Source: Candidatus Hodarchaeota archaeon
GTDB taxonomy: Archaea; Asgardarchaeota; Heimdallarchaeia; Hodarchaeales; Hodarchaeaceae
DNA length: 34,139 nucleotides
Direction: 5' to 3'
Assembly: GCA_016839815.1 (NCBI GenBank)
Contig: JAEOTM010000169.1
Coordinates: forward strand, 1 to 34,139
Shown here: positions 1 through 34,139 of the stretch, in pieces
How positions within the stretch are numbered: position 1 is the stretch's first letter
Layout of the letters: the number at the start of each line of letters is the position of its first letter
Made by a program: the position numbers and the translations under genes
The notes under the pieces: generated by a model
Told to the model about the DNA's origin: nothing
The model's database searches: none
What the model saw: only the letters and a program-made list of their open reading frames with translations

Positions 1-120
1 CTATTGTTTACAAAAGGATTTTTTTAAATCTCTTTACACTCTTCACGAGTATTTCACAGCTAAAAATATTAAAGAACGCTCGGCCTTATAAGTCATGCAA
101 TTGAACAAGGCGAACGAGCA

Positions 121-612
121 GTGTCTTTAACGAATGGCAATACTAAACACGACAAAACGATTAAAGGTGTCTTAACAGATATAGTAAACTCAATTGATGG
201 AATATATTCAGGATTCTGTGTTGACAGTGATGGTTTACTGATCGAAGAAGTTAATTTAGCAGGAACTTTAGGGAAGGAAAGTAGTATAATTTTATGCTCA
301 CTCGTTGCTGGAATTCAATCTAATATGGTTGAAATTGGTCATGAAATAGGAAGTTCCCCTTGGATTTCATTCACCTCAGAAAGTAAGGATAATAAGTTAG
401 TTCTTAGTGCAGCAGGTGATATTGCATTCATTGGAGTATTAACGGATCCTTACGTTGATCTGGAACTACTGAAACTGATATTGGGCCCTGGAGTAGATAT
501 GATATTCCAGATTCTTAGCCAAACCCCTCGGAAAAAATCATCAAAAATTAACACACCTGGATATGTAATTTCAAAAAGAGACATTGATGAAATTTTATCC
601 ACAGAGGAATGA
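121..612 (+). CDS. Roadblock/LC7 (MglB-like) domain protein
   Basis: GTG start. Roadblock pattern: helix, then IDGIYSGFCVDSDGLLI (the 'V-D/S-x-D-G-L' hairpin), a helix, three strands and a closing DLELLKL helix, followed by a short C-terminal tail. Confidence 0.8.
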   Translation: MSLTNGNTKHDKTIKGVLTDIVNSIDGIYSGFCVDSDGLLIEEVNLAGTLGKESSIILCSLVAGIQSNMVEIGHEIGSSPWISFTSESKDNKLVLSAAGDIAFIGVLTDPYVDLELLKLILGPGVDMIFQILSQTPRKKSSKINTPGYVISKRDIDEILSTEE

Positions 613-618
613 CAGGTA

Positions 619-918
619 TTGGACAAACCTACTGTACGTGACTCACGTATTCCCTGTCAGAATTGTAAAAAGGGTACTTTATATTGGAATCCAGAAGAGA
701 AATTATATGTCTGTACCGAGTGTGGGGTACAAGAAGCGGCATTAAAAACATGGATTGATGCCGCTCAGCATCGACAAAAGAAAAAACAGCGCAAGAGAGA
801 AAAAGACCGACAGTGGGCATTAAACATTTTAGGTGTAAAAGATAATCTGAAAAAACCAAGAAAATCTAAAAAAGAAGAGGAATGGGCAGATATCATAGAC
901 AAAGTAAAGGAAAAATAA
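619..918 (+). CDS. Small zinc-ribbon protein with basic/charged helical C-terminus
   Basis: CQNC-x15-CTECG resembles a TFIIB-type zinc ribbon. The tail is Lys/Arg-rich. TTG start, 6 bp after the upstream stop. Confidence 0.65.
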   Translation: MDKPTVRDSRIPCQNCKKGTLYWNPEEKLYVCTECGVQEAALKTWIDAAQHRQKKKQRKREKDRQWALNILGVKDNLKKPRKSKKEEEWADIIDKVKEK

Positions 919-955
919 GGAAACACAGTGTTTAGACTTATTATCTCATTTCAAA

Positions 956-2284
956 TTGGTAAAAAGTATGAAAAATCTACAGGATTCATCGGCCTATAGT
1001 GTACAATTCTTTCTTGCGCATATCATATTCGATGAAGAACATGGTCCAATGCTTAAATCATTCATGGCTGATCATATTGAAATTCCAAAGATAATTCTTC
1101 AAGGAGTTACAACAACTCTCTTTACAATGGCAGTTGGTGTAGGAGAACCAACAGGTGAACCAGATACGGCCATTATCCCTATAAATGTAACTGGAATACA
1201 AGGTAGAGTGTTAATTCATTCATTTTCAATAGATGATCCCTCTGCTCGCGGAAAAAACAGAATTGAAAGTTTTATGTTGTTCATTCCTCGGTCTCATCAA
1301 GATAAATTGTTACAGCATTCCTATGCGTTCACAAATATCCTTCAAAATGCAATTCATGATATTCAGGTACATAATGCTGATGAAGACGGTCAATTTGACC
1401 TAGATGATGTCTTTACAAATATTAAAAAAATACTTCTGACAAGAATAGACAATATTGTCCAAGATAGAATCAGTGCAATTTGTACAGATAAAGAAACCGT
1501 TATTGTTTCTGATGGTACAATTCGTGCCATCCATAATATCGTGCTAACACCTGAAATTATCTCTCTTGTTAATAAAATCCCTTTTTTATTAAAAAATTAT
1601 GGTGAGGAACTCAAAAAGTATGGAACTTTTTTTGATGCACTGCCCATTGAAATCCATGGAAAAACATCAAGTAAACAACAATTTTACTTAATAGCCATTG
1701 AAAACAATTTTATTTTGGCATTTAGTTCCGGAAAGGGACGACTGGGTAGTTTATTTCGTAGTTTTCGTGAGATTTTATGGGATCTTGATATTCTCGATTC
1801 ACAACGAGCAGCTCTGAGTATCCCCTCCTCGATCACACATTATGAAGATAAAACAAGTAGTTTTACTGATAATCAATTTCTGAATCTTAGTTATGATATT
1901 CTAAAGAATTTTTCTCCGATTATATCCAATGCATCTCTATTGAGATGTGCATGTGATTTATCGAAGATTGAATCAATAAGACTTAGTGATGGTAATGCAG
2001 GTAAAAAACATGCCTATATCTGTGCGATCTTCTCAATAATTCATGAGGTTTGTGAGCGATTATTTCGAACCTCTCTTATCGAACTTGTTCTTTCCCAACA
2101 TGGCTTTAATTCAATAGCATTAAAGTGGGCAGTAAGTAGTTCCAAAGATACAGCATTATTTATGGTTGGTGACTCAATTCGTGGTGTGGGATTATTGAAA
2201 CTCGTCGGTGACCAAATTCTGGAGCATAAAATTGAATCTGGCCCTCCTTCGAATGAAGTACGATTAAAACCGATAAGTGAATAA
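956..2284 (+). CDS. Folliculin/SMCR8-like longin (uDENN) domain fused to two roadblock-like domains
   Basis: N-terminal FLAHIIFDEEHGP and HSFSIDDPSARGKNRIESF resemble the FLCN/SMCR8 motifs (FCELHGP; FFIKDSLARGFQRWYS). Two C-terminal alpha/beta units end in roadblock-like GRLGSLF and GVGLLKL helices. The likely start is ATG at 968. Confidence 0.65.
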   Translation: MVKSMKNLQDSSAYSVQFFLAHIIFDEEHGPMLKSFMADHIEIPKIILQGVTTTLFTMAVGVGEPTGEPDTAIIPINVTGIQGRVLIHSFSIDDPSARGKNRIESFMLFIPRSHQDKLLQHSYAFTNILQNAIHDIQVHNADEDGQFDLDDVFTNIKKILLTRIDNIVQDRISAICTDKETVIVSDGTIRAIHNIVLTPEIISLVNKIPFLLKNYGEELKKYGTFFDALPIEIHGKTSSKQQFYLIAIENNFILAFSSGKGRLGSLFRSFREILWDLDILDSQRAALSIPSSITHYEDKTSSFTDNQFLNLSYDILKNFSPIISNASLLRCACDLSKIESIRLSDGNAGKKHAYICAIFSIIHEVCERLFRTSLIELVLSQHGFNSIALKWAVSSSKDTALFMVGDSIRGVGLLKLVGDQILEHKIESGPPSNEVRLKPISE

Positions 2285-2286
2285 AA

Positions 2287-3669
2287 ATGGAACTAACTGT
2301 GGATCTGCATGCTCATTCAGTGTTTGCAGGTGGGACTCAAGCACTAAAATTAACACCTGAAAAGTTTATTGAAAACAAAAAAAAAGCTGTAATCCACCTT
2401 GAAAAGACCAATGAAACAATGCCATTAAAGGGGATCGAATTAATTGGAACAGGGGATTGTCAATTCACCATTTGGACTGAAATCCTAAAAGAAGTGTTCG
2501 TTGAAGATTCTCCTGGAATCTACTTTCTCGAAGGAAATTTCAATACACGTTTCATTTTACAAACTGAAGTTATTTTCACTCTCCCTATCCAAAAGAAATC
2601 AAAAATAGCGCATATTGTGTTCCTTTTTCCAAATTTCACCAGTGTAGAATCATTCAGAGATTTATTAGATCTATGGGAAGTAAAGCACGAAAAGATGGCT
2701 AGACCTTTCATAAAGTGTGATTCGAAAGAACAGGTGTCTAAACGGATTTATCAAATACTTGATATTGATCCATTGATTGAAGCTATACCTGCTCATATTA
2801 TGACTCCTCAAGGAGTTTTTGGCTCTAATATAAAATTGACACGGTTATCTGATTTTTTTGGTTCTGTTGCAGAACGAATACAAATCCTAGAAACTGGTCT
2901 ATCAGCTGATCCTCAATTCCTAGGATTAATTCCCGAACTTGATAATAAAACCCTCATTTCAAATTCTGATGCACACTCGAGTGCTTTACATCGAATGGGA
3001 CGAGAGTTCACTGTATTGAATGTTTCAAAAGTTCAGTACTCTAATATTATTCGAAGCTTGCGCACCAATAAAGTCGCCTACACTGTTGAATTTCCCCCTG
3101 AAGAGGGTAGGTTTTTTTTGACGGGCCATCGTCGAAGTAGAAAAAAACCAGGTTTACATGATGATTCTCAATATTGTTATTTCTCTCCTCAGCATGTTCC
3201 CAAAGGAGACATCTGTCCAATATGTCATAAGAACCTAACTATTGGTGTTTTTCAGAGATGCTATGAAATAAGTAAAGCTCAAGGAGAGGAGAGAGACCTT
3301 GACTGTGTCAAACCATACCAAAAATTCATTCGTATGGTTCCTCTCATTGAAATTCTCTCTAATGCACGAAAAGTAAAAACAAAAACAGCTAAATCATTAA
3401 TTAGAGATTATAAACAAATAGTTTCTTTGATCGGTCCTGAAAACATACTCTGGAAACTTTCCCTGGAAGAGATGGAAAGTAAACTCTCTGGGAATATAGA
3501 TGAAACTATATTAAATGCTCTCAGAATTGTGAAAAGAGGGAAATTTACCTTCTACCCCTATGGTTATGATGGGGAATATGGTACATTAAAATTAGGAGAA
3601 AGAGGTAATTTTCAAGATATAAATGTCATAAAGTCGTCTACACCACTGCAACAGACACTGTTTACGTGA
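2287..3669 (+). CDS. endoQ: Endonuclease Q-like PHP-domain protein (TIGR00375 family)
   Basis: Motifs DLHAHS, GTGD, PAHI, ETGLSAD, SNSDAHS and GRE, a zinc-binding CPIC..IGVFQR segment, and C-terminal GYDGEYG. Confidence 0.8.
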   Translation: MELTVDLHAHSVFAGGTQALKLTPEKFIENKKKAVIHLEKTNETMPLKGIELIGTGDCQFTIWTEILKEVFVEDSPGIYFLEGNFNTRFILQTEVIFTLPIQKKSKIAHIVFLFPNFTSVESFRDLLDLWEVKHEKMARPFIKCDSKEQVSKRIYQILDIDPLIEAIPAHIMTPQGVFGSNIKLTRLSDFFGSVAERIQILETGLSADPQFLGLIPELDNKTLISNSDAHSSALHRMGREFTVLNVSKVQYSNIIRSLRTNKVAYTVEFPPEEGRFFLTGHRRSRKKPGLHDDSQYCYFSPQHVPKGDICPICHKNLTIGVFQRCYEISKAQGEERDLDCVKPYQKFIRMVPLIEILSNARKVKTKTAKSLIRDYKQIVSLIGPENILWKLSLEEMESKLSGNIDETILNALRIVKRGKFTFYPYGYDGEYGTLKLGERGNFQDINVIKSSTPLQQTLFT

Positions 3670-3729
3670 AAATTCTCATAAAGGTTAACATTCTAAGAGG
3701 TAATAAATAACCCCAATAGGAAATATCTT

Positions 3730-4986
3730 ATGGTATCTGTTCCAGCAACTCAAGAGGAGTGCTTACGATGCAAAGGAGGTAAGATGTTATGTGGCTTAAC
3801 ATTCTGTCCAATTGTTTTACGCTCACAGGCATTAATCCCACTGAGAAAAGCTATTCCTAAACTTAAAAATAATTATTATGGACCAAGTCCACCTAGTGTT
3901 TTTGTAGGACGATATGGATATCCTAAAGTGCGATTAGGTCCAATGGCTACTCTTGGATCAGATATTGTAGGTATCGTGGATGAACCTGACCTTTGGAAGA
4001 CAAATATGTCAATGGCAGATATTGTGGGCTTTCGTGCCAAACTTCTACGTTTTATTGCCTCCCCAATAGATGTTGCAAACGCCTCAAATCCCTCTCGATT
4101 AATTGAAATTACCCAAGATCAAGTACAATCTTCGACTCCTGTCGATTTAGAAATTAAATTCGAGAAACAACCCCGTATTGGTATGAGTTTTAGTCGGTTC
4201 AATCAACCAATGGGTGCTCACGTTCAAGTCTCGTCAGTTCAGCTAGCTTCCACCCCCAAAATTGAGTATCGTACTGATAAAGTTGTTTCTGATACAGATA
4301 TGTATTCCAATGAAGCAATTTCACAATTGTATGAAGGAAAACATACTGTAACTCAAATCACTCGTCTATTTTCCTCTGGATTATTGGGTTTAACAAAAAA
4401 TCGACGTTTCGTACCAACACGATGGAGTATAACAGCAGTTGATGACATTATAGGGAATCAGTTGAAAGAGCAGATACGTGATTTTTCAGAGGTTTCAACA
4501 TTTTTAGTCTTTCATAATAGCTATCTAGATAATGATTTTTGGATTCTATTTATACCAAAACACGAGTGGTTCTTTAACTACCATGAAGCATGGAAACAGA
4601 AGAGCGCTTGGAATTTACAGGGAAAAGAACCAACAATTCTAACCGATATTGAGGGACCAAAGGGAAGAACAACCTATGCGTCTAATACAGTAGGAGGTTA
4701 TTATGCAGCTCGCTTAGCAGTTCAGGAAAAGCTGGTACAAATGCGTCGAAAGGCAGCTGTTCTTGCTTTTCGGGAAGTTGGTGATGGATATGCTATACCT
4801 TTGGGTGTATGGCAAGTACGAGAAAATATGCGTCAAGCCCTCAATCAAGAACCAAAGTCTTTTTCCTCCCAAGAATCAGCATTAAATTTCATTTCCAAGA
4901 ACTTATCTATTCCGATGAGCTTTTATCGACGGAGAAGTCCTCTTCTGAACAGAACAACATTGGATAAATTTCTAAGCCCAAAATAA
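3730..4986 (+). CDS. nreA: Nre family archaeal DNA repair protein
   Basis: N-terminal CxxCKG..LCG..CP, SPPSVFVGRYGYPKV, VPTRWSITAVD, GGYYAARL, PLGVWQVRE and a C-terminal PIP-like RTTLDKFL. Confidence 0.9.
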   Translation: MVSVPATQEECLRCKGGKMLCGLTFCPIVLRSQALIPLRKAIPKLKNNYYGPSPPSVFVGRYGYPKVRLGPMATLGSDIVGIVDEPDLWKTNMSMADIVGFRAKLLRFIASPIDVANASNPSRLIEITQDQVQSSTPVDLEIKFEKQPRIGMSFSRFNQPMGAHVQVSSVQLASTPKIEYRTDKVVSDTDMYSNEAISQLYEGKHTVTQITRLFSSGLLGLTKNRRFVPTRWSITAVDDIIGNQLKEQIRDFSEVSTFLVFHNSYLDNDFWILFIPKHEWFFNYHEAWKQKSAWNLQGKEPTILTDIEGPKGRTTYASNTVGGYYAARLAVQEKLVQMRRKAAVLAFREVGDGYAIPLGVWQVRENMRQALNQEPKSFSSQESALNFISKNLSIPMSFYRRRSPLLNRTTLDKFLSPK

Positions 4987-5110
4987 GAAGAAGGGGTAAA
5001 TTCTAGCTTTCCATAAAAGTAATATTTAACAATTAGAGGACAATAAGGGAGATTAAGAGATATTAGTCTAGAGTATCTGCCTATCGCCTCCTACTTCTAA
5101 TTTCTTAGAG

Positions 5111-5479
5111 ATGAAGTTAAAAATGGTTTATCGGGAATCAATTACTTCTGCAATCACTCGCTACTTCTTGTTTAATGGGATGTTTCGTGAGGGAGAGGAA
5201 ATTATGACCTTTGAATATGCAGATTCGAATCTTGTTGAAGTAGAAGAATCTTTAGAAAAGGAATTTACAGGAACTGCAAGGAAATTTACCGTCGATCTTG
5301 ATAATTTTGATGAAGAGAATAATTATGCAGAGATCCTTGTAGGATTTACAGTTTGGCCTTACGAAGATGATGATTCAGAAATTGTTCTGATAGTTAATTC
5401 AATTCACGATGAACTTGAGAAAGTTGGCTTTGTCGAAGATGATAGATATTACGTCGGTGATGGGCCTGATATCCGTTAA
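5111..5479 (+). CDS. Small acidic hypothetical protein
   Basis: Very Asp/Glu-rich ORF. The true start is probably ATG at 5204, which follows GAGGGAGAGG. Confidence 0.55.
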   Translation: MKLKMVYRESITSAITRYFLFNGMFREGEEIMTFEYADSNLVEVEESLEKEFTGTARKFTVDLDNFDEENNYAEILVGFTVWPYEDDDSEIVLIVNSIHDELEKVGFVEDDRYYVGDGPDIR

Positions 5480-5531
5480 AATTTACACTTTTCACAAATC
5501 TAAACCTGATTTAGCTCCCAGCTACTGAGTA

Positions 5532-6485
5532 TTAACTCCACGATTGATGAAAATCCTGAATTTGTTTACCATAGATTCTTCGAAAAGTATGATGAACAGA
5601 TTGAGGGGGAACTAAACCTGCTTCAGTAATATAGGCTGAAATATTACGACGGTCAATCGTTTCAAACGCAGGATTGAGAACAGTGATTCCCTCAGGACAA
5701 TCTTTATCCCAGATTTCTGTGGGAGACCGCATTTCAATTTCACTTAAACGTCCAATACTGGTGGCTTGGTCGTATTTCAGTAATGATGTACAAATGTATA
5801 AAGGAATGTGCTCCTCTTCAGATGCTAAGGCACATAATCGTGATCCAATCTTATTAAGCGCTACTCCTTCCACTGTAATAGCATCTGCTCCTAAAAAGAT
5901 CATATGAGGATTAAATGAGTTCATAGCCCATCGCATTGCGGAGTCTACAACATGTGTGACCCGAATATTATGTTCAGCTAGGATCCTTGCTGTTTTTCGA
6001 CCTTGGAAGAGGGGTCTTGTTTCAGTATTTATTACGTCAAAATCTTTACCTTGTTTGGCAGCTTCTAAAAAAATTCCAACACTAATAGATGAATGACAAT
6101 GGGTTAAAACTCTGGAACCATCTTGAATTCGTTCTGCTCCGATTTTAAAGATCCTTTTTTTTGCATCATCGATTAATTTAAGGTAATTTCTCCCAATTTC
6201 AGAAGCCGCTTCTTTACTTTCACGGCGTATTCCAGTCATTACATATCTTAGACCATTTCTTAAGGCAGGTTCTGTTACTCTAACAAAGCTTAATTCTTCA
6301 ACAAGTGATTCAAGATGTGAAAATAATTCTTCATCTTCTAAAGGAACTGTTTCTGCATGTTTAGCAAACGCTTCCACCCCAAAAATTGCTACATTTGTTG
6401 CTCCTTGGATCTTAAGCGATTTTATATCATCCATCGTTTGTCGCAGCTGTTTATATTCTGCGGTTTCGTGAGTATGAGTAGTCAT
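5532..6485 (-). CDS. Ribose-1,5-bisphosphate isomerase (eIF-2B alpha/beta/delta family)
   Basis: IQGA, RVTEPALRN, THCHS (catalytic Cys), ETRP, GAD (catalytic Asp), NKIGS and NPAF motifs. Confidence 0.85.
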   Translation of the reverse strand: MTTHTHETAEYKQLRQTMDDIKSLKIQGATNVAIFGVEAFAKHAETVPLEDEELFSHLESLVEELSFVRVTEPALRNGLRYVMTGIRRESKEAASEIGRNYLKLIDDAKKRIFKIGAERIQDGSRVLTHCHSSISVGIFLEAAKQGKDFDVINTETRPLFQGRKTARILAEHNIRVTHVVDSAMRWAMNSFNPHMIFLGADAITVEGVALNKIGSRLCALASEEEHIPLYICTSLLKYDQATSIGRLSEIEMRSPTEIWDKDCPEGITVLNPAFETIDRRNISAYITEAGLVPPQSVHHTFRRIYGKQIQDFHQSWS

Positions 6486-6682
6486 TCATGATTCATCTCA
6501 ATAATTCTGAAATTTTTACTAGGTATGCTTTTAAAAATTTAATTATGCTTAGATATTGAATATATTGGTGGTTATCCCATAGGTTTTTGTACGAAGAAGA
6601 CTATCACTAATTATATAATATTGATAATAACAAAAAGAATCTACAATAGATGATGCTATTTTACCTTGAATTATGAAGATTA

Positions 6683-7639
6683 TTGAAGATTTGTGAAGAG
6701 ATTATGTCAAGTATCCTCAGAAGAATATTCAAAGGGAAAGATCAACAACATCAAATAGTCATAATTGGTCTTGATAGTGCAGGTAAAACTACTATTGTAA
6801 ATCGGCTTTTACGATCTGAATTTATCCCTACAACAAGAACATTAGGTGTAAACTATCGAACTGTCAAATATCGGCAGATTATGTTCAGTCTGATAGATCT
6901 GGGAGGACAAGAGATCTATAGAAATTTACTCTGGCAACCCTCACTAGAGAAAGCTGATGCTATTGTATTCGTTTTAGATAGTGCTGATCTTAGGATTTCC
7001 GAAGCTTCCAAGGCGTTCTGGGAATCTATCCAACAAAATGAAAACGCACCAGTTTTGTTTATCGCAAATAAAATAGACCTTCCTGGTGCCCGAACATTTG
7101 ATACAATCGTACAAGATTTAGATTTAACACGCGCTACTCGATCATCTCGACCAGTTGGTCTCTTTAGAATCTCAGCAAAAACAGGTGAGAATTTTTACGA
7201 CGCATTTGATTGGTTAGCAGATGTTGTAGTAGGTTCTGAGTCCGTTTTTAAATGTAAACTGAGAACTGTCATTTTAATCGATTTAGATTCTCACAAAATC
7301 TGGACTACTAAGTTTTCTTCTCTTAAAAATGAAATATTGGATGAATTCAATAGAAGTATTTCTGAAACAATGCACGAGCTAATGAAAGAACCTGCAGGGA
7401 TGGAGGTTATAATTGCATCCGACCTACAATTAGTTGTAGTAAAGAATCACCCGTTGGTTGTGGGGCTAATCATAGGATACTCGGATTCGGTTGTTCGATC
7501 GAAATTGATCGCAGAACGTTTAATGAATACAGCAAGCTCATCTATTGAAATTGGTGAGTTTAGTTCAGATGTTTTAACTAAGCTTCTTAAACGTCAATGG
7601 CCTTTAGATATCTATAAGTCTAAACCCCGAAGCGACTAA
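6683..7639 (+). CDS. Arf-family small GTPase with C-terminal longin-like domain
   Basis: G1 GLDSAGKT, G3 DLGGQ, G4 NKID and G5 SAK. The likely start is ATG at 6704, giving an amphipathic N-terminus (MSSILRRIFKG). There is a C-terminal alpha/beta extension of about 130 aa. Confidence 0.85.
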   Translation: MKICEEIMSSILRRIFKGKDQQHQIVIIGLDSAGKTTIVNRLLRSEFIPTTRTLGVNYRTVKYRQIMFSLIDLGGQEIYRNLLWQPSLEKADAIVFVLDSADLRISEASKAFWESIQQNENAPVLFIANKIDLPGARTFDTIVQDLDLTRATRSSRPVGLFRISAKTGENFYDAFDWLADVVVGSESVFKCKLRTVILIDLDSHKIWTTKFSSLKNEILDEFNRSISETMHELMKEPAGMEVIIASDLQLVVVKNHPLVVGLIIGYSDSVVRSKLIAERLMNTASSSIEIGEFSSDVLTKLLKRQWPLDIYKSKPRSD

Positions 7640-7668
7640 ACAGTAAGTTAAGAAAGTAATCAGGAAAT

Positions 7669-9975
7669 TTATAGATATCCTCTAATATCTAAAATATCCT
7701 TACGAGCAATTTCAGACTTACCCAGCAATTTCTTTTCGAGTTCTTCAAATTCTTTGACAATTTTCTCATTTGCACTAGGATGGATCCCGCGCTTGGCTTC
7801 TGTGAAATGTTTCTTAGTGATTTCCTGAACTTCCAGATCTTCCCTTAAAGCAATCATAACAGCTTCGCGGCATATAGCAGCAATATCAGCACCAACATAT
7901 CCCGTTAGATCCGTTGCAAAAGAATCAAGGTCGACATCTTTGGCTAAATTCATACCTTTCGTATGAATAGCGAAAATTTTTCTCCGACTTTCAATATCAG
8001 GAGGGGGAACGAGTAATAAACGATCAAATCTCCCAGGACGTAAAAGTGCGGGGTCTACCATATCAGGTCGATTACTAGCAGCTAACACCACTACATCCTG
8101 TAGACTCTCTAATCCATCTAATAATGAAAGGATTTGGTTTACTACACTTTCCATAACATGACTTCCCCCACTAAGAGCTCCTCTTCGTGGAGCAATCGCA
8201 TCAAGTTCATCTAAAAATATAATTGAAGGTGAAGCCTGCTTAGCTTTGCGGAATACTTCACGCACAGCTTTTTCACTTTCTCCAACCCATTTAGAAAGTA
8301 ATTCAGGACCTCGGATGGCAATAAAATTCGCCTGACTCTCTGTAGCGACAGCTTTCGCTAAAAGTGTCTTTCCAGTCCCAGGAGGGCCATAAAGAAGTAT
8401 ACCATGAGGGGGGTTGACTCCATGTTTGTTAAAGATTTCGGGATGATTAATAGGCCATTCTACTGCTTCTATCAATTGTTGTTTGACACTCTCCAGTCCC
8501 CCAACATCATCCCAATGAGTATTTGGAATTTCAAGTAGAACTTCTCTCATTGCGGAGGGTTCGGTAATTTTTAACGCTTCATCAAAATTTTCTTTGGATA
8601 CAACAAGAATGGAGAGAATTTCTGGTGTTAAAGGTTTATCGAAATCAATCTGAGGCAATATCTTTCGAAGAGTATGCATTGCTGCCTCTTTAGTAAGAGC
8701 AGCAATATCGGCACCAACAAAACCATGTGTTTTTGCTGCATATTCTTTTAAATCAACGTCTTGTGTAATAGGCATTCCCCGTGTATGAACAAGTAACACT
8801 TCATATCTTCCATGTCGATCAGGAACCCCGATTTCAATTTCTCTATCGAATCTTCCTGGTCTGCGTAATGCAGGATCTAATGCATTCGGGCGATTAGTAG
8901 CTCCGATTACAATAACTTTTCCTCTACTTTTCAAACCGTCCATAAGAGCAAGTAATTGAGCCACGACTCGTCGTTCTACTTCTCCAGTAACTTCCTCACG
9001 CTTAACGGCAATAGAATCGAGTTCATCTATGAAAATTATACTAGGTGCATCTTTTTCCGCCTGTTGGAATATCTCTCTAATTCGTTGTTCACTTTCTCCA
9101 TAGAATTTTGACATAATTTCGGGTCCAGCAATAGAAACGAAGTTAACGCCCGATTCATTGGCAACTGCTTTTGCTAACAAGGTTTTACCAGTTCCAGGAG
9201 GTCCATGAAGTAAGACACCTTTCGGAGGATCAATTCCCAATCTCTGGAATAACTCGGGATGCTTCATAGGAAGTTCAATCATTTCCCGAACACGCTTAAT
9301 TTCTTCCGAAAGTCCACCAATATCTTCATACGTTACTCTCGGTAACATTCGCAGATCCTTAGGAGCTTCTTCTATAATTTTAACCTCTGTACCCTCCCCA
9401 ATAATTATTATACCTTCAGGATCAGTGGCGACAACAACTACTTTGATTTCACCTAAACTAACTGGACTACTAGTGGTATTAAAAAATCTAGATATGAAAT
9501 CATCCATTCCAGCTCCAGTAGATGCACCTGTGGGAGGGATCTTTCGAATCTGCCCTGTTATGACCAATAAATCTCCCCGGGATATAGGACGATTTTGAAG
9601 ACGTTCTCTAATTATTTCTGATCGTACTAATAATCTTATTCTCTCTTCTGCGGGTGCTATCGTAATCCTTTTAGCAACTCGTTTTTCAATTGGTTTGACT
9701 GTGATTGTTTCACCCAGACTGGTTCCTACATTTCCTCGAATTAATCCATCCATTCTGATAATTCTTTTACCCCTATCTTCTCGTCTACCCGGGATAACTA
9801 ATGCTCCAGTCCTGCGCGCTCCAGCTCTTTCACTGGAAAGTTCAACAATATCACCAGTTTCTAAACCAAATTCACGCATGATTGCATAATCTATACGTAC
9901 CAATCCGCGTCCAACATCACTCTGATTAGCTTCCACTACTTTCAATGTCAGAGCCTTGCTATTATTATTTGACAT
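7669..9975 (-). CDS. cdc48: CDC48/VCP/p97 AAA+ ATPase
   Basis: N domain ([10 protein letters not shown]) and two AAA modules, each with GPPGTGKT, a Walker B motif (IIFIDE; IIFLDE) and an SRH ([10 protein letters not shown]; [10 protein letters not shown]). Confidence 0.97.
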
Positions 9976-10030
9976 TTAGTACCCTCATGCCTGTACGGAC
10001 AATTTTCTGTGAGGAGTAAAGTCTGAGATC

Positions 10031-10042
10031 CTTTATATATTT
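10031..10042 (-). promoter_or_regulatory. Putative TATA box for cdc48
   Basis: TATATAAA on the minus strand about 55-65 bp upstream of the cdc48 ATG. An SD-like GAGGGT lies just before the start. Confidence 0.35.
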
Positions 10043-10119
10043 AGATATATTAACACAAGAAAATTCATAGAAAATGAAGTTGCTCATATATAAGATAAAT
10101 AAGAATATCTATAATTGAT

Positions 10120-10938
10120 CTATTCAATATCTCCTTCCGAGATTATCCTAGATAGATAATCACTTGCTTTCATTACTAGCGATTTTGCGTCTTCAGGAGT
10201 TTTACCGTTAGCTGATATGATCAGTTGAATGTTTTCTTCTTCCTGATAGGACTTTGGAAGGGATTTTATCCATACATCAAACTTATCCCTTATTTTTAAT
10301 AAAAACGGAGCTAGTAAAGACTCATCTGTAAAAGCTGTGAAAACCTCTATTTCATAATAATATGCTTTCTCCTCTTGACTGATTGACTCTAGTTCTGGAA
10401 TGATGTTTTTAAACATCGATTTCATCTCTTTCGGAACACCTGGTAAACAATAGAGCTTAACATTATTGATCGGGTCATTATATATTATACCAGGTGCTGT
10501 TCCAACAGGATTATGGAGAGTTTGTGTACCTACTGGAAGATAAGCCATTTTTTCCCTAGCTGGGGTTATATCAGCTGTCTCAACAAGCCCTTGTGCGTAT
10601 AATTCTTTATAACGTTGAGTAACGATAGCTAAAGCATCTGAATTTAAGACAGTAGGAACATCTAATGCTTCAGCTAAGAATACTGCGGTTGAGTCATCCC
10701 AAGTTGGCCCTAATCCACCTGTTATTATTATAACACTGTAATTTCCATTAGATAAAGCGTTTTTAATCTCAAAGGAAACAATTTCTTTTAAATCGGGAAG
10801 AGTAATGATTTTTAGTATCGAAAATCCGATTTGAGTCATTTCTTTAGCAAGATAGTTTGCATTCGTGTTTATTGTTTGTCCTGAAAGTAATTCATTTCCT
10901 ATCGAGATTAGTAGAGCATTAGCTGTGCTATTAGTCAA
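10120..10938 (-). CDS. cinA: CinA-like molybdopterin-binding (MoCF_biosynth) domain protein
   Basis: IGNELLSG, NTNA, TGGLGPTWDD, NPVGTAPG and LPGVPKEM. It lacks the C-terminal PncC domain. TTG start preceded by AGGTGA. Confidence 0.85.
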   Translation of the reverse strand: MTNSTANALLISIGNELLSGQTINTNANYLAKEMTQIGFSILKIITLPDLKEIVSFEIKNALSNGNYSVIIITGGLGPTWDDSTAVFLAEALDVPTVLNSDALAIVTQRYKELYAQGLVETADITPAREKMAYLPVGTQTLHNPVGTAPGIIYNDPINNVKLYCLPGVPKEMKSMFKNIIPELESISQEEKAYYYEIEVFTAFTDESLLAPFLLKIRDKFDVWIKSLPKSYQEEENIQLIISANGKTPEDAKSLVMKASDYLSRIISEGDIE

Positions 10939-11192
10939 TTATTTTCACCTTCAGATCAAGCCTTTACTTACCTGAATATTCTCAAGTCCGTATGAGCTGT
11001 AAGAAAGTTTCTTAATATTATTGAAAGAATTAACCGAGTTAAAAGTGTCTTAACTTGTTTTCATTCAGGTTATAAAAACTAGCCATTCTGTTCTTTTTGA
11101 ATGGAAAGTTATATTTTGACAATAATATTTTATTATTTAAGAACCTCCCAGCATAGAAATAATCAAAGGAGACTAGGTTCTAAATTTCTGGA

Positions 11193-14100
11193 ATGTTGAA
11201 TATCATGTCGTCGGAAGCATCAGAAGATTCTCTTGTATCTAAAAAAGATCTTCATGAATTGGGTGTTGTAGCAACAGAATTACGATCAATTGATCCCACA
11301 GTGCAGGTAATTTCGTCTTTAAACGAATCACAAAAATTAATTACACAGATTCAAAAACTAGAGAAAGATTTAACCACAGCAGGGTTCTTTAAGAAAAGAG
11401 GACTGAGTAAATCTCTCTCTCAGAAGAAAAACCAGTATAACAAAACTACAGAGAAGCTTTTGAATACAGTACTCGCAGGTTTTCGACGGATATACTTTGA
11501 TCTTGCGAAGAATATCAAAGAGATTGCTAAATTCGTACCTCAAGAGACCGAGGGTATAAAGAATATCCAAATTCCAAGTTTAGAAACAGCACTCGTTCTG
11601 AAATTTAGTAATTCAGTTTTAGCAATATATAATAAGGTAGCTGAAGTTCTCAAAGGGAAAAATATCTCCACATTGTTGTTTAATCGAGAAATCATAGAAT
11701 TATATGGAAAATTTGTAAATTTTGATGAAGAAAAGATCCGTATATCAAGTCAAACATCGAAAGCAAGTATCCATGTAATGACCATCTCAGACTTATTAGA
11801 ACTGTATAACAACTTAGAAGCAGAAAATGCTTATTTAAAACAGAGAAGGAAGGGAACAGAAGGGAAAATCCAAGCTGAAATTGTTCGTCTGGCATCAACA
11901 TTGCATCAACATCTTGGTACCATTTCTTCAATTGGTATACAACTCTCGAGTAATATTGAAACACTTCAATTGAATTTACAAGAAATTCAGAGTAATGCAG
12001 ATACAAGTACGTCAGTAGAAAAACTTATTGAGTTAGAAAAAAGAATTAGCAGTTTAAGAAACGAATTCATAAACTCTCTGCGTACCTATGAGATATCATT
12101 GAAAACAGAAACCGAGGATCAGATCGGACGGATAATTCAACTAATTGGTGATGATGAAATTGACCCTTCTATAGTTTCTGCACCACATATTGATGTTTCC
12201 GCCTCTGAAATACCTGTGATCATTCAAGATATTGAAAAAATACGTTCGTGGCATTCAAAATTAATCATTGCGCTGAAAAAACTTGTAAGTACTGCTGAGC
12301 TAATTAATGCGGCAAAAACTATGCAAGTAATGAAATTTCCTATTCCTGATGATTTTTTTAAAGATGTTAAAGCAATTGAGAAAGAGACTGAGAAAGCAAA
12401 CGAGCTTCAGATATGGGTGGAATTAGTAAAACAATATTATGATTTTAGATTTACACTTGCAGCAGAATGTCAGAGTTATTTCTTCAAAATGCTGGAAAAT
12501 CCTCACATTCAAGAAGCTATTAGTTTAACTGATGGGCCTCCGATTCCAACAGTAAAAGATTTTGAATCTCTTTCTCCAGGAGAATTAGTTGCAAAAGCTA
12601 GAGAAATTAAAGACTGGGAAGCTCGTCTAGTTGCCTATTTTTCGAAACCCGCTCAACAAAATATACGTCAGAATTTAATAAGTCTTTATGACACTCGTGA
12701 TAGTCTAAAAGACTTAATTTCTGACGATTTGAAAGAAGAAATAGATCGCTTACGTGATTATAAGAGCGAAGAGGAAAAAGAAGTAAAGGATTTGGTTAAA
12801 GAAATTGATTATCTAAACCAATTATCTTCCAACCTCCGACGAGAGATTTGGGTTGCAATTGACGGTGAGATTCATCCAATCGCCAACCATATTACTACAT
12901 TGGAAACTATTCCACCCAAACTCAAAGTACATGTTCCAAAATTGGAATTAGACGATTTAAAATCGATTAGAGAAGAAATAGAAATATCAACTCAGGATAA
13001 AGTCAAGAACTTGCTTGATGAATATGAAAAGATCACGATCTGGAAATATAAAGTATCGACCCGTATTCGTGAGAATATTAAAGGTATTTCATTTCCTTTG
13101 ATCCCCATAGAGACACGATTTGATTTAAGAGAAAAACGAAATGAAATTGTGAAATTGATCGATAGTCATGCTGAGATCGGAAATACTGAAGCGATAGTTA
13201 GAGAATATATTTCATTTTTAGAAACAATTGAGGAAATGAAGGTAGAGATTCTAGTAGAGATTAAAAATCAAATTGATGGATTAGAAGCCGTTGATAAACG
13301 ATTATTTAGACTGATGAAAACTGGAACTAGCAGTGTGAGCTATAGTTCAGAAAATGATCTTGAGAATTTAGATTACTCAGAGGCATTAACAGAATATTGG
13401 CAATTACTGTCATTCATTGATAGAAAGATATCCACACTTGTTGAATTAATGAATCGTGAAATTTCATCACATATGCAAGATTATTCTAAGTTACCACCTC
13501 AATATGCCACATTTTTTGAGGAACCTCTTGAGCTAATGAAAACAAAACTAGAAGAAATAAAAACTCACAAAGACGTTGTCAGATTAGTTGATAGTTATGA
13601 GAGTTACAGTCTTGAGAGTATGCAATTAGCAAAAGATTCACTAACGAAATTACATCAGAATCTGTATAATTGGTTGAGAGTCAGTCTTCCTCGAATTCAT
13701 GAAATCTCACCATTAAGCGATAGCGTTTTCGCAGCAGAGCAAAAAATCTATAACTTTCAACCAGAAGAAGTCTCACATGAAAGATTAGCACACAATTTAC
13801 GAGAATTGATTTACTTCTACGATACAGAAATTGTTGCTGTTCTTCTATCACATGGAGTGTCAGAATCACGACAAGTTCTTAAAGATGTTAATGACCTCAA
13901 AGACGTCGGTATTAACATTCTGGAGTACGTTGCAGGTTATATCGAAGTTTTTTCACAGGTAATAGTAAAACATCAAGATGATGTTCATCTAAGAGAGATT
14001 ACTGAGGTCTTCGTAGAAATTGATAAGTTACAAAACGATAATAATGCCTGCAACGCAATACGTACGACTGGTGAAAGATATATAGCCGAAATACAGGACA

Positions 14101-14714
14101 CTATTGAATATTTATTTAACTCTTTTCAGATTGATTTACGTTCAGAAGATCGAATTGACTTTGCATATTTAAGTGAATTCCAACGTATAGCTACCACTAA
14201 TCACGTTCATCATTTGACTCAGGCAATTATTAGATTGAGCCAGGTTCGAGCTGTAGTCGTTCAATTAATGAAAGTAATTGAGAAAGATCGGAATGCGAAC
14301 TTACAGACTAAGCTAGGAACATTAGACTATTATTCAAACATTCAAGAGGTCTTCAAAAAGTACTCTGATGAGGCATCAAAGAAAATATATCCTTTATCCA
14401 AATTGGTGGAAGATCGCGCCGAATTTATGAATTCACACGATTTAAGATTTTTATTAGATATGTTCCCAAAAATTGAAAGTCAACGAATGGAATGGGAGAG
14501 AGTATCAATTCAGTTGAATCGTTGGCATAGTGCTTTTCGGATGTTTAGAGCTCGATACTTGCCTGCAGAGAACCAAGAGGAGAATAAGAGGCAATTCAAG
14601 GAGATTTCAAAGAGAATCATGGATACTTATCCCCGAAATAAAGTAATCGGTGCATATTTATCTTTAGTAATGAAATTATTTATTGAAATTAAATCTGGTA
14701 TGGAACTAGAATAA
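11193..14714 (+). CDS. Large all-helical repeat/coiled-coil protein (1173 aa) of unknown function
   Basis: Long ORF rich in E/K/L/I with no TM segment or catalytic motif. Helical units of about 60-70 aa recur. Its stop is 14 bp from the tubulin-like gene. Confidence 0.8.
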   Translation: MLNIMSSEASEDSLVSKKDLHELGVVATELRSIDPTVQVISSLNESQKLITQIQKLEKDLTTAGFFKKRGLSKSLSQKKNQYNKTTEKLLNTVLAGFRRIYFDLAKNIKEIAKFVPQETEGIKNIQIPSLETALVLKFSNSVLAIYNKVAEVLKGKNISTLLFNREIIELYGKFVNFDEEKIRISSQTSKASIHVMTISDLLELYNNLEAENAYLKQRRKGTEGKIQAEIVRLASTLHQHLGTISSIGIQLSSNIETLQLNLQEIQSNADTSTSVEKLIELEKRISSLRNEFINSLRTYEISLKTETEDQIGRIIQLIGDDEIDPSIVSAPHIDVSASEIPVIIQDIEKIRSWHSKLIIALKKLVSTAELINAAKTMQVMKFPIPDDFFKDVKAIEKETEKANELQIWVELVKQYYDFRFTLAAECQSYFFKMLENPHIQEAISLTDGPPIPTVKDFESLSPGELVAKAREIKDWEARLVAYFSKPAQQNIRQNLISLYDTRDSLKDLISDDLKEEIDRLRDYKSEEEKEVKDLVKEIDYLNQLSSNLRREIWVAIDGEIHPIANHITTLETIPPKLKVHVPKLELDDLKSIREEIEISTQDKVKNLLDEYEKITIWKYKVSTRIRENIKGISFPLIPIETRFDLREKRNEIVKLIDSHAEIGNTEAIVREYISFLETIEEMKVEILVEIKNQIDGLEAVDKRLFRLMKTGTSSVSYSSENDLENLDYSEALTEYWQLLSFIDRKISTLVELMNREISSHMQDYSKLPPQYATFFEEPLELMKTKLEEIKTHKDVVRLVDSYESYSLESMQLAKDSLTKLHQNLYNWLRVSLPRIHEISPLSDSVFAAEQKIYNFQPEEVSHERLAHNLRELIYFYDTEIVAVLLSHGVSESRQVLKDVNDLKDVGINILEYVAGYIEVFSQVIVKHQDDVHLREITEVFVEIDKLQNDNNACNAIRTTGERYIAEIQDTIEYLFNSFQIDLRSEDRIDFAYLSEFQRIATTNHVHHLTQAIIRLSQVRAVVVQLMKVIEKDRNANLQTKLGTLDYYSNIQEVFKKYSDEASKKIYPLSKLVEDRAEFMNSHDLRFLLDMFPKIESQRMEWERVSIQLNRWHSAFRMFRARYLPAENQEENKRQFKEISKRIMDTYPRNKVIGAYLSLVMKLFIEIKSGMELE

Positions 14715-14728
14715 GAGGAAGATCAGAT

Positions 14729-16099
14729 ATGACAATGGAAGAAACAGAAAGCGAAATATTCGCTATAGGAATCGGAGAATGCGGTAGCAATCTTGTAGGC
14801 AGTTATCTTGCGAAATCTAAAAAGGGGGAACTTCCCCAAAGGATTCGTGAATATCTTGTCATGAATACCGATCGGGGAGATTTATTAAAAGCACGAAAGA
14901 AATATTCAATATCATCTAAACGAACTTTACTCTATTCAGATGCAGAAATAGGGGTTGGTGGAAAGTTCTCTGCTGGTTATGAGTCAGTCATTAACTCTGA
15001 AGATATTATCTTAAATCAGTTACAAGCATTGGGGTACGAAGGGATTAGTGGATTTTGTATCTTTACAAGTTTTGGAGGAGGAACTGGCTGTGGAGGTACT
15101 CCAGCCTTAATTCGATTATTGCGCAAAAGATTCGCGGAACAAGAGAAGCGAAAAATCTTCATTTATGTCTTTGGAGTTTTACCATTCGTAAATCAGTCTT
15201 CAGAAGCTGTGAATAGTGTATGGGCTTTATCCAAACTCCTTCGATTACAATTAGAAGAGGGAAACATGGGTCCAGATCTGATACTTCTTCTTTCAAATAA
15301 TACTATGTTGAGTCGCGTGCTAAGTATGCAAAGAGGAGAAGCAGCTGATTTGATCTCACGAGAAAAAGGACTTGATTTGACAGCTTTAGATAGTAATGTT
15401 ACGCGGCCAAATGTATTAGGCCAAACTGAAGCACCTCTTCCTGTTCAAATGGAAGAAGCATTTGTCGAACTGATTAATCCCTTAGCTCTCGAATCAATTG
15501 CAGAGATGTTATCACCTGGAGTTCCAGAACTAGGAAAAGAAGTTCTACCAACCACTGATATCGGAGATTTTGCGCTTAAATTGGATAGTGTTGTTGTACC
15601 AGCCATGTTCGATGATTTATCAATCTTTCCTGAAGTAGGTGATGTAGGGAATCAATTGGGAGCTGCGGTTGAGTATACTGCTGCTCATTGCAGTTTAACT
15701 AATATGGGAACAAACCCCGCAGCTTCATCAGTGTTTTCGGTATTAAGTGGACCTAAAGAAATCGCACGAGTTGAATATGATCCTCTGTTGAAAAAAGCGC
15801 TCAGTCCATTTTTAGCCAAGGGGGCAAGTATATCTCCCACTTATTGTGCATACGATGATGAAAAAGCACGAGCTTCTCTTTTATTATTATTTGGTCTTCC
15901 AAGGATACCAGAATTATACGATATATTGGAAGAGGCAAAATCCCTTATACGTTTACATAGTGGCGATTCAGAATTAAAACAGCACTGGTTTAAACGTTCA
16001 AAAGGTACAACAAAAGAAGAATTAGAAAATGCTGTAAACGATCTTGAAAAATTATTTGGTTATTATATTACTCCCGACCAAAACCAGGCAGGTAAATGA
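14729..16099 (+). CDS. Tubulin/FtsZ superfamily GTPase (divergent; CetZ/FtsZ-like core, tubulin-like C-terminal helices)
   Basis: T1 GIGECGSN, T2 NTD, T3 GVGG, signature T4 GGGTGCGG, LPF, T7-like TTDIGD and C-terminal HWF..G....E...A..D...L...Y. Confidence 0.9.
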   Translation: MTMEETESEIFAIGIGECGSNLVGSYLAKSKKGELPQRIREYLVMNTDRGDLLKARKKYSISSKRTLLYSDAEIGVGGKFSAGYESVINSEDIILNQLQALGYEGISGFCIFTSFGGGTGCGGTPALIRLLRKRFAEQEKRKIFIYVFGVLPFVNQSSEAVNSVWALSKLLRLQLEEGNMGPDLILLLSNNTMLSRVLSMQRGEAADLISREKGLDLTALDSNVTRPNVLGQTEAPLPVQMEEAFVELINPLALESIAEMLSPGVPELGKEVLPTTDIGDFALKLDSVVVPAMFDDLSIFPEVGDVGNQLGAAVEYTAAHCSLTNMGTNPAASSVFSVLSGPKEIARVEYDPLLKKALSPFLAKGASISPTYCAYDDEKARASLLLLFGLPRIPELYDILEEAKSLIRLHSGDSELKQHWFKRSKGTTKEELENAVNDLEKLFGYYITPDQNQAGK

Positions 16100-16143
16100 T
16101 TTAGATCCTTTGGTTAAGCAGGTAAAGAGGTAGTTTTATCACT

Positions 16144-17151
16144 ATGAATTTTAATGAAGATCAAGACCCGTTAAAAAATCCTTCTCCTAATCAGAGTACT
16201 CTTAGATTGTTAGAAGGTAAATTAGACTTCCTAATTAATTTAAATTTAACAAGTATGAATTTAATTATTGCTCTCTGTTCAAATATTAACGAGAGAGATA
16301 GGATTCCTGAGGGATTACGCAACGAGCTAAAAGCAATTCATTCTGCTTTACCTAATTTGTTAACCCTAAAGGAGACTAGGCCTGTTTTCATGAATCTTGT
16401 TGAATCATTAGACTCTAAGCTAATGGAAATCATTGGAACTTCTGCTTCTAATGAAGCTAGAGAACAAATTGATGATAGTCCAATTTTAAGAACCAGTAAT
16501 AAAGAAGTGATTAAAGGTTTCAATAGGTATGAGAGTTTGATTGATAAATGGGGAATAATTGAATCCATTGAATCATTAATGAATTCTTACGCCAATCTAT
16601 CAAACTTAGCATTCCCTACTTACTATCTTCATGGATGCAAAGAAATCCAGCGATATACCTTAACCCAAGAAATCCCAAATCCAAATTCCCATGAAATAAT
16701 TCAATTTCCATGTTTAAAAATTCGAGATTTAATTTTCAAACTGCTACGAGAAGCCCCAGCAGCGCGATTATTGCAGAATTTGAGAAAAATGTTTCCATTA
16801 CAAAATAAAATAGAAATAAGTACTGTAGAGGAATCAACTATTCACGAAATTGTGGAAAAGTATATTACGAGCACTTCGGATTTTCTCAATGGAAAACGAA
16901 CCCTTTCAGATACTGTACGCATAAGTTCTTCAGTTCTCCAGCAATATAATCTTGGACCTGGAGATTTGGAATCGAGAATCCCAAATGTGTCTTTTTCTGT
17001 TGTTAAAGATATCCAAAAAGAATTTCAACTTGCAAGAGGTAATGATTTCAGACAATTTATTTATTCAGAAACAATAGTACTGATTCATCGATTGAATGAT
17101 GCTATTCTGAATAATGATAGGTTTATTGTGCTATTACGGAGACTTAAATAA
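16144..17151 (+). CDS. Hypothetical helical protein downstream of the tubulin-like gene
   Basis: 335-aa ORF, 44 bp after the tubulin-like gene, with an SD-like GAGGT. It has an N-terminal heptad-like segment and no recognised family motif. Confidence 0.7.
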   Translation: MNFNEDQDPLKNPSPNQSTLRLLEGKLDFLINLNLTSMNLIIALCSNINERDRIPEGLRNELKAIHSALPNLLTLKETRPVFMNLVESLDSKLMEIIGTSASNEAREQIDDSPILRTSNKEVIKGFNRYESLIDKWGIIESIESLMNSYANLSNLAFPTYYLHGCKEIQRYTLTQEIPNPNSHEIIQFPCLKIRDLIFKLLREAPAARLLQNLRKMFPLQNKIEISTVEESTIHEIVEKYITSTSDFLNGKRTLSDTVRISSSVLQQYNLGPGDLESRIPNVSFSVVKDIQKEFQLARGNDFRQFIYSETIVLIHRLNDAILNNDRFIVLLRRLK

Positions 17152-17307
17152 TCCTCCAACCCTCTTTTCTTATCTCACGTATAAGTATCACTTTATATAA
17201 TTAGGGAAATATTGGTAAAAATAGAAAGCTTCTTGTAGATCCACCTTTAGTAAAATAATCAAATCCTGTCACCTTAAAATAGTGAGATAGAAGAGTGAAG
17301 TGAGAAC

Positions 17308-18186
17308 TTGGGAATCGAAGATAGCCTGAAACAAATTTATGATGTAAATGTAAAAATCTATCAAATGCTTCAACAGAGTCAGGATATTTCACAAATCCGA
17401 CAAGAGCTTGAAAGCTCAATTCGCAATTTTTCTGATGTTGCTATACAAATAGATGCTAAATTTCAAGAAAGTGCTCGAACGATCATTCGTCACGTTCAGG
17501 AATCATATGAGGGACTTAATCCTGAGATTCTTGCTTCGATAGCACAACTTCCTCCTGTTCTCGGTACATTGGAATCAACATTGAATGAGATAGAGACTAT
17601 CTTCAAAACTACTCAAGTAAAAATCGAAGAAGATTTGAATAAAATTAAAGCAGGATACGTTGATGACGTTGTGGGACGGATGAAAGATTTATCAGCAAAT
17701 TTAACTGGAATGATCCAAGTTTCTACAGAGAATACGCGTAATCAATATGCTGCAAGCATCGATAGCTTTGTATCAGTTTCAGATGACTTGAAAACAATGG
17801 AAAGTCATCTAAATTCTTTAATTGAGAACCAAACTGATCAACTAGCCACCGTTGCTGATCTACGTGATCGTGTAAGTGCGATAATTCAAGTAGAACTTGC
17901 TTCTTTACGTGATCATATCAATATTAATCTCGAGAATTCTGTGAATGAACTTAAAACATCCGTTACCGAGCGTTTAATGGTACAAGATGGCACTATTCAG
18001 AGATTATCTCAATCCGTTGATAAATTGAATGAATCAGTTTCTAGTTTACCTGAAGTGATTAAAGGAGAGATCAATCTAGCGGTGGATACGAAATTGATTA
18101 GTACAATTGAAAAAATGGAAAAAGAGAACAGAAAAACCACAGCTCTTGTTGTAAATTTAATAAGAAAACTACAAGAAGATTCTTGA
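17308..18186 (+). CDS. Coiled-coil protein
   Basis: 292 aa of nearly continuous amphipathic helix with no TM segment. TTG start; TATA-like TTTATATAA at 17192-17200. Confidence 0.7.
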   Translation: MGIEDSLKQIYDVNVKIYQMLQQSQDISQIRQELESSIRNFSDVAIQIDAKFQESARTIIRHVQESYEGLNPEILASIAQLPPVLGTLESTLNEIETIFKTTQVKIEEDLNKIKAGYVDDVVGRMKDLSANLTGMIQVSTENTRNQYAASIDSFVSVSDDLKTMESHLNSLIENQTDQLATVADLRDRVSAIIQVELASLRDHININLENSVNELKTSVTERLMVQDGTIQRLSQSVDKLNESVSSLPEVIKGEINLAVDTKLISTIEKMEKENRKTTALVVNLIRKLQEDS

Positions 18187-18190
18187 CGCT

Positions 18191-18961
18191 TTACACTGCG
18201 ATACTTACTCGTTCGAAATTATATGCTTCAAAAACTCCTTTGCGTGCCAATAATTTTAATAATTCAAATATCTCCTGACTTCGATCAGTACCAAAACGTT
18301 CTATACAATCTTGAAAAGATATCATACTACCTCTTTCTTCAATATCTTCAATTAAATGGTCTATCTCGTCGACTACAATAGCTTTCATTTTTTGTTTAAC
18401 CTCTGGATAGTCACGATAAAACGAGTACGTCTTGATGCCTCTTGGTGTGAGTTCAAATAAGAGAGATCTCGGATACTTAAGATATTCATTTAAACTTGCA
18501 TATTGTTGTTGATAAATCCGAGACATCTTATCGCGAAAGAAACGAGTATTGATGAGTGTTTCTAGCCCAAGGAATGCATTTTTTCTAAAAATTGGATCGC
18601 TTAATTGTTCACCGTATTTTTCTTCAACCTCTTTTATAATATCTCGAAGCTGGCGACGGAGTGTGTATTCGTCTCGTTCCTCATTATCTTTATCTAAGAT
18701 CCCAAAACAAATGGCATTAACTCTATTTCCTTGTTCTAGAATCATTCTTGTTCCTTCAGTATCTTTTCCATCACCTTCTTTGTCTTCACGAAATCCGACT
18801 GTCTGTAAAACATTCTCTGACATGACTTCTTTTCCAAAAGTCTGTAAAGCAAGAATCAGGCTACTTACCATATCTTGATCACGGTCTGTAGATTCAAAGG
18901 ATTGATTATAAATATTAAATCCTTCATCAGTAATGAAATAAACTGCTTTGAGACGAACCAT
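18191..18961 (-). CDS. Longin-like domain protein with possible C-terminal winged helix
   Basis: LKAVYFITDEGFNIY...DQDMVSSLILALQTFGKEV is the beta-hairpin plus helix start of longin domains. C-terminal IFELLKLLARKGVFE is wHTH-like. Confidence 0.6.
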   Translation of the reverse strand: MVRLKAVYFITDEGFNIYNQSFESTDRDQDMVSSLILALQTFGKEVMSENVLQTVGFREDKEGDGKDTEGTRMILEQGNRVNAICFGILDKDNEERDEYTLRRQLRDIIKEVEEKYGEQLSDPIFRKNAFLGLETLINTRFFRDKMSRIYQQQYASLNEYLKYPRSLLFELTPRGIKTYSFYRDYPEVKQKMKAIVVDEIDHLIEDIEERGSMISFQDCIERFGTDRSQEIFELLKLLARKGVFEAYNFERVSIAV

Positions 18962-19051
18962 CCGATTTCTGGTCTCCTAGGTTTCTCGAGGTTTTTCGCT
19001 ACAATTGATTATTAGTACGTATGGATATTAAAACACCTCCCTTAAATCTTT

Positions 19052-20017
19052 TTGATTATGAGTAACTTAGAAAAAATTACTAATAGAGACATTCCAGCTT
19101 ATATTTTAGCCGCAGGACGAGGTTCTCGTTTGCATCCTTTTTCTCGATTGATAAGTAAGCCCTTACTTCCAATTATTAATAAACCAATTATTCTTCATTC
19201 CATTGAGCAATTACTTGTAGCTGGAATCGACCAGATTTCGGTTGTTATTAAACCAGAGGAACAGCAAATCCAAGAATTACTCTGTACTGAGTATCCTGAG
19301 CGAGATTTTAATTTTATAATTCAGAATAATCCGCTAGGTACTGGACATGCAGTACTTCAAATTGAGAATCATCTCGAATATGACGATTTCTTAGTGATTG
19401 CTGGTGACTCCCTATTCCAAGGAGAATATATAGAGAGGCTTTCAAAGATTCATAGAGATAAGAATAACACGATAACACTGGCTCTCGAGGAAATGGAGTT
19501 CGATCTAATGCGTCAAAGCTCTACTGTAGATTTTCATGACGGACGAGTTTGGGATATAAGAGAAAAACCGCAAACTAGAGTTGATATACTTAGTAATTTA
19601 AATTCAGCCGCTCTCTACATTTTTAAACAAGGAATATTTGATTTAATAAAAGAAACAGAGAAATCGATCCGAAAGGAGTATGAATTGGCTTCATCAATAA
19701 AGAAGGTAATATCTCTCAATAAAAGGGTTGGAGGAAGTGTTGCTTCTTCTGTATATCATATCAGTACTGCTCGTGATTTGTGGGAGATCAACTTAAAATT
19801 CCTAAGCGAACTAGTATCAAATGATTCGAATGGTAATCTTATAGGGAGCGAGGTGGATGTCCCTACACCAGAAAAAATACATAATACGATTATTGGTGAT
19901 TATTGTAGCATAGCAGCAGGAGTAACAGTCCACAACTCTGTTATTCTTCCAAATTCGATGGTAAAACACGACATAGAGAATGCTTTAGTTCTTTCTGATC
20001 ATACCGAGTCCTTTTAG
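19052..20017 (+). CDS. Sugar-phosphate nucleotidyltransferase (RmlA/GlmU/MPG family)
   Basis: ILAAGRGSRL, SKPLLP, PLGTGHAV, AGD, EKP and EYEL motifs, with short C-terminal hexapeptide-like repeats. The likely start is ATG at 19058. Confidence 0.9.
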   Translation: MIMSNLEKITNRDIPAYILAAGRGSRLHPFSRLISKPLLPIINKPIILHSIEQLLVAGIDQISVVIKPEEQQIQELLCTEYPERDFNFIIQNNPLGTGHAVLQIENHLEYDDFLVIAGDSLFQGEYIERLSKIHRDKNNTITLALEEMEFDLMRQSSTVDFHDGRVWDIREKPQTRVDILSNLNSAALYIFKQGIFDLIKETEKSIRKEYELASSIKKVISLNKRVGGSVASSVYHISTARDLWEINLKFLSELVSNDSNGNLIGSEVDVPTPEKIHNTIIGDYCSIAAGVTVHNSVILPNSMVKHDIENALVLSDHTESF

Positions 20018-20139
20018 AATGAAAAACTATAATATGCGAAAATAACTGCGGAATTATTAACTAGACGATTTTTTATTTACTTATTGACCATATTTAATTG
20101 AAGCGACAATATTATTCCTTTTGATTTTTCGGTGGCTAT

Positions 20140-21102
20140 ATGACGACTAGTGTGAGTAAACTTACCCGTTTATCACGAGAGAAAAAAACAGGAAACATCA
20201 TTCTTTTTCTTGCCATAATCTTTGGATTAATCTTCCTTTATAATATTCTGGATTCTGATTTGAATACATTAAACGACCAAGTAATAATAGCTGGAATAAT
20301 CATATTTAGTCTCGTTTTTGGTCACGTAATCAATAAATCACTTCGTCAACCTTTTTTCACGGAGGTTTCACGTTATCGTGGGGAATTAAATGATCGAAGA
20401 CTTGACATCCAACAGATAGTAGTCTCTGTGGATATGATACGACCCTTACAACTGCTTTCAAATGTAAAAAAGGTTTTAAAAGAGATACAAGGGTATGTAA
20501 ATGCCGTATCTAGCTTTCTGGAACAATCTCTATCTGAAAAAAATCTATCTGCACATCCCTTTCAATCCTCTGAAGTACAGCAACTTCTCCAAATTGTAAT
20601 AGACTCTGCAGAGGAAGCGATTCTTGAAATTGATAAAAAACATCAAAATCTTATTTTACTTGCCAAAACAAGGAACCATTTATTTAATAGTCTCAATCAA
20701 CGAGTAACTAGACCACAAAACGAAGTTGAAATTGATTATTTATACTATCGTATCCACAAGGACCTTCCTGAATTAATGGTTGATTCCTCCTTAGTATTAG
20801 ACGTCTTAAAACATGCTCTTGATAATGGAGAATTATATGGAACACTAAAACGAGATGAAAGTGGGGAACTAATCATCGTTATTGGTGAGGTTCCTATACG
20901 ATCAAATCAAGAAAATTATTCTTGGGGGAATATTAGTGAGACCCAAGATTTCTGTGTTATATGTCGACAATCTGTTACTTCTCAAGAACAAAAAGTAACC
21001 TGTCCCGAGTGTAGAAATGTTTTTCATCGAACACACTTACTAGAATGGTTAAAAGTATTTAATCAATGTCCTATGTGCCAACAGAGAATAAAAATGAACT
21101 AG
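20140..21102 (+). CDS. Membrane-anchored RING-finger protein (putative E3 ubiquitin ligase)
   Basis: Two N-terminal hydrophobic helices, a helical middle region and a C-terminal CVIC..CPEC..FHRTH..EW..CPMC RING variant. Confidence 0.8.
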   Translation: MTTSVSKLTRLSREKKTGNIILFLAIIFGLIFLYNILDSDLNTLNDQVIIAGIIIFSLVFGHVINKSLRQPFFTEVSRYRGELNDRRLDIQQIVVSVDMIRPLQLLSNVKKVLKEIQGYVNAVSSFLEQSLSEKNLSAHPFQSSEVQQLLQIVIDSAEEAILEIDKKHQNLILLAKTRNHLFNSLNQRVTRPQNEVEIDYLYYRIHKDLPELMVDSSLVLDVLKHALDNGELYGTLKRDESGELIIVIGEVPIRSNQENYSWGNISETQDFCVICRQSVTSQEQKVTCPECRNVFHRTHLLEWLKVFNQCPMCQQRIKMN

Positions 21103-21351
21103 CTACAAAGTATGCAATAACACCACGATTCTTTCATAAGGATTAAATTCAAACTAGCATGGGTTATAACTTTCATGATTATTTCATGAAGCGGGTAGAC
21201 CTCAAAGGGAATTAATTTCAAAAGACTTTTATTTTTACTTTTAGTGGTTATTTCTGTAAATGTTAGATGTAATGCAATAAGTCCGATTGTATTAAGGATA
21301 AAGTTTTTTTGATGAAGTCACAGAAGAAACTGTTTTGGGGCATTCTTTCTT

Positions 21352-21864
21352 ATGGGTAATACCAGCTTTTTTGAAACAGGAGGCTTAGATGAGCTAGATA
21401 CCCAGATTAAGCTATTCGAGTTAGGTATAGAATCGTTCAGTCCTTATGCTAGCACAGGAAAAGTGGATATGATAATCCGCTCCGATACAAACCAGCATGT
21501 CCGGTATGCGGATATTAAGGTATCTACAGGGGTGAAGGAGGGACAAAAAATGGTTTGGAAGCTGGAAATGTCATTTTTTATGAATAATGAAAGTTTTCTG
21601 ATTCTAAGTTACCGAGTCCCAGGAGAGGATGAAAGCTTAGAAAAGCATCATCTTATCATTGATTCTGAATCTTTTCTTGAAATAATCAAAAAGGAGAAGA
21701 TCATTTCTAAAGATAATTACTGGGTGCTTAATCTCCCTTATACTGAACTTCAGAGCATGCATTTGAAAAAGCAGAAAACGAAAAAAGTGAAATTAATAAA
21801 AGCGTTACGGCCCTATATTGATAAGTGGGAATTAATTGTCAATTGGGCTCGTAATGTTGAATAA
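21352..21864 (+). CDS. Hypothetical protein, possible PD-(D/E)xK nuclease fold
   Basis: VDMIIR...YADIKVS gives a D...DxK arrangement. Confidence 0.45.
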   Translation: MGNTSFFETGGLDELDTQIKLFELGIESFSPYASTGKVDMIIRSDTNQHVRYADIKVSTGVKEGQKMVWKLEMSFFMNNESFLILSYRVPGEDESLEKHHLIIDSESFLEIIKKEKIISKDNYWVLNLPYTELQSMHLKKQKTKKVKLIKALRPYIDKWELIVNWARNVE

Positions 21865-21874
21865 TTACCTCTGT

Positions 21875-22657
21875 TTATACATAAAGGCCTTTACTTGGGC
21901 CTAACACTTCTTGTTGAGAAATCTGACGATTTTTATCCGCAAGCTCCATGAGAGATTTTTGAATTTTCTCCGCATCAGATAAGAGTTTCGTAACGTCAAT
22001 ATCAAGTTTTTTAATTTTACTTAATGCTTCAATTAGTCGTGCTGCCCCTCCAGGATCAGGATAGGGGGTAGAAATGGGTGTTAATAATGAAATTCCTTCC
22101 ATAGGACTAAGTAAAGCTTCGTTCATAATCGCTCCTGACAACCCTGAAATAAAACCCGTGTGGGGTTTCGGAAAATTGTGATCCTTCAATTCTTCATTCT
22201 CCTGATAGACTTGAGGTTCACACACCAAGTAAACTTGATCAGATTTATTCTCTCGAGGATCTGCAATAAATCCATCTAAACAAATAACTTGTTTGGTTCC
22301 ATTATTTTTTGCCCATTGCATCATTGCCTGAGCTAGATAGTAATATGCCTGAGGAGGACAGGGAGATTCACCTATTAACACTCCAATTTTCTTATCCTTA
22401 CAACCATAAATTCGATAAGGATAAGCAAGTACTCCATCAATGAACACAGATACCGGAGGAATCAAGGGAGAACGTATTGAACCAATCCACTTTAAATCCA
22501 GTTCACTAATAATGTGTTTAGCCGCGATATTGCCCACTAATCCGTGACCAGGAAACCCAACAACAATCCATTCAGGAGAAATATCACTTGTGCATTCACA
22601 GACAGTTTGATCTGCATCCGTACGGATTACATATTCTGATGATTGATTAGGCATCAT
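21875..22657 (-). CDS. PAC2 family proteasome assembly chaperone (PbaA/PbaB-like)
   Basis: GFPGHGLVG, PYRIY, PDPGGAARLIE and IDVTKL motifs, plus a C-terminal HbYX motif (LYV). Confidence 0.9.
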   Translation of the reverse strand: MMPNQSSEYVIRTDADQTVCECTSDISPEWIVVGFPGHGLVGNIAAKHIISELDLKWIGSIRSPLIPPVSVFIDGVLAYPYRIYGCKDKKIGVLIGESPCPPQAYYYLAQAMMQWAKNNGTKQVICLDGFIADPRENKSDQVYLVCEPQVYQENEELKDHNFPKPHTGFISGLSGAIMNEALLSPMEGISLLTPISTPYPDPGGAARLIEALSKIKKLDIDVTKLLSDAEKIQKSLMELADKNRQISQQEVLGPSKGLYV

Positions 22658-22873
22658 AAAACCTCATTTATCAGTTATATCTTAATACTTCAAGAAGATT
22701 TAGGTTCTTACTGCTTAAGGGAGTAATCATTCATTTTCCGTATTTGCTTCTTATAATTCCTTCTCTGGTAAGTTATTAGCGATTAAATCGATATTTCAAC
22801 ATAAAGGAGGAGCGAGTGAAGGAGTTGGAGTATAAACATAAAAGTTATAGATTTCTTATTAAATGCAATAGAT

Positions 22874-23599
22874 ATGCTTTATTCATCATTTAGAAAAGCG
22901 AATGTTGCTAAAACGATTATCTTCGTCTTTTTACTAATTTTTTGGGCAAATACGGCTGAACCAGCTAATGCTGCCATTACTGCTGATTGGGGAGATGTAG
23001 TTGATGTCCATTACTTCCGATATACTAACGCTGATTATACAGGAATAGCAGAAGATAATAATATTGAATATATTTACTTATCTGAAGGATCATCTGTTCC
23101 TCCAGATGTCGCAGCATTATTTCCACAAGCAAGTGCGGGATATTTTGGAGGGTTTAAGGAAGGGATCGTCGGATTACGAGTAGACGAAAGCAGGAAATTT
23201 TCTGCCGTAGAGAGTGGAACGACTTATTATTTTGAGGTTACGTTACTTCAAATAAGGTATGACGCTGTTGTTGAAGGATCTACATCCGAAGATGACACAG
23301 AAACAACTACAACGACTGCAAACAAGGATCCACTTGGAGATTTAGGTACTCTTGTTCTATTTGGTGGAGGAGGAGTAATAATTGCAGGTGGATTATTATC
23401 TTGGGCTGTAGTTTCTTCCCGTAGAAGAGGTAAAGCCCTTAGTAGTGAGAGTAGTAGTGTTTCTAGAAGAGAAAGATCAATTAAGGAAAGTAAAACAAAG
23501 CTTAAAGAATTAAGAGAACTTGCCGAATCTCGTGGGAGTGAATTAAAAGAAGAGGAATCTACGGAATCAAAAGATATTAAGTTTAGAAGAAGGCGATAG
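22874..23599 (+). CDS. Membrane-anchored secreted FKBP-type PPIase-like protein
   Basis: Signal peptide ending in an AxA site; FKBP-like GDVVDVHY, GFKEGIVGL and YFEVTLLQI; Thr-rich linker; one TM helix; charged tail ending RRRR. Confidence 0.6.
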   Translation: MLYSSFRKANVAKTIIFVFLLIFWANTAEPANAAITADWGDVVDVHYFRYTNADYTGIAEDNNIEYIYLSEGSSVPPDVAALFPQASAGYFGGFKEGIVGLRVDESRKFSAVESGTTYYFEVTLLQIRYDAVVEGSTSEDDTETTTTTANKDPLGDLGTLVLFGGGGVIIAGGLLSWAVVSSRRRGKALSSESSSVSRRERSIKESKTKLKELRELAESRGSELKEEESTESKDIKFRRRR

Positions 23600-23698
23600 T
23601 TCCGCCATTTTTCTCTAATTTCTCGTGGTCTCAAAATCTGAACTTACCTTCAACTTAAATCGTATTTAATATAAGGTTAAAGGAGAATATTTATTCTA

Positions 23699-24118
23699 AT
23701 GTCCAAGAGGTTGATTGATGGACTGTGGAAAGCGGAGAAGACAAAAATTTATAACTCTCTTCCACGGAAGAAGATATCTTTAGCTTCATTACTTGAAAAC
23801 CCAATATTTACCCTCAGAAATAATCAAACATCTGAAATTACAAGAGCAGAGCTTGATTATCTTTGTAATCTTCTTCCTAAATCCCTATGGGAGGAGCTTT
23901 ATTTACCACTGGTATTTCAAAAGAAAAAACAGCTATATACTCTTCTCGGTGAGAAGTTAGAAAGATGGGTTGTCGAAAAAATCCTTAGTTTAACAAAAAC
24001 TTCCCCGTTTTTACTTGAGTTATTTTCTCCCCGTAGTGATTACTTTGCTTATCACTATCAAAGGGTACAGAAAAAAATACCTACCCTCGTATTCCTCACA
24101 TTTGCTATAGAGTCTTAA
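23699..24118 (+). CDS. DUF61 (UPF0216) family-like protein
   Basis: The N..LPRKKISLASLLENP start, LYLP and the YQRVQKKIPT end resemble archaeal DUF61. Size is 139 aa. Confidence 0.6.
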   Translation: MSKRLIDGLWKAEKTKIYNSLPRKKISLASLLENPIFTLRNNQTSEITRAELDYLCNLLPKSLWEELYLPLVFQKKKQLYTLLGEKLERWVVEKILSLTKTSPFLLELFSPRSDYFAYHYQRVQKKIPTLVFLTFAIES

Positions 24119-24131
24119 AATCGTGATTAAA

Positions 24132-24545
24132 TTACTGGAAAACTATATTTTCATGATTATCCGAGTGATCTTTCCAGGGTTCTTGAGGGGTATCTGGACT
24201 CGAAATAATTTCGATCAGGTCATTCTTTGTCAAGAGAAATATCCCGATTTTTTCTGCTAAGGAACGTGCAGGGTCAGAAAAGTGATTAGAGACGAGTAAT
24301 ACTTTGGAGACATAGCGACTAGCTTTCATTAGTTGCTCTGCTCGAATAATGATATCTACCCCTACAGCGCGTTTCCAGTCTTTAATCGTAATTCCAATAC
24401 CTTCTTTGTCACCGCCATTTTGAATGACGAAATCCCAACGACGATTACTAGCCCGAGAAGTATTTTGATCGATGGTTAAACCACGCAATCGACAATATTC
24501 GGTCGTAAGGTCTTTAAGAGGCAAGAGTTCTAAATTACTTGGCAT
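24132..24545 (-). CDS. Mrr-like restriction-endonuclease-fold protein
   Basis: WDFVI, IKDWKRAVG, LLVSNHFSDPARSLAEKIGIFLL is an Mrr_cat-like pattern. Confidence 0.65.
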   Translation of the reverse strand: MPSNLELLPLKDLTTEYCRLRGLTIDQNTSRASNRRWDFVIQNGGDKEGIGITIKDWKRAVGVDIIIRAEQLMKASRYVSKVLLVSNHFSDPARSLAEKIGIFLLTKNDLIEIISSPDTPQEPWKDHSDNHENIVFQ

Positions 24546-24629
24546 GATTAATTCCTTTACCTATTATTGTACGAATCTCTTTCAAATATTTTTTTAATTC
24601 TAAATTATAATTGTTAATATGTGTTTTAT

Positions 24630-25964
24630 TCAAGTTCTTTCAACCTCCCTTTGCTCTACCTGAATTGAATGAGGACTAACATGATAACGCTCAGGTTGCA
24701 GTTTATGGTATACTGTTAGAATCTCCAATGCACTAGCAATTGGAGTTTTCATATCTACCTTGAAAATCTTAGACCTGGCATCATGAACATCATCTTGACT
24801 TTCTAGAATGGGTAATGGTTCCATTTGTGTTAAAGGTTTGATGTGATAGTTCATAGTCGATAGGTTAACACCAAATTGTTGAGCCAGATTTGAAATTCGC
24901 AAACCATCAACACCTGTGGGTGGGAAAAAGTATCTTTCACGTGTTTGATGTTGAAGGATGGAAATGACGATATCCCGACGTTTTGAGGTAAAAATGCTGA
25001 CTGAATCCTCTGTTTCAGAACGATCTAGAGATTCAATCAAAGATACAGCATTTCTAAAACCCGATTGATTAATAACGTTCATAACTAAGGATGAAGTGAC
25101 CCTTTCAAGATTTTGAGTGATCAACTCATGTAAGCATGCAGATGCGATTTTTAATGCGATTGTAGGTAATCCCATACTGTGATCAGCGATAACTTCCAAT
25201 GATTTGACAGAAAACAAATCTATGGGTTTACGAACATCACGGAGACGTTTAGTAAGTAATTGTCTAACTTCAGTTTTTGAAAAAACAGGGAAAAAGAAAT
25301 GGTCTGGATTGAAATTTGAGTAGAAAGATCGAGAAAGATTGGCATTCTCTGATTCTGCTAATATTGTGAGAGTTAAACTACTGACAAACGCAATGATTAT
25401 TGCACCATAAGGAGCTCGGGAAATTATATCAGCAAAAAAATCAGTGCAGCGGGGTATTGCAGACGTACCAGTAATTGTATAGTCAAAATCATCAACAAAT
25501 ATAATTAATGGCTTTGTAGCTCTAAGTATTTCATTCAGGAAGCGTTCATATGTTTGTAGAGTTTTAGAGGAGGTACTATACAAACCCCGAGCTTGTTGAG
25601 GTTCACGCCAGTTTTTTAAATTTGTAAAAATCGTTTCATAATCTTTGAAACCAAACTTTTCCCATTCTTCAGTAAAATGTTGAGCAATAGTCGTTTTACC
25701 ACTGCCGTATAAACCATGTGTTAGCTGATGACGAAACGGTGAAGAGGAATCATCTTCAAATAATCGGATCGCATACCCAATTTGGGTAGCAAAGTTGACT
25801 AATACATCTTCACGCATAATGAATGATTCTTCAGAAATCTGAGTGGATTTCAGCTGAAATGGATTATGTTGAAATCCAAAACGTTCATACGGGGTTTTTC
25901 GACTGACTTGGCCTGATCTCCCAGCCTGTAAAGCCTCTTTAATTTTGTCGGTCACATCAGCCAT
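24630..25964 (-). CDS. AAA+ ATPase (Cdc6/Orc1- or ExeA-like) with C-terminal winged-helix domain
   Basis: PYERFGFQHNPF, Walker A GLYGSGKTT, Walker B IIFVDDFD, FPVFSKTEVRQLLTKRL, and C-terminal HTH ISNLAQQFGVNLSTMNYHIKPL. Confidence 0.75.
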   Translation of the reverse strand: MADVTDKIKEALQAGRSGQVSRKTPYERFGFQHNPFQLKSTQISEESFIMREDVLVNFATQIGYAIRLFEDDSSSPFRHQLTHGLYGSGKTTIAQHFTEEWEKFGFKDYETIFTNLKNWREPQQARGLYSTSSKTLQTYERFLNEILRATKPLIIFVDDFDYTITGTSAIPRCTDFFADIISRAPYGAIIIAFVSSLTLTILAESENANLSRSFYSNFNPDHFFFPVFSKTEVRQLLTKRLRDVRKPIDLFSVKSLEVIADHSMGLPTIALKIASACLHELITQNLERVTSSLVMNVINQSGFRNAVSLIESLDRSETEDSVSIFTSKRRDIVISILQHQTRERYFFPPTGVDGLRISNLAQQFGVNLSTMNYHIKPLTQMEPLPILESQDDVHDARSKIFKVDMKTPIASALEILTVYHKLQPERYHVSPHSIQVEQREVERT

Positions 25965-26825
25965 ATTAAATACCCTCTAGGTATCATGAAACAATAGATT
26001 ATTTTTCATTCCTTTTGTTTGAAAAATCCAGACATATTCTTCCTACTCTTACAATATATCCCTCTAACATAAATTATAATGCATCATCAAATTACAGTAT
26101 GGGAAACTGAGACGGAATATAGACAATTCGAACTAATTCGAGCTATTCGATTTAAAGTTTTGTCAATATAATCGCGATATTATTTATAGAAAAAAATCCG
26201 ACTTTATTAAATAAATCCAGAAAATTCACAGGAAGTTCCCGAAATTATCATATTATTAGGTTTAGAATTGGTAAAATCAAATTTAAAGCCGATTTCCTTT
26301 ATTAGAATTCTAAAAGGGGTATTTGCTCCTATTCGAACTAATTTTCAAAGTGCTTTTCAAATTTGCCTCCATCCAATTTGGATATAGAAGTACACATACC
26401 AATAAAAATGGCTCTATTCAAATTAGACGGATGTTTGTTTGGATTAAACACAATGAATCCCACTTTTTTACGAAATGATTGCCAAGATTGAATTTTAAGT
26501 CTTGGATTAATACCATTTTTGCTACTATTTAGAAAACCTCAATGAATATTTTCTAAAAAATACCTTGATAGTTTAGTTTATTAAGAATCATTACCCATAT
26601 GTACGCAAAGGGGATACAAATGGAAACAGATGTTAATATAATGCCTGATTTATTTAAAACAGCCTTATATTATGGGAAAAAATACTTAACAAATCAAATT
26701 GGATCTATTCTAAGAGTTTGGTCGTTAGATGACGTTGTAGAAGAGAATTTCCCTTTTCAAGATAACTAGCTCTATTTTTAAGGTATTTAAAATCTGTATA
26801 AGACTAGAAAAAAGAGAAACGAGAG
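25965..26825. other. Long AT-rich non-coding region with repeats (candidate replication origin or regulatory region)
   Basis: 861 bp with no ORF in the supplied track. ATTCGAACTAATT occurs twice (26126, 26331). Palindrome ATCCAA-T-TTGGAT at 26371-26383. Repeated AAATCCAGA and TTGGATTAA. Confidence 0.4.
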
Positions 26826-27665
26826 CTATTTACGTAGAATAGCTCTGGGGTTGCGATGGAGGAGGAGCTCTTCGTTAACGAGATCGGGAGTCCATGCCCC
26901 TTTTTTCATCAATTTGGTACCTTTCTTAATCTTTTTATGAATAGATTTATGAAATTTCAAAGTTGCAGCAAAAAGAATTAGAGTTCTAACAACGACATTA
27001 GAAAGAAGGTTAGGGTCAGAGGATTTTATGTTAATGTCGTAACGTCCACCAATATCAAATTTCTTTCCATTAATTAGTCCGATCTCTTTATCCCCAATCC
27101 CATGCACAATACGATAGTCAATTCCAGGGCCTATCTTATGTTTTAGAATGATTGGATAGAATTTATCCTCTTTATCAACATGGACTCTGAATGAAAACCA
27201 CTCTGGAACAAAAAAACCGCCCCTTATTTTACTTACTGACAAAATATAATCATGTCCATCAATGAGAGTAAAGAAATTTGGGAAATCTCTTCGAGATGTT
27301 AAAGAACGGGTGAATTCACGGGCGATCATTTCTTCAATAGTGCCTTGGTAATACATGCTTTTGGAAAACATCTTTATAACTAATCTTCTGTTTAGTTTAT
27401 CCTTTTCATCATCCCAAAGACCTTTTCGGTAACCTAAATAACCAATTGTTTCCTCTTCACCCTTTTTGACCTCTTTAACTTCACCGAATAGTTCTAAATC
27501 TCGATTAAATTGCCGAGATTTTGCCATGTGCTCTTCTTTTTGTTTGATTCCAAGTATCTCCCCATGCATCTTTGTACGCCAAAGATCGACAATTATTTTT
27601 CTTTCTTTTTCTGGGAGGGCTACTGGTACTTCTTCAACAACATCCTTTTCTGACATTTTATTCAA
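26826..27665 (-). CDS. Hypothetical protein, possible Tubby-C/LURP-one/scramblase-like beta barrel
   Basis: Many short beta strands (EIGLINGKKFDIGGRYDINI) followed by a hydrophobic helix (VVVRTLILFAATL). The likely start is ATG at 27656. Confidence 0.5.
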   Translation of the reverse strand: MNKMSEKDVVEEVPVALPEKERKIIVDLWRTKMHGEILGIKQKEEHMAKSRQFNRDLELFGEVKEVKKGEEETIGYLGYRKGLWDDEKDKLNRRLVIKMFSKSMYYQGTIEEMIAREFTRSLTSRRDFPNFFTLIDGHDYILSVSKIRGGFFVPEWFSFRVHVDKEDKFYPIILKHKIGPGIDYRIVHGIGDKEIGLINGKKFDIGGRYDINIKSSDPNLLSNVVVRTLILFAATLKFHKSIHKKIKKGTKLMKKGAWTPDLVNEELLLHRNPRAILRK

Positions 27666-27795
27666 CTCAAATATCCAAGAATCATGATTTCAAGACATAA
27701 GTAATTTAATAATCTTGAAGTTATGTTTTATTTAAAAATTTATGTCAAATTAATCTTTAGGAAGGTAAGAGTTACTTTCTTCAAAGTATTGAGGA

Positions 27796-28215
27796 TTAAG
27801 GAGCGAATTCCTCATCGATCCACTCTGAAATCTCATCTCTAAGGTTTCTAACAGCAAAAAAATTTTCTTCTTCAGTACCTGTAAACCTATTTGGATCTTG
27901 GAAGGTTTTGTGCTCATATTGTGTAGCATCAGGGAAAAAAGGACAAGCTTCTTTTGCTGAATCGCAAACTGTAACAACTAGGTCAACTTTTCGGCCTAAA
28001 AATTCTATTATATCTTTTGTTTTAAGATTCGAGGTATCTATTCCCATTTCAACTAAAATACGTCTTATATAGGGATTAATGGTAGTAGGATTCGTCCCAG
28101 CACTATAAACTTGATAATAGTTGCCAAATCTTTGCCAAAGAAGTGCTTCAGCTAATTGAGATCGAGCAGAATTGTGCGTACAAACAAATAAAATGATTTT
28201 ACTTTCTTGAATAAT
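27796..28215 (-). CDS. arsC: Arsenate reductase ArsC / LMW protein-tyrosine phosphatase family
   Basis: The frame is open upstream of the ORF-track ATG (28047) and encodes ILFVCTHNSARSQLAEA (CX5R loop) and SAGT, followed by VTVCD, ACPFFP and DP. An in-frame TAG at 28219-28221 leaves ATT as the only plausible start. Confidence 0.85.
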   Translation of the reverse strand: MIQESKIILFVCTHNSARSQLAEALLWQRFGNYYQVYSAGTNPTTINPYIRRILVEMGIDTSNLKTKDIIEFLGRKVDLVVTVCDSAKEACPFFPDATQYEHKTFQDPNRFTGTEEENFFAVRNLRDEISEWIDEEFAP

Positions 28216-28272
28216 AAACTACACCTTTAAACAAGAATCAGTAATTGCTGTCCATTTAGGTAATATTACTGA

Positions 28273-28303
28273 GAGTATTCGACGATTAGGAGAATACTCC
28301 TAA
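28273..28303. promoter_or_regulatory. Overlapping inverted repeats in the divergent arsC/hef promoter region
   Basis: GAGTATTC-N11-GAATACTC (28273-28299) and TTAGGAG-AATA-CTCCTAA (28286-28303). Confidence 0.35.
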
Positions 28304-28396
28304 AATATCTCTGAAAACATTATGAACGATATTTTCAAGGAGAACTCTTAGATATTAAATGTTAGGATGATAGTATAATAGAGTGGATCTTTACTC

Positions 28397-29950
28397 ATGA
28401 AACTTGTTCTCCCTAATACTGAATCACGGATTTACCAACAAGTTATCTTTTCAGATTGTGTTTCAAACCCTAGAAACACATTAGTTGTCCTTCCGACTGG
28501 TCTTGGAAAAACAATTATCATGGCTTATTTGAGTGCTTATAGTCTCAATAAAGTCCCTGAACGGCAGGTACTTGTAGTTACACCTACTCGTCCACTTGTT
28601 CATCAGATAAAACAAATGTTTACTGAATTTATAGGCAATCTTGACGTTGATTCGATTTTAGAAGTCTCGGGTGAAACTTCGCCAGCAAAACGAGAGGAAA
28701 AATACCCTGACGCAAAAATTATTATTGGAACACCCCAAACCATAGAAAATGATTTACTTTATGAGAGATTGAAAATTAAGAATGTTCATCTACTGTGTAT
28801 TGATGAGGTACATCGTGCTACTGGAGACTATGCATATGTAAGCATTGCAAAAGAAGCCAAGTGCCAAATTATAGGATTTACAGCGACTCCTGGGAATAAT
28901 CCTGAAAAAATCCTAGAAGTATGTGAAAATTTGAGGATAGGAAAGATATCGGTTACCAATCCAACAGATTATGATGTCCAGGATTTTATTTCCATGCATA
29001 CTCCTCATGTAATATGGATTGACTTGCCTGAGGAATATGAGTCAAAATTAACCGAATTACAGTCATTACAAGACGAGCTTGTATCAACACTTAAAGAACG
29101 ACTCCCTAGTATAAAAAAAACAAAATACCTTGGAAAACGGGAAGCACTCGCTATCCATCAACAAGTTGTTTACCAAACTAAGCAAGACTCATCATTTGGA
29201 GAATTGTTGATAGCGAGTTCGAATCTTATAAGAGTCCAACATCTAAAAGAATTAATTGAAAGTCAAGGATTTCCTCAAGTCGCCAATACTATTCAGAAAT
29301 GGCGTCAGAAGAAAAGTTCCAAAGCTTTAAGTCTCTTTTTTGAGAATCCAGTTATGTACAAGCTGACGAATTCTCTGGGGGATGATCCAATGATTCATCC
29401 TAAACTTGACTATTTAATTTCTGAACTAAAAGCCGAATTGAAGGACGATCCAAACGACGAATCCCGAATAATTATATTCAGTAATTTTCGTAATACCGTT
29501 CACTTTCTTCATGAAGAATTAAAACGCTCTGAGATAATCTCTGGGGTGTTTATCGGACATGCAAGTTCGAAATCTGACAAAGGATTATCTCAAAAAGAGC
29601 AGATAGAAGTTGTTGATCAATTTAAAACTGGTCAGATTAAAGTATTGATCAGTACATCTGTAGGTGAAGAGGGATTGGATGTAGGGAATTGTGATTTAGT
29701 GGTTTTTTATGATTCCGTCCCATCAGTAGTTCGAGCTATCCAACGACGAGGGAGAGGAAGAAAGCGAGAATCCCGCGTAATTCACCTTGTAACAAAGGGT
29801 ACTCGTGATGAAGGAATGTATTGGGCAATAAAACAAAAGGATAAACGAATGAAACGTTTTCTAAAAGAAGAATTACCTTCTTTATTGGATAAAAACCAGA
29901 AGCAGAAACAACATCATACTTTAGAGGAATTTTTTGATAATCACTCGTGA
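28397..29950 (+). CDS. hef: Hef/FANCM/Mph1-like SF2 helicase (no ERCC4 nuclease domain)
   Basis: RIYQ, LPTGLGKT, PTRPLV, TPQ, DEVHRATGDYAY, TATPG, HPKL, GLSQKEQ, TSVGEEGLD and QRRGRGR, plus a C-terminal PIP-like TLEEFF. Confidence 0.9.
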   Translation: MKLVLPNTESRIYQQVIFSDCVSNPRNTLVVLPTGLGKTIIMAYLSAYSLNKVPERQVLVVTPTRPLVHQIKQMFTEFIGNLDVDSILEVSGETSPAKREEKYPDAKIIIGTPQTIENDLLYERLKIKNVHLLCIDEVHRATGDYAYVSIAKEAKCQIIGFTATPGNNPEKILEVCENLRIGKISVTNPTDYDVQDFISMHTPHVIWIDLPEEYESKLTELQSLQDELVSTLKERLPSIKKTKYLGKREALAIHQQVVYQTKQDSSFGELLIASSNLIRVQHLKELIESQGFPQVANTIQKWRQKKSSKALSLFFENPVMYKLTNSLGDDPMIHPKLDYLISELKAELKDDPNDESRIIIFSNFRNTVHFLHEELKRSEIISGVFIGHASSKSDKGLSQKEQIEVVDQFKTGQIKVLISTSVGEEGLDVGNCDLVVFYDSVPSVVRAIQRRGRGRKRESRVIHLVTKGTRDEGMYWAIKQKDKRMKRFLKEELPSLLDKNQKQKQHHTLEEFFDNHS

Positions 29951-29958
29951 TTCAGATA

Positions 29959-30285
29959 TTACTTAGGATTCATTGAGTCCTCAAGTTTAGAATAAAATAA
30001 TTCTAAAGTTTGTTTCATATGTAAAGCAAATCGACTTTGCTCTTCCCTCAACTCCTTAATTTTTTCTTCTAATGCCGAAAGACTAGAACCAATTAATGGG
30101 TCGATGTTTCCTTGTTGCGAAGAGGGAATAGATAATTCTATTTTGTTCAACCGTTCATCTAATTTAGAAATTGCGCTGTATAATCGATTGATGTCATTGG
30201 AGAAACTAGACATTAGAATTTCCAATCCTTTTGCAGTTACAAGTTTACCCCAGGGTGTATCTACAACATGTTCATCAGAACTCAT
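29959..30285 (-). CDS. Small coiled-coil hypothetical protein
   Basis: 108-aa ORF with two heptad segments. ATG preceded by GAGGG. Confidence 0.6.
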   Translation of the reverse strand: MSSDEHVVDTPWGKLVTAKGLEILMSSFSNDINRLYSAISKLDERLNKIELSIPSSQQGNIDPLIGSSLSALEEKIKELREEQSRFALHMKQTLELFYSKLEDSMNPK

Positions 30286-30724
30286 GTAATTAAGCCCTCT
30301 GTCTCTAATTTGAGATTATTAAAACTCTCCCCCCATTTAAAACTTCCTGAAGTAAAGAGACCAATCTCTTTAAAGTGTTGTTTATTGAATTGAGAGAGAA
30401 TATTTGTACATTAAATATAATAAGAAGTTAGATTCTCAAATACTTTGCCGTATCTTCAAGTGAATCGGTGGCCTTGATATTTTTTCTTCAATAACCTACT
30501 AATTCCAGTAAGGAATTTCTCTCTTGTACACTTTTACGGTCGATAGCTTTCATAATCAAATATTCTTTCACACTATATTCAAATTGAATTACACGGGGAA
30601 GTTAAACCTATTTATTCCATTAACTGTGAGTCTAAAGGGGATGAATTATACTTTAAATTTACAAAGGTTTAAGAGAGGGTTTTGAGGTTATTTCTTTCAC
30701 AAGAGCTTCGAGGCGATACTGACT

Positions 30725-30967
30725 ATGACTCCCAAAGGCGATATAGTTGACTTAAATTGTGAACCATGTACTATTTGTAAGACAGCTATTCCATTAAAAA
30801 TGTATAAAAATGACTATAAATCTTCTATTTCTGGTGTATGCCAAGTTGTAGATGTTCATGGGCTTGATCATCCAGAGAAAAAACATGTTCGAATTTTATA
30901 CGTTGACGAACGGTTTTCTGTTCGAAGTATCTCCTTAATAACAACAATCGCGGATAAACCACGATAA
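30725..30967 (+). CDS. Small putative metal-binding protein
   Basis: CTIC, DVHG and HVRILYVD..F.VR. An SD-like GAGG lies upstream. Confidence 0.6.
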   Translation: MTPKGDIVDLNCEPCTICKTAIPLKMYKNDYKSSISGVCQVVDVHGLDHPEKKHVRILYVDERFSVRSISLITTIADKPR

Positions 30968-31021
30968 ATTTCTCTTCAAATTCATTTTGTATGAGGAGAA
31001 GTATATATCTGGCTTTCTCCT

Positions 31022-32239
31022 TTATTCTTCAGAATATAAGGACTCTCCTTCCTTGAACCACCAATAGAAGGGTAGAGTTATAAATAATTCCGTTCCGTAA
31101 AATGGAAGGATGAACATTGACAGAAAAGAGATGTGAATGATTTTTTCATATGTAGTATGATTCTTAAGAATGATTAAGGATAAAATGAGAATCAATATCA
31201 CACTTACTATATACATACTCTCCATGTGGAATAATTTCAAAAATTCGATAAGCAGTGGACCAACCAATTGAGCCACTTCGCCACGAGCAGCGATATCTCC
31301 TTGATATAAAAATACAGAAATTATTACGTCGATAATGTTGAACGGGAGAGACACTAAGATGAGGGCTAGGGAACCAAGGAAATATGGACTGAGCTCAGTT
31401 TTAACTAATGAACGGAAGCTATTTGATTTAGATTCTCTCCAGATAAATTGGATTGACTGATAAAAATAAAAAACTATAATAAATCCTACTAAATACTTAA
31501 CCGAAGCCGCAAACACGTAAAAAACCATTCCTACACTACGATTATCTTTTATTTCATAAAAATAGTAACCTATAATAAAATAAAACCACATCAGCATTGA
31601 GTTCGTAAACAGAAATGGTGATACCATTAAAAAATAAAAAGGAATCAGTTTAATATGAGGCCAGTCAATTATCTTTATCAAAATCCAATAACCAGGGATT
31701 AGGAAGAAAATATGTAGGGGAACAAACCAGTAGGTACCTAAGAATGCAAATATTCCATCCGAAATGGGTACAAACCAAATTGCATCCATAAAAGTTAACA
31801 TCCCATCTAGAAGCAAGTAAAATCCGCTGTAAATTAACAGATCAGGAGGAAAATAGTGATATCGCCCATATTTTATACCCGATGGTAAATGATGAATGAC
31901 TACATCCTGTTGGTATGGATTATGACCAGCTAAATAAGCTTCAACTCCAGAAGTGATTGCATCATCAACATCAGTATTAGCATTGGCATATGTAAATAGT
32001 AGGAAGAAAATTATAATAATTATTATTCCAGTTAGTAAATAAAGTAAGAATTGGTTTTGGAAATACCTTTTCAAATATTTTCTGACTATGCTCCGTTCAC
32101 TCTTATAATGATACTCAATCCAACCTACCCAGAGAACTAGAAATATTAGATTATACAGAATTGGCCCAAAAGAAGTGAAGACTAATTCAGAAATATCCAT
32201 GCAAACGCATCCAAATCCTTGATGAAGTATAGAATTCAT
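31022..32239 (-). CDS. Polytopic membrane protein, GT-C fold glycosyltransferase-like (GT87/DUF2029-like)
   Basis: About 10 TM helices. The first external loop is TDVDD...GHNPY...YHYFPP and there is a later SVKY motif. The likely start is ATG at 32200. Confidence 0.6.
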   Translation of the reverse strand: MNSILHQGFGCVCMDISELVFTSFGPILYNLIFLVLWVGWIEYHYKSERSIVRKYLKRYFQNQFLLYLLTGIIIIIIFFLLFTYANANTDVDDAITSGVEAYLAGHNPYQQDVVIHHLPSGIKYGRYHYFPPDLLIYSGFYLLLDGMLTFMDAIWFVPISDGIFAFLGTYWFVPLHIFFLIPGYWILIKIIDWPHIKLIPFYFLMVSPFLFTNSMLMWFYFIIGYYFYEIKDNRSVGMVFYVFAASVKYLVGFIIVFYFYQSIQFIWRESKSNSFRSLVKTELSPYFLGSLALILVSLPFNIIDVIISVFLYQGDIAARGEVAQLVGPLLIEFLKLFHMESMYIVSVILILILSLIILKNHTTYEKIIHISFLSMFILPFYGTELFITLPFYWWFKEGESLYSEE

Positions 32240-32293
32240 TCTGAAAAGAATTTATGAAGCTCCCGCCCGATTCCTCAAAAGAAGGATTATCTA

Positions 32294-33454
32294 ATGGAAA
32301 ATCAATCAGAGATGAATTTATCGAAGAAGAACATATCTTTAAAGGAAGCATTCGATAAAAAGACAATATTTTTGCTTGGTTTTGCAGCCTTCGTGCTAAT
32401 ACTTTACTTTATTCTAGAAGGTATTAGCATTGGTTCAATATTTGATACAATTCTTGGAGCAAATATTGGTATATTAATTATTGGAGCACTTTTTACATTT
32501 ATAGCTGTATTATTCGATACTCTGAGCTGGAAATTTCTTCTAGGTATCTCAAACATTAATCCCTCAATTCCAACAACATACAGAATTCAATTATCCTCGT
32601 TTTCCTATGGGTTACTAATCCCGAGTGCGGGAGCCGTTGAAGCTATTATGAAAGTTATGATGGGAACTCAAGAATTTTACAGCAAAACGGAAAAGAGATC
32701 TGCAACCAGTGGAGAGGTACTTTCAAGTGTGGTTGCTCATAAGCTCTGTGGATTACTAGCCTTTATTCCTATCTCTGCTTTTATCACTGTGTCAATGTTT
32801 GAATATCTTAGCACCATATTGGTTAAAATCGGTTACTCCCCATTACCAGAAGGATTTAACTTATTTTTCGTGTCCTTAATTTCCTTTATTACGATATTAC
32901 TTACATGTTTATTCGTGTTAATTGCACTTAAGCCGAATACAGTAAAGAGCATATTTAATGCGTTTTTATCAGGTTTTGGAGCGTTACCTTTGATTAAGAC
33001 TCGCATTGATCCTAGAAGTTTGTCTTCCGATAAAATAATTGATGATTTCAGCATCCAATTCTCATATTTAGCAAAAAGTAAATTAGTTTCATTTTTGGCG
33101 TTACTATTCGCCTTTTTTGCCCAATTAGCTCATTGGATATCAATTCTTTTGTTATTACACTCTGTAGATATTTTGATATCTTTGGATCAAGTAGCTGCCG
33201 TAAATTTTCTAGGAGGTACTGTAGATCTTATACCCGTTGGCATTCCTGGAATGGCTGGACTTAAAGAAATTTCGTTATCAGTATTTATTGAGTATGGCCT
33301 AAGTATTAGGACGGATAAAGCGCTTTCAGGTGCTATTCTTGTCCAATTAATGAAATTTTACTTTTTAATCATAGTTGGACTAACTGTCTACATTTTAGGC
33401 AAGACTCGTGTAACTTCTCAGGATTTTGAAAATTCTCGTTCCTCAATTCCCTAA
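32294..33454 (+). CDS. Lysylphosphatidylglycerol synthase TM-domain / UPF0104 flippase-like membrane protein
   Basis: Multiple TM helices; W..LL, IPSAG and PVGIPGMAGLKE motifs. Confidence 0.8.
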   Translation: MENQSEMNLSKKNISLKEAFDKKTIFLLGFAAFVLILYFILEGISIGSIFDTILGANIGILIIGALFTFIAVLFDTLSWKFLLGISNINPSIPTTYRIQLSSFSYGLLIPSAGAVEAIMKVMMGTQEFYSKTEKRSATSGEVLSSVVAHKLCGLLAFIPISAFITVSMFEYLSTILVKIGYSPLPEGFNLFFVSLISFITILLTCLFVLIALKPNTVKSIFNAFLSGFGALPLIKTRIDPRSLSSDKIIDDFSIQFSYLAKSKLVSFLALLFAFFAQLAHWISILLLLHSVDILISLDQVAAVNFLGGTVDLIPVGIPGMAGLKEISLSVFIEYGLSIRTDKALSGAILVQLMKFYFLIIVGLTVYILGKTRVTSQDFENSRSSIP

Positions 33455-33624
33455 TCTAGGCTGAATGATAATAATTTACATAGATTTTTATGGAATCCTA
33501 GAATCCCCCAAAACATATTAAATCAAAAAGATGGCTACTTTAATAAAAAGAACAAAAGATGAGCTAATTACTGAGGGGTTATGGAAAAAAGCAGTGGTCT
33601 ATCTTCCCCAAGGTGAAAAAATAA

Positions 33625-34139
33625 GTGAGTGATTTAACCCGAGCTGACTTACATTCTCATACCTATTACTCACTATTGAGGTTACCAAAACTCAAGGGGT
33701 CCCACTTTTTTCAAGATTCTGCCTTATCACCAAAATTACTAGTTAAGTTAGCACGTCGACAGAAGCTCAATGCCATAGCTCTTACTGATCACAATAATAT
33801 GAACGGTATTAAACCATTTTTACATTATGCATCAAAATATAACGATATAGTTCCAATTGTGGGTCAAGAAGTTACGAAATATGATCAAAACCGTCATGGG
33901 TGGGCTCATATACTCGTTTATGGCTTAAAGAAGATTCCATGGAATATTCGTTTTTTACCCCTTCCAGAGTTCTTGGAATTTCTTGATGATTCAAATGCTT
34001 TGTATATTTTAGCACATCCTTTTGACCTTTCTCAAAGCGCTCCTGCAGGAGGATATGATTCACAAACTTACACTATCAATGCCTCTGTGTTAAAACGTAT
34101 TGGGATGGTAGAAATTATCAACGGTCTGCAACCGAAGAG
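33625..34139 (+). CDS. PHP-domain metal-dependent phosphoesterase (truncated by window end; absent from ORF track)
   Basis: GTG at 33625 after AGGTGA. Translates as MSDLTRADLHSHT...ALTDHN...GQEVT...HILVYG...AHPF...VEIING and stays open to the window edge. Confidence 0.85.
   Translation, partial: MSDLTRADLHSHTYYSLLRLPKLKGSHFFQDSALSPKLLVKLARRQKLNAIALTDHNNMNGIKPFLHYASKYNDIVPIVGQEVTKYDQNRHGWAHILVYGLKKIPWNIRFLPLPEFLEFLDDSNALYILAHPFDLSQSAPAGGYDSQTYTINASVLKRIGMVEIINGLQPK

Follow-up and report, generated by a model that had tools for sequence, protein, structure and literature searches.

Weak but position-specific likeness to tubulin H11'-H12 at the C-terminus of a CetZ-like Asg.Tub protein from a Hodarchaeales genome

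The 456-aa open reading frame at positions 14729..16099 (+) of the window, by which we mean the whole 34,139-nucleotide stretch of DNA analysed here (contig JAEOTM010000169.1 of a Candidatus Hodarchaeota archaeon), is an intact gene for a tubulin/FtsZ-superfamily GTPase of the Asg.Tub family. We consider it probable, at about 0.72, that the encoded protein, P0001, is an intact orthologue of that family, CetZ-like through helix H11 and carrying a tubulin-type H11'-H12 tail whose simplest origin is an ancestor shared with tubulin or an ancient exchange. The gene is not a new discovery, as the family has already been published. What we add to the published account (PMC9871819) is modest and consists of the quantified H11'-H12 likeness with a structural model, a count of the gene cassette over 80 genomes, and a second paralogue in the Hod/Heimdall lineage. 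Our analysis establishes the family to which P0001 belongs, its fold, the conservation of its motifs and the synteny of its gene.

Residues 9-170 of P0001 match Pfam PF00091 with 63 bits, where the cut-off is 33, and neither Tubulin_C (PF03953, searched to E <= 0.1) nor FtsZ_C has a match in the protein. The FtsZ equivalog of NCBIfam, TIGR00065, yields 30 bits, far below its cut-off of 295.2. The T4 loop reads GGGTGCG at residues 116-122, which we count as a Cys variant of the superfamily signature GGGTG[ST]G, and the two-domain fold of the superfamily is evident in the core helix H7 and a T7 loop with the catalytic acidic residues. In the AlphaFold2 (AF2) model this loop falls between the H7 helix (239-260) and H8 (280-284). 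Just ahead of H7, an insertion with pLDDT <50 over residues 219-240 occupies length-variable, gapped alignment columns and aligns to neither CetZ nor tubulin. The features of the gene and of its neighbours are collected in Table 1. A preliminary description of this DNA, made from the sequence alone, had called the N-terminal loops FtsZ/CetZ-like, and indeed NTD, GVGG and LPF never vary and line up with the CetZ loops. The 28 C-terminal residues on which it focused lie exactly where it placed them, with residue 419 starting at base 15983 and residue 446 ending at 16066, and the acidic E-hook that it reported as lacking is absent from the non-acidic tail of P0001.

Table 1. Coordinates of the Asg.Tub gene, its parts and the co-oriented neighbouring genes in the window.
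Feature	Position	Strand	Basis
Upstream partner gene: 1173-aa all-helical protein, 14 nt 5' of Asg.Tub	11193..14714	+	Homology, synteny, model
Asg.Tub gene (P0001), 456 aa	14729..16099	+	
N-terminal GTP-binding domain, residues 9-170, with T1 GIGECGSN, NTD and GVGG loops	14753..15238	+	Pfam match
T4 signature GGGTGCGG, residues 116-123; Cys replaces tubulin Ser / FtsZ Thr	15074..15097	+	80/80 genomes
Variable H6-H7 insertion, ~residues 214-238, family-specific, predicted disordered	15368..15442	+	pLDDT and gapped columns
T7-type loop T-T-D277-I-G-D280, with both FtsZ/CetZ catalytic-loop acidic residues	15551..15568	+	80/80 and model
Helix H11, residues 394-409, common to CetZ	15908..15955	+	Model helix and hhalign
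H11'-H12-like segment, residues 419-446: W420-F421 helix, R-S-K-G turn, amphipathic helix	15983..16066	+	Sequence statistics, structure, conservation
Downstream partner gene: 335-aa protein, no known family	16144..17151	+	Homology, synteny
Fourth co-oriented gene: 292-aa helical protein	17308..18186	+	Sub-threshold Pfam hits only

The family was named 'Asg.Tub', or 'CetZ-like group in Asgardarchaeota', by Santana-Molina, del Saz-Navarro & Devos 2023 (PMC9871819), and appears as the 'CetZ-related Asgard archaeal clade' in 10.64898/2026.02.15.705738. The 2023 study described it as restricted to Asgard archaea and unstable in position between CetZ and tubulin, judged it closer overall to CetZ than to tubulin, reported that a C-terminal HMM of the family matched nothing outside the group, and listed its neighbours as unknown, mostly helical coiled-coil genes. 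The alignment file of its Fig. 6 sets ...KQHWFKRS.GT...TKQELEDAV... beneath tubulin ...FLHWYTGEGM...DEMEFTEAE..., on which the main text makes no comment. Sequence comparison places P0001, as far as it can be traced, in a monophyletic group with the four founding sequences given in the supplement (OLS26264.1, PWI48967.1, KXH77455.1 and OLS30664.1): P0058, in the same SH-aLRT 95 clade as P0001, starts exactly like OLS26264.1; the copy in the B3_Heim MAG (locus L009), the source of PWI48967.1, is 95% identical to P0001; and P0001 departs at only a few positions from the C-terminus printed for PWI48967.1. The closest homologues of P0001 are labelled Hodarchaeales or Heimdallarchaeota. P0001 is in no way set apart from the published family, and its neighbourhood of mostly helical uncharacterised genes is likewise typical. 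Our literature search returned no biochemical, cellular or other experimental work on any Asg.Tub member.

The core of the protein is clearly closest to CetZ. We compared a family profile of 32 sequences with a CetZ profile of 11 sequences, one of which matches Haloferax volcanii CetZ1 (PDB 4b46) at 3e-113, and with a tubulin profile of 12 Asgard and verrucomicrobial sequences plus 3 eukaryotic ones; two Heimdall sequences in the latter come from one genome of the same class, and the others were found by a search seeded with one of them. In hhalign the alignment of the family to CetZ spans 351 columns (residues 9-405; E 4.7e-30) and that to tubulin 110 columns (residues 75-197; E 2.5e-8), and the alignment of tubulin to CetZ (1.6e-16, 192 columns) is stronger than that of tubulin to Asg.Tub. 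Single-sequence searches with P0001 give the same order, the best solved relatives being CetZ (3zid at 2.7e-7, 4b46 at 1.2e-5), followed by alpha-tubulins, whose matches (~1e-4) are limited to residues 90-147, and by OdinTubulin (1.8e-3). In phmmer, residues ~383-443 also appeared to match the tail of M. thermophila CetZ; at 2.6 bits this second domain falls below threshold, and it was discarded.

Asg.Tub and the CetZ proteins of known structure (Haloferax volcanii CetZ1/CetZ2, 4b46/4b45; Methanosaeta thermophila, 3zid) are alike in an NTD-type T2 loop, the two acidic residues of T7 and helix H11. They differ in a ~25-45-residue insertion before H7 and in the GGGTGCG form of T4, both on the Asg.Tub side, and in gene neighbourhood. 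The main difference is at the C-terminus: a CetZ protein ends after H11 with a variable tail, whereas Asg.Tub continues past H11 with two extra conserved helices (415-425 and 429-443) that carry WF..G..A..D..LF. None of the 11 CetZ sequences aligns to this part in hhalign, where the C-terminal comparison with CetZ covers H11 only. In tubulins sensu stricto (eukaryotic alpha/beta/gamma, AtubA/B, OdinTubulin 7evb and BtubA/B), C-terminal helices H11, H11' and H12 have the order and place that the model predicts for Asg.Tub, and the W-aromatic, G, A, N/D, L and Y positions of H11'-H12 are common to both. Elsewhere the two are unlike: similarity in the core is confined to T3-T5/H5, over the same 110 columns; the acidic tail is absent from Asg.Tub; a 27-residue gap in the global profile alignment opposite the tubulin H1-S2 segment shows that this insertion is missing too; the loops are of FtsZ/CetZ type, with NTD in T2 and TTD..D in T7 in contrast to DLEP and N.D..E of tubulins; and a single gene stands in place of an A/B pair. 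With FtsZ, Asg.Tub has in common the GTPase domain and the T7 acidic pair, but it has H11-H12 and no FtsZ_C-type tail.

H11' and H12 are the outer-surface helices of tubulin and form the MAP- and motor-binding face of microtubules. The preliminary description had proposed that residues 419-446 follow the H11'-H12 pattern with a single insertion, and the profile comparison bears this out. When the C-terminal profiles of Asg.Tub and tubulin are aligned with hhalign, HWF..G..H12 falls on HWY..G..H12 with one 1-residue gap, HWF-KRSK-G... lying over HWY-xE-G..., at a score of 27.9 (P 2.3e-5) that exceeds all controls. One hundred column permutations average 10.3 +/- 2.6 with a maximum of 21.3, a null that is lenient because permutation destroys helical periodicity; the reversed C-terminal profile scores 8.2; and decoys drawn from two unrelated helical families of the same operon reach 10.7-16.0, as compared with 28-29. 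In full-length profiles, Asg.Tub residues 419-446 and tubulin residues 402-428 are each other's best site (28.9 and 28.2, with the next-best sites at 14.5 and 12.6), and in the global profile alignment the stretch of HWF on HWY is second in confidence only to the GTPase core. The positions that match between the two tails are those conserved within both families.

The single-sequence comparisons indicate where this signal comes from. The 28-residue segment has 13/28 and 10/28 identities with the two Heimdall tubulins, with scores that no shuffle out of 500 attained. For beta-tubulin of ape or ctenophore the identities drop to 7/28, and shuffling does as well in 26-32 of 500 cases (p about 0.05 for ape). 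The proposed match to the end of eukaryotic tubulin is therefore borderline when taken by itself, and the signal stems from the Asgard tubulins and the profiles, through which the match does hold. An hmmsearch of all 177,635 PDB sequences with an HMM of the last ~50 residues brings up no tubulin at E <= 10, so that the similarity is detectable in directed comparisons only; the top match in that search, the small subunit of an [Fe]-hydrogenase, is a chance match to HWF.KSKGV. An H12-like motif, F..IR.NL..YL, in a halobacterial-like clade (P0136, P0144, P0157, P0161 and P0163) was also considered and rejected, since its hhalign scores are 10.8-16.1 and the aligned positions are wrong. We take the H11'-H12 likeness of Asg.Tub to be real and position-specific, but it is weak and does not reach database significance alone.

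Conservation was counted over 80 genome loci of Asg.Tub. In the H11'-H12-like segment W420, F421, R423, K425, G426, A435, D438 and F443 are present in all 80 and L432, L442 and Y446 in 79; A435, D438, L442, F443 and Y446 lie on its amphipathic helix. The 'HW' motif of the preliminary description is better written 'WF', since H419 is kept in only 17 loci (it is G in 42 and S in 18), whereas the two residues after it never vary. Even the Baldr/Odin branch, at 41% identity, retains W-F, K-S-K-G, A and L-F. The proposal is thus not refuted by poor conservation of the motif among homologues, provided that the motif is read as WF. The GTP-binding loops (G14, G16, E17, G19, N46, T47, D48, G75, G77 and G78), the unusual C121 of GGGTGCG, and T276, D277 and D280 of the T7 loop are likewise present in 80/80, and D277 is invariant against CetZ-like sequences as well. 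The GTP loops, the T7 acidic residues and the WF..G..A..D..LF..Y positions (79-80/80) are under purifying selection.

An AF2 model built from 31 family members (pLDDT 82.6, pTM 0.84) has the canonical strand and helix order, in which strands 362-375 and 383-389 are followed by helices 394-409, 415-425 and 429-443. Foldseek does not separate tubulins from CetZ as relatives of this model, all scoring ~1e-17 to 1e-19. The extent of the structural alignments does differ: those to tubulins cover 352-366 residues and reach model residues 445-450, paired with tubulin ~417-434, and those to CetZ cover 325-326 residues and end at 412-418. The ~30 extra residues aligned with tubulin are the last two helices, which thus occupy the place of H11' and H12 in the model. 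The expectation that the C-terminal helices would pack like H11/H12 is in this sense borne out by the model, with the qualification that the packing is a prediction, because the training of AF2 included tubulin structures.

We considered how a CetZ-like protein might have come to carry such a tail. The last helices could be a lineage-specific extension whose likeness to tubulin reflects chance, or the similar constraints on a short aromatic helix and an amphipathic one that pack against the same core surface, rather than descent. The PDB-wide search without a tubulin, the marginal shuffle statistics with eukaryotic beta-tubulin, the lenient permutation null and the CetZ-like core are all compatible with such convergence, which is nevertheless quite unlikely given that the helical decoys fall well short of the observed scores, that the reciprocal best site is at the structurally equivalent place, that no shuffle attains the 13/28 identities with a Heimdall tubulin, and that the matching positions are conserved in both families. 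Alternatively, recombination with an Asgard tubulin gene may have supplied the last ~30 codons of a CetZ-like Asgard gene, leaving core and tail with separate histories. Asgard archaea hold both gene types, the tail is nearer to Asgard tubulins (13/28 and 10/28) than to eukaryotic ones (7/28), and the remainder of the protein aligns to CetZ; on the other side, true tubulins are rare (1/83 genomes of the class), there is no abrupt identity boundary, identity in the tail too being <50%, and the motif is fixed in every lineage recovered, namely Hod/Heimdall, Thor, Hermod, Borr, Sif and Baldr/Odin. A transfer would therefore have to predate the radiation of the family and would, with present data, be indistinguishable from common descent. 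We regard this ancient mosaic as very improbable.

The phylogeny bears on a further reading, in which Asg.Tub would be a true stem tubulin, intermediate toward eukaryotic alpha/beta-tubulin. In a quick maximum-likelihood (ML) tree (LG+C20 PMSF, 64 rows, 395 columns, rooted on Asgard FtsZ), the 18 Asg.Tub rows are monophyletic (SH-aLRT 95) with a few metagenomic sisters and branch outside core CetZ, and they group with tubulins and a halobacterial-like clade above a paraphyletic CetZ with SH-aLRT 83. Together with the tubulin-like H11'-H12, this grouping favours a stem position, and the same unstable placement was obtained in PMC9871819. However, a topology in which the entire CetZ/Asg assemblage excludes tubulins is not rejected by an AU test (delta lnL 0.31, p 0.50), the tubulin stem is very long (2.96) and prone to long-branch artefacts, the Tubulin_C match and the H1-S2 insertion are both missing, and the tubulin profile is nearer to CetZ than to Asg.Tub. 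The tree thus permits an intermediate position but does not establish it, and a true stem tubulin seems to us unlikely. What stands of the earlier proposal of a structural intermediate between CetZ/FtsZ and tubulin is the combination itself, a CetZ-like core with tubulin-like last helices; the stem position does not, and apart from its last 30 residues P0001 resembles CetZ. We therefore retain as the best explanation an Asg.Tub orthologue whose tubulin-type tail descends from a shared ancestor or an ancient exchange.

The gene is part of a conserved cassette. A homologue of the 1173-aa gene lies directly upstream of Asg.Tub in 75 of the 80 loci; in four of the five others the contig ends first, and in the fifth (L008) there was room and none was detected. 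Immediately downstream, 70 loci have a homologue of the 335-aa gene, and the intergenic gaps are mostly 0-20 nt. The upstream protein, 900-1185 aa long across loci, is recognisable by BLASTP at 1e-60 in a Heimdall locus and at 1e-15 in a Thor locus; its AF2 model is an all-helical chain of long helices (pLDDT 82, pTM 0.40), for which a fold search found no specific structural relative, and it belongs to no Pfam family. The downstream protein, of ~350 aa, matches its Thor counterpart at 2e-19 and has no Pfam match above cut-off and no usable match in the ESM Atlas. The 292-aa gene is found in 15/80 loci, all Hodarchaeales-like and with Asg.Tub identity of at least 82%. All four cassette proteins lack segments hydrophobic enough to span a membrane. 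A complex prediction of Asg.Tub with the 335-aa protein scored 0.00, which carries no weight for or against binding, and a scan for sigma-70 promoters and intrinsic terminators, signals that are uninformative for an archaeon, gave fewer hits than shuffles. The second paralogue, at 52-54% identity, is present in several Hod/Heimdall genomes and arose inside that lineage (SH-aLRT 98); its cassette keeps the large upstream gene and lacks the 335-aa gene.

The distribution of Asg.Tub is patchy, with 77 of 201 sampled Asgard genomes containing it. It occurs in 9/10 genomes of the window's own family, in none from the other sampled families of the same class, and in 40/43, 15/19, 4/4 and 5/5 genomes of four other families. 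Nearly all named homologues are from Asgard MAGs, and two members of the Baldr/Odin cluster were labelled Bathyarchaeota or Thermofilum by their depositors. On a different contig, the genome from which the window comes (G000) encodes a bona fide FtsZ, and it has a further superfamily member, its third, that is very divergent; a genome-wide search found no true tubulin in it, and the same search does find the tubulin pair of G038. The window itself, with a G+C content of 33-41%, also encodes an archaeal CDC48, an Arf-family GTPase, a folliculin-like protein and a RING-finger protein, a gene content that, with the labels of the closest homologues, identifies the source as an Asgard archaeon.

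By analogy with FtsZ, CetZ and tubulin, Asg.Tub would bind GTP through its conserved T1-T6 loops and polymerise head to tail in a GTP-dependent manner, with D277/D280 in the T7 loop of one subunit completing the GTPase site of the next. In such a filament the H11'-H12 helices would be expected on the exposed outer face. More speculatively, this face, which is as conserved as the active site, could dock the helical proteins encoded in the operon, and the whole might serve as a cytoskeletal module for cell shape or internal organisation rather than division. A role outside division is consistent with the separate FtsZ of this genome and with a cassette neighbourhood in which we recognised neither sepF nor any other division gene.

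The origin of tubulin is debated, the reference points being CetZ, artubulins and the Asgard tubulins discovered recently, and Asg.Tub has hitherto served only as an outgroup or been set aside as CetZ-like. In its boldest form the present finding would place Asg.Tub as sister to the tubulin stem, closer to it than any other surviving lineage; a CetZ-like polymer would then have acquired its H11'-H12 surface ahead of the divergence of the tubulin core, and the operon partners would be primordial filament-associated readers of it. We hold this to be quite unlikely; if true, the 'MAP/motor-binding face' of the microtubule would be older than tubulin itself. Hodarchaeales are under discussion as the archaea most closely related to eukaryotes. 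Their cultivation is reported in a preprint cited in PMC12583498, and localisation experiments may therefore be feasible. The Asg.Tub cassette is also a three-gene system open to reconstitution. A conserved H11'-H12-like segment on a CetZ-like core, accompanied by constant partner genes, suggests the hypothesis that an outer-surface docking site may have predated microtubules.

Asg.Tub has a second paralogue, ~440-448 aa long and with 52-54% identity, in several Hodarchaeota/Heimdallarchaeota genomes (loci L041, L059, L068, L069 (= L002), L070, L073, L077 and L081). This paralogue is preceded by a partner of ~1140 aa, and at none of these eight loci is a homologue of p335, the third gene of the window's cassette, found downstream. 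In CP070695 the paralogue has a Roadblock/LC7-like gene and Arf/Gtr1-like GTPases as neighbours. The genome that the window comes from is 89.5% complete, and a single Asg.Tub copy was detected there. For the large partner protein encoded upstream of that copy, comparison of the Hod with the Thor version shows conserved N-terminal (~12-362) and C-terminal (~737-1161) parts, separated by a variable middle that is ~270 aa shorter in the Thor version (896 aa); W1101, W1111 and H1112, close to the C-terminus, are invariant or nearly so. Genes of eukaryote-signature type surround the cassette in the window.

Features in the window and superfamily genes at other loci
Feature	Location	Strand	Remarks
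Folliculin-like protein	window 956-2284	+	PF11704, 27.9 bits
Arf-family small GTPase with C-terminal extension	window 6683-7639	+	
CDC48	window 7669-9975	-	
Large partner protein	window 11193-14714	+	
RING-finger protein	window 20140-21102	+	
PAC2-family protein	window 21875-22657	-	
Third, very divergent tubulin/FtsZ-superfamily gene	L005:481-1842, contig C52, own genome		453 aa
Tandem true tubulin genes	L006:751-3334, genome G038, window's class		433 + 432 aa, Tubulin_C positive

The divergent gene at locus L005 encodes a protein that matches PF00091 at 43.8 bits, carries an N-terminal extension of ~65 aa and reads GSGGTGVG at T4. In the tree it sits on a very long branch (4.34) and therefore cannot be placed. 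The next gene encodes a hydrophobic protein, probably a membrane protein. The tandem pair is the sole hit in 83 genomes of the class, and it does not co-occur with the Asg.Tub families across the genomes sampled.

Four tubulin-superfamily proteins, P0126, P0132, P0135 and P0153, branch as sister to Asg.Tub in the tree (SH-aLRT 98); all are metagenomic sequences, and the cluster of P0132 (612 aa) is labelled Bathyarchaeota or 'archaeon'. The W-F motif (W420-F421 in the window's Asg.Tub) is absent from the C-terminus of P0126. These four sisters could date the origin of the H11'-H12 segment, the tubulin-like last helices of Asg.Tub.
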